Shown here: in pieces, positions 1 through 42,190 of the stretch | Layout: each line of letters opens with the position of its first letter | Position numbering within the stretch: the stretch's first letter is position 1 | Source of the DNA: a virus | DNA length: 42,190 nucleotides | Strand: one strand, 5' to 3' | Virus record (IMG/VR): IMGVR_UViG_3300045988_073020 | Position numbers and translations under genes: made by a program | The notes under the pieces: generated by a model | Told to the model about the DNA's origin: nothing | The model's database searches: none | Seen by the model: only the letters and a program-made list of their open reading frames with translations

Positions 1-55
1 ATATTATGTCGTACATAATGCTATATTGTAGGATACGGAGGGTAAAATCATGAAA
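1..55. repeat. Terminal direct repeat, copy 1 (identical to 42136-42190)
   Basis: Base-by-base comparison of both window ends gives a 55/55 match. Confidence 0.98.
3..19. promoter_or_regulatory. 17-bp palindrome ATTATGT-CGT-ACATAAT upstream of the RHH gene (candidate operator)
   Basis: Perfect 7-bp inverted arms about 30 nt upstream of the ATG at 50. A TATATT -10-like hexamer lies at 22-27. Confidence 0.45.
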
Positions 56-214
56 CCATTGAAATCAAAAGTAAGCATAACTTTAGACGCTGATATTATT
101 GAAAAAATTAAGGAAATGGCAGAAAACGATGATCGTTCATTCAGCCAGTATGTCAACATGGTTTTGAAAGAATATATTTCGAAGGAAAACAGAACTAAAA
201 GAAATGATAATTAG
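50..214 (+). CDS. Ribbon-helix-helix (CopG/Arc-like) DNA-binding protein, 54 aa
   Basis: Hand-translated ORF below the track cutoff: MKPLKSKVSITLDADIIEKIKEMAENDDRSFSQYVNMVLKEYISKENRTKRNDN. SD GGAGGG at 37-43. The beta-strand, helix and DRSFSQYVN pattern is typical of RHH proteins. Confidence 0.7.
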   Translation: MKPLKSKVSITLDADIIEKIKEMAENDDRSFSQYVNMVLKEYISKENRTKRNDN

Positions 215-235
215 GCGGCCCACTACGGACCGCCC
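214..235. terminator. Candidate bidirectional hairpin between the convergent RHH and endolysin genes
   Basis: GGCGGCCC / GGACCGCC stem with one mismatch. The flanking T tracts are weak. Confidence 0.4.
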
Positions 236-241
236 TTATTA

Positions 242-1081
242 TTACTCTGCCAGTCCCGGATACTGCAATGCTCCGTCTTGATCTGGAGTCAGTGTCACCG
301 GCTCCATGACAAGCTTGCCTTCCTGATCGAGATAGTACCACTTCCCGCCGCTCGCCTGCAATCCCTTTACCATGGCGCCATCTGCTCCAAGATAGTACCA
401 GTCTCCCTCATACATATACCAGGTGTCATGTACCATCAGGCCAGCGCCGTTAAACCAGTACCATTTACCGTCTAAGTCCTGATACCAGGCATTACGTACT
501 GGTTCCCCGCTGTTACCGAGATAATACTTCCACCCGCCGTCCTCCTCAAACCAGCCAGATTTTTTCGGTGCTTCCGGCTTCGGCGCTGCATCGTCCTGTA
601 TATACCGCCTGACGCATACCAGCCCCTTTCTCCAGCCTCCCGGCGCCCATGAGTCATACCGGCTCTTGCAATATGCTGTAAGCTGCTTATAACTCGGTCT
701 GCCGCTACCATGGCCGCAGATAATGCCATTACCACAGTACATCTCAACGTGGCCGATTTTTAGTGGACGGCTCTTATCGGTCCCCGCAAATTCCAGCATA
801 TCACTGGGGCGCAGCTGTGAAACGTCCGGAATACCCGCAGCTATGACTATGTCTACGGTTGTCAGTTTGCTCGACTGATATATTCCGGCGGTATTAAGTA
901 TGCCGAAGCTCTGTCCGGCCTCCGCGTATGCATAACAAATAGAACTACTGCAATCACTGTAGTAGTTGCCATCCTTATATTTTTTGAAACAGTAATCACG
1001 TAGATTCTGGCTGTAATAATTGCGTCCAATCAGCATATCATACTTTGCAATTACTGCCTGTCTCTTTTCTTGTGCTGTCAT
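242..1081 (-). CDS. Endolysin: N-terminal NlpC/P60-like cysteine peptidase plus C-terminal cell-wall-binding (choline-binding-type) repeats
   Basis: Cys motif YSDCSSSICYAY and His motif IGHVEMY. C-terminal GW/YY repeats (GKWYWFNGAGLMV, GDWYYLGADGAMV, GKWYYLDQEGKLV). The start is moved to the ATG at 1081, which follows AGGAGG. Confidence 0.85.
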   Translation of the reverse strand: MTAQEKRQAVIAKYDMLIGRNYYSQNLRDYCFKKYKDGNYYSDCSSSICYAYAEAGQSFGILNTAGIYQSSKLTTVDIVIAAGIPDVSQLRPSDMLEFAGTDKSRPLKIGHVEMYCGNGIICGHGSGRPSYKQLTAYCKSRYDSWAPGGWRKGLVCVRRYIQDDAAPKPEAPKKSGWFEEDGGWKYYLGNSGEPVRNAWYQDLDGKWYWFNGAGLMVHDTWYMYEGDWYYLGADGAMVKGLQASGGKWYYLDQEGKLVMEPVTLTPDQDGALQYPGLAE

Positions 1082-1188
1082 AAAGCCTCCTATCAAAAAA
1101 GGCCCAGGATTCCCCCAGGCCCATTAATAAGTACAGTATCACCGGCTCTTACCCTGCCGGCCGGGAGATACGCGGATCACCTCCGGCG

Positions 1189-1677
1189 TTAACGGCCGCC
1201 ACCCTGATAATCTGTATTGTCGATCTTATCCTTTAATACCGCGATATACTTTAGCAGCCATTCAGGCACCGCAGCGCCCATTCTGCCAGCGTTTTCGATG
1301 ATAGATAACAGTTCATTAAGCAAGTACCAAACTGCCACCAGTAGGCCAAAAAATGCGCTGGCATGAACCGTAAATCCCAGGTGACCTGATACCACAGCAA
1401 TCACATAGTCAACTACCATTGCAACGGCAATCACGCAGAGATAGCCAACTTTTTTAATGATCCCCTTTGCGCCTCTTCTGGAACTCCACCCATAATCAGG
1501 ATCATTCGGATGGTCAATTGCCTCAGTCTTACTCGCTAACATACCGGTTATGTAATCTACAACCATCATAGCCGCCAGCGCACATAGTACCGGAAACAGG
1601 ATTCCCAGTTTATTACTTAAATAGGCGCCAGCCGCAGCCAGCACTCCCTGAACTCCAATTATATATTCTCTTTTCAT
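1189..1677 (-). CDS. Holin (phage_holin_4_1 / toxin secretion-phage lysis holin family)
   Basis: Multi-TM 162-aa protein directly upstream of the endolysin. Conserved DYITG and NELLSIIEN motifs. SD GGAGG. Confidence 0.85.
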   Translation of the reverse strand: MKREYIIGVQGVLAAAGAYLSNKLGILFPVLCALAAMMVVDYITGMLASKTEAIDHPNDPDYGWSSRRGAKGIIKKVGYLCVIAVAMVVDYVIAVVSGHLGFTVHASAFFGLLVAVWYLLNELLSIIENAGRMGAAVPEWLLKYIAVLKDKIDNTDYQGGGR

Positions 1678-1681
1678 AGCC

Positions 1682-1795
1682 TTATTCCTCCGGATTCTCT
1701 ATCAACCAAGCTTCTGTCTTCGATCTCCAGAAGTTTGGTACCTCATTGATAGTAATAATACCGCGCCTGATTCGCAGACCGTAGAATGCACCCAT
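1682..1795 (-). CDS. Small 37-aa phage protein of the type commonly found just before holins in Clostridia phages
   Basis: Hand-translated: MGAFYGLRIRRGIITINEVPNFWRSKTEAWLIENPEE. SD GGAGG 8 nt upstream. TAATG overlap with the upstream gene. Confidence 0.6.
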   Translation of the reverse strand: MGAFYGLRIRRGIITINEVPNFWRSKTEAWLIENPEE

Positions 1796-2175
1796 TATAC
1801 TGTACCTCCTTCTGCCAGTGTTCCAACTGCTTCACCGAGATCACCGATTGCTCCGTCATGTACCGCATGGCCTTCCTCCAACGCGTCCAGACGCTTCTCC
1901 TCGTCTGTTTTTTCACGTAAGCTATACGTTGTAAAGACAACGCCATCAGTAGCGATTACGGACGTCTCAGTCACAAGCATGAGATCAGTATAATTTCCTA
2001 CAACGGTACCGTCTCCATTTTTGATTTGTACGGTTGCGAGATTATCCGGCGTCAATGTCTCCCATGTTGCCACCATGGCCATCCGATCAGCTGCCGCCAC
2101 CTGTAAGGCTCCCAGGCTTGCGCCTGCCTCCAGTTCGATAATAGTTCCATTTTTTAAAATCATAGTGTCCTTCAT
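1795..2175 (-). CDS. Hypothetical phage structural or tail-associated protein
   Basis: 126-aa ORF in operon context between the fibre and lysis genes. No recognisable motif. Confidence 0.6.
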   Translation of the reverse strand: MKDTMILKNGTIIELEAGASLGALQVAAADRMAMVATWETLTPDNLATVQIKNGDGTVVGNYTDLMLVTETSVIATDGVVFTTYSLREKTDEEKRLDALEEGHAVHDGAIGDLGEAVGTLAEGGTV

Positions 2176-2251
2176 GTACGGACTCCTTTCTCCCTTTCGG
2201 GTATAAAAATAAGAGCCTTTCAGCTCTAATTAACAGGTTTCTTATTCGTGA

Positions 2252-2266
2252 AAATAGTGATTTAGC
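2252..2266. repeat. Inverted repeat, left copy (AAATAGTGATTTAGC): candidate inversion crossover site
   Basis: Exact reverse complement occurs at 2873-2887. Confidence 0.9.
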
Positions 2267-2267
2267 A

Positions 2268-2516
2268 AAAGCAGTCTACTCAAGTAATCTTATGGCTCCT
2301 AGTGATGGCCCTGTTTTTCTCCGCTGGGATGTTGATACGTTAAATACACCCTTCAAAGCAGGACTTACATATAATACTGCTGGATTTGCCTTTGTGTATG
2401 GCGATTATTCTAACTATCAAACGGTAGTGGCCTTTGTTCAAGGACAAAGTTACTTTTTTATTCATAGTGTTGATAGCGGAAATGTTCATGGATGGAAGAA
2501 ATTCCCTGCTAATTGA
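2268..2516 (+). other. Promoterless alternative tail-fibre C-terminal cassette (82 codons) in inverted orientation
   Basis: The frame is open from 2166 to 2516 and continues in frame through the repeat (aat agt gat tta gc = NSDLA). There is no SD before the only ATG (2292). It converges on the fibre stop with a 4-nt gap. Confidence 0.65.
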
Positions 2517-2520
2517 TCAT

Positions 2521-3306
2521 TTAATTTGTTGAATATGAAAAGCTTGCAATTATATTTCTTGTGTTTTCTCCATATGTAGTTGCTTTGATTTTTCCTTCAA
2601 AAAGTATTATTCCGACAGGGTGGTTTATCGCACCGGGCTCTTCACCTATGCCTGATGCGCCTGTTGGATATATAGGAAGGAACCCATCAGGTAAAATACC
2701 GATATCAACATAAGTGTTTGTATTAATTACACTATTATCAGCTTTTCTTATTGCCAGATTGATAACACATATCCCTGAAGATTTATCTTTTATGATCCGG
2801 GTGGCCCATGTTCCATAGATGGCATAACCAGGGTTTAATGTAATATCTTTGACAATTAATCCAGTTATGCTGGCTAAATCACTATTTAACTGAGTAATCT
2901 TGTCATCGAGGGACTTCCCCATCGGACCGCTTAATACGGTTGTTGCGTCCGTCGCAAGCAGATTATTTACGATCTTACTTTTCTCAATGAGTTTTGTCAT
3001 GACCTTATCGGCGATCGCGTCAATTAGTTCCTGAGATGTCACGCTTGCTCCTGCCTCTCTCAGTACTCCGCTTGTATCCACAGCGGTGATTGCAGAAAGT
3101 GCCTCAGCCGCAAAGCCACGCGCCATATACTTCCAGTTCGCTCCCGGTGCAGGAGTTACTCCACGTAAATTATCCTTCAACGCAACCCAAGTACTCCCGT
3201 TATAATATACCACATCACCGGTTCGATATGTGGTACCTGACGCATAATTTCCTTTGTCCACAAAACCTATGCGTCCTAATTCTGTATATCCTTCTGGTGC
3301 TGCCAT
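2521..3306 (-). CDS. Tail fibre / receptor-binding protein (currently expressed variant)
   Basis: N-terminal YRTGDVVYYNGSTWVALKDN...PGANW carbohydrate-binding-like motif common in phage fibres. ATG at 3306 lies 9 nt after GGAGG. Position is downstream of the upper fibre gene. Confidence 0.8.
   Translation of the reverse strand: MAAPEGYTELGRIGFVDKGNYASGTTYRTGDVVYYNGSTWVALKDNLRGVTPAPGANWKYMARGFAAEALSAITAVDTSGVLREAGASVTSQELIDAIADKVMTKLIEKSKIVNNLLATDATTVLSGPMGKSLDDKITQLNSDLASITGLIVKDITLNPGYAIYGTWATRIIKDKSSGICVINLAIRKADNSVINTNTYVDIGILPDGFLPIYPTGASGIGEEPGAINHPVGIILFEGKIKATTYGENTRNIIASFSYSTN
2873..2887. repeat. Inverted repeat, right copy (GCTAAATCACTATTT) inside the tail-fibre gene
   Basis: Reverse complement of 2252-2266. 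Encodes NSDLA (about aa 142-146) of the fibre. Confidence 0.9.
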
Positions 3307-3331
3307 CAAATAGTACCTCCTCTTTTCTTTT

Positions 3332-3877
3332 TTATACCATAATTTTCCAATAGAGCACTGAATCCACGACAGTAAAATTCACACCTACCCCCGCTTTTAT
3401 ATAGAGGGTTGATTCTGCCGGATCAAAATAAAAACCAGGCGCTACAATCTGCGAGTACTGCGCGGCCCTGTCTGCGTCGTTTTTGGCATTGTCCGCATAA
3501 GTCCCGGCCTGCCTGCTGTAATACTCGCTGTTATTGGTATTCTCTCCCTCTCGCGTCCCGGTTCCACCGATTGCCCAGCTTTTTGCCTCCGTAGCACTTA
3601 CTGCGGAGTTTGTAGCCTGCTCTGTAGCACTTCCGAGAATATCATCCGCATGATTCAAGGTTTCATTTGCTCTCGCTGTTGCCGCATTCGCATCGGTCAC
3701 AGCTTCATTGGCTAAAGTAATTGCATTATTAATTCTTGTAACTTGCACCGCTACGTTAGCTACAACATTTTCACCCTCTTTATTGACCTTTTCAGCCAAT
3801 GAGATCATAGAGCCACGAACGTCTTTCCCTTTCCGCGCGCTCCTGAAATTCTCTATTTCTCTGCTTATATCTGCCAT
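3332..3877 (-). CDS. Tail fibre / upper baseplate-associated structural protein
   Basis: Ala/Asn-rich coiled N-terminal half followed by a beta-rich C-terminus. Lies between the Tal block and the fibre. SD GGAGG. Confidence 0.65.
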   Translation of the reverse strand: MADISREIENFRSARKGKDVRGSMISLAEKVNKEGENVVANVAVQVTRINNAITLANEAVTDANAATARANETLNHADDILGSATEQATNSAVSATEAKSWAIGGTGTREGENTNNSEYYSRQAGTYADNAKNDADRAAQYSQIVAPGFYFDPAESTLYIKAGVGVNFTVVDSVLYWKIMV

Positions 3878-3896
3878 GTTTCACCTCACTTTCCTC

Positions 3897-4550
3897 CTAT
3901 CCGACCAACTGTTTAACACTGTTTTCCTGAATGAAATCTCTGATTTTATCATATCCCCAGCCACAATTAATAAGGCCGCTGACAAGCATTTCCATAGATT
4001 GAACCGCAGATAATTCCTCAACAGTAAACCTATCTCGTAAATTGTCCTGGCTTCCTATTCCATATAATTCTCTGAGCTGCTTCGCATTTTTCCCGAATAT
4101 CGCCTTGTAAATTGCATTTGTATAAGTAGAGTACGCATGTCCATGCATTCGTTCGTTTTCCTGGGAACGCTGAAGTGTATTTGTAAGCGCTTGCCGTACA
4201 GCTATACCTTTTTCACGTTCCTTCATTTTACCGATTAATGCATTTTCCATAGCATTGAACTGCTTTATGTATGCAAGTTTAAATTTAATAGCCTTTTCTC
4301 CTGTATATCCCATTACAAGCAGTGTGAAACCATCTCTTGTCATGTAATACATCGGGTTCTTTTTTCCATTCGTCGCTACATAATAGCTTTCACTGAATAG
4401 CCCCGAAATATCGGGGCTACTGATACTCGCAGATAAATTTCTTATATCCTCAATTACGTGGTAGTGTTCTTTCCCGAATGTTTCAGCAACATCTAAACTT
4501 GTGCATGTGGCAACTTCTTCTTTATTAAATTTTCTGATTTCCACTAACAT
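3897..4550 (-). CDS. Rha family phage regulatory protein (moron inside the tail module)
   Basis: The N-terminus (TSLDVAETFGKEHYHVIEDIRNL ... MTRDGFTLLVMGYTGEKAIKFKLAYIKQFNAME) matches the Phage_pRha pattern. Has its own promoter and SD. Confidence 0.8.
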   Translation of the reverse strand: MLVEIRKFNKEEVATCTSLDVAETFGKEHYHVIEDIRNLSASISSPDISGLFSESYYVATNGKKNPMYYMTRDGFTLLVMGYTGEKAIKFKLAYIKQFNAMENALIGKMKEREKGIAVRQALTNTLQRSQENERMHGHAYSTYTNAIYKAIFGKNAKQLRELYGIGSQDNLRDRFTVEELSAVQSMEMLVSGLINCGWGYDKIRDFIQENSVKQLVG

Positions 4551-4590
4551 AGATTCTTATCCTCCGATCTATTTTCTGTTTTTGGCATAG

Positions 4591-4617
4591 AAAAAGAGCA
4601 CCTGTTTTCAGGCGCTC
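4591..4617 (-). terminator. Hairpin plus U-tract in the 5' leader of the rha gene (attenuator-like)
   Basis: On the minus strand: GAGCGCCUG-AAAA-CAGGUGCUC followed by UUUUU. It lies between the promoter and the rha SD. Confidence 0.55.
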
Positions 4618-4639
4618 ATCACTGGTTTTCCTATTTTAA

Positions 4640-4673
4640 ATTGTAGCACATTTGGGTGTGACAAACGTGACAA
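4640..4673 (-). promoter_or_regulatory. Extended -10 promoter (TGcTACAAT) preceded by two TTGTCAC direct repeats
   Basis: rc of 4640-4648 is TGCTACAAT. TTGTCAC occurs at rc 4658-4664 and rc 4667-4673. Confidence 0.5.
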
Positions 4674-4686
4674 TTTACTTGACACA

Positions 4687-4716
4687 GAAAAAGAGCGGGG
4701 AAATTATCCTCGCTCT
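4687..4716 (-). terminator. Rho-independent terminator of the secreted-protein moron
   Basis: On the minus strand: AGAGCGAGG-loop-CCCCGCUCU followed by UUUUU, 13 nt after the stop codon. Confidence 0.7.
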
Positions 4717-4728
4717 CTGTAATTTTTA

Positions 4729-5286
4729 TTATTCATGGCTTGTGCACGCTGGCACGTACTGGGTATCCAGCCATGCCAGAAATTCGGGATTGTCTGAGTT
4801 GACTACTCCATCAGCTCCGGTTGTCAGGCCATCGTAATATTCGTAGCCCTCCATTAATTCTCCATATCCATTAAAGGCGTATAAAACATCATCTATTTTC
4901 GTTACTCCCAGCGGGATGGTCTTATCATCAAACTCGAATGACCATATTCCTTTTTCGCTCTGAGTCCACTTCCCAGAATATGTGTCCCTCTTTTTTACAA
5001 CACCGGTTCCATCATCCCCATTTACCGCCCACTGTGGAAGCAGTCCCATATTGAATTTTCTCTCAATATGTTCTCTCTTTAGTTTATCATCCTTAGTTGT
5101 AAACTGTACACAATGCTCGTCATTAAGCCACGTCCATTCATATGATGAATTTTCCTCTTCATTCAGCGGAGATTTACGTATGAAATCACCATTAACTACA
5201 TCAGCCATAGCAAACGAACCAAAAAGCAAACTAAATGTTAAAACAATAGTCAGTAAAGACATTTTTTTAAACATTTTATATTTCAC
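4729..5286 (-). CDS. Secreted protein of unknown function (signal peptide; moron)
   Basis: N-terminus KKMSLLTIVLTFSLLFGSFAMA|DVV is a Sec signal without a lipobox Cys. Visibly AT-richer than its neighbours. Has its own promoter and terminator. Confidence 0.75.
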   Translation of the reverse strand: MKYKMFKKMSLLTIVLTFSLLFGSFAMADVVNGDFIRKSPLNEEENSSYEWTWLNDEHCVQFTTKDDKLKREHIERKFNMGLLPQWAVNGDDGTGVVKKRDTYSGKWTQSEKGIWSFEFDDKTIPLGVTKIDDVLYAFNGYGELMEGYEYYDGLTTGADGVVNSDNPEFLAWLDTQYVPACTSHE

Positions 5287-5300
5287 CCCTTTCTGACTAT

Positions 5301-5329
5301 ATTATATCATCTATATACCTTCGGTTCAA
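5301..5329 (-). promoter_or_regulatory. Near-consensus sigmaA promoter TTGAAC-17-TATAAT for the secreted-protein moron
   Basis: rc of 5324-5329 is TTGAAC and rc of 5301-5306 is TATAAT, with a 17-nt spacer. The -35 overlaps the stop of the Tal gene. Confidence 0.65.
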
Positions 5330-7320
5330 CCCTCCAATCCATCTATTCTATCCCTCAAATCTCTTACTCTGCCATACAAATCCTTAAACATATCTAGTGC
5401 AGACATATTTTCCGTCCAAGGATCATCGAAAATTATATCTCCTGTGACAATACCACTATAACCAACACGGGTTATCATTCCATCTCTTTTTAATTCAAGT
5501 GCTGGCCCTGTTCCATCAAATTCTTGAGTAGATAATACAATAGAATTACCTGCATCTTTACTATATATAGTCATGTCAGAAATGCCAAACCCATTAATCC
5601 ATGCATAATTTTCAGTAATCAGCACATTCCCTATATTGATCTCACCAGAATTTATAATCACTGATCCGTCGCTGTCCACCTCAAATGTACCATTACCGAT
5701 ATTAATCCTGCCGCCTATAATTGATGATCCTTTGATGGTACTACCCTCAATAATGCCAAGAAGCACATGCAAGCCGGTCTTATCCCATGTACCGATCACC
5801 TCGCCCTGTGCATTCTTAACGGTAATGCTCCCATCTTTCGCCAGGCCAGCGCCGCCCACCTCGAGAATGCCGCCGCGAATTCTGTCCGCCAGCATCGTAC
5901 CGGATGTTATGAAATCAGCCACAAGATTACCATCAATCGTCCAGGCATTCCGGTATGGTCCATTTATGCCGGTTGTAGAAAAGCCAAGGCCGTTCTGATT
6001 AAGCTGAATCACATGGGTAGCCGTGTTCTTATCCGGCGTGTTCATCACCAGGATTCGCCATGGGTGGATTTTCTTACCGGTAACGGGGTCCTCGACGTCC
6101 AGAACCACATACCCACCAAGTCCGCCAGTAATCAATGAGGTGGCATTCTCCACCTTACGCCTGATCTCGCTCGAGGCAGATTCCCCTACCTTCTTTATGG
6201 AATTTGATAGTTCCACCTGCTTACTTACATTTGCAGCTGTGAATGTCTTTACGGTTGATCCAAGGGATATACTCCCTTTTTTCGGATCGTCAAGATATAG
6301 GTCAAGCCTCGCAAGCAGCATATCTTTCTTAACCCCGTGGGGCTTGCTCTCCGCGGTTGTCCACCGGCCAACCTTAAACCTACGGATATCTACCCCCGCA
6401 TAATTAAGATCAAGAGCCTTAACGGTTAGTGTATCCGGTATGTTGGTCAGTTCCTTAATCAGTGCTTTCGCCTTTTCAAGTAGTACGGAAGGCTCCGTTA
6501 CATCAGCCCATTGATAGGTGACTGTTATGATTCCATATTCATCAACCACGCTCTGATCTGCCGTAATATAATCGCTTCCGTCATTCACAGACGTGATATC
6601 AACGGTTTTTGTCTGCACTTCCCCGTTCTCGTCTTGGTACTCCACTTCCGCGCCATAAGGTATTAACCGCGTAGCGATTTCCGTCGCATCCTGGTATTTC
6701 GTCAGATCAAGCAGATTCACTCCGAAACGTATCTTCTGCTCATTGTATCCGCCATGGTCATAGGTGTAATTAAGATACTTCTTACCGCCCTTATACTCCA
6801 CGTACAGGCAGCCCCCATACTTGCTTATCAGATAGGTATTAACCGTGTTCCATGTGTTTTCCAGTTTTGTGCTTTCCCGCTTAATGTTGGATTCATCATC
6901 GACCACATTCACGGTTCCAAGCAAAAACTGTTTTCTTTCCTCCACCTGACGATTATGGTTATCAATCAGGTAGGCCAGGAAATCACGGATATTACCGGTA
7001 TGGGAAAACGGGCGCTGGATACTGTCGATCAAGTACCCCATGCTCCCCTCGCATACAATCTTCTTTACATTGTAAAAATCTGCTTCATCCGAAATTGCCC
7101 GCCCCTCATAAAGCAGCTCCCCATCTTCAATCACCCGTATGATGGATTTTAGTTTCTTGATGGTATTATAATACTCATGCATTGGGGGAATCATAAATTC
7201 TAATTGCCCAGTCTTATTAATGGTTAATATAAGGCGCGGCTCAAGCACTCTTAAAACGTCACTTTTCTGGTCATGTATGGGGTATACATGGCCGTCTACG
7301 ATATTCTGTATCAGATACAT
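5326..7320 (-). CDS. Tail-associated protein Tal / phage minor structural protein (prophage endopeptidase tail family, baseplate hub)
   Basis: 664 aa, immediately after Dit. The N-terminal pattern is typical of siphophage Tal. The C-terminus has Gly/Ile-rich beta-helix repeats. Confidence 0.8.
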   Translation of the reverse strand: MYLIQNIVDGHVYPIHDQKSDVLRVLEPRLILTINKTGQLEFMIPPMHEYYNTIKKLKSIIRVIEDGELLYEGRAISDEADFYNVKKIVCEGSMGYLIDSIQRPFSHTGNIRDFLAYLIDNHNRQVEERKQFLLGTVNVVDDESNIKRESTKLENTWNTVNTYLISKYGGCLYVEYKGGKKYLNYTYDHGGYNEQKIRFGVNLLDLTKYQDATEIATRLIPYGAEVEYQDENGEVQTKTVDITSVNDGSDYITADQSVVDEYGIITVTYQWADVTEPSVLLEKAKALIKELTNIPDTLTVKALDLNYAGVDIRRFKVGRWTTAESKPHGVKKDMLLARLDLYLDDPKKGSISLGSTVKTFTAANVSKQVELSNSIKKVGESASSEIRRKVENATSLITGGLGGYVVLDVEDPVTGKKIHPWRILVMNTPDKNTATHVIQLNQNGLGFSTTGINGPYRNAWTIDGNLVADFITSGTMLADRIRGGILEVGGAGLAKDGSITVKNAQGEVIGTWDKTGLHVLLGIIEGSTIKGSSIIGGRINIGNGTFEVDSDGSVIINSGEINIGNVLITENYAWINGFGISDMTIYSKDAGNSIVLSTQEFDGTGPALELKRDGMITRVGYSGIVTGDIIFDDPWTENMSALDMFKDLYGRVRDLRDRIDGLEG

Positions 7321-8018
7321 TACAAGCTTCCTCCCCGGTATATTACCGTCACAGTCCCTTTTCCAGAAAACTGCAAGTGATATTCTCCATTTCCAATTAA
7401 TATGTCAGTGATATAATTCACACCGGCGCTCAAAGCATATTCAACGCCTTCAAATATCACTTTCATGGCTTCGGAACACTCTATTTTAGGGATAACAGGC
7501 ATAGGGCTTCCGTCAACTACAAGATCATATGTACCATTTACCGCTATGTTTCCATACTCCCGGATGACTCCGGTCTCGAAATCGAACGGGTCCCATAACC
7601 AATCCTCATCCGATGCAAGCAGGTCCAGTTTATACGGCTTGCAGTCAAACGTAAGTGTAATCTTACCGTATCTGCGATTATTCTTTTCATATTCGCATGT
7701 TCCCCGGCCGTCATAGTAATATCCCTCATCAAAATCAAATATCAGCTTTACTGGTTTTCCATGCAGATAGTTGCTGATATCACTGATTCTCGCGGCCCAG
7801 TTACTATATCCCTTATCCTCAAAATCACATTCCACCTTTATTTTCCGGTTCTCATACCGGGTTCCGAAATAGTCCGTCATATCAACGTAACCATCGGCGC
7901 CCGGTATGTCAATAAGGCTCTTTTTTACTTCCGGCAGACCTATATTGACCGAAATAATACGTAGCCCGAAATCTCGGTAAGAATGCTTTTCGTCATTAAA
8001 TGTGATTCCTATAGGCAT
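7320..8018 (-). CDS. Distal tail protein Dit (phage tail family protein)
   Basis: 232 aa directly after the TMP. N-terminus MPIGITFNDEKHSYRDFGL...IDIPGADG is typical of Sipho_tail/Dit. Confidence 0.8.
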   Translation of the reverse strand: MPIGITFNDEKHSYRDFGLRIISVNIGLPEVKKSLIDIPGADGYVDMTDYFGTRYENRKIKVECDFEDKGYSNWAARISDISNYLHGKPVKLIFDFDEGYYYDGRGTCEYEKNNRRYGKITLTFDCKPYKLDLLASDEDWLWDPFDFETGVIREYGNIAVNGTYDLVVDGSPMPVIPKIECSEAMKVIFEGVEYALSAGVNYITDILIGNGEYHLQFSGKGTVTVIYRGGSL

Positions 8019-11000
8019 TACATGACACCTCTTTCCTCCGTCTTAGATACATTACCAAGGCTTTCATTTACCGGCTCTGAAACGAGATTACCGACCTTTT
8101 TATTATCCATATACACGCCGGTATTCTCCATGGCCTGCCCCATCTCGCGGCCCATACGTTTATAGTCGATTGCATAACCAGGGCCATACCCTTCATTTCC
8201 ATAGCTGGACGCAGGTATCGACGCTGTGCCGGTTACATATCCCGTACCTGCTAGAGCTGCATCAACTGCATTTCCTGCCGTTACCGCGTCTATGGCGCTT
8301 CTCATGGCATTTCCAACGACTTCTGACATAGCCGCATAGAGATTTCCAGACATGGAATTAATACCTTCAATCATTTCAGTGATTGCAGTCTTTCCCAGGT
8401 CCTTCATGTCCGTTGGAAGCGTTTGTACCGCTCCTAACACATTCTGTGCAATTGCCTTGAATTTGTCCATATTCTCGGTTGTTCCGGACGCTTCCTTTAC
8501 TGATCCGGCCATAGCGGAAACCAATTCAACCGCATTTTGAACCGCGGTAAGCTTCATCACCTCAAGTGGTTGATTCAGTGATACCCCCAGTTCCAGCATG
8601 GAAGCCGTGTACTCCTGCTGGTACTTCGCAAGTTCCGCAGAGGTTTCCTGTTGCATCTTTGTAATCTGGTCTGCAATATCCCTCCGCATCGGTTCCAACT
8701 CTTCTACGGCCTGTCTTCGTGCAAGGCGGTTTTTCTCCCTGAAAAGATCAACATATTCGTCTAACTCATCGTCGCTCATCTCCGTGAGCAACTGGATTTC
8801 TGCCGCTGCCTTCGGGCCAAGCTTCTGTAACTCTTCCAGAAGTTCCTTTCCGATTCCGCGGTCACTTAAATCGTCTAAGTTTTCTCTCCACTGTTCCAGC
8901 CCGTCAACCTGTGACCGGAGATTATTCAGGAGATCATCAGATGATAATTCCGTATCCGCAGAAAACTCGTCAAAGAGTCCGAACGCTGACTTTATTTCAT
9001 CTGTTCTCTGACTTACTGCATCTTCGTACTGTTTATTCAGATCAAGAATCTTATCGTTTAAGTCTTCATATGCTTTTGCAACATTATCAGTGTACTTCTC
9101 CTCGGCCTGGAGCATCTGATTTTCAAGTTCTTTCTTTGCTGTAAAGTATTCTTTATCTGCGTCGATCTTTGCCTGTGTGCCTTCTTTTACCTGCTTTCTG
9201 GCTTCGTCCCAATAGGCCGCCTCCTCTGCAAGTGTGAAATTATTATATACTTTGTAGTTGTCCAGCCGCTTCTTTGCAGAGTCGAGAACTGCCTGTGCGA
9301 TCTCTTCCGCGCTGCTCTTCGCATACTTCTTGTTTCTCGCAATACCATCAGCAATGCCAAGCGCTATATTCCTGCCTACCTCGTCACGGAATACCCTGGA
9401 TGGGGAGTGGATTCCCAACATATTTTTCAACCCGTTAAGAGCTGATTTCCCTACTTCTTTTGCAGCACCAACAACCGCACCGACCGCGTTTTTTAGCCCC
9501 TTCGCGATACCATCTACAATATCTTTTCCGATCTTCTTCCAATCAAATTCAGAAAATGCATTTTTGATTGACTCGATGATTTCCGGTATCTTTTTTATAA
9601 GATCAGGGATTGCCTTTATAAGGCCTACCGCCAACTCTCCAATCAATTCAATGCCTTTTTGTAAAAGTTCCGGAAGATGGGATGCAATTGTAGCGATTAA
9701 TTTTGCAAGTACAGAGGCAATAGACGTAATGACAGCAGGCAGATTGTCAAGAAGACCATGTGCAAGCTGCCCGATTAATTTCGCACCAGATTCCAGAAGC
9801 TTCGGTAAAGCGGTCATAATCGCATCAACTAACCGGTTTAATATATTTCCGGCAGCTGAGATAACAGATGGAAGGTTGTTCAGTAAACCCTGTGCGAATT
9901 TTCCGCATACTTCAAGACCCTTGCTCACAATATTTGGGAGTCCAGTACTAATTCCCACTGTCAAATTATCCAGGAGCATTTTCCCCTGCGCCTGAAGCTG
10001 ACCGGAATTTGACCGTATCCCTTCAATTACACCGGTAATAATCGACCAACCAAGGGAAGCTACCGAAGGAATCAACGTAATGATTCCCCGTGCAATCGCC
10101 ATAAGTAGCTTTGCGCCTGCTTCCATCAGTTGTGCTGTGTTTCCGTCCAAGCCCTGTATCAGCATGTCAATGAACGAAACAGCAAGGTCAATAACGGCTG
10201 GCAGCTGTTCGATGATCCCAGTTGCAATGTCAGTTAAAAGGCTTGACCCCATCTGTATAAACTGGTCCGCACTACCTTCAAATTCCTGCCATAATTCCTC
10301 TATCACCATTGGAATTGTCTCGGCCAGCCTCGGAACGATTTCCCCAAGGTTCTTTCCCACATTACGGGCAACCGTGGCAATCGCATCCGCCAGTTCCTGG
10401 GCATTGCCTGATCCATTCAAGAAATTGTCAAAGGCTGCCTTGGCGGCATTCATGGAACCTTCTATGGTAGTTGATGCTTCCTTTGCGGTAGTCCCTGTTA
10501 TGCCAAGTTCTCCCTGGATCACATGGATAGCTGAATAAACATCATTTAGGTTGCTGATGTCATATTTTACACCCGATATTTTGGTGGCATCTGCAAGAAG
10601 GCGGTTCATCTCTTCTTTTGTTCCGCCATATCCTAGTTTCAGGTTATCCAGCATCGTGTAATTCTGCTTTGCAAATCCCTGGTACGCATTCTGGATAGAG
10701 GACATGTCCGTGCCCATCTTATTGGCGTTATCGGACATGTCCACCATTGCCATGTCTGCAATCTTTGCCGCTTCTGCCGTGTCTCCGGCCACGCTCTGTA
10801 ATAAGGAGGCGGAGAAACTGGTGACACTCTGCATATACTCATTGGCGGATAATCCGGCAGTCTTGTAAGCATTATTAGCGTTTTCTATGACTGTCTTAGC
10901 ATTCTCTTTGAACAGCGTTTCCACGCCGCCCACGTTCTGTTCCAAACTGGCTACGGAACTTAAAGCGGCTTTGGACATGCCGCCGAATGCGGCAGTGATT

Positions 11001-11149
11001 CCGCCAATGGAGGCGCCAAGAACCGCAAGACCGCCTTTTGCTATTCCACCAAGTTTACCGAGTCCGATGGAAAATCCTTTTTCATCAATCTTTGTATCAA
11101 AATTTAAATGACCGTCAGCGGCAAATATTTGTAAGTCAAAATAAGCCAT
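8018..11149 (-). CDS. Tape measure protein
   Basis: 1043 aa, Ala/Gly/Leu-rich helical repeats, located between the chaperones and Dit. N-terminus MAYFDLQIFAADG. Confidence 0.9.
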   Translation of the reverse strand: MAYFDLQIFAADGHLNFDTKIDEKGFSIGLGKLGGIAKGGLAVLGASIGGITAAFGGMSKAALSSVASLEQNVGGVETLFKENAKTVIENANNAYKTAGLSANEYMQSVTSFSASLLQSVAGDTAEAAKIADMAMVDMSDNANKMGTDMSSIQNAYQGFAKQNYTMLDNLKLGYGGTKEEMNRLLADATKISGVKYDISNLNDVYSAIHVIQGELGITGTTAKEASTTIEGSMNAAKAAFDNFLNGSGNAQELADAIATVARNVGKNLGEIVPRLAETIPMVIEELWQEFEGSADQFIQMGSSLLTDIATGIIEQLPAVIDLAVSFIDMLIQGLDGNTAQLMEAGAKLLMAIARGIITLIPSVASLGWSIITGVIEGIRSNSGQLQAQGKMLLDNLTVGISTGLPNIVSKGLEVCGKFAQGLLNNLPSVISAAGNILNRLVDAIMTALPKLLESGAKLIGQLAHGLLDNLPAVITSIASVLAKLIATIASHLPELLQKGIELIGELAVGLIKAIPDLIKKIPEIIESIKNAFSEFDWKKIGKDIVDGIAKGLKNAVGAVVGAAKEVGKSALNGLKNMLGIHSPSRVFRDEVGRNIALGIADGIARNKKYAKSSAEEIAQAVLDSAKKRLDNYKVYNNFTLAEEAAYWDEARKQVKEGTQAKIDADKEYFTAKKELENQMLQAEEKYTDNVAKAYEDLNDKILDLNKQYEDAVSQRTDEIKSAFGLFDEFSADTELSSDDLLNNLRSQVDGLEQWRENLDDLSDRGIGKELLEELQKLGPKAAAEIQLLTEMSDDELDEYVDLFREKNRLARRQAVEELEPMRRDIADQITKMQQETSAELAKYQQEYTASMLELGVSLNQPLEVMKLTAVQNAVELVSAMAGSVKEASGTTENMDKFKAIAQNVLGAVQTLPTDMKDLGKTAITEMIEGINSMSGNLYAAMSEVVGNAMRSAIDAVTAGNAVDAALAGTGYVTGTASIPASSYGNEGYGPGYAIDYKRMGREMGQAMENTGVYMDNKKVGNLVSEPVNESLGNVSKTEERGVM

Positions 11150-11191
11150 ACTACTCCTTTCGCAGTAGCACGGCTCACAGGCTCACATATG

Positions 11192-11404
11192 CTATATCTT
11201 TATTTCAAATTCTTTTTTACACTCTTTACATTTCATGTATACACCATTGCTCTGTGCTGTGTTGTCATATAACACAGCGTTCTTTCCGCAATGGGGGCAT
11301 TGATACCAATCACGCCTAGTTGGCGGTTTCTTAATTTTAGGTAATTCGTGAGAAAGTTCTTGTTCATTTACTGTTGCAAAATAGCTAATACCTTTCCATC
11401 TCAC
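11192..11404 (-). CDS. Small Cys4 zinc-ribbon protein
   Basis: CPHCG...CKECK motifs. GTG start in a GTGA overlap with the upstream stop. Confidence 0.5.
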   Translation of the reverse strand: MRWKGISYFATVNEQELSHELPKIKKPPTRRDWYQCPHCGKNAVLYDNTAQSNGVYMKCKECKKEFEIKI

Positions 11405-11976
11405 CAGAACATACCTCCGATCTCATCATCAGATGGGGCAGACTGCGGAATTGCAATCTTTCTCTGTATTCTCAAAATACGGTTACGCTCTTCAACGTCT
11501 TTTATCCGTGATGCATCGGTATTCCGGTACATAACACGCTGCTTAAATTCCGTGTCAGATGATAGGCCGTCTAGCAGTATCCGGAACTTCCACCAGTGCA
11601 TGTGCGCTTTCGTTAAGTCAATCCGGTAATCATGCCAGAAGCCGGCAATAATACAGCGCGCGTCATATCGGAAATCATACAGCGGTTTTATGTTCCCCGT
11701 TTCTTCCTCTTCCTCATAATCAGCCTGATAACTCTCATCTTCTGCCTCAGCCATCTTAAAAAAGTCTATCAGCGGTTTGCAGGCATTTGCCTGATCCGCA
11801 AACGGGAGAGGATCACAGTAGAACAAGAGTATGGACTCGAATTTTTCTTCCGGCCCATACTCATCATCTTTCAAAAGGTCAACAAACCTTAGCCAGTCCT
11901 TAAAATCCGTTACAATCTCACGATGCTTACCGTTTAGCATCACCGAATTGGGATATCTGTCATAGATGAGGTTCAC
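11401..11976 (-). CDS. Gp15-family phage protein (tail assembly, A118/SPP1-like)
   Basis: Position between the TAC and the TMP. N-terminus MNLIYDRYPNSVMLNGK..VTDFKDWLRF is typical of Phage_Gp15. GTGA-coupled start. Confidence 0.7.
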   Translation of the reverse strand: MNLIYDRYPNSVMLNGKHREIVTDFKDWLRFVDLLKDDEYGPEEKFESILLFYCDPLPFADQANACKPLIDFFKMAEAEDESYQADYEEEEETGNIKPLYDFRYDARCIIAGFWHDYRIDLTKAHMHWWKFRILLDGLSSDTEFKQRVMYRNTDASRIKDVEERNRILRIQRKIAIPQSAPSDDEIGGMFW

Positions 11977-12365
11977 TTATTACCGCCACCATTCCGGTTA
12001 TGCCGTCTCTGCTGCCTGTTCTGATGCGGTGCATACTTATTAAGCATCTGGCCTCTGCGCTGCATGGCCTCCTGATTACTGCGCCGTGCGGCATCAATAA
12101 AAGCCGAATAGGCTGCGTCACACATACCAGCATTTACTTTTCCCTCAAACATCTTTCCAGATGTCCCTTTTCCATAAATACAATCAAACAGGTTAAAAAA
12201 CAGCCCACAGTATCCGCGTATTACCTCGCTTGTTGTGCCCGCCTTCTGCACTCGTTTTTCTTCCTCTTCCATCTGCTTAAACGCATTTTCGTAACGTTCT
12301 GCAAAATCCGCATCCTGTAAATCCACCTCAAACTCAAGATTGTTATAACTCCACTTCTGGCTCAT
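11973..12365 (-). CDS. Tail assembly chaperone
   Basis: 130 aa directly after the major tail protein. SD GGAG. Confidence 0.6.
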   Translation of the reverse strand: MSQKWSYNNLEFEVDLQDADFAERYENAFKQMEEEEKRVQKAGTTSEVIRGYCGLFFNLFDCIYGKGTSGKMFEGKVNAGMCDAAYSAFIDAARRSNQEAMQRRGQMLNKYAPHQNRQQRRHNRNGGGNK

Positions 12366-12382
12366 AGGCTCACTCCTCTTTG

Positions 12383-13171
12383 TTATTGTTTAGATGTGAC
12401 GGTTGCAATACCGGCTTTTCTGGCCTTATTCCCTGTGCATTCTACAACAAGGATTTTTTGCCCATTTGCAGCCGTAATATCTGCTGATCCATCCCAAGTC
12501 TGCATTTCGCTGCAATCCGTATCATAAGCAGGAAGGGAAACATTTGTTCCTGTCTTATATCGGTATGTATTATCTGGCTGCTTTGCTGGGGTAACCGTTA
12601 ATTTAGTAGTCCCAGAACCAGAACCCGCTACGCTGTGCACAGTTAATTCCCCCAATTCATGAGCCTGACCTTCTACAAATGTTACTGTCTGCCACTTATC
12701 GGAAGAAGTTGCAGTTCCCAGTATCATTTCTCCGATCGCCCGAAAATTACCAGAATAGATTAATGCGTCATTTCCATCACCGGTAGTATCCGGAATAACC
12801 GCATAGGTACGCTTTCGTGCGACCTTCGTTTCCCCCTCGGCAAAAAGATCTACCGTTACGATCTCGACATAAGCATCTGATCCGGTATATTCACCATCGG
12901 TAATCTCTGCAATCTTTTCATGCGTTGAAAGCGGGCTGTGACGGTCAAAACTATAACCGATCTGTGTTGCATATCCAACCACATCAGACCGCTCGGAATC
13001 CTCATCTACGTACGTTCTTGTGTACTGTTTCGGGCTTTTGGATTCAGACATAGATGAAAAGCCCTGCATGCGCACAAACTTAGGTTCTTCCCCGGTTCCG
13101 ACGTTCATGAAAGCGACTCTCTTAGACCGCTTTACCAACTTTGCTTCATTAATTTTGTCAACTGTTGCCAT
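12383..13171 (-). CDS. Major tail protein (with C-terminal Ig-like extension)
   Basis: 262 aa with a strong SD, located after the head-tail joining genes. The C-terminus is beta-rich (TVHSVAGSGSGTTKLTVTPA). Confidence 0.8.
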   Translation of the reverse strand: MATVDKINEAKLVKRSKRVAFMNVGTGEEPKFVRMQGFSSMSESKSPKQYTRTYVDEDSERSDVVGYATQIGYSFDRHSPLSTHEKIAEITDGEYTGSDAYVEIVTVDLFAEGETKVARKRTYAVIPDTTGDGNDALIYSGNFRAIGEMILGTATSSDKWQTVTFVEGQAHELGELTVHSVAGSGSGTTKLTVTPAKQPDNTYRYKTGTNVSLPAYDTDCSEMQTWDGSADITAANGQKILVVECTGNKARKAGIATVTSKQ

Positions 13172-13182
13172 GTTGTTTCCTC

Positions 13183-13605
13183 CTATTCATAGAGTAATCT
13201 TAATTGTATCTGATATCTTGCAAGGTCCCCGTCCGAGTCGAAAAGATAATAGCTCGATATCATGACATTCGAAATAGCTGAATATCCTTCCAGTTCCGGA
13301 AGAATATCATTATCGTTTTGATCTTCTACCCAATTAGACAAATTCTGATAAAAATATGAATTGTCTATCATGGTACGGGCGTCTCCGTCGTAAGCTTCTT
13401 TTGACGTGAAAGAGTATTGGAATTGATATACCTTCCCTCCGTCCACGTATTCTTTGTATACCGGATCAGCCGGTATTGGGTCCAGGCTGTACGCTCGACT
13501 GTTGGGGAGATAATCAATATTAAATTCCCCGTCGTGCAAGAATGGACACTGCATGAAATATTTCCTGAGTGCGCCTATAATAGACTCATTGTTAATTGTT
13601 CGCAA
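13183..13605 (-). CDS. Tail completion / head-tail joining protein (minor capsid protein family)
   Basis: Synteny. The TTG start is uncertain. Confidence 0.6.
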   Translation of the reverse strand: MRTINNESIIGALRKYFMQCPFLHDGEFNIDYLPNSRAYSLDPIPADPVYKEYVDGGKVYQFQYSFTSKEAYDGDARTMIDNSYFYQNLSNWVEDQNDNDILPELEGYSAISNVMISSYYLFDSDGDLARYQIQLRLLYE

Positions 13606-13993
13606 TGATCTTTTCCGCCCCCTTCCGAATCGTCTCGCCTTTCGCGGTCTTCATACGCTCAAACCATAGTTTACCGCGGTTTCCGTTGTCTCCGTGGTTC
13701 TCATAATACTTCCGCCGCGCATACGGGGCCAAGTACTCTATTTCTGCACTGCCAATTACGGTTCCAAGCTGCGCGGACTTAATCATGTACCCGGTTCTTC
13801 GTGGCGTCATCGGGTCCATGTACCGCAGGCACTCAGAATCGACAAACTCCTGTGCCTTTGCAAATCCTTTTGATTTCTGCTGACCGAATCCCGGCGCCCA
13901 TTCCAAGTGCGCGGTTACACTGCCGTTGCTGCTCTTCTTCTGATACAACTCTCCGCGTGGCGTGGATATCTGAAAAACCCTTTTCTGTGCCAT
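13592..13993 (-). CDS. Head-tail joining protein (HK97 gp10-like / minor capsid family)
   Basis: Synteny. TAATG coupling with the upstream gene. Confidence 0.6.
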   Translation of the reverse strand: MAQKRVFQISTPRGELYQKKSSNGSVTAHLEWAPGFGQQKSKGFAKAQEFVDSECLRYMDPMTPRRTGYMIKSAQLGTVIGSAEIEYLAPYARRKYYENHGDNGNRGKLWFERMKTAKGETIRKGAEKIIANN

Positions 13994-14391
13994 TAAATAC
14001 CACCCACTCTCCAGTGCTGCAAGCTGCCAAAACGATTATCAGACCATGATGTGATTTTAAACACCTGATACAGTTCCTTCTGCAAATCAGAAGGCTTTTC
14101 TATTTCCTTCGCTATGGCTCCACGCGCTATATAGTCATCGTTCTTTAAGGTCCATGTATTTTCCTTGCCTGTGTACTCTTCCGGCGCAACATAATGTGAT
14201 CCGGAAAACTCCGCATCTACTGGTATCCTAACTTTAAAGGAATCCGCAGAAGCAAGGCCGCCGTCTGTTACGCTGACTTTATTATCAACATAGAACCACG
14301 CCTTTTTTATCACTGTCCTGCGCCATTCTTTCAACCGTGTATCAGGATTCAGGAAAGAGTTATAGACCGTAATATCCGCATTTGTGGTCAT
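13993..14391 (-). CDS. Head closure / head-tail adaptor protein
   Basis: Synteny. SD GGTGAGGTG. Confidence 0.6.
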   Translation of the reverse strand: MTTNADITVYNSFLNPDTRLKEWRRTVIKKAWFYVDNKVSVTDGGLASADSFKVRIPVDAEFSGSHYVAPEEYTGKENTWTLKNDDYIARGAIAKEIEKPSDLQKELYQVFKITSWSDNRFGSLQHWRVGGI

Positions 14392-14785
14392 TGTGACACC
14401 TCACCTTTCGATTCAGCCAGCCAGTAGGCAGCAGATACATATACACAGCATCATAAGCCTTCCGTCTAACCGCTTCTTCCGCCGTCTGGCCGTCTGTCTG
14501 TTCCACTACATAAGACACAGAATAGCCGTCATTGTTCTCAGACCGAACAGGGCCAGCCTTTCCGTCCGCCTTTCTCTGCTCCTGCTCCTGTTCGGCCACA
14601 TAATACACATCTGCCGCTGCACAGACCGCATCCTTTACCATGTCATTCGGTATGGAAAATATGTCACCATTCAAATGGGTAAGGTATCGGATGTACGCTT
14701 CTGCCTTGCGTTTAGCTGCCGGGAATGCTTCTTCCGGCATTTTTCCACCATACTCGGCCCGATAATATTCATAATCCACATACAT
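14360..14785 (-). CDS. Head-tail connector (gp6-like / DNA packaging protein)
   Basis: N-terminus MYVDYEYYRAEYGG..EAFPAAKRKAEAYI is typical of head-tail connector proteins. SD GGGGG. Confidence 0.65.
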   Translation of the reverse strand: MYVDYEYYRAEYGGKMPEEAFPAAKRKAEAYIRYLTHLNGDIFSIPNDMVKDAVCAAADVYYVAEQEQEQRKADGKAGPVRSENNDGYSVSYVVEQTDGQTAEEAVRRKAYDAVYMYLLPTGWLNRKVRCHNDHKCGYYGL

Positions 14786-14796
14786 CCTGAATCCCC

Positions 14797-15075
14797 CTAT
14801 TCCATGGCGCCGCTTGCTTTCAGCCCATCAATGATTGACTTTATTGCAGATGCGCATGTTTCTGCTGTTGCTCCTGAAACGTTAAATGTCACAGCAGGTG
14901 CCTTCTTGACTCCACCGATAGCATCTGTTTTCGCCGCAGGCAACGTATATCCTTCCCCACTAGGCCAGTTATCCGCCAATTTCTGTACTAATTCAGCAAT
15001 CTGCCCGTCAGTAGGGGCAGATGATTTCCCTGTAACCTTCTTATAGAGATTTTTTAATGCATCTGTAATCTGCAT
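14797..15075 (-). CDS. Small hypothetical head-associated protein (92 aa)
   Basis: The start is set to the ATG after GGAGG (MQITDALKNLY). It follows the major capsid gene. Confidence 0.6.
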   Translation of the reverse strand: MQITDALKNLYKKVTGKSSAPTDGQIAELVQKLADNWPSGEGYTLPAAKTDAIGGVKKAPAVTFNVSGATAETCASAIKSIIDGLKASGAME

Positions 15076-15086
15076 ACACAATCCTC

Positions 15087-16061
15087 CTATGCGTTCTTCA
15101 GGATAGCAAACGGGCATCTCTTGTTTTTATCAGTCTGGACCGAGTTGATTGGGTTGGGAATTTCCCATCCCAGCCTCATGACCGCCCTAAGAGCCACCAT
15201 GTCATTCTGCATCAGGTTATAAGCAATCGAGCCATCCGTGTTCTGTACAATACCCTCAGTAAACAGCTTAAAGGTAATATCCTGACGGATTGCATATACC
15301 ATCTGATTGAAGTCTCCCGAGATCATCAACGCTTTGGACTTATCGAACGCTCCGTTGTTCGGGAAGTTCATCGGGCTGCCGTCCAGAGAATATGTAGTAC
15401 CGCTCTGCATATCAGACTTAAAAATTGGATTTCCCGTCGAATCCCGCAAACCTCTCAGCTTCGCCCTCATGGAAATATCAGCCATATGGCCGCTTACAAA
15501 GTATCCGGAATCCTCTACCTTCGCAATTACGCCGTTCTCGGCCATAATCTTATCATACAGGGAATCACCTTCGGCAAGCGTTACAACTGCATTCGCTTTT
15601 GTTGCTGTAGCAACAAGGCCATCTCTCCAAGAGGTGGGCTTGTTAACATTGAAAAGGATTGCTTCGTCGATCAACTTACCGAACGCCTCAACAACTCTCG
15701 GTTTCACTTCTCCCCAAATGTCATAATCCGAATCATCAAGTACAGCTTCCGGAATCGGAACGATAACGGCGATTTCCTCTGCTGTAATGACCTTCTTATC
15801 CCACTGCTGTTTCGTGGTCTTTTTGGCTCCGGTATCACCGTCCACAAAATAGGCAATCGGGAGCATGTCAAGCACCGGCATTTTATAGGTTTTCGTTGAC
15901 ATGTTAGGGAGCTTACGGCCCCTTGAAAGTACCGTAGACTGAGTAACTACCCCCTGGATAATTTCTCTGGCTGGCTCTTCTGGAATTAGAGAATCTGCCC
16001 CACTTCTGTCAATAATCAATGCATCGTCTGCAAAAATCTGTAAATTGTACTTATGTCTCAT
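15087..16061 (-). CDS. Major capsid protein (HK97 fold family)
   Basis: 324 aa after the scaffold gene. N-terminus MRHKYNLQIFADD carries a Prp-type cleavage motif. Strong SD. Confidence 0.9.
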   Translation of the reverse strand: MRHKYNLQIFADDALIIDRSGADSLIPEEPAREIIQGVVTQSTVLSRGRKLPNMSTKTYKMPVLDMLPIAYFVDGDTGAKKTTKQQWDKKVITAEEIAVIVPIPEAVLDDSDYDIWGEVKPRVVEAFGKLIDEAILFNVNKPTSWRDGLVATATKANAVVTLAEGDSLYDKIMAENGVIAKVEDSGYFVSGHMADISMRAKLRGLRDSTGNPIFKSDMQSGTTYSLDGSPMNFPNNGAFDKSKALMISGDFNQMVYAIRQDITFKLFTEGIVQNTDGSIAYNLMQNDMVALRAVMRLGWEIPNPINSVQTDKNKRCPFAILKNA

Positions 16062-16072
16062 ATTTGACCTCC

Positions 16073-16666
16073 TTATCGTCTGGCCGCCATTCTTATGGCG
16101 TTATTAATATAGTCGTTCGTGTCCTCAGAAGCTCCGGCGCCGCCTGTATGTGTCGAGGTTGTCACCTTGTATGACGTCTGGCCTGCAAACTTCGGATTCT
16201 CCTTCAGGAATTCCGCCGCCGCCTTGTCAAAAGGAAGTTTATCCGTAACCTTCTGATTAACTTTAAATAGCACATAGTCGAGATCATCAGGTTTTACACC
16301 TTTGTCCCGCAGAAACCCGCTGTTTTTAAGCTGTTCGAGTTCCGTTTTATATTTATCCCGTTCGAGTTCGACCGCAGAAATGTTAGGCTTATTCTTTTCC
16401 TTATTCGTCTTGTAATCTTCCATGGCCCGCTTTACTTCGTCCTCGCTAAGTCCGTGCTGCTCAAAGTAAGATTTCAAGGCCGCCGCCTCTGCTCTCTGTG
16501 CTCGTGCCGCGGCAATAGCTTCTGCCTGCTCGAATGTGTAAGTTGCTGTACTACCGGCGTTCTGGCTGCCGTTACCATTTCCGGCTGTCGTGCTCGTTGT
16601 TGTGCTCGTTGCTGCACCGCCTTCGCCGCCGTCTGCGAAAAGCTGTAAATTAATTCTCTTTCTCAT
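16073..16666 (-). CDS. Scaffolding protein (DUF4355-like)
   Basis: N-terminus MRKRINLQLFADGG, a low-complexity linker, then a coiled-coil C-terminal half. Directly upstream of the MCP. Confidence 0.85.
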   Translation of the reverse strand: MRKRINLQLFADGGEGGAATSTTTSTTAGNGNGSQNAGSTATYTFEQAEAIAAARAQRAEAAALKSYFEQHGLSEDEVKRAMEDYKTNKEKNKPNISAVELERDKYKTELEQLKNSGFLRDKGVKPDDLDYVLFKVNQKVTDKLPFDKAAAEFLKENPKFAGQTSYKVTTSTHTGGAGASEDTNDYINNAIRMAARR

Positions 16667-16737
16667 CCTAATACCTCCGTTTTAAGTACGTTAACTATTC
16701 CGATGCTTTTAAAGCCTTCACGTTTCGGGCATGATTT

Positions 16738-17022
16738 TTAAACGTATGTGATGCAACCATATTCCTGATTAATTAAGCATATCCCAAGAAACCAGGCGTC
16801 AATAATCGTCTTCCCCTTATCATTGATCCGCTGCCATCTGACGGATATGTTTCCTGTATCCATGACGGTTTTAAAATCTCCTTCAGCCAAAGCATTCAGG
16901 CTTTCGGCAAGCGTCAGGGTAAGCGCAGATACCGCAGCACATACCAGATCACGCCCAGGCGGCGCAAATCCGGCATGTCCTTTTACAGATATCTCATTCT
17001 CTCTTACCATTACCTGTATCAT
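16738..17022 (-). CDS. prp: Prp-like cysteine protease (ribosomal-processing protease family, DUF464)
   Basis: GHAGFAPPGRDLVCAAVSAL matches the His/Cys dyad signature of Prp. About 94 aa. Located between the minor capsid and scaffold genes. Confidence 0.8.
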   Translation of the reverse strand: MIQVMVRENEISVKGHAGFAPPGRDLVCAAVSALTLTLAESLNALAEGDFKTVMDTGNISVRWQRINDKGKTIIDAWFLGICLINQEYGCITYV

Positions 17023-17038
17023 AATCCCCCTCCTTTCA

Positions 17039-18202
17039 CTACGGCGCTACACGCCCTCTCATATCGTAGTAGATTCTCTCACGCTGCTCTACGAGTTCCA
17101 TTTTCCTGCAAAATGCCTTGTACTCATCAAGCTGCGCCTGATACTTGCATCTCGCAAGCATAACCATGTCTTCATCTGCTCCGGCCTTCTGTAATAACCT
17201 TACCTTCTCACGCTGCGCTCTCATATTCGTTTCAAGGTATCGCTGGCGCTGTGTGGCCTCGTATTTTGTGTATTCCCGGCCTTTAAAACGCTTAGGCTTA
17301 TCTTCCTTCGCATTCTGTTCGGAAAGCCACTTATCGCTGAATTGCCGCTCAGAAATACCAGGAATAAACGGATAATAGCTATGGTAGCAATTCGCGCCGT
17401 TAAGCCCGGTTACAGTTCCAAGGCCGCATACGGTCCGCAATTCTTCACGGCTCCAAACTTTGCCTTGCCACACTCTGTGTGTCGGTCTGGCTCCCTCGTG
17501 CCAGTCAATCTCGAAATAGTCTGTATGCAGCTTCTTGGCGTTCATTTCCGAAATCTTCCCGGTAAGCTGTGAAATCCCCGTCATAACTGCCCTTCTGGCA
17601 GCTACATCACAACGGCTTGTATATCCACTCGCATAATCGACGGTACGCAAGCCCGAATTCGTCATTTGTGTTACCACACGTCGGATCACGGTGTTATAAT
17701 CGAATGCCCCGGAAGTGATCTCAACAATGGCATTATCAAGATACTCATTGTAATAGTCTGCCAGCGGCGAAAAAACCAGCCGGCCGCCGCCCATATCAAC
17801 CTTAAACCCCAGGGATCGAGTGATATTATACAGTTCATCGTTGGATTGCTGAACAAGAGCGTTGGTAAGTTGCTGTAATTCCTGATTCGCTTCATAAGGG
17901 ACAAAATTCTCATTCACCTGTTCATATAGCTGCTTCGCTCTCGTATAATATTTCTCGATCACTTCGTCGTACAGCTCGAACGTTTCCGGGAAGGAATCTC
18001 CTACTGCTTTTTTAATGATATCCTCGATATCCTTTGTACTGTTTCCCAGTATGTAGTATCTAAGGAGTTGATAATCGGCGGTTGACGTGATCGTTCCGGT
18101 CTTCTTAATCCGGCGTATCACATCTTCCATAATTCGAGTTTCGAGGTTCCGATACTTCTTCTCGATTCCCGTAGCCAGATAACTTTCATAGCTTTTGTTC
18201 AT
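17039..18202 (-). CDS. Minor capsid / head morphogenesis protein (SPP1 gp7-like)
   Basis: 387 aa immediately downstream of the portal gene. Typical synteny. Confidence 0.75.
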   Translation of the reverse strand: MNKSYESYLATGIEKKYRNLETRIMEDVIRRIKKTGTITSTADYQLLRYYILGNSTKDIEDIIKKAVGDSFPETFELYDEVIEKYYTRAKQLYEQVNENFVPYEANQELQQLTNALVQQSNDELYNITRSLGFKVDMGGGRLVFSPLADYYNEYLDNAIVEITSGAFDYNTVIRRVVTQMTNSGLRTVDYASGYTSRCDVAARRAVMTGISQLTGKISEMNAKKLHTDYFEIDWHEGARPTHRVWQGKVWSREELRTVCGLGTVTGLNGANCYHSYYPFIPGISERQFSDKWLSEQNAKEDKPKRFKGREYTKYEATQRQRYLETNMRAQREKVRLLQKAGADEDMVMLARCKYQAQLDEYKAFCRKMELVEQRERIYYDMRGRVAP

Positions 18203-19632
18203 TACGGAATCACTCCCGTCTGTTCAGGGATTTTCTTCGCTGCCTGCTCCTCTGTTTCCCCGTACCACTTCGCCCGGTATTCTGCTAGGCTCATAACCCC
18301 CATAGCTACGTCCTGCCGGTCCTCTTTGCGCTCCGTCTGCTTATCCTCAATGATTGAATCATCAAAGTCGATTGTTATCTCTGTCTCTTCAGATAGGCCA
18401 GGGACTTTCGCCACAATCCCTAACCGTATGATAATTTTAATCAGCCTTTTGAGCACAGCATCAAGTACAATCTCGTGCTTCTGCAACGTCCGGTACATAT
18501 CGGAATTTTCCGAGATCACTTCCGTGGCTGTTGTTACGCCTCCCTGCTCAAAACGGTAACGCTGTGTTCCGAACCCACATTTCATTGAAAGATAATTAAG
18601 ATCATCATTAATAGCTTTGCTGTGCTGCTCTACCCTCAGCGTCATATCAATTTCTTTAATAGGCTCTTTCGAGTCCTTTAAATAATCATCTGGGAGGCGA
18701 TAAAACACAGTATCACCAGTATCAAAAGTCGGATTTCCGTCTTTATCCTCCAGCATCTCAGGCGCCACAAATATTCTCTTCCGGCCAAGATCAAACTCGT
18801 TCGCGTACGAGTCATATTCCAGGTCTATCTTCCGGAATACATCAATGGAATTCGCCAAGAGTGACATACCCATCGGGTTATTATCGTCTTCCGCCGCATT
18901 GTTCACCAGATTCAGCCGGTCAATTACGTACTGTGGTTCTTTCGATCCGGTCTCTATCCTGTCAGCCAGCCCCTCAAACGGTGGTAATGCATTCCACTGT
19001 TCAGGCGTCAACTCCTTCCCGGCTCCGTTCGTGCATTCAACCACCACATTCTCGATGATATAGTTTCCTGCCGCTTCTCCGGCCTTCTCAGTTCTGTGAA
19101 ACTGTATCTGTACGTACTTCTTTCGATTGTACGTGTGTGGGAATAAGAAAGCGCATTCCGTGATTTCACGGTTGTTCCATGACAGAGGGAAAATGTTGGG
19201 GGCCTCCAAATAGTTTATTCTTACTTCTCCTCCGTGCACATTCCCGGCCTCGTCAACGTCCATATTGTCGAGATACGGAATATAGGCCACTGTCCCGGTT
19301 GCCGCCTTGCGCTCCTGGTATTCATTTCCGATATTCCAGAAATCGTTTTTCTGCAATACTTCTTTGACGAATGTGTTCGTTGTCTCATCAGACAGCGTTA
19401 CTTTCACCCGTTCATTAAGAAGCAGGTTAGCCATATCCTCGCATACCTTTTTCGGCATTCCGAGGCTGTGACGATGACATTTCGTCCATGTCCCCTGACC
19501 ACCGTATATCCGGTAAACGTGGAACTTACGGACATTGCTCCGGTACCAACTATACCATTCCGATATTTTCGAGTAAAAGGAACTGTCTACTGTGTCAATT
19601 CCTTTCTTCTTGAAATAGCTAAATATATTCAT
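18202..19632 (-). CDS. Portal protein (SPP1 Gp6-like)
   Basis: About 476 aa after TerL. The start is set to the ATG (MNIFSYF) 5 nt after GGAGGTGG. Confidence 0.85.
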   Translation of the reverse strand: MNIFSYFKKKGIDTVDSSFYSKISEWYSWYRSNVRKFHVYRIYGGQGTWTKCHRHSLGMPKKVCEDMANLLLNERVKVTLSDETTNTFVKEVLQKNDFWNIGNEYQERKAATGTVAYIPYLDNMDVDEAGNVHGGEVRINYLEAPNIFPLSWNNREITECAFLFPHTYNRKKYVQIQFHRTEKAGEAAGNYIIENVVVECTNGAGKELTPEQWNALPPFEGLADRIETGSKEPQYVIDRLNLVNNAAEDDNNPMGMSLLANSIDVFRKIDLEYDSYANEFDLGRKRIFVAPEMLEDKDGNPTFDTGDTVFYRLPDDYLKDSKEPIKEIDMTLRVEQHSKAINDDLNYLSMKCGFGTQRYRFEQGGVTTATEVISENSDMYRTLQKHEIVLDAVLKRLIKIIIRLGIVAKVPGLSEETEITIDFDDSIIEDKQTERKEDRQDVAMGVMSLAEYRAKWYGETEEQAAKKIPEQTGVIP

Positions 19633-21001
19633 CTTCCACCTCCTCATCCAGCGGATTCCGGTATTCCTTTTCGTATTCCTTCACCGGGAGCCAGTGTTTC
19701 ATTTTTTTCCAGAACCCCATGACGAGATACCGGATAGCATCCATGCAGTGATCGTCCACCTTCACAGGTACTTCTTTTCCGCGCTCGATGGATTTCTTGT
19801 CATATTCATAAGTTCCGAATTCCTCCACTGCGTATTCCTGCAATGGTGAGATCGTCATAATCCCATATGTCAATAGCTTCTGTACTCTTGATATTCCGAG
19901 TTCTACCTCATTCTCGGCGCCTCGGATTAGAACAGTATAATCACAATCCCTCGTCGCTCTTTTGATCTCCTCCGCCAGCCCTCGCGCGGAAGGATCGATA
20001 AAAACATAAAAGTAACTGCACTCATACTTTTCATGCAACGCGTCTGTGAAAGAAATAAAGTCTTTCGCATAATCAGACGGGCTTTTCTGCTTTCCCGTTT
20101 CCCTGCCTGAGTAATAATACTCTGCAAGCCCGGTTAATCGTTTCTGGTATTCATCAAGGCCGGCCGCTTCATAAACGGTCGCGTTCTGCTGTCCGTAATC
20201 TACTCCAATACCAATAATCCGATACCGCCTATTTTCCGGCCTCTCCTTATGCTTGTCAGAAAACATGTAGTAGATTACCTCATCTACCCCTATGCTCTGC
20301 CCCAGCCATACCCACCTGTATTGTCGCTCATCTGCCGCCTTCATGATCTCCGCAGACTCTATCAGGTCTTTTCCAAGCCAGTCCTCCGGAACGTCTCTAT
20401 AGTCCGTGTGAATATGGATACAGTCCGCCCGCTTCTCCATCTTCTTGCACCACTTGTTGATTGGTGCGTTCGGATTCTTTGGCGGGTTGTATAGATATAT
20501 CATCTGGAATCCGCTGCTGTTGCCACGGATAAACGTAGCCTCGATATTCTGTAGTTCGTCTTCTCCCTCGCCATCATCAAAGAATTCGGTAAGTTCATCG
20601 AGGATAACCAGCTTAATAGGCTTGCTCTCATCAATGATACCTTTTGTATCGTCGATACCATCAGAACCGGCGAAATACATCGTAGTGCCATATTTACGGT
20701 ACGTGATTTCCATGGGTGATTTCCCGATCCGGAACGCCCTCTTGTCGATTCCCAGCCGGTTGATACCTCTCAGCATCTCCTTGTACACCGTCTTCCGCAG
20801 CTTGTTATGATGCTTTCTGAGCACTACTACGGAACCGTTCGGGTCGTTGATTAACTGGAAAATACTCCGAACGCCCGCGTAACTTGATTTCGTACCGGCT
20901 CTTCCGGATGTTAAAATGATATGGCGGTGTGTCTTGTCGTTAAACAGCGGAAGATACTTCGGTATGATCGTCTCTGATATCCTGATCTGCTTGCGGTGCA
21001 T
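19619..21001 (-). CDS. terL: Terminase large subunit (PBSX / Terminase_3 family)
   Basis: Walker A-like motif LTSGRAGTKSS. 460 aa. SD GGAGGTGA 6 nt upstream of the ATG. Confidence 0.9.
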   Translation of the reverse strand: MHRKQIRISETIIPKYLPLFNDKTHRHIILTSGRAGTKSSYAGVRSIFQLINDPNGSVVVLRKHHNKLRKTVYKEMLRGINRLGIDKRAFRIGKSPMEITYRKYGTTMYFAGSDGIDDTKGIIDESKPIKLVILDELTEFFDDGEGEDELQNIEATFIRGNSSGFQMIYLYNPPKNPNAPINKWCKKMEKRADCIHIHTDYRDVPEDWLGKDLIESAEIMKAADERQYRWVWLGQSIGVDEVIYYMFSDKHKERPENRRYRIIGIGVDYGQQNATVYEAAGLDEYQKRLTGLAEYYYSGRETGKQKSPSDYAKDFISFTDALHEKYECSYFYVFIDPSARGLAEEIKRATRDCDYTVLIRGAENEVELGISRVQKLLTYGIMTISPLQEYAVEEFGTYEYDKKSIERGKEVPVKVDDHCMDAIRYLVMGFWKKMKHWLPVKEYEKEYRNPLDEEVEDEYI

Positions 21002-21869
21002 CGTTTATCACCTCCACGCCGTCGCCGTTGTCTCCGCCTGCGCTCTCCCTAATGATCTTCCCGGTCTGTGCCTGTATATGGTCAATCCTTGCCCGCTGTT
21101 CTGGCGTCGCAAGGTCCATGTGGTCAGCAAGCCATTCCAGAGCCTTCATACGGTCCGCTAGCTTTATACTGGCTCCGTCCCGCCCCTGCTTAACCTCCGT
21201 TATGATCGTTCCGTCAACCACATCGGATTCACGGAAACGAACGCTGTTAACAGTTTTCATGAGCGGAACTTTTTTCCCGGTTGCCGGGTCCTCAACCTGT
21301 ATGGGGCCGAACGCTCCCATGGCCTGTATTTCCTCTCTGCCAAACTCCACATAATCGGTAATGTCAGAAAATGCAATGTCCATGTACTTCTGGAAAATAT
21401 CGTGTTCGTCAAGCATTTCCCGGTTTAGCCGGTCCTGCTTAAGCCGCGTGATTTCCGCCCTGACCTTTGGATTTCTTAGTAGTTTGCACCCTTCGACCAT
21501 TGCCGTCTCGTAACTGCTGTTATACGCTTTCTGGTATGATCTCGTTGCGTTGAAGCATCTCACATACCGGATGCAAAAAAGTCGTTGCTTGTCGGTCAGG
21601 TTAGGATTTTCTATCACCTGTATAACTTCCTCTGCAACAACTTCCTCTTTCTTTTTCCGAACGTTCGCTTTCTTTTCTGAGCGTTCGCACTTATTTTCCG
21701 AACGCTCGCTTTTCTTTTCCGAACGTTCGCTTCCCCACTTATATGTTGATTTCCAACGCCTGACCGTTCCCTCTGGTAGATTTAGTTCGTTTGCTATCTC
21801 CACTAATTTCTTTCCAGCAAGAAACATTGCTTCTGCCTGCTGTACTCTCTGATCTGGCGCTCTTGCCAT
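20940..21869 (-). CDS. terS: Terminase small subunit (N-terminal HTH plus Terminase_2 domain)
   Basis: LVEIANELNLPEGTVRRWK forms an HTH. LTDKQRLFCIRYVRCFNATRSYQKAY is the Terminase_2 signature. The start is set to the ATG (MARAPDQ) after GGTGG. Confidence 0.85.
   Translation of the reverse strand: MARAPDQRVQQAEAMFLAGKKLVEIANELNLPEGTVRRWKSTYKWGSERSEKKSERSENKCERSEKKANVRKKKEEVVAEEVIQVIENPNLTDKQRLFCIRYVRCFNATRSYQKAYNSSYETAMVEGCKLLRNPKVRAEITRLKQDRLNREMLDEHDIFQKYMDIAFSDITDYVEFGREEIQAMGAFGPIQVEDPATGKKVPLMKTVNSVRFRESDVVDGTIITEVKQGRDGASIKLADRMKALEWLADHMDLATPEQRARIDHIQAQTGKIIRESAGGDNGDGVEVINDAPQADQDIRDDHTEVSSAV
21659..21734. repeat. Three and a half tandem ~21-bp repeats inside terS, each containing GAACGTTC or a one-off variant
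   Basis: Units gaacgttcgctttcttttct / gagcgttcgcacttattttcc / gaacgctcgcttttcttttcc / gaacgttcgcttcc. They encode the SERSEKK repeats. Confidence 0.85.
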
Positions 21870-21887
21870 GGTACCACCTCTATTCGC

Positions 21888-21924
21888 ATAAAATAAAGGC
21901 ACCCGTTTGCCGCCGGATGCCTTT
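21888..21924 (-). terminator. Intrinsic terminator about 20 nt upstream of the terS SD
   Basis: On the minus strand: AAAGGCAUCCG-GCGGCAAA-CGGGUGCCUUU followed by AUUUUAU. Confidence 0.65.
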
Positions 21925-22343
21925 TACAAGGAGAAACAGATTATGAAGAATGAAGCGGATCACCCGGAATCGAACCGGGACACATTACCTTCCTATGGTC
22001 GGTGAATGTCCATCTGCTATTGATGGTATGCTCCACATATACCGGATCGTCTCCGGTATTGCCCTTATTGATTTTGTAAGGTCTATTAAGGGAGAACTTT
22101 TAGACCTTGTACGGCAGCATGGACGCAGCGCCCACATTATGGACACCTCTCCATTAAACCGCCGTTATGCAATCCATACGCGCCGTTGTACCGATTGTGT
22201 GAGGGTTTCCAGCCGCTATACCCTGCGGCCATTTTGTTAAGGCAGTAACATTAATACCCTGAAGTGGACTGCCAGTTCCCGGCTCTTTTGTGCACTTTCG
22301 TAAAAGCGTGTCAGGGTTGTGTTTTATTGATACACTTTTTTCA
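21888..22343 (-). ncRNA. Candidate ~450-nt structured leader/ncRNA between the late regulator and terS, with a tRNA-like T arm
   Basis: No credible ORF on the transcribed strand. Several perfect 6-8-bp helices. T arm CCCGG-TTCGATT-CCGGG (rc of 21963-21979). Promoter at the 5' end and terminator at the 3' end. Confidence 0.5.
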
Positions 22344-22349
22344 TTTTAA

Positions 22350-22358
22350 ATTCTATCA
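22350..22358 (-). promoter_or_regulatory. Extended -10 promoter element TGaTAGAAT (candidate late promoter)
   Basis: rc of 22350-22358, located 25 nt downstream of the stop of the putative late regulator. Confidence 0.45.
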
Positions 22359-22383
22359 CAGAAAAACCGTCGGAACCGTCGTT

Positions 22384-22860
22384 TTAAACTTTTTCTAAAA
22401 ATCTATCATGTTTACATCTGCAACTATCCGCCGTATAACTCCCTTTTCTCTTTGGGTATAGATAATTCATTCGATGCGCCACCTGCACCCAATTCAGATC
22501 CTCCACATAATACAATGTCAATAGGTTTCTGATCTCAGCATCAGCAATCCCAGATATGTACTCCTCCACCTTTGTTGTGTCTTCTAAAAGTGCCTGTTCC
22601 TCTCGTGCCAAAATGAAATCCTGCTTTTTCAGTTCAGCCTTTACTTTACTGATTTCCGGGTAAGGAGTTCCGAATATTTTCACCGTCTGTAATGGCTTTC
22701 TCCCTTTTCTGCCGCAAGCTACCGAATCAGCTACGGTATACCCCTTCTCATTTAGCTTGTTCAGGCGCCTCTGTTTCTTTTCCCGGTGCTCCTGTATCAG
22801 TCTTACCCTTGCAAGTCTGTCTGAGTATTGTTCCAGTACCTCTTTGTCCAACGGCCTCAC
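22384..22860 (-). CDS. Putative late-gene transcriptional regulator (sigma-70 region-4-like HTH; RinA/ArpU/DUF1492-like)
   Basis: The C-terminus IRNLLTLYYVEDLNWVQVAHRMN...CRCKHDRFLEKV resembles sigma region 4. It is the last gene before the packaging module. Confidence 0.55.
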   Translation of the reverse strand: MRPLDKEVLEQYSDRLARVRLIQEHREKKQRRLNKLNEKGYTVADSVACGRKGRKPLQTVKIFGTPYPEISKVKAELKKQDFILAREEQALLEDTTKVEEYISGIADAEIRNLLTLYYVEDLNWVQVAHRMNYLYPKRKGSYTADSCRCKHDRFLEKV

Positions 22861-23231
22861 CCCTTTCCTACCCGCGGCTTGTACACGCGTTCCCCATCCA
22901 GGTACTCCTCTTCCTTCCTCTGCTGGCCCAGAAGCTGCCGCATCCGATTCAGCGTATCCCGGTTCTTCTGTTCCTCAAAGAACTTTACAATCCGCTCATT
23001 TCGCTTGACAATATCTTTATTCTGCCTGCGGTATTTCCGACTCTGCTGAAACTTCGTTGCTACTCGGTTCCGCTCAGACTTATCCACTGCAAATTCTATT
23101 GCATGAACCAGATCTTGCAGACGCCGGTCCTCTTCATTCACATTTTCATACGCTGCCTTGTATTCCTGGACACATTGGTCTATGAAATTCAAGAAATTCT
23201 CCAGTTCTTTAGCCGGACTGTTTTGCTCCAC
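22857..23231 (-). CDS. Hypothetical protein (charged, coiled-coil)
   Basis: 124-aa ORF. GTG start 8 nt after GGAGG. Operon context. Confidence 0.6.
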   Translation of the reverse strand: MEQNSPAKELENFLNFIDQCVQEYKAAYENVNEEDRRLQDLVHAIEFAVDKSERNRVATKFQQSRKYRRQNKDIVKRNERIVKFFEEQKNRDTLNRMRQLLGQQRKEEEYLDGERVYKPRVGKG

Positions 23232-23514
23232 CGGCCTCGCCTCCCTGCCTATATCTTTTTCGTTTCCGCATCTGCAATACTAAATCTGGCCATAGCGCGC
23301 TATCCAGTACACCACTCGGCAGCCTCACCAGCGCAAAATGCTTATAATGCTCCACAATCTTTCCGCGGTGCGCCTCGCCAGTATGCCCCATGGAATCGAT
23401 CCCCTGGGCTTTGTAAGTATGTACGATTACGTTGCGGCCGATCCGGTAATACCGCTGTGCGGCCTGTATCTCCTTCTGGGTTATGTACCCTTTCGGGATT
23501 TCTTGACATTTCAA
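23209..23514 (-). CDS. Hypothetical protein
   Basis: 101-aa ORF. TTG start 8 nt after GGAGG. Confidence 0.55.
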   Translation of the reverse strand: MKCQEIPKGYITQKEIQAAQRYYRIGRNVIVHTYKAQGIDSMGHTGEAHRGKIVEHYKHFALVRLPSGVLDSALWPDLVLQMRKRKRYRQGGEAGGAKQSG

Positions 23515-23729
23515 TCTATGTACCTCCTGACCTCTTCTACTGCGTCATGCCAGCCTCGTGTATACAGTATATGATATTCGTGAGGCAGCTCCATGCCATT
23601 TATGCGCTCACGTATCTCTGCCAGGCGCATTCGCAACGCCTCATTCTCCTGCATTAGATCATCACAGTGCTTTTTATATTCGTCGCATTTGTTACATCCT
23701 CTTATTTTACAGCTTGTGTTGTCTATCAC
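23511..23729 (-). CDS. Hypothetical protein
   Basis: 72-aa ORF. GTG start 8 nt after GGAGG. Confidence 0.55.
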   Translation of the reverse strand: MIDNTSCKIRGCNKCDEYKKHCDDLMQENEALRMRLAEIRERINGMELPHEYHILYTRGWHDAVEEVRRYID

Positions 23730-23756
23730 GTTTCAAACCTCCTTCATATTACGATT

Positions 23757-24032
23757 TTACTCGCAAAACTCATGGATCGCCCAAAAGGGAAAAGTAACAA
23801 TCCATAATATAATCATCACGATTCTTAATAAAAATCCGATTGCCACCTGAAGTATACATTTTAGCAAATCACTTACCTTCAACATCCTTCTGTGGTGTAC
23901 TCTCCATAAATGAATTTCATGTTTTAATGCGTGTAACGGGTGTATAAATATCTGGTTCAAATCATTCCCTTTTATCGATATTTCCTTTCCGCAAACAGAA
24001 CAATATGAACTCACCTTATTTGTTTTGAACAC
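23757..24032 (-). CDS. Hypothetical membrane-anchored protein
   Basis: 91-aa ORF with a CSVCG motif and a C-terminal hydrophobic helix (VAIGFLLRIVMIILWIVTFPFWAI). Confidence 0.5.
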   Translation of the reverse strand: MFKTNKVSSYCSVCGKEISIKGNDLNQIFIHPLHALKHEIHLWRVHHRRMLKVSDLLKCILQVAIGFLLRIVMIILWIVTFPFWAIHEFCE

Positions 24033-24055
24033 TGATTTTCCCCTTCTTTCTCGAT

Positions 24056-24631
24056 TTAGTCATCTCTCAAACGAGCCGGTAAAACAATTTTTAAATTCTC
24101 CCGCTCTCCCTTTCTTCCCGTTCTGATAATCACTGGGGATACAGAGTCGTATATATCTATCTTCGCCATTTTTTTATCAGAATCGTAGGTGCTAATGGAA
24201 TCCAGTGCGTCTTTTAAGTACTTTGCGTTAATCCCTATCGTAATCATTTTCTCTTTTTCTTGATATTCCTTCAGTATCTTGTCAACAGGATAGTACTGGC
24301 CTTCCGGCTGCACATATCCCATGATTGACTCTCCCACCTGCACATACAGCCGGCTATTACTCACTTCCAATTCCGCATAGTTATCGCGTTTTGTGATCTT
24401 CGGAATTGTTGGCCTTATGTAACAGGTAAATGATTCGTCAGCTTCTACCAGCTCCGCATATTCAATCGAGATTCTGTGGCCCTCTAACGCTGTGGCCCGG
24501 ATTACTTTTTCTTTCGCGTCGATTTCTAAGTATGTCCACCGCATTAACTCCGAGAGCGTTCCGTCACCCACAAATCGCTTTGTATTATCAATAATTCGTT
24601 TAAATTCTCCAGCGCATATTTTTGCCTTCAA
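24056..24631 (-). CDS. DnaN (beta sliding clamp)-like protein, short form (~191 aa)
   Basis: VIRATALEGHRIS resembles DnaN VATDGHRLA. INAKYLKDALDSI resembles FNxxYLLDxLxxx. C-terminal IVLPARL resembles YVVMPMRL. TTG start 7 nt after GGAGG. Confidence 0.6.
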   Translation of the reverse strand: MKAKICAGEFKRIIDNTKRFVGDGTLSELMRWTYLEIDAKEKVIRATALEGHRISIEYAELVEADESFTCYIRPTIPKITKRDNYAELEVSNSRLYVQVGESIMGYVQPEGQYYPVDKILKEYQEKEKMITIGINAKYLKDALDSISTYDSDKKMAKIDIYDSVSPVIIRTGRKGERENLKIVLPARLRDD

Positions 24632-24653
24632 TTTCTTTCCTCCTCTACATGAT

Positions 24654-24875
24654 CTAATCAATTATGTCTCGTGGGTCTAATTCTTTTTCGTATTTCATTC
24701 CACAAATCGGGCATTTTGAAAGTAGGATGGGAACTTCCCTTTCTCTCTTCTTCCCCGGCTCTCTGGCAGTGAAAGATATATATACTCTCCCTGACAAAAT
24801 TTCAACGGGTGGCTGTACATGTTCATATCCCTTTTCTTCCAGCCTTTTTTTCATGTCATATATGCAATTACACAT
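24654..24875 (-). CDS. Hypothetical small Cys-containing protein
   Basis: 73-aa ORF. SD GGAGG. CPICG motif. Confidence 0.55.
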   Translation of the reverse strand: MCNCIYDMKKRLEEKGYEHVQPPVEILSGRVYISFTAREPGKKREREVPILLSKCPICGMKYEKELDPRDIID

Positions 24876-24913
24876 TCCGTTCCTCCTCTAAATGATCGTT
24901 TTACGAATTAACC

Positions 24914-25951
24914 TTACGGTAATACTTCCGGAAAGTCTGTTATACTCATCTGCCCCTGTGCCTCCCATGTGGTCCATGGTATCCCTACATAATCCAACAC
25001 TTCAGCCATACCCAAACCGCCCTTACATACTGGTTTCATGCAGAAATCATATTGATGCGGGTAAGAGGTTGCCATACGTTGGAATCTGTTAGGCTCTGGC
25101 TCCAGGTGTGCACCGAATGCGCAAAACATGCAGCCGGTCCGCTGCTCTCCAGTGAGGTAATACTCGCCGCATGGAGTCTGTTTGATATCGCCGTACACAG
25201 AACAAATTTCAAGATCGTTTTCCACAACGTACCGTAGCACATCCTGTTTTGTCCAGAATCCCATAGGCTGGCTCTTGATTGTCTTGCCATCGTAGACGTT
25301 GCAGCCGGTATGTGCATATTGATGCGCCCTTTTAAAGCCTTCGTCCTGGGTGATCCCAATGTATGGATAACGTCCAGTTTCCCTTACAAACTTATCAAAT
25401 GGCTTCTTTTTCATCATTTCACAACACTTGTCCGTGGTCTCAAACGGTGCATTAATCAGAAATTGCCACTTGTCCGCCAACTTTCCAAAACTTCCTCTTT
25501 CATCTCCATTCAAGAGATAATTTCTGTGCCTGTCCGACAAATTACCATGTCGTAGCTTATACACCTTTCTGGCTGTTTCCTTGCTTATGAGCGGATATCC
25601 ATATGTAGTAATAACCTTTCGGAATGTGATCCGCTTACCGTCTTTATCGACCGGATAAATTTCCCGAAATTCCCCACTGGCCTGCCGCGCAAACTTTACA
25701 ATTTCAGGGAATTCTAATCCTGTGTTGGAAAATACCGCCGGCACATCGTTTCCGACGGTCTCCCGAATCAGATGTAACAGGACCCGGCTATCCAGTCCTC
25801 CAGAATAACTCAGGTATACCATTCCTCCCCAGTTATCATACCATTCACGGATTCGTGTTTTGGTAAGCTGAAGCTTTATTTCCCATGGTAGGTATTTCCT
25901 CTGGCCGAACTGCCAGTCATTAAGTTTTAAATCGTCCTCTTTAATAAACAT
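24914..25951 (-). CDS. PAPS reductase-like PP-loop ATPase family protein with a Cys-rich C-terminal region
   Basis: PP-loop motif YLSYSGGLDSRVLLHL. C-terminal Cys cluster (TGCMFCAFG, CMKPVCKGG). Confidence 0.75.
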   Translation of the reverse strand: MFIKEDDLKLNDWQFGQRKYLPWEIKLQLTKTRIREWYDNWGGMVYLSYSGGLDSRVLLHLIRETVGNDVPAVFSNTGLEFPEIVKFARQASGEFREIYPVDKDGKRITFRKVITTYGYPLISKETARKVYKLRHGNLSDRHRNYLLNGDERGSFGKLADKWQFLINAPFETTDKCCEMMKKKPFDKFVRETGRYPYIGITQDEGFKRAHQYAHTGCNVYDGKTIKSQPMGFWTKQDVLRYVVENDLEICSVYGDIKQTPCGEYYLTGEQRTGCMFCAFGAHLEPEPNRFQRMATSYPHQYDFCMKPVCKGGLGMAEVLDYVGIPWTTWEAQGQMSITDFPEVLP

Positions 25952-26008
25952 TTTCTGCGAAAGGAACCCGGCGCGCCTGTTTTCCGGAAAGGTTCCGGCT
26001 CCTTTCTC

Positions 26009-26329
26009 TTAATCAGTTTTTAGTGTATAAGTTTTTTCCGGTCGGGACCTCTGCGGATCAAAGTATATTTCATCAACAAGCCCGCGCTGCCGCTTTCCGT
26101 CATAATACACTAACCTACGGCGTCCACTATCCCCCTCTACAATCTTTTCTACCTGAACAACTTTGTACCAATTGTGACTTTCTGTGCTCATATCCATCAC
26201 AATCAATTTTCCCACCATATCCGTAATCTCGTTGAATGTTAATTCTCTTCCAAGGCAACATTCCTCGATCCAGTCCCCCGGCTGGAATTCCTTTGCCATG
26301 AAATCAAACAGGCTTATTTGTCCTTCCAT
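26009..26329 (-). CDS. Hypothetical protein with an N-terminal clamp-binding-like motif (MEGQISLFDF)
   Basis: The start is set to the ATG 4 nt after GGGGGTGGG. QISLF fits the QL[SD]LF beta-clamp-binding consensus. Confidence 0.6.
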   Translation of the reverse strand: MEGQISLFDFMAKEFQPGDWIEECCLGRELTFNEITDMVGKLIVMDMSTESHNWYKVVQVEKIVEGDSGRRRLVYYDGKRQRGLVDEIYFDPQRSRPEKTYTLKTD

Positions 26330-26369
26330 ATTTCCCACCCCCTTGTCCCTTCATACGGAAAATATCAGT

Positions 26370-26831
26370 TTATTTGATAAAGACCAGCCATCTTGTTTTT
26401 CCTCTCTGGTCTCCCAGTAATGGTTTTTTATCAAAAACTCTCAATACTTCAGATAATTTTATTTGATCCTCATTCCATTTAAAAATCAATAGCCCATCAG
26501 GCTCCATTACTCTCATGCACTCGCTAAATCCCTGCTTCAAATACTCCGGCCAGTCAGCCGGTAGGATTCCGTATTTATTGGCCAACCAGCTCCCCGTCCC
26601 CGCATGAATCAAATGTGGCGGGTCAAATACAACAACTTTGAAACTGTTATCAGGATATGGCATATCCCGGAAGTCCATCTTTACATCAGGTTTAATCAGC
26701 AGAGTACGTCCGTCACACAAGGTTGTTTCTAACTCTCTGTTGTCAGCATAGATTACCTCTGGATTCTGCCTGTCAAAATAAAACATCCGGCTACCACAAC
26801 AAGCATCTAATACTCTTTCTATTTCAATCAC
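26370..26831 (-). CDS. Small SAM-dependent amino-methyltransferase (DPPH motif), probably acting on DNA
   Basis: Motif I VLDACCGS and motif IV VVFDPPH. 153 aa. The start codon (GTG next to the SD) is uncertain. Confidence 0.65.
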   Translation of the reverse strand: MIEIERVLDACCGSRMFYFDRQNPEVIYADNRELETTLCDGRTLLIKPDVKMDFRDMPYPDNSFKVVVFDPPHLIHAGTGSWLANKYGILPADWPEYLKQGFSECMRVMEPDGLLIFKWNEDQIKLSEVLRVFDKKPLLGDQRGKTRWLVFIK

Positions 26832-26858
26832 TCCTTTACAAAATATTAATACTACCGA

Positions 26859-27062
26859 TTATCGTTTTTCTGTTGAAAATAAGACGCAATCAGACACTTC
26901 TTTTTCTCCTGTTACCATTTCTCTGATATACTGGTGAGGCACATCACAGTTTACAGCGTTCATAAGCAATTCAGTTTTGGCACCTGCGCTTAACATTTCA
27001 CAGAGTTGGCTCAACTTTATTTCCGTTCGATCCTCTTTCTCAAACACATCAATTAATCCCAT
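26859..27062 (-). CDS. Hypothetical protein
   Basis: 67-aa ORF in operon context. Confidence 0.5.
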   Translation of the reverse strand: MGLIDVFEKEDRTEIKLSQLCEMLSAGAKTELLMNAVNCDVPHQYIREMVTGEKEVSDCVLFSTEKR

Positions 27063-27106
27063 GATTTTTTTCCTTTCTTCCGGCAGTCCCGGAATATTAA
27101 TCTAAC

Positions 27107-27241
27107 TTATCTTGTCGTCACCTTCCGAATCCAGCCACATTTCTTGCACAAATACGTCGTTACTGTCTTGTCTGGATACTCATTTTGTTTTACTATTTCA
27201 AAATCATGTATACAAAGACAATGTCGAATCCAATTAAACAT
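27107..27241 (-). CDS. Hypothetical 44-aa Cys-rich miniprotein
   Basis: Hand-translated: MFNWIRHCLCIHDFEIVKQNEYPDKTVTTYLCKKCGWIRKVTTR. It fills an otherwise empty gap. The SD is 11 nt away. Confidence 0.4.
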   Translation of the reverse strand: MFNWIRHCLCIHDFEIVKQNEYPDKTVTTYLCKKCGWIRKVTTR

Positions 27242-27275
27242 GTATCACTTTCCTCCACTCCTCCGGAATTTTCAA

Positions 27276-27485
27276 TCATGATTCCCCAAAATCAGGCAAT
27301 TTCAAGCAATCACACATCTCTATAGTAACATCAGTTTTAAAAAATTCTTTTGAAATAACATAACTCTGAATTTCGTAAATCGTTCCCATAAAAAAGACCT
27401 TGTCTTTAAAATCCAGAGGAATCACCCCATATTTTTTTAGAATCCTATGTGCCAGTTTTAATAATAATTTCCGCAATCTCATCAT
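27276..27485 (-). CDS. Hypothetical protein
   Basis: 69-aa ORF in operon context. Confidence 0.5.
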   Translation of the reverse strand: MMRLRKLLLKLAHRILKKYGVIPLDFKDKVFFMGTIYEIQSYVISKEFFKTDVTIEMCDCLKLPDFGES

Positions 27486-27513
27486 CCTTTCCGGGTATCT
27501 TGAAAATACTAAT

Positions 27514-27726
27514 TTACAATCGTTCCAGCATTTTGCTGAATTCTTTTGATGGCTTCTTTACCTGCCCCCACGCCAGCTCTGCGCCACAGTATGGACAGCA
27601 TTTATATTCTTTAGCCACACCCATTCCACAGGTGCAATTATATTCTGGTTCTGGCGCTTCCGTCCCCTGTACGAAATAAGCTACAATTTCTGGCACAACT
27701 ATCTTAATCAATCTCATCCTTCTCAC
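27514..27726 (-). CDS. Hypothetical zinc-ribbon protein
   Basis: CTCG...CCPYCG motifs. 70-aa ORF. Confidence 0.5.
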   Translation of the reverse strand: MRRMRLIKIVVPEIVAYFVQGTEAPEPEYNCTCGMGVAKEYKCCPYCGAELAWGQVKKPSKEFSKMLERL

Positions 27727-27741
27727 TGCATCACCTCAATC

Positions 27742-27942
27742 TTAATTCTGTGCCTGAATCCAATCCCTGTACCGTTCTGCATCGTGGATAATCGCGTTGA
27801 GCACAGGGGTAATCTCTTTCAAAATGTCGGTGTCTTTCTCACGGTACATTTTTAACCTCAGCTCGCAAAGCTGTTCTAATCCTGTCTCGATATCTCTCTC
27901 ATAATCCAGTTCATCATCGTACAATTGCGCATAATCTTTCAT
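27742..27942 (-). CDS. Hypothetical protein
   Basis: The start is set to the ATG (MKDYAQLYDDE) 6 nt after GGAGG. Confidence 0.55.
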   Translation of the reverse strand: MKDYAQLYDDELDYERDIETGLEQLCELRLKMYREKDTDILKEITPVLNAIIHDAERYRDWIQAQN

Positions 27943-27963
27943 TCTGCACCTCCTAAACGTCAA

Positions 27964-28128
27964 TTATCTATTGATAAACCACAAATTCCGAATCTTCTTG
28001 CACTTCTTGCAGTAAAACTCATGAACACTCAAAGCAATGCGAAATCTGGTTCCGTGAAACAATACAATTCTTTCTGCCATACAAATAGATTCCGGGTAAT
28101 GCATTTTTAGACACTTACTTTTCCGCAT
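27964..28128 (-). CDS. Hypothetical small Cys-containing protein (start uncertain)
   Basis: ORF overlapping the 3' end of the LexA-like gene. CKKCKK motif. Confidence 0.35.
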   Translation of the reverse strand: MRKSKCLKMHYPESICMAERIVLFHGTRFRIALSVHEFYCKKCKKIRNLWFINR

Positions 28129-28358
28129 TCTGCATCCCCTTCCCATGTGATCTTTACTCCCGGCACCGCAATACACCTCGGCTGCCCCGGCACCATTTTA
28201 ATGATCCCCGCGTCTGCCATCTGCTTGAGATGCAATTGTACACTGCTCGTGCTCTCCAGCCCTACGCCTTCCCCGATTTCACGTACAGAGGGAGGCCAGC
28301 CGTGGGATATGGTGTACTGTACAATGTAATCCCTGATCTGCTCATGACGCTCTTTCAT
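28107..28358 (-). CDS. LexA N-terminal DNA-binding domain-only protein (no S24 peptidase domain)
   Basis: MKERHEQIRDYIVQYTISHGWPPSVREIGEGVGLESTSSVQLHLKQMADAGIIKM aligns by eye with the LexA winged helix. Only 83 aa. ATG lies 8 nt after GGAGG. Confidence 0.7.
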   Translation of the reverse strand: MKERHEQIRDYIVQYTISHGWPPSVREIGEGVGLESTSSVQLHLKQMADAGIIKMVPGQPRCIAVPGVKITWEGDAECGKVSV

Positions 28359-28371
28359 GGTCTGTCGCCTC

Positions 28372-28608
28372 CTAAAATCTGTATTCATAGAAATCTGCAT
28401 CTTCCACGTACCAGTCCTCTCCTGTACGGTAAATCCTCACCCTGTCAAGCTGCTCGTCAGTCAAATCTTTCCACCCTGGCACATTTCTCAACATGTTTCG
28501 TACATAACCACGCCGTAGTTCAATCTCATCAGCAGTCATGGACTTTCCCATGTGTTGGTCTTCTCCCACACGATACCTTGCCAGCTTTCTTGCCGCTTCT
28601 TCATTCAT
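28372..28608 (-). CDS. Hypothetical protein
   Basis: 78-aa ORF. SD GGAGG. ATGA coupling. Confidence 0.6.
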   Translation of the reverse strand: MNEEAARKLARYRVGEDQHMGKSMTADEIELRRGYVRNMLRNVPGWKDLTDEQLDRVRIYRTGEDWYVEDADFYEYRF

Positions 28609-29138
28609 TTCTGGTCCTCCATCATCGGAAGGGCTGCTTCAGGCTGTATTCCTGCCTGCTCGATTTTTAAATGTTCTGGCATTTTGTGAAACTCGACAGC
28701 TCGTCGCTGCTCTGCTTCATAGGCTCCACGGAACTGTGCTTTCAGTGTGTTCACCTGATCATAAGGTGATTGGCATATGTTCTGCCAGCCGGTACGCTCT
28801 ACAGCCCTACGTACTGGACCGCTGAGGCTTTTCAGTGCCTCCGCCTCCCTCATATATCCGTAGCGCCTTACAGCCATGTTGACCTCGCCCCACGCTTCGT
28901 CAGCATCGGGGATACGCGTTTCCATCAAATCTGCCGCATACAGTCTTAAGTCTGATATTGCAGGTGGAAATTTGTTAGACAGTGCGTATTTCTTGAGAGC
29001 CATTATAGCAACCTGAAAAGGAATATCTCCCAGTAGTTCATACCACCAGTCCATCTGATCTCCCGTTGCCAGCAGGTTGTCTTTTGGATATGCTGTTTTT
29101 ATCCGATCTGCAAATACGGCAAATTCCTTTGTGTTCAT
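28605..29138 (-). CDS. Replicative helicase loader/inhibitor (SPP1 G39P-like)
   Basis: The pattern F..R.K..YP....L......W...L.DIP...A..AL.....S.FPPAISDL is typical of the G39P family. It follows the replisome organizer. Confidence 0.65.
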   Translation of the reverse strand: MNTKEFAVFADRIKTAYPKDNLLATGDQMDWWYELLGDIPFQVAIMALKKYALSNKFPPAISDLRLYAADLMETRIPDADEAWGEVNMAVRRYGYMREAEALKSLSGPVRRAVERTGWQNICQSPYDQVNTLKAQFRGAYEAEQRRAVEFHKMPEHLKIEQAGIQPEAALPMMEDQK

Positions 29139-29974
29139 TCCTCTCCTCCTCTTGACATCGCCCAGTTATACATCATTTCCCGGCTCTCGTTTTGCTTGTC
29201 CTGCTGTTTCCCTACAGGGCTGTATGATGGCTCTGGCCTGTTACTGTAATTGCCGTCAAGCACCTTAGCCATATTACCGTCACTGATAAGCCAGTCAAAT
29301 GTCGCTGACCAGTTTTTATTATTTTTGCCTTTTAAAAATTCACTCTGCTCTGCAAGTTCAAAGAGTTTACGAAAATCATCTGCCGTATAGCCGCTGTTAA
29401 GCCTTGCCCCAATTGCCCGACGCCGTTTGTCTGACAGCTTTGTCACATGGGGGTATGATTTGCAAAGCGAATTATACAGAGTAATTATCTCTTGATAATT
29501 ACGATTATCTTTTTTCTTTCCTTCTTTCTCTTCTTCAAGTTCTTCCCTTTTTTCTTTCTTTCCTTCTTCTATTGTTGTTAATAGACTGTTAATAGAGTGT
29601 GCCTTGTCTGTGCATTGACTGGTATCAGACTGTTGATTGACTGTGGTTTGACTGTTAATATCCTGATACAGGCTGTAGTTATTTACCGTAAATACGCTGT
29701 ATTTGGACTGTGTTTTGACTGTGATTTCTCCTGTTGACGTCAAATGTTTTAAAGCAGTCCGTAACTCATTAATTGTAAGGTCGCATTCCTCGCAAAGACG
29801 CGGATAAGAAGAAATAAAAGAACCACGCGGAACCGTTGTACCTTCAAACCTTCCCTCTTTCCAGTTTGCTTTCAGTAACATGTGAAGGAATAGAACCTTT
29901 GTATTGATATTCCGATACCACTCCCATTCGAGAATGTTCCGGCTTATTTTTATGTAGTTTCCATCTCCTCCCAA
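29135..29974 (-). CDS. Replisome organizer / DnaD-like replication initiator (conserved phage C-terminus)
   Basis: N-terminus YIKISRNILEWEWY. C-terminus YQEIITLYNSLC...LSDKRRRAIGARL...FDWLI (Phg_2220_C-like). TTG start at 29974 after GGGAG, with 29995 as the alternative. Confidence 0.75.
   Translation of the reverse strand: MGGDGNYIKISRNILEWEWYRNINTKVLFLHMLLKANWKEGRFEGTTVPRGSFISSYPRLCEECDLTINELRTALKHLTSTGEITVKTQSKYSVFTVNNYSLYQDINSQTTVNQQSDTSQCTDKAHSINSLLTTIEEGKKEKREELEEEKEGKKKDNRNYQEIITLYNSLCKSYPHVTKLSDKRRRAIGARLNSGYTADDFRKLFELAEQSEFLKGKNNKNWSATFDWLISDGNMAKVLDGNYSNRPEPSYSPVGKQQDKQNESREMMYNWAMSRGGEE
29584..29723. repeat. Seven (T)TGACTGT-like iterons with 11-bp phasing: candidate origin of replication inside the organizer gene
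   Basis: GACTG occurs at 29584, 29617, 29628, 29639, 29650, 29706 and 29717. A pyrimidine tract precedes them at about 29540-29571. Confidence 0.65.
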
Positions 29975-29978
29975 AATA

Positions 29979-30353
29979 TCACTCCCGTTCTTCAATCAGT
30001 ACTTCGATGCGAGGTTCATTTCGATCACAGAAAAATTGGTCCGTAAACCCTATGACGTAGTCCCACCCATCATCTTTCAGCACACCGCATTTCACAAGTG
30101 CGTCCTGGATCACCTTCCTGCCAAAGCTTGACACATTGTCATGGTCCCTCCGCTTATTTGGCTCATACCATGAGAATTTAAGGAACACGGGCTTTTCTAT
30201 ATGTAACCGCCGTAACTGCTGTCTGATCGCCCATATGACGGTTTCCTCGTTGTCTTTCTTCATCTTCCCACCCTTATGCGGGTTTGTCCGGTTTGCTGCT
30301 GTATAGTCATTCAGGCCATCGAGGCGGCCAAATATCACCAACTTATATTCCAT
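29979..30353 (-). CDS. rusA: RusA family Holliday junction resolvase
   Basis: About 124 aa from MEYKLVIFGRLDGLNDY... with the DHDN motif. SD GGGGAAAGGAG. Confidence 0.75.
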   Translation of the reverse strand: MEYKLVIFGRLDGLNDYTAANRTNPHKGGKMKKDNEETVIWAIRQQLRRLHIEKPVFLKFSWYEPNKRRDHDNVSSFGRKVIQDALVKCGVLKDDGWDYVIGFTDQFFCDRNEPRIEVLIEERE

Positions 30354-30456
30354 AGGCTCCTTTCCCCGGTACCGCCCCTGAAATAGGCAGTACCGGTAAT
30401 ACCAATGGCATGTCGTGACACATGCTTGTATGTAATTCCCTTTCGGGATCACAAGG

Positions 30457-30762
30457 CTATAAATAGCTTTTTCCATACCTTGCACGGAATAGTTCTCTTC
30501 CCATCGGAACCATTTTCAATGCCAATTCTTTTTCATATGCCATCTGACCAAGCATCTTTGAAAGCTTTTCAGCCATCGGGTTATCATGGATTCTGCTGTT
30601 AACTTTTCCTGCGGTATGGCAGTTGTTGCAAATAGGAACCTTAAGACAGTCTTCATCCGCCAGTTCTCGATTTGCCGATCCGAAAATAAGGTGATGTTCA
30701 CAATCGGCAGGGCGGCCGCAGAAGAAGCAGTGATCCATATCATCGGTTAATAATGATATCAT
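30457..30762 (-). CDS. HNH-like zinc-binding nuclease-fold protein
   Basis: CFFCG...EHHLIFG...N...CNNCH arrangement. SD GGGAGGTG. Confidence 0.55.
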   Translation of the reverse strand: MISLLTDDMDHCFFCGRPADCEHHLIFGSANRELADEDCLKVPICNNCHTAGKVNSRIHDNPMAEKLSKMLGQMAYEKELALKMVPMGRELFRARYGKSYL

Positions 30763-30765
30763 TGC

Positions 30766-31563
30766 TTACACCTCCCCTAAAAGTTCTGTAAAGTGTATTG
30801 GTCTCATCAATACCTTTGTGTGTTTACAGTAATCACAGAGACCGCATCTGATCGGCTCTACTTCTCCGTTCTTCAGCGCTACGATCTTCGGTGTGTTATT
30901 TTCCACCTCAATCAGCTTTTCACGTAAATGGTCGTCTGGAATCCATATCAGTTCTATATCGGTTTCCTCTTCTTTCGAAGCGGCCGCAACGAAGAACGGA
31001 AGACGCTCTCCGGTATTTTGATAGACTACTTCCTGATAGACTGCCGCCTGGAGGTCATAACCCCAGTACTCTATGAAATTCATATAGCCGTAATCTTTCG
31101 TGTACTCCGCCTTATGCAGTTCTCTCATGACCTTCAGGTCCACAATGGCCTTACCAGGCAAATAGCTGTCAATTTTTATCTTCCACGGACTCCCGAACAT
31201 GTCTGCCGTCATAATAACCTGTTTCTCTCCGCCCATGAATTTCATAAAAAGATCATCACGCTCAATTCTATTGATGATTTCTTCGGCCTTGCGATACTCG
31301 GCTTTCAATGCTCCCTGTTTCGTGAAAATTTCTGGGTTCTGTGCCTGGAACAGACTAAGAGTCCCTTCAAAGTGAGCGTCTACATAAGACCCAACCATAA
31401 GCGCCGTGGTCTTTTTCATTTCCCACTCTCCGTTTAATTTTGCCATAGCTTCAGCCTCACAGGCCGGGCGCCCAATAGTTCCCATAAAGTTCTTGTACTG
31501 GCTGACCGAGAGATATTCCCGGTCAGCTTCCTTACTAAAATAATTTTCTGCTGTTAAGATCAT
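30766..31563 (-). CDS. PD-(D/E)XK recombination exonuclease (DUF3799/exonuclease VIII-like)
   Basis: KIDSY...IVDLK motif and a C-terminal Cys cluster. ATGA-coupled to recT. Confidence 0.7.
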   Translation of the reverse strand: MILTAENYFSKEADREYLSVSQYKNFMGTIGRPACEAEAMAKLNGEWEMKKTTALMVGSYVDAHFEGTLSLFQAQNPEIFTKQGALKAEYRKAEEIINRIERDDLFMKFMGGEKQVIMTADMFGSPWKIKIDSYLPGKAIVDLKVMRELHKAEYTKDYGYMNFIEYWGYDLQAAVYQEVVYQNTGERLPFFVAAASKEEETDIELIWIPDDHLREKLIEVENNTPKIVALKNGEVEPIRCGLCDYCKHTKVLMRPIHFTELLGEV

Positions 31564-32201
31564 GCCTGTGCCTCCTTCTCTTTCTCACCAAAGATATCGG
31601 GGATTTCAGGAATGTCTTTCTCCCGGATTATATCCTCAGCTTCCCCCTCAACAGAACACCCAAGGAGGGCGTCAGGAATGTAGACGCGGGCAAAGAATGC
31701 ACTAGCGCGATACGCAAGCATCAGTTCCGGCATTGTCTGCCATTTTGATGTTTCATTTCCGTAGCGGTCGATCTTAGAGAACCACTTTTCAGCTTTGGCC
31801 ACCCCTATTGTAATTTCAGGACCACGGACAAGTTCACCTGTAGACCGCCTTATAGCCTCTATATGGCACCCCCATGTATTTGTGCCTGCTTCCCCTGTAT
31901 ATACTGGCTTAACGTCCTTAAACTCAGTATTAGACTTAATCAGCGACATGCAGGCCTGTCCACTCCATGAAGGTTTTCCTTTCACAACATAGAGATTCTG
32001 CATAACAAACATAGGACTTACATGCATCCGGTTTGCCATGTCAATGGCAATCATGCAGTCGGCCGGCTTGTTCTGGTAGTTCTGCGGTATAATTTCTGTA
32101 CTTGCGAAAGCCTCCGCCATCTTCATCAGCATTTTAAAATTCGATTCGTTGTTAAATGGGTTTGCAAGCGCTGTATTTTCAACATTCATAATCTCTTCCA
32201 T
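31560..32201 (-). CDS. recT: RecT family single-strand annealing protein
   Basis: IIPQNYQNKPADCMIAIDMANRMHVSPMFVMQNLYVVKGKPSWSG matches the RecT core pattern. Confidence 0.75.
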   Translation of the reverse strand: MEEIMNVENTALANPFNNESNFKMLMKMAEAFASTEIIPQNYQNKPADCMIAIDMANRMHVSPMFVMQNLYVVKGKPSWSGQACMSLIKSNTEFKDVKPVYTGEAGTNTWGCHIEAIRRSTGELVRGPEITIGVAKAEKWFSKIDRYGNETSKWQTMPELMLAYRASAFFARVYIPDALLGCSVEGEAEDIIREKDIPEIPDIFGEKEKEAQA

Positions 32202-32210
32202 GGCTTCCTC

Positions 32211-33641
32211 CTATAATTCGACTACGGTTAATTCTGGTTCATCAGTTGTTCTTGTGGCAATGAACTGTAATCCCTTTTCCTTACATTTCCGGTATAGTTC
32301 GTTCCTCATATCAGATGACAGCTTCTCTACGCCATCAATAAGAATGATCTGCAATCCGTTCGGTTTCTGGATAGCTACGTCGATGCAAAGATCCAGTTTC
32401 TCGCCATCGGAAAGGTTACTGATTGGAAGTCCGTGGATTAAAGGAATGCCATCTTTTACCGTAAGTCCATCAATCGGAATGGTTGCTTCCTGAAGGATTT
32501 CCCCCGGAAGTTCCCTTGCCTTCTCGATTTTATCGGTCAAGGCTTTGGATTCTGCCGCCAGTTTCTCAACCTCTGATTGCAGGTTCTCCATGCGGCGGTA
32601 CTCATTTAAATGGCCCTTCATTTCCTCGGCATATTCGGCCTTCTCGGTGAGCTCTGCGGTACTTTTCACTTCTTTGCTGGCATATTCTTCGTATTGGGAT
32701 AGTTCTGCATCATACTTAGCCACGTTCGTTTTATAGGTCTGCTCCGCTAGGCTGATCTTGTCCTGTTTCTTCTCATTGAGCCCTGACAGTTCCTTTTTGC
32801 ATGACCTGATCTGCTCCTCAAGAGAGGCAATCTGTTCTTTAAGATTAGTCTCCCGCCGGGTAAACTCCTTCTCGATGGCAGACAATTCGATCTCTCTGTC
32901 CGCTTCAAAGGCTCTCATCTTATTGCTACGACTTTCAAGCATCCGTTTTGCCTTTTCGATTGTCTCATTCTCTTTACGAATCTTCTCGATCTCCCGGTAA
33001 AGCTCTCCGACATTCTCGTTATCCCACTTCTCGGCATCGTACCCGGCCGGGATCACATCCGCGATATCTTCGATAAATGCTCTTTTGTTACGGATATCCC
33101 GGTTAATATCCTGCCGGGTCTGGAAGTACTCGCCGTTTTCGGACTGGATATCATGGAGTACCTGGAGAATGTTCTGGTCATATGACACCCAGCCTGGGAT
33201 CTCTCCGAACCATTCCCGGATTTTGTTCATATCCCATGGGTAGTCAATCATATCCAAGATAATCGCATTCTGCTTTTTTCTGTCCATTGCCATAAATTCT
33301 ACCGGGGATAGCTGCAACGGGGTGAAGATATCCTTCAAAAAAGTTTCAGGGCTTCCGACTTCGTGGCCGTCTTTTTTCACGCTCTTGTAATCTGCCTGGT
33401 TTGTTCTGATCTTACGATCAATCCGCAGCCCATTGTCAGTTTCAATTAAAATTTCCCCTTCTGTCTCCCCGTCCCTTACGATGTACTCGCGATCAGAACG
33501 GTTTGTTAGCGCCAGACGGATCGCATCAATTACAGAAGTTTTACCGGCTCCGTTTCTGCCGGAAAGTTCTACGCTCTGGCCGTCTGCTTCGTACTCTTTA
33601 ATACCAAAAAGATTCTTGATCTTTATTTTTGTTAATTTCAC
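32211..33641 (-). CDS. SMC/SbcC/RecF-like AAA ATPase with a long coiled-coil
   Basis: Walker A GRNGAGKTS, a central coiled-coil and a C-terminal signature region (LSDGEKL, ILIDG). GTG start 8 nt after GGAGG. Confidence 0.75.
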   Translation of the reverse strand: MKLTKIKIKNLFGIKEYEADGQSVELSGRNGAGKTSVIDAIRLALTNRSDREYIVRDGETEGEILIETDNGLRIDRKIRTNQADYKSVKKDGHEVGSPETFLKDIFTPLQLSPVEFMAMDRKKQNAIILDMIDYPWDMNKIREWFGEIPGWVSYDQNILQVLHDIQSENGEYFQTRQDINRDIRNKRAFIEDIADVIPAGYDAEKWDNENVGELYREIEKIRKENETIEKAKRMLESRSNKMRAFEADREIELSAIEKEFTRRETNLKEQIASLEEQIRSCKKELSGLNEKKQDKISLAEQTYKTNVAKYDAELSQYEEYASKEVKSTAELTEKAEYAEEMKGHLNEYRRMENLQSEVEKLAAESKALTDKIEKARELPGEILQEATIPIDGLTVKDGIPLIHGLPISNLSDGEKLDLCIDVAIQKPNGLQIILIDGVEKLSSDMRNELYRKCKEKGLQFIATRTTDEPELTVVEL

Positions 33642-33691
33642 GCTTGATTTCCTCCAATGCCTCATATATAATGAGGATGAAAATTTGTTTT

Positions 33692-33889
33692 CTATTTACC
33701 TGAGCCATGGCAGTTCGCACCTGCCGGGCTCTTTTTCTTATCCTTCTTTTCTGCCTTGCTAAAGCAGGCTATGTCATATATATCCATTACTTCCGCAATA
33801 GCTTTCGTGTACGCCGATTTCTCGCACGCCGGTGCCTGATTCCGTAGAGTTTCAAGCCGGTAAATTATATTGAGTATGATTTTATGCAC
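33692..33889 (-). CDS. Hypothetical protein
   Basis: ORF in the early operon. GTG start 8 nt after GGAGG. Confidence 0.5.
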   Translation of the reverse strand: MHKIILNIIYRLETLRNQAPACEKSAYTKAIAEVMDIYDIACFSKAEKKDKKKSPAGANCHGSGK

Positions 33890-34634
33890 TCTGTTCACCT
33901 CCCAAAAATTTATTGATAAAATACTGCTGACCTTTTCCGGTAACTTTTGGCGTCCTGGTCGTTACATTACAGCCGTTTCCGTCCAGATGAGTACTTTCTT
34001 TGATTTCAAACAGCCCCATCTCCATAGACCGCTGCGTTGGCATGTTCCAGTCTGCGCCTTTACGCCTGATCAGATATCCGTTATCGCGGAGCCATGTAAA
34101 AAGCCGTTGGGCGCCCATATCTACACCGTTCTGCTTTAATAGCTTTGCCATATCTCCCACGAGGATTGATGTATGACTCGCCGTAACAGCATCGGCAAAT
34201 ATTTCTTTCGGCCTCATTCGGGTGATATCGCTCTGTAGCCGGTTGATTGTCTGATCTGCCATCTTTAACGCCCGGGCGAAGACCTGTTCCGGTGTATTCC
34301 ACGCTTTTTCCAAATCCAAGAGATACTGCCGCAACTCCATTCCTTTATTTGTTCTCTGCAACATACAAATCTGTTTTGCCATATCCACAGACAGGTCGTA
34401 ATCTTCGACTTCCCTTCGTACATCTCTTGTACCCTCGGTTTGAACCCGTACTTTTTTGTTCGGGGTTGAAAAATCACTGCCCTGCTCAAAACCATATCCG
34501 CGGTACCTTTCAAACCATTTACTAAAACGTTCGGTTCCTTTTGTTCCTCCGTCTTCGGAAAGCAGATCATATAAATCCCTTGCCGACACCGTAGGTTGTC
34601 CGCTCTCGTAGCTTATTTTCATTAGCTCATCCAC
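33882..34634 (-). CDS. Antirepressor (AntA-like N-terminal domain plus KilAC/ANT C-terminal domain)
   Basis: TVSARDLYDLL...FSKWFERY (AntA-like) and PKEIFADAV...ILVGDMAKLLKQNGVDMGAQRLFTWLRDNGYL (KilAC). The start is set to GTG 34634 (or ATG 34622) after GGAGGT. The upstream 200 nt of the track ORF is not protein-like. Confidence 0.75.
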   Translation of the reverse strand: MDELMKISYESGQPTVSARDLYDLLSEDGGTKGTERFSKWFERYRGYGFEQGSDFSTPNKKVRVQTEGTRDVRREVEDYDLSVDMAKQICMLQRTNKGMELRQYLLDLEKAWNTPEQVFARALKMADQTINRLQSDITRMRPKEIFADAVTASHTSILVGDMAKLLKQNGVDMGAQRLFTWLRDNGYLIRRKGADWNMPTQRSMEMGLFEIKESTHLDGNGCNVTTRTPKVTGKGQQYFINKFLGGEQSA

Positions 34635-34645
34635 TTTCTCACCTC

Positions 34646-34801
34646 CTATCGCAGCGCCTCCAATCGTGCGCAAACTGCTAAAATGATAATCACTCCAGCC
34701 ACAAAGATAACCGCCGGCATCAGCCACCGCTCCGTTACTTCCAGCAGGCGGGATCGGCTGTCGTCCTCGAAGTCGTCGAGGTCTGTGTAATACTTCTGCA
34801 T
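34646..34801 (-). CDS. Small 51-aa single-pass membrane protein
   Basis: Hand-translated: MQKYYTDLDDFEDDSRSRLLEVTERWLMPAVIFVAGVIIILAVCARLEALR. SD GGGGGAG 6 nt upstream. Its stop overlaps the SD of the ant gene. Confidence 0.6.
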   Translation of the reverse strand: MQKYYTDLDDFEDDSRSRLLEVTERWLMPAVIFVAGVIIILAVCARLEALR

Positions 34802-34836
34802 CGTTATCTCCCCCTTTTTCTACTCTGCCCGCCATG

Positions 34837-35022
34837 CTACCCTTTTGCTTCTTCCGCTAGTTTAAGCAGATAAGCATCCCACTTTATAACGTCTACCTGC
34901 CACTCGCGCCCTACTCGGAAGGCCGGAGAGCCTTTACGCTTGAACAGGGCCGCTATGGTGTCGTAGCTCTTGTTATGGCGGACCATACAGTCTTTGATGG
35001 TTAATATCTGGCCGTCCCCCAT
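34837..35022 (-). CDS. Excisionase-like / MerR-type HTH (HTH_17) DNA-binding protein
   Basis: ILTIKDCMVRHNKSYDTIAALFKRKGSPAFRVGREWQVDVIKWDAYL. ATG lies after GGAGG. Confidence 0.65.
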   Translation of the reverse strand: MGDGQILTIKDCMVRHNKSYDTIAALFKRKGSPAFRVGREWQVDVIKWDAYLLKLAEEAKG

Positions 35023-35053
35023 CTTTTCTCGCCTCCTTTTCATCCTCACGCAT

Positions 35054-35064
35054 CACTTTAAGTG
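35054..35064. promoter_or_regulatory. Operator O4 (CACTTTAAGTG) downstream of the cro-like gene
   Basis: A 13-nt stretch (35052-35064) is identical to O1 (35310-35322). Confidence 0.6.
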
Positions 35065-35270
35065 GATTTCGCAGACAAAAAAATATTATCTACAGGTATT
35101 CCATAAATATTAGACAACATGTTTAAGTCTGCAAATGACGGCATAGCCACTCCTTTTTCCCAATTAATTACCGTTCTTTTACCGATTTTCATCATATTTG
35201 CCACTTCTTCCTGCGTCAACTTGGCATTTACTCTCGCTGCTGCCAAGCTAATTTGTATCACTTCTGCCAC
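35058..35270 (-). CDS. Cro-like XRE-family HTH regulator
   Basis: LTQEEVANMMKIGKRTVINWEKG forms an HTH. GTG start 8 nt after GGAGG. It is the first gene of the early operon. Confidence 0.8.
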   Translation of the reverse strand: MAEVIQISLAAARVNAKLTQEEVANMMKIGKRTVINWEKGVAMPSFADLNMLSNIYGIPVDNIFLSAKST

Positions 35271-35301
35271 TTTTCGCACCTCCTTCCTTTATTCTGGAAT
35301 T

Positions 35302-35392
35302 AGTATACCATCACTTTAAGTGTGTGTCAACACTAAAAGTGATATATTTTCATTTTTATGTTGCAACTTTTTCACTTTTGGTGTATTATAAT
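35302..35392. promoter_or_regulatory. Divergent genetic switch: P-early (TTGACA-17-TATACT, minus), P-repressor (TTGCAA-17-TATTAT, plus) and operators O1-O3
   Basis: Minus strand: rc of 35325-35330 is TTGACA and rc of 35302-35307 is TATACT. Plus strand: TTGCAA at 35361-35366 and TATTAT at 35384-35389. 11-bp palindromes CACTTTAAGTG (35312-22), CACTAAAAGTG (35331-41) and CACTTTTGGTG (35373-83). Confidence 0.75.
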
Positions 35393-35416
35393 CTTAAAGA
35401 AGAAAGGGGTGTAAAA

Positions 35417-35824
35417 ATGCCAGAACAAGAATTTAATGCTGTATTTTCTAAACGACTTCGATATTATCTAAGTAAATATGAAATAACACAGGCCGAATTA
35501 GCTAAGCACTTAGGCGTCGGAACCACTTCTGTATATAATTGGTGTAATGGTATAAAAACGCCCAGAATGGACAAAGTTGACGCAATGTGCGATTTGTTCA
35601 ACTGTAAACGGTCTGATCTGATTGAAGAAAAAGACGATTCTAATGACCGTTATTATCTCAACGACGAAACCGCTCAGGCTGCCCAGGAAATATTCGAGAA
35701 CAAGGAACTTCGCGCATTATTCGATGTTCAGCGCGACATGGATGCAGACGATCTTCGCGCCTTACACAATATGGCGCTCGCTTTGAAAAGAAAGGAACGT
35801 GGTAACGATGACACCGGATGTTAA
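35417..35824 (+). CDS. CI-like XRE-family repressor (ImmR-like, no S24 domain)
   Basis: ITQAELAKHLGVGTTSVYNWCNG forms an HTH. The start is set to the ATG after AAAGGGGTG. Divergent from cro. Confidence 0.8.
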   Translation: MPEQEFNAVFSKRLRYYLSKYEITQAELAKHLGVGTTSVYNWCNGIKTPRMDKVDAMCDLFNCKRSDLIEEKDDSNDRYYLNDETAQAAQEIFENKELRALFDVQRDMDADDLRALHNMALALKRKERGNDDTGC

Positions 35825-36221
35825 TGTCGTCTTACTTGATTTCCCAGCTCCTGGGAATGAAATGGTTTTTGAAAATGAAGATGATAGCTTTACGATCATG
35901 ATTAACGCACGGCTATCATATGACGAACAGCTCAAAGCCTATCGCCATGCCATGCGTCATATTGAAAATGATGATTTCCAAAAAGAAAACGTACAAACTA
36001 TAGAAGCTGCCGCGCACGCTGCTATTACAATTCCTGTAGAGACTCAACCGATGTCCGCTAAAAGATTTTTGCAGCGTCTGAAAAAAATCCAAGCCGAACA
36101 GAAAAGGATACAAAAAGAGCTAAAGCAGCTAGAAGAACACCTTGAAGTTGTACGAAGCATGAAAGGCTTCGATGATTTTGAACTGGCTGATAGTCAGCAA
36201 TGGTATGGTAGCAGCTTATGA
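35799..36221 (+). CDS. ImmA/IrrE-like protein with a degenerate metalloprotease motif (HAMRH)
   Basis: Overlaps the repressor 3' end as in ImmR/ImmA pairs. SFTIMINARLSYDEQLKAYRHAMRHIENDDF follows the M78 layout, but Glu is replaced by Ala. Confidence 0.55.
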   Translation: MVTMTPDVNVVLLDFPAPGNEMVFENEDDSFTIMINARLSYDEQLKAYRHAMRHIENDDFQKENVQTIEAAAHAAITIPVETQPMSAKRFLQRLKKIQAEQKRIQKELKQLEEHLEVVRSMKGFDDFELADSQQWYGSSL

Positions 36222-36261
36222 TTAATGACCATTAGATTAAGCAATATCTTGGAGTGCATTA

Positions 36262-36915
36262 ATGGAACAGACACTTTATTTTAAGAATGGTATTTTATAC
36301 AAAATTGATCCCAACGATGGTAGAAATTATTATCAAGCAAGATTTTTTATCTCTGATGGAGAAAAGTATGATTTTGAAAATAAAGGAGATATTGAAAGGT
36401 TACCAATTCCAAATTTTTCAAGACAAAATGGTCCATTCCCAGATGTAACAAAATGTTTGGATTATATTGTACGCATGAAAGCAGGACATTTTTATATAAG
36501 ACACGATTTTGAACTTTGCTCAACTTGTCTAAGAAAAATGATCGAACTTATGAAACATAGCACGATTTTATGGGGAGAATATGATTACTATAGAATTGTC
36601 CAGTGGAATATAGAGATGGGATTTTTTGAAGAAGCAGAGAGAGCGGAGCTTGACTTAAATAATTTTCTATATCATACACCAAATAAAGTTTTTTTAAGAA
36701 GTAATGTTGTCAATACTCCTGAGTTAATTCAAGAACAGCAAGAGCGTCAAAAGAAAAATCGAGATCGAAAAGAATATTATCATATATTTTATCAACTTCC
36801 AGAACATGCGCCCAAATCCTTTGGTGCATATCGAAGAATGAAAAATAGAAACTCAAAAAATTTCCAGGAACTCATGCAAGTAGCTGAAGAGGCTGGAATT
36901 GATATTGAACTTTAA
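36262..36915 (+). CDS. Hypothetical 217-aa protein (lysogeny-module cargo)
   Basis: AT-rich ORF with a GGAG SD. No recognisable motif. Confidence 0.7.
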   Translation: MEQTLYFKNGILYKIDPNDGRNYYQARFFISDGEKYDFENKGDIERLPIPNFSRQNGPFPDVTKCLDYIVRMKAGHFYIRHDFELCSTCLRKMIELMKHSTILWGEYDYYRIVQWNIEMGFFEEAERAELDLNNFLYHTPNKVFLRSNVVNTPELIQEQQERQKKNRDRKEYYHIFYQLPEHAPKSFGAYRRMKNRNSKNFQELMQVAEEAGIDIEL

Positions 36916-36977
36916 CCAGAAAGCCTTAATGCTATCACCCCCTATTGTGAATTGAAACAAGAAAGGAAGTGCCCTTC

Positions 36978-37520
36978 ATGCCATTGCCAGACAAGAAAAC
37001 ATACTCATCAGAAGACTACTGGAATCTCCCCGAAGGTGACCGCGCCGAACTGATCGACGGCCAGCTCTACGCCATGGCACCGCCCAGCAGGAATCACCAG
37101 AAGCTGATTGCCGCGTTTACGAAGATTCTCGGCAACTACATTGACAGCCATCGCGGAGATTGTGAGGTATACCCAGCGCCATTTGCTGTAAATCTTGATG
37201 CCGATGACAAAAACTGGGTAGAACCTGATATCTCTGTGATTTGTGACAAAAACAAACTTTCAGATCGTGGTTGCAATGGCGCGCCAGACTTCATTATTGA
37301 GATAGTCTCACCTTCAAGCAGAAAAATGGATTACACTAAGAAAAATGCTCTTTATTCCGAAGCAGGTGTACGCGAATATTGGATTGTCGATCTCGCCAAA
37401 GAACGTACCACCATCTACCACTATGAAGAAGATGCTGCACCAATCATCATCCCATTTAACGAAAAAGCCGAAGTTGGCATTTATGAAGATTTGAGTATAA
37501 TAATTTCAGAATTAATTTAG
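36978..37520 (+). CDS. Uma2 family (DUF820) PD-(D/E)XK-type endonuclease
   Basis: YWNLPEGDRAELIDGQLYAMAPPSRNHQ...EPDISVI...PDFIIEIVSPSS...K..LY...GV.EYWIVD is the Uma2 signature. ATG lies after AAAGGAAG. Confidence 0.8.
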   Translation: MPLPDKKTYSSEDYWNLPEGDRAELIDGQLYAMAPPSRNHQKLIAAFTKILGNYIDSHRGDCEVYPAPFAVNLDADDKNWVEPDISVICDKNKLSDRGCNGAPDFIIEIVSPSSRKMDYTKKNALYSEAGVREYWIVDLAKERTTIYHYEEDAAPIIIPFNEKAEVGIYEDLSIIISELI

Positions 37521-37677
37521 CATGAAAAAAGCCCCAGGAGCTACCAACTCCCAGAGCTTTCCAACACACATATCAGCCAGAGCCGATACACATGCCCTCA
37601 ACAAGCATATTGTATCACAGCTCTGGCAAAAAATACAGGGCTATTTTTATGCCCTTTCGAAAGAAAGGAGAAGTATT

Positions 37678-38796
37678 ATGCCTAAGAAACGTAAAGATGG
37701 AAGATACTCCAAGCAGGTAACCATCGGTATCAAAGACGGAAAACCAGTCCGTAAAACAATTTATGGCAGCACTATCAAAGAATTAGATAAGAACTATCGT
37801 GATTTTATGAGTCTTATGGACAAAGGAATCATCTTACAGGAACAGAACACCACCTTTAAAGAATTGTCTGAATTATGGCTTACAAACGAGAAGCTCGGAA
37901 GCGTTAGAGACCAGACAATAAGTACGATTAAAGGTCAGTTAAGTACCGTTAACAGCTATATCGGAGATATAAGAATCAAAGACTTACGGATGTCGCACAT
38001 TGAATCGTTTCGAAGCTATATGATAAAATCAAAAAAACTGGCCCAGTACAATCTGTGCCTGTCCCGAATCAAAGCAATCGTCCGTTATGCAGTCCAGAAA
38101 GACATTATGGCAAAAGATATTACTGCTGGAATGAAGAGAGTCAAAATAGACAAAAAACCAAAGCGCGCTCTTACGTCTGAAGAACGTCTGTTATTTGAAA
38201 TAGCAGACCTTGATAGTTTTGAGCGCTGCTTCATCAACCTGCTTCTCTACACTGGCTTAAGAAAGTGCGAAGCGCTTGCATTAGATGTAAAAGATATCGA
38301 CTTAAAAAAGAATCAGATTTACGTTTCTAAAACATTGGTTGCCAGTAAGAAAATCAATACCTGCCTGCAGGAATACACAAAGACTGCTGCCGGACTCCGC
38401 CAGATACCGATTCCCGCCCCGTTGGCAAAAATCCTTTTCGAATTCATAAAAGGCCGATCGGGAATTCTTTTTCCCTCAAAAAGCGGCAGATATATTTCTA
38501 CCCTCGATTATAAATGGGAAAAAATACTTAAAAAAGTTCAGGCTGTATCAAGCACCCCTCTATCAGATGATATCACGCCACATATTTTCCGGCACACCTA
38601 TGCCAGTGATTTATACAAAGCAGGTGTTGATATCAAGCAGGCTCAGTATCTCCTCGGACACGATGACATTAAGACCACGCTTGACACCTACACCCATTTT
38701 GGATTTTTCGATGTGGAGCCGGATAAACTGGAGGATTACTATAATGCAGTCAAAATGCAGTCAAACGATAATATCATACCCATGAAACATGCATAA
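37678..38796 (+). CDS. int: Tyrosine site-specific integrase
   Basis: C-terminal catalytic pattern TGLRKCEALAL...HIFRHTYASDL...LLGHDDIKTTLDTYTH. The start is set to the ATG after AAAGGAG. Confidence 0.9.
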   Translation: MPKKRKDGRYSKQVTIGIKDGKPVRKTIYGSTIKELDKNYRDFMSLMDKGIILQEQNTTFKELSELWLTNEKLGSVRDQTISTIKGQLSTVNSYIGDIRIKDLRMSHIESFRSYMIKSKKLAQYNLCLSRIKAIVRYAVQKDIMAKDITAGMKRVKIDKKPKRALTSEERLLFEIADLDSFERCFINLLLYTGLRKCEALALDVKDIDLKKNQIYVSKTLVASKKINTCLQEYTKTAAGLRQIPIPAPLAKILFEFIKGRSGILFPSKSGRYISTLDYKWEKILKKVQAVSSTPLSDDITPHIFRHTYASDLYKAGVDIKQAQYLLGHDDIKTTLDTYTHFGFFDVEPDKLEDYYNAVKMQSNDNIIPMKHA

Positions 38797-38973
38797 ACAG
38801 GGCATTTCTTAAGAATGCATTAATTTATTACGATTTAACAGTACATGTTTTTAACATCTAGCAATTACGTTGTTTTTGGCTTAAAACCGTGCTTTTTGAG
38901 ATATTTCACGCGCTAACTATCACTAACTAAATGCAGTCAAAACTAAGTGTTATGCAGTCAAAATGCAGTCAGA
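38744..38973 (+). other. Candidate attP region with five ATGCAGTCA(A/G)A arm-type direct repeats
   Basis: Copies at 38744, 38755, 38931, 38952 and 38963. Two tandem clusters flank a ~165-bp AT-rich spacer immediately 3' of int. Confidence 0.55.
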
Positions 38974-39069
38974 GAATGATACAATATGCTTATGCATTTA
39001 GATGGTACCAAACAGGCCGCCTAATCAAAATAATCAAGTGAAATAATATAACTGAATGGAGATGAAAAG

Positions 39070-39240
39070 ATGAACCGAACAGATGAATTATTTTTTGAGA
39101 TAATTGAGACCTACCAGCGCCATGCCCAGGCTGTCAAAAATGCAAAATACCAGGAGATCCGCGAGATGGCGGAAATGATAATCGATGTGGATATATCATC
39201 TATGTGGTTTTTGACACAGCGGATACCAGATACCAAATGA
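39070..39240 (+). CDS. Hypothetical 56-aa protein
   Basis: Hand-translated ORF MNRTDELFFEIIETYQRHAQAVKNAKYQEIREMAEMIIDVDISSMWFLTQRIPDTK. SD GGAGA 7 nt upstream. Confidence 0.45.
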   Translation: MNRTDELFFEIIETYQRHAQAVKNAKYQEIREMAEMIIDVDISSMWFLTQRIPDTK

Positions 39241-39257
39241 CGGCTGATGTAGGAGAT

Positions 39258-39288
39258 AGGGCGGAGCTAATGGGGGAGCTGCCGCCCT
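39258..39288. terminator. GC-rich hairpin between convergent genes (no clear U-tract)
   Basis: AGGGCGGAGCT-loop-AGCTGCCGCCCT. Confidence 0.4.
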
Positions 39289-39365
39289 GCTGATATGAGC
39301 ATACTTATATAACGTTTTTCGGACCGTGGTGTGACGCAAAGCAGGAAAAAGGGCAGTATGTGACA

Positions 39366-39776
39366 TCATCCAAGAATATGCCCCTCGGCCATATTGTTTT
39401 TCTTAACATTTTTTGTTGCAATGTCATTTACTTTCTCCTTGATGTTATCTTTGGAGAAAAAATTTCTTTTTTCAATGTAGAATACTGCTTCGTCATGCAT
39501 CTCAAAAAGCTGACTGAATCTATTTTCTACGAACTCGAATCCCGCTAGAAGCTCTGGATATTTTCCCCACACTTCTTTTCCTTCTTTTACATATTTTATG
39601 GCAGTATTACGAATGTCTTCAGCCCATGCGATCTGCTTCGGGGTCCCTTTCAGTTCTTTCATCGTTTCTTTAGCTTCCCTCCATGCCTGCTTGAGAGCCT
39701 CGCTCATCGCAGTGCCTGCCTTCTTAACCAGTTCCCATGCTCTTTTCATTATACTACTTAAGTTATATTTTTTCAT
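39366..39776 (-). CDS. Hypothetical 136-aa protein (accessory island)
   Basis: SD GGAG. Driven by a TTGAAA-17-TATAAT promoter. Helical, Lys/Glu-rich. Confidence 0.7.
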   Translation of the reverse strand: MKKYNLSSIMKRAWELVKKAGTAMSEALKQAWREAKETMKELKGTPKQIAWAEDIRNTAIKYVKEGKEVWGKYPELLAGFEFVENRFSQLFEMHDEAVFYIEKRNFFSKDNIKEKVNDIATKNVKKNNMAEGHILG

Positions 39777-39821
39777 TTTGTTTTCTCCTTGTTTTTTTAT
39801 TTTCCTGTTCCTTATGATCTT

Positions 39822-39910
39822 ATTATATACTATAGCGCCCTATATTTCAATATACACATTCGCTAAAATTAGCGCACTAATATTGTGCAGTATGTATATA
39901 GCGCGCTAAA
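39822..39910. promoter_or_regulatory. Promoter TTGAAA-17-TATAAT (minus strand) with operator site A in its spacer, plus sites B and C
   Basis: Site A TATAGCGCCCTATA 39831-44, site B ATTAGCGCACTAAT 39868-81, site C TATAGCGCGCTAAA 39897-910. rc of 39845-50 is TTGAAA and rc of 39822-27 is TATAAT. Confidence 0.65.
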
Positions 39911-39949
39911 CTATTTTTTGTTACACTATAATAAAAGGAGGGCTTAAAT

Positions 39950-40147
39950 ATGGCATATAGCGAAAAGCAAAAAGAATACACAATGAAATATCTGGAAAAA
40001 TTAAAAGAGATCAGATTTCGAGTTAGACCAGAAGAATACCAGAAGTATGAGGAAGCTGCTGAAAAAGCAGGATATCCAAGTATGCGACAATTCTATATGG
40101 ATGCGATAGATGAGAAAGTAAATAAAATTTTAAATTTAAGGGAATAA
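39950..40147 (+). CDS. Small RHH/Arc-like DNA-binding protein (candidate repressor of the island)
   Basis: IRFRVRPEEYQKYEEAAEKAGYPSMRQFYMDAIDEKV has a beta-strand plus two-helix layout. Strong SD AAGGAGGG. Confidence 0.6.
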   Translation: MAYSEKQKEYTMKYLEKLKEIRFRVRPEEYQKYEEAAEKAGYPSMRQFYMDAIDEKVNKILNLRE

Positions 40148-40164
40148 GGAAGTAAGGGAGAATT

Positions 40165-40343
40165 ATGTTTGACGAAAAGCATGGGATAGAAACGAATGGA
40201 TTGAAAGTAAAGTAGTTGAAGAACATTTTAACATGACTTTTGGTGAATGCATGGAAGAGTTTGGTTTTAATCGTGAGGTTGAATGGAATAAACCTCCTTT
40301 GAATGGCCAGAAGATAACTACGTACTTTAGAAAGCATAAATAA
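40165..40343 (+). pseudogene. Frameshifted small ORF (ATG/SD in one frame, protein-like continuation in the -1 frame)
   Basis: ATG 40165 follows GGGAG and reads 16 codons to a stop. The frame from 40173 reads RKAWDRNEWIESKVVEEHFNMTFGECMEEFGFNREVEWNKPPLNGQKITTYFRKHK. The switch point is an A-run at 40175-40178. Confidence 0.35.
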
Positions 40344-40350
40344 GCTTTAA

Positions 40351-40397
40351 ATTAGTGCGCTAATTGCATTGACATATAGTGCGCTATATGATATAAT
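40351..40397 (+). promoter_or_regulatory. Consensus promoter TTGACA-17-TATAAT with operator site E in the spacer and site D upstream
   Basis: Site D ATTAGTGCGCTAAT 40351-64 (exact rc of site B). TTGACA at 40369-74. Site E TATAGTGCGCTATA at 40375-88. TATAAT at 40392-97. Confidence 0.7.
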
Positions 40398-40457
40398 AAA
40401 AATAGTTAAAGAACATCTTAACTAATCGCCGAGGCAAGCCGGAGGAAGGAGGGTCAT

Positions 40458-40607
40458 ATGAACGTGAACATGTCAGAAGCGGCAAGATTAATTTTAGGAT
40501 TGAGAGACGCCGGGTGGAATGAAAAAGATATAAATGATTTTATCCTTTTTATCGAAACCGGAGAAGAGAAATACAAACCGAAACAAAAAAATAAACCTAC
40601 AGAATAG
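40458..40607 (+). CDS. Hypothetical 49-aa protein
   Basis: Hand-translated MNVNMSEAARLILGLRDAGWNEKDINDFILFIETGEEKYKPKQKNKPTE. SD GGAGGG 4 nt upstream. Confidence 0.5.
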   Translation: MNVNMSEAARLILGLRDAGWNEKDINDFILFIETGEEKYKPKQKNKPTE

Positions 40608-40718
40608 GCTTAAGAGAAAAGACAAGGGAGGGCGGGCTTGCCACCGCTCCCCCATCTATCAATAGAATAACATGAAAATTATATTTTGACAAGGCTCTTA
40701 AAGAGCCAAATTTAAACT

Positions 40719-40746
40719 TTGCAATGCTACGATAACGTAGTACAAT
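40719..40746 (+). promoter_or_regulatory. Promoter TTGCAA-16-TACAAT with palindrome CTACG-ATAA-CGTAG in the spacer
   Basis: TTGCAA at 40719-24 and TACAAT at 40741-46. A 15-nt perfect palindrome GGCTCTTAAAGAGCC lies upstream at about 40693-40707. Confidence 0.55.
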
Positions 40747-40767
40747 AATACAATAAGGAGAAATACC

Positions 40768-41040
40768 ATGATAAAATTAGTAGGAGAAGGACACGTATTG
40801 ATTAAGGAATTCCAGACAGAGGAAGAAGGTCTGGACTACATGCGGAAAAACAAAGATGACCTAATGTGGTATTACAGCTATTATGAATTAGTAGTTCCAG
40901 GTGAGAAAACAATATGGGCTGTTTCTGATACCCTCATCAGCGATGCAGAGTTTAGGAAGCAAGTAGATGCAAAAATAGCAGAAAAACGTGACAATAACAC
41001 CCTGCCGGAAGAAGGATGGGGAGATGAGGAGGAAATATAA
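40768..41040 (+). CDS. Hypothetical protein
   Basis: 90-aa ORF. SD AAGGAG. Confidence 0.65.
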   Translation: MIKLVGEGHVLIKEFQTEEEGLDYMRKNKDDLMWYYSYYELVVPGEKTIWAVSDTLISDAEFRKQVDAKIAEKRDNNTLPEEGWGDEEEI

Positions 41041-41453
41041 TGTATACAGATATGTTTGCAGACAGCTACAAACAGGCTTCCTATGACATAGGAAGCAATG
41101 GATACAAGATTCTAAAGACGCCAAAGTGGCAAGGGATCATTAAGGCCACGGCCATCATGCAGTACAATAACGGCCTTGTCAGGATGCGCTGGCTTGATGC
41201 TGAGGGGAAGATTGTTGCCGAGCACAGAGGTCTGCCAGAATATGACTATTACCCAATATTAGGTGAGGAACTTCACGAAGAAAAAGAGGCTGAGTATGTA
41301 AGTCTGGCAGAATATGCACATATGCAAAAAGTATCTCCTGATACTGTACGCCAGAAAATATTGAGGGGAAATCTCCCTGCTAAGAAACTAGGCCGTAACT
41401 GGTGTATTCGCAAAAACACACCTTATACTGATAATCGACGAAAGAATGTATGA
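41040..41453 (+). CDS. Protein with a C-terminal HTH_17 (excisionase/MerR-like) DNA-binding domain
   Basis: VSLAEYAHMQKVSPDTVRQKILRGNLPAKKLGRNWCI. TAATG-coupled start after GAGGAGG. Confidence 0.65.
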   Translation: MYTDMFADSYKQASYDIGSNGYKILKTPKWQGIIKATAIMQYNNGLVRMRWLDAEGKIVAEHRGLPEYDYYPILGEELHEEKEAEYVSLAEYAHMQKVSPDTVRQKILRGNLPAKKLGRNWCIRKNTPYTDNRRKNV

Positions 41454-41766
41454 TATGAATTACGCTGAAATCGTTAAAGCATATGAAAGTCTTCAGTCGC
41501 TCAACGAAGTATCTTATAAATTTGGAATCAGCAAGGGGAAAGTTAAAAAGATACTTATTACAGCAGGTGCGTATGAAAATGAGATTTCGAGGCGGGTAAT
41601 GGAATTATATGCGACGGGAAAAAGCACACAGGAAATTGCCAAGGAGTTAAAAATAAGCAAGTCGTGCGTTAACATGTGCCTGCCATACACAAAAGGGGCT
41701 TATAGATCAGACACTCCAACAATCAATGCCATGAGGATACGCAAGTATCGGGAAGAAAATAGTTAG
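41446..41766 (+). CDS. Double-HTH DNA-binding protein (sigma region-4/resolvase-HTH-like)
   Basis: SLNEVSYKFGISKGKVKKIL and GKSTQEIAKELKISKSCVNMCL form two HTH units. Confidence 0.6.
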   Translation: MYDMNYAEIVKAYESLQSLNEVSYKFGISKGKVKKILITAGAYENEISRRVMELYATGKSTQEIAKELKISKSCVNMCLPYTKGAYRSDTPTINAMRIRKYREENS

Positions 41767-41790
41767 GCGGCTCGTTATGAGCCGCCTTTT
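41766..41790 (+). terminator. Rho-independent terminator
   Basis: GGCGGCTC-GTTAT-GAGCCGCC followed by TTTT, overlapping the stop codon. Confidence 0.8.
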
Positions 41791-41913
41791 CCTATGAACG
41801 CTTGTAAATATAATATGACTTATTTCAATCCACGTGGTTTCCCACGACCTTATGTATATAGTATAGTTCACGGAGCCGTTTCTGTCAATAGGCGGCTACC
41901 ACAGGCCGCTTCA

Positions 41914-42066
41914 TTATTTTACCATCACCCACACAATCCCCACGCCGATCAGCACCGCAACAATTGCCCCCAGCACCCGGATCGCCATCAGCTCATAGTG
42001 GATTCTCGGTATGATTCCACGCTCTCTCATCTTTGCCAGTATTTGCTCAAATTCTTCCATTTCCAT
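41914..42066 (-). CDS. Small 50-aa membrane protein
   Basis: Hand-translated MEMEEFEQILAKMRERGIIPRIHYELMAIRVLGAIVAVLIGVGIVWVMVK. SD AAGGGGTG. Divergent from the RHH gene across the circular junction. Confidence 0.55.
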   Translation of the reverse strand: MEMEEFEQILAKMRERGIIPRIHYELMAIRVLGAIVAVLIGVGIVWVMVK

Positions 42067-42135
42067 ATCACCCCTTAAGAATAATATCTTCGCCTTTATG
42101 TAATACTACTTTATCATACTTTATCCTACTTAACA

Positions 42136-42190
42136 ATATTATGTCGTACATAATGCTATATTGTAGGATACGGAGGGTAAAATCATGAAA
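42136..42190. repeat. Terminal direct repeat, copy 2 (identical to 1-55)
   Basis: Base-by-base comparison of both window ends gives a 55/55 match. Confidence 0.98.

What the first reader, a model, noticed from the sequence alone, without database searches (positions are those of the whole stretch)
2252..2887. Candidate invertible segment that swaps the tail-fibre C-terminus, with no invertase gene present
- **Repeat:** a perfect 15-bp inverted repeat, AAATAGTGATTTAGC at 2252-2266 and its reverse complement at 2873-2887, brackets 636 bp.
- **Frame in the fibre gene:** on the minus strand the repeat encodes NSDLA, about aa 142-146 of the fibre.
- **Frame on the plus strand:** the same codons (aat agt gat tta gc) are in frame with an ORF open to 2516. 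That ORF has no SD and no plausible start of its own. It runs head-on into the fibre stop codon with a 4-nt gap.
- **Predicted outcome:** inversion would fuse the constant N-terminal ~146 aa in frame to an unrelated 82-aa tip (KAVYSSNLMAPSDGPVFLRWDV...HGWKKFPAN), replacing the present 116-aa tip.
- **Comparison:** this is the logic of the Mu G and P1 C host-range switches. However, the window has no Hin/Gin-type serine invertase. The only recombinase is the tyrosine integrase about 35 kb away.
- **Chance estimate:** assuming equiprobable bases, about 0.04 such 15-mers within 1 kb of each other are expected in 42 kb, before requiring the frame match.
Basis: seen in the sequence. Interest (0 to 1): 0.8.

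Follow-up and report, generated by a model that had tools for sequence, protein, structure and literature searches.

The report
Invertible phage tail-fibre tip cassette
A 636-bp piece of this gut-bacterium phage carries two alternative tail-fibre tips and is a real flip-switch that changes which tip is made, but the phage lacks the enzyme that flips it and probably borrows it from a neighbouring prophage.

Summary
A perfect 15-nt inverted repeat (2252-2266 / 2873-2887) brackets two tail-to-tail fibre tips, both in frame with NSDL.

The switch interpretation is supported by comparison with other genomes:
- The identical cassette (636/636) occurs as an exact reverse complement in prophages whose flanks are 99.97% identical.
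- It also moves to a second locus about 4 kb away.
- At 99.7-100% identity it sits in three unrelated phage types, and homology stops at the repeats.
- The silent tip is the expressed C-terminus of complete fibres on at least 5 other stalks.

The Mu/P1 comparison holds for the logic, not for the enzyme. The core AAATAGTGATTTA belongs to a site family (AARTAGNNATTTR) that flanks cassettes next to a roughly 330-345-aa Xer-like tyrosine recombinase in about 90 of 163 related loci. In a Hungatella hathewayi prophage the window's own cassette lies 78 nt from such a gene. A sister prophage has lost the recombinase and a second cassette by a precise deletion between direct sites.

The window is a complete circular genome with no homolog, so it is an orphan shufflon cassette. 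Flipping in this phage probably needs a recombinase supplied in trans. That step is inferred, not shown. This is a new variant of a known kind (Rin/Rci-type shufflons).

The parts
2888..3306 (-). Constant N-terminal part of the tail fibre (aa 1-140; CBM_5_12-like motif and phage-fibre repeat), ending ...MGKSLDDKITQL
   Evidence: ORF and SD were read. Pfam gives weak Phage_fiber_rpt and CBM_5_12 hits. The same N-terminus, at 99-100% identity, carries at least 19 different tips in public data.
2873..2887 (.). Right arm of the inverted repeat and crossover site on the expressed side. The conserved core is TAAATCACTATTT at 2875-2887. It encodes NSDL(A) of the fibre.
   Evidence: Homology to the same cassette in other phages stops exactly here.
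2521..2874 (-). Tip b, the currently expressed 116-aa C-terminal tip (ASITGLIVKD...SYSTN) with its stop TAA at 2523-2521
   Evidence: It is silent in L013, L207, L213 and L203, and expressed in L014, L017, L208 and L209.
2514..2523 (.). Tail-to-tail junction TGATCATTTA. It holds the plus-strand stop TGA, the palindrome TGATCA (2514-2519) and the minus-strand stop TAA.
   Evidence: TGATCA forms the junction in 8 of the 10 cassette types compared. It is also the point where single tips re-assort.
2253..2516 (+). Tip a, a silent promoterless tip (NSDLA + KAVYSSNLMAPSDG...HGWKKFPAN, 82 aa after NSDLA) with stop TGA at 2514-2516
   Evidence: At 100% identity it is the C-terminus of complete fibres P0003, P0056-63, P0065, P0067 and P0069. 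Its tip family is conserved. The AF2 model is all-beta with pLDDT 67-88. GC skew on the plus strand fits plus-strand coding.
2252..2266 (.). Left arm of the inverted repeat and crossover site on the silent side. The conserved core is AAATAGTGATTTA at 2252-2264.
   Evidence: The cassette's homology in L001-L012, L013 and L203 starts here.
2212..2227 (-). Terminator-like hairpin (AGAGCTGAAAGGCTCT followed by TTATTTTTATA) just outside the cassette, downstream of the fibre gene in either orientation
   Evidence: An analogous hairpin follows the last site in L203/L204. It is a consensus match only.
1795..2175 (-). Conserved 126-aa gene that follows the cassette (context). It occupies the XkdW-like position before the 37-aa gene, holin and endolysin.
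   Evidence: A homolog follows the shufflon in L036. No Pfam or PHROG family matches it.
37522..38796 (+). Phage integrase (424 aa), the only recombinase in the genome. It is not a member of the shufflon-recombinase family.
   Evidence: Pfam gives Phage_integrase with Phage_int_M and SAM_3. It is 21% identical to the L203 recombinase over the catalytic domain only. The prophage end maps to about 39066.

Best explanation
**What it is.** Window 2252-2887 is a two-tip shufflon cassette in the tail-fibre gene of a temperate siphovirus of gut Lachnospiraceae (Hungatella/Enterocloster group).
- The fibre's constant stalk (aa 1-140) ends at the motif NSDL.
- The DNA of that motif, (A)AAATAGTGATTTA, is a site-specific recombination site. 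A second copy in inverted orientation heads a silent, promoterless tip lying tail-to-tail with the expressed one.

**How it works.** Conservative recombination between the two sites inverts the 636 bp and fuses the stalk in frame to the other tip. The fibre then changes from 261 aa (tip b) to 227 aa (tip a), presumably changing receptor specificity.

**The enzyme.** It is a roughly 330-345-aa Xer-like tyrosine recombinase without an arm-binding domain. In related phages its gene sits directly beside such cassettes. This phage has none. The recombinase-less, single-cassette state is the kind of product left by a precise deletion between directly oriented sites, which removes the recombinase gene.

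**Consequence for this phage.** Its cassette is expected to flip, or to be exchanged for other cassettes, only when a co-resident prophage or the host supplies the recombinase in trans.

**Shown:**
- the anatomy;
- inversion and relocation of the identical cassette in other phages;
- association of the site with the recombinase family;
- the precise deletion.

**Inferred:**
- catalysis by that recombinase;
- supply in trans;
- the effect on host range.
For: 1. **In-situ inversion of the identical cassette.** L013 and L014 have flanks identical at 8192/8194 and 3988/3990 positions. The cassette in one is the exact reverse complement of the other (636/636), and the window's cassette equals L013's at 636/636. 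More flipped pairs occur in IMG/VR: L207/L213 versus L208/L209, and L211 versus L214.

2. **Shufflon behaviour.** L016 and L014 have fully identical flanks (8194/8194 and 3990/3990). Their two cassettes are exchanged between the fibre locus and a distal locus about 4 kb away, which three inversions explain. The distal cassette is flipped exactly in L015 versus L019 (567/567). L022 shows inversion of the intervening lysis segment.

3. **Breakpoints at the sites.** The cassette is 99.5-100% identical in window-type, collagen-type and myovirus-type phages and in other contexts. Homology ends at the repeat arms.

4. **Many tips on one stalk, one tip on many stalks.** The window's stalk carries at least 19 tips, always joined at NSDL. 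Tip a sits on at least 5 other stalks. Both tips of the GEVTNG/TAMVIG cassette are found expressed on the window-type stalk, each with the other as its silent partner. Both tips of the c/d cassette are also found expressed on it, but only the d-expressed/c-silent arrangement was seen as a pair; where c is expressed, its silent partner is a different tip.

5. **The enzyme.** L036 and L031 carry a 343-345-aa tyrosine recombinase directly after the cassette, with the site at the homologous fibre position. About 160 further loci holding relatives of that recombinase were fetched. In 92 of 163 loci there are sites of the form AA[AG]TAGNNA[AT]TT[AG], and those with several sites typically show the order site+ ... 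site- | recombinase | site+ ... site-. The exact window core occurs 5 times among them.

6. **The window's own cassette next to such a gene.** In H. hathewayi genome locus L203 it lies 78 nt from a 339-aa member of this family, which is 38-43% identical to the others.

7. **Precise loss of the recombinase.** L204 and L205 are the same prophage minus the recombinase and a second cassette. The junction lies inside the site: GCTAAATCACTAT|ATCATTTAGTC.

8. **Co-varying arms.** A variant core, AAATAGCAATTTA, is present in both arms of L039's cassette.

9. **Assembly breaks at sites.** Of 305 sites, 45 lie within 128 nt of a contig or locus end, against 15 expected. This fits branching assemblies.
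Against: - No experiment or read-level data are available for this phage. The predicted flipped protein on this stalk was absent from the protein database, while the unflipped form has 30 member sequences.
- No recombinase of the family is in the window, and I could not show that one co-resides with this phage in any genome.
- The collagen-type phages that show the cleanest flips carry their own 182-aa catalytic-domain-only tyrosine recombinase. They therefore do not prove action in trans.
- Single tips re-assort at the central TGATCA, which recombination at the 5' sites cannot produce.
- Apart from L203, the tips in the metagenomic recombinase-bearing loci do not overlap the window's tip pool.
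Confidence: 0.8

Rival explanations
1. Frozen relic. The cassette was once invertible, but since this phage lost the recombinase it is locked with tip b expressed. Tip a is a silent fossil that will decay.
For: - The complete genome has no recombinase of the family.
- Only the b-expressed form of this stalk-cassette pair is in the protein database, as P0017 with 30 members. The flipped 227-aa form is absent.
Against: - Both sites are perfect and tip a is an intact ORF, 100% identical to expressed copies elsewhere.
- The window-type stalk at 99-100% identity carries at least 19 tips, including both tips of two other cassettes. The lineage is therefore still exchanging and flipping.
- The 636/636 identity to cassettes in other phage types implies very recent transfer.
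Confidence: 0.12
2. Inversion and exchange without a dedicated recombinase. Short-homology recombination acts at the conserved NSDL codons, either through the phage's own RecT-like protein, PDDEXK exonuclease and RusA-like module or through replication template switching between short inverted repeats.
For: - The window encodes a RecT-like protein (31560-32201), a DUF3799 PDDEXK nuclease, an SMC-like ATPase and a RusA-like resolvase, and no invertase.
- A 177-nt deletion in one tip lies between AAATAGTGATTTAAG and the pseudo-site AAAACTGATTTAAG. This could be a microhomology event.
Against: - Only 13-14 nt are shared. That is far below the homology on which Red/RecT-type systems work efficiently (established knowledge).
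- Events are precise and so frequent that near-identical prophages differ only in them.
- The same site family is systematically paired with a dedicated recombinase gene, and the identical cassette sits next to one.
- Silent in-frame tips are kept intact in every cassette.
Confidence: 0.05
3. The phage's own integrase (37522-38796) doubles as the invertase.
For: It is the only site-specific recombinase in the genome and belongs to the tyrosine superfamily.
Against: - It is only 21% identical to the shufflon recombinases, over the catalytic domain alone.
- It has the integrase-type N-terminal and central domains (Phage_int_M, SAM_3).
- Nothing like the site was seen by eye around the prophage end at about 39066; this was not searched formally.
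- The same site is used by unrelated phage types, some integrated at a different host locus.
Confidence: 0.03

Closest known systems
Rin shufflon of Bifidobacterium and Eggerthella prophages (PMC6109161; PMC8778435)
   Same: - A constant N-terminal receptor-binding-protein gene is followed by promoterless variable C-terminal segments.
- Short asymmetric crossover repeats are present (11-bp rix there, 13-14 nt here).
- The invertase is a Xer-like tyrosine recombinase without an arm-binding domain and is distinct from the phage integrase.
- That paper also notes a simpler inverted locus with an 8-bp site and no flanking recombinase.
   Different: - Host phylum differs (Bacillota/Lachnospiraceae here) and the site sequence differs.
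- Tips are arranged as tail-to-tail pairs joined at TGATCA.
- In some phages a second cassette lies several kb away across the lysis genes.
- The window has no recombinase at all.
- Homology between these recombinases and Rin was not tested.
R64/IncI plasmid shufflon (Rci tyrosine recombinase, sfx sites)
   Same: Multiple inversions among short, partly conserved sites swap the C-terminus of a surface adhesin (PilV). The enzyme is a tyrosine recombinase, and only one part of each site is conserved (own knowledge).
   Different: - The target here is a phage fibre, not a pilus adhesin.
- Rci is reported to give inversions only. Here a precise deletion between direct sites is seen.
- Cassettes are shared between unrelated replicons.
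Mu G (Gin), P1 C (Cin), e14 P (Pin) and p15B Min invertible tail-fibre segments
   Same: The logic is identical: a constant fibre N-terminus and alternative C-termini switched by inversion between inverted repeats inside the gene. p15B Min has several crossover sites.
   Different: - Those systems use small serine invertases encoded next to the segment, 26-bp dyad sites with a 2-bp core, and a Fis-bound enhancer (own knowledge).
- No serine recombinase is present here or next to related cassettes.
- The site here is 13-14 nt.
- The variable segments here do not carry separate tail-fibre assembly genes.
Trans-acting global invertases (Bacteroides fragilis Mpi; Clostridioides difficile RecV)
   Same: One recombinase flips several unlinked invertible regions. 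This is the precedent for an invertible segment with no adjacent recombinase (Mpi is cited in PMC6109161; RecV is own knowledge).
   Different: Those enzymes are chromosomal and act mostly on promoters. Here the likely donor is another prophage, and action in trans is not demonstrated.

Membership tests
Tyrosine-recombinase phage RBP shufflon (Rin/Rci type) | A constant N-terminal fibre/RBP segment followed by alternative promoterless C-terminal segments | tested here: met
   The stalk is at 2888-3306, tip b at 2521-2874 and silent tip a at 2253-2516. The stalk carries at least 19 tips in public data.
Tyrosine-recombinase phage RBP shufflon (Rin/Rci type) | A short conserved crossover repeat at the 5' end of every variable segment, in frame, with inverted copies | tested here: met
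   AAATAGTGATTTA lies at 2252-2264(+) and 2875-2887(-). The same core heads every tip in L001-L027 and L203-L225.
Tyrosine-recombinase phage RBP shufflon (Rin/Rci type) | A Xer-like tyrosine invertase without an arm-binding domain, encoded beside the variable segments | tested here: not met
   It is absent from the complete window genome. It is present beside the identical cassette in L203, and in L031, L036 and about 90 metagenomic or viral loci.
Tyrosine-recombinase phage RBP shufflon (Rin/Rci type) | Both orientations observed among otherwise identical genomes or within a population | tested here: met
   This is met for the identical cassette in other phages (636/636 reverse complement with flanks 99.97% identical). 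It is also met for other cassettes on the window-type stalk. It was not seen for this cassette on this stalk. No read-level data are available.
Tyrosine-recombinase phage RBP shufflon (Rin/Rci type) | The recombinase actually catalyses the inversion at these sites | not testable with these tools
   Only association is shown. A biochemical or genetic test is needed.
Serine-invertase fibre switches (Gin/Cin/Pin/Min/Hin) | A small serine recombinase (Resolvase domain) encoded next to the segment | tested here: not met
Serine-invertase fibre switches (Gin/Cin/Pin/Min/Hin) | 26-bp dyad-symmetric crossover sites with a 2-bp core, plus a Fis-dependent enhancer | tested here: not met
   Conservation is limited to 13-14 nt, with no second half-site. 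The enhancer cannot be tested with these tools.

The most novel reading that the evidence does not exclude
The tip cassettes, with or without their recombinase gene, may be mobile modules. Xer-like recombinases would excise them between direct sites and insert them at the NSDL site of any compatible fibre gene. Unrelated prophages in one Hungatella/Enterocloster cell (siphoviruses and myoviruses alike) would then draw on a communal, integron-like pool of receptor-binding tips. Recombinase-less phages such as this one would be free-riders that depend on a helper prophage for switching.

The TGATCA tail-to-tail palindrome would be a second, still unexplained exchange point that re-assorts single tips.
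Probability: 0.4. Interest if true: 0.8.

Novelty: new variant of a known kind. Interest (0 to 1): 0.62.

Why it matters
**Host range.** Tail-fibre tips decide which bacteria a phage can attack. This locus shows that temperate phages of abundant gut Lachnospiraceae switch and trade tips by programmed recombination at a 13-nt site.

**Scale.**
- One stalk is seen with about twenty tips, and one tip on at least six stalks.
- The recombinase family has more than 4,000 database relatives at E <= 1e-30. Many of them lie on about 1.8-kb contigs, which suggests that the switch breaks metagenome assemblies.

**A testable dependency.** An orphan cassette with perfect sites but no enzyme suggests that one prophage's host-range switch relies on another prophage's recombinase.

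**Practical value.**
- The site and the recombinase family can be used to annotate such switches.
- They help interpret fragmented phage assemblies.
- They could guide the design of swappable fibre tips for phages of anaerobes that are hard to culture.

Tried and rejected
- **Phage records.** blastn of 1700-4000 against GenBank phage records gave one irrelevant 66-nt hit, so there are no annotated relatives.
- **Second repeat.** The second perfect 15-nt inverted repeat (39867/40351) was checked as a possible second switch. It is one of several TAGCGCNCTA operator-like palindromes around a small ribbon-helix-helix gene. Rejected.
- **Integrase as invertase.** Rejected on domain architecture, 21% identity and the absence of any site-like sequence near the prophage end at about 39066.
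- **Serine invertase.** None was found with Pfam or with Gin/Hin probes. The only Resolvase protein belongs to an unrelated mobilisable element inserted next to L014.
- **Walking along the collagen-type prophage.** I used IMG/VR instead.
- **Tip overlap.** I looked for shared tips between the metagenomic recombinase-bearing loci and the window's pool. There were none at 60% identity or more. The link came instead from the H. hathewayi locus L203.
- **Hosts of the recombinase family.** Naming them from source annotations failed because no names are on record.
- **Structure of tip a.** The tip is confidently all-beta, but Foldseek found nothing at E <= 0.001. The best weak hits are phage fibre and RBP proteins, so the result is inconclusive. 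A sequence search of the fibre against the PDB found nothing useful.
- **Collagen-type flips as proof of action in trans.** Rejected, because these phages carry a 182-aa tyrosine recombinase of their own.
Full report
**1. The observation**

- The window holds AAATAGTGATTTAGC at 2252-2266 and its exact reverse complement at 2873-2887.
- In 300 dinucleotide-preserving shuffles, a perfect inverted repeat of at least 15 nt within 1 kb appeared 0.033 times per window.
- The minus-strand fibre gene runs from 3306 (ATG after AGGAGG) to 2521 and encodes 261 aa. It gives weak Pfam hits to Phage_fiber_rpt and CBM_5_12.
- The repeat encodes NSDLA in the fibre.
- On the plus strand the same codons open a frame of 87 aa that ends at the TGA at 2514-2516, 4 nt from the fibre's stop.
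- The segment has a lower G+C content (0.32-0.40) than its flanks (about 0.5). Its plus-strand half has the GC skew of plus-strand coding.

**2. The silent ORF is a real fibre tip**

- A search with the 87-aa ORF found it at 100% identity in three protein clusters. One of them (P0003, 153 aa) is a complete small fibre with a collagen-like N-terminus, joined to the tip at ...ISDLA.
- A search with the predicted flipped protein gave three results.
  - (a) The window's stalk, at 99-100% identity, carries at least 19 different C-termini. All are joined at ...KITQL|NSDL|.
  - (b) Tip a, at about 100% identity, sits on at least five other unrelated stalks, including a Hungatella hathewayi protein.
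  - (c) The exact flipped product of this phage is not in the database.
- More distant fibres share a conserved tip-a domain: WD.NT..TPFK.G...G...G...W.
- An AlphaFold model gives an all-beta tip with pLDDT 67-88. Foldseek found nothing significant. The best weak hits are phage fibre and receptor-binding proteins.

**3. The cassette inverts and moves**

*Homology stops at the repeats.* blastn of the window against contigs that carry tip a showed that 2252-2887 is 99.5-100% identical in many contexts. Homology stops at the repeat arms.

*Four sites and two cassettes.* A look-up of the window's endolysin brought in prophages of a second, collagen-type phage from several samples. Each has four sites in the order + - + -, and two cassettes. 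One cassette is in the fibre gene. The other lies about 4 kb away, past the lysis genes and some small genes.

| Comparison | Flanks | Cassettes |
|---|---|---|
| L013 vs L014 | 8192/8194 and 3988/3990 identical | exact reverse complement, 636/636; window cassette = L013 at 636/636 |
| L016 vs L014 | 8194/8194 and 3990/3990 identical | swapped between the two loci (452/452 direct, 636/636 reverse complement); three inversions explain this |
| L015 vs L019 | 3898/3900 upstream of the cassette | distal cassette flipped exactly, 567/567 |

*More flipped pairs.* IMG/VR adds L207/L213 versus L208/L209, and L211 versus L214.

*On the window-type stalk.*
- The GEVTNG/TAMVIG cassette occurs in both orientations: L224 and L225 versus L223.
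- Tips c and d are both found expressed.
- L022 shows the lysis segment inverted relative to the fibre.

*Assembly breaks.* Sites lie within 128 nt of contig or locus ends three times more often than expected (45 versus 15). This fits branching assemblies.

**4. The site**

- Only (A)AAATAGTGATTTA is conserved. The two inner bases of the 15-mer go with the tip.
- Position 3 and position 13 vary between copies. The invariant stretch is therefore TAGTGATTT.
- A variant core, AAATAGCAATTTA (NSNL), occurs in both arms of the cassette in L039.

**5. The enzyme**

*Nothing in the window.*
- The window is a complete circular genome. Positions 1-55 equal 42136-42190, and prophage L018 joins the two ends.
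- It has no serine recombinase. Its only tyrosine recombinase is the integrase.

*Relatives with a recombinase beside the cassette.*
- Genome hits to the stalk came from Enterocloster lavalensis, E. citroniae, Hungatella, Kineothrix, Lacrimispora and other Lachnospiraceae.
- In two of the more distant relatives (L031, L036) a 343-345-aa recombinase gene directly follows the cassette. It is flanked by a third copy of the repeat, and the repeat lies at the homologous fibre position.
- Pfam and NCBIfam place the protein with XerA/C/D-like tyrosine recombinases that have no arm-binding domain.

*The wider family.*
- About 160 further loci with relatives were fetched from IMG/VR and metagenomes.
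- Of 163 loci, 92 carry sites matching AA[AG]TAGNNA[AT]TT[AG].
- Loci with several sites typically show the order site+ ... site- | recombinase | site+ ... site-.
- The exact window core occurs five times, for example on both sides of a cassette 37 nt from the recombinase gene in L188.
- The family has more than 4,000 relatives at E <= 1e-30.

**6. The direct link**

- Fibre P0056 lies in a myovirus-type prophage of H. hathewayi (GCA_022834975.1, locus L203).
- The window's own cassette is there at 99.7-100% identity, with tip a expressed.
- A 339-aa member of the recombinase family starts 78 nt beyond the second site. A second cassette follows it, bounded by ATATAGTGATTTA and TAAATCACTATAT.
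- The same prophage in two metagenomes (L204, L205) lacks the recombinase and the second cassette. The deletion is precise, and the junction lies inside the site: GCTAAATCACTAT|ATCATTTAGTC.
- This shows how a single-cassette, recombinase-less arrangement like the window's can arise. It also shows that directly oriented sites recombine.

**7. Mechanism and its limits**

- I conclude that 2252-2887 is an invertible shufflon cassette whose sites are substrates of this Xer-like recombinase family.
- In this phage the enzyme must come from elsewhere. The likeliest source is a co-resident prophage. The 100%-identical cassette in three unrelated phage types implies recent co-residence.
- That last step is inference, for two reasons.
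  - I could not show co-residence.
  - The collagen-type phages that flip carry a 182-aa catalytic-domain-only tyrosine recombinase of their own (L208:778-1323). The window has no homolog of it.
- Two observations are not explained by recombination at the 5' sites.
  - Single tips change partners, with breakpoints at the tail-to-tail palindrome TGATCA.
  - One tip is shortened by a 177-nt deletion between the site and a pseudo-site, AAAACTGATTTAAG.

**8. Comparison with known systems**

- The logic is that of Mu G, P1 C and p15B Min. The defining serine invertase and 26-bp sites are absent.
- The closest described system is the Rin shufflon of Bifidobacterium and Eggerthella prophages. It has a tyrosine invertase and an 11-bp rix site (PMC6109161, PMC8778435). 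That work also reports an inverted locus with an 8-bp site and no recombinase.
- Programmed inversions of tail-fibre genes are a known class (PMC9881135).
- Four full-text searches found no description of this Lachnospiraceae family, its site, its dispersed cassettes or its orphan copies. That is not proof of absence.

**9. Verdict**

- The feature is a new variant of a known kind.

Noticed in passing
window 1-55 and 42136-42190: The window is a circular assembly with a 55-nt terminal overlap, so it is a complete 42.1-kb temperate phage genome. Prophage L018 joins the two ends, and the prophage boundary (attP) maps near 39066.
   Followed up: yes
window 2514-2519, and the centre of cassettes in L001, L013-L015, L021, L022: The two convergent tips abut at the palindrome TGATCA, which gives TGA stops on both strands. 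Single tips change partners with breakpoints at this hexamer (tip c is paired with d, DKRLNAIT or AVAIGETS). Recombination at the 5' sites cannot produce this.
   Followed up: partly
L203:10971-13011 versus L204:10969-10991: A precise 2,028-bp deletion between two directly oriented sites removes the recombinase gene and a second cassette from a Hungatella hathewayi myovirus-type prophage. The shufflon can delete its own enzyme.
   Followed up: yes
L208:778-1323 (also L206, L209-L214); L215-L219 about 80-1170: The collagen-type phages encode a 182-aa tyrosine recombinase made of the catalytic domain only (FimE-like, below threshold). It lies near the HNH and terminase genes. Related phages have a full 344-aa member of the shufflon family at the same place. 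It is a candidate invertase located about 16 kb from the cassette.
   Followed up: partly
window 242-1081 (endolysin), 1189-1677 (holin), 1795-2175: The 126-aa gene, holin and endolysin block is shared at 99.5-99.9% nucleotide identity by two phages with otherwise unrelated tail modules. The exact endolysin protein is on record in 488 blocks of the contig collection.
   Followed up: partly
window 3897-4550: A Rha-family regulator gene sits inside the tail module. It is absent from the otherwise 98-100% identical prophage L018 but present in L021 and L224, so it is an insertion/deletion polymorphism (a moron).
   Followed up: no
window 39830-40390: Several copies of a TAGCGCNCTA-type palindrome, including a perfect 15-nt inverted repeat at 39867/40351, flank a small ribbon-helix-helix-like gene (39951-40147, +). 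They look like operators, not a second switch.
   Followed up: partly
L013:13200-13449 versus L014:13230-13272: Tip d (82 aa) derives from a longer tip (141 aa) by a 177-nt deletion between the site AAATAGTGATTTAAG and an internal pseudo-site AAAACTGATTTAAG.
   Followed up: yes
L028, L029, L032 (Enterocloster lavalensis KCTC 15153, three scaffolds): One isolate genome has three prophages with this kind of fibre. All three have the same tip (TESKNEVLLYSG...) after NSDL, TSDL or ISDL, and all three scaffolds end about 290-350 nt past the site. This fits a shared or heterogeneous cassette that breaks the assembly.
   Followed up: no
L004:3040-3110, L001:5790-5842, L012:190-240: The distal cassettes sit next to a divergent promoter region with a Cheo-box-like palindrome (AACAAACA[AT][AT]TGTTCG). 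This lies upstream of a LexA-like repressor gene or a 57-aa Cys-rich protein gene. A link between the silent cassette store and SOS-regulated genes was not explored.
   Followed up: no
window 30457-33665: A phage recombination module is present: an SMC-like ATPase (484 aa), a RecT-like protein (213 aa), a DUF3799 PDDEXK nuclease (265 aa), a DUF968 protein, and next to them a RusA-like resolvase (29979-30485).
   Followed up: no
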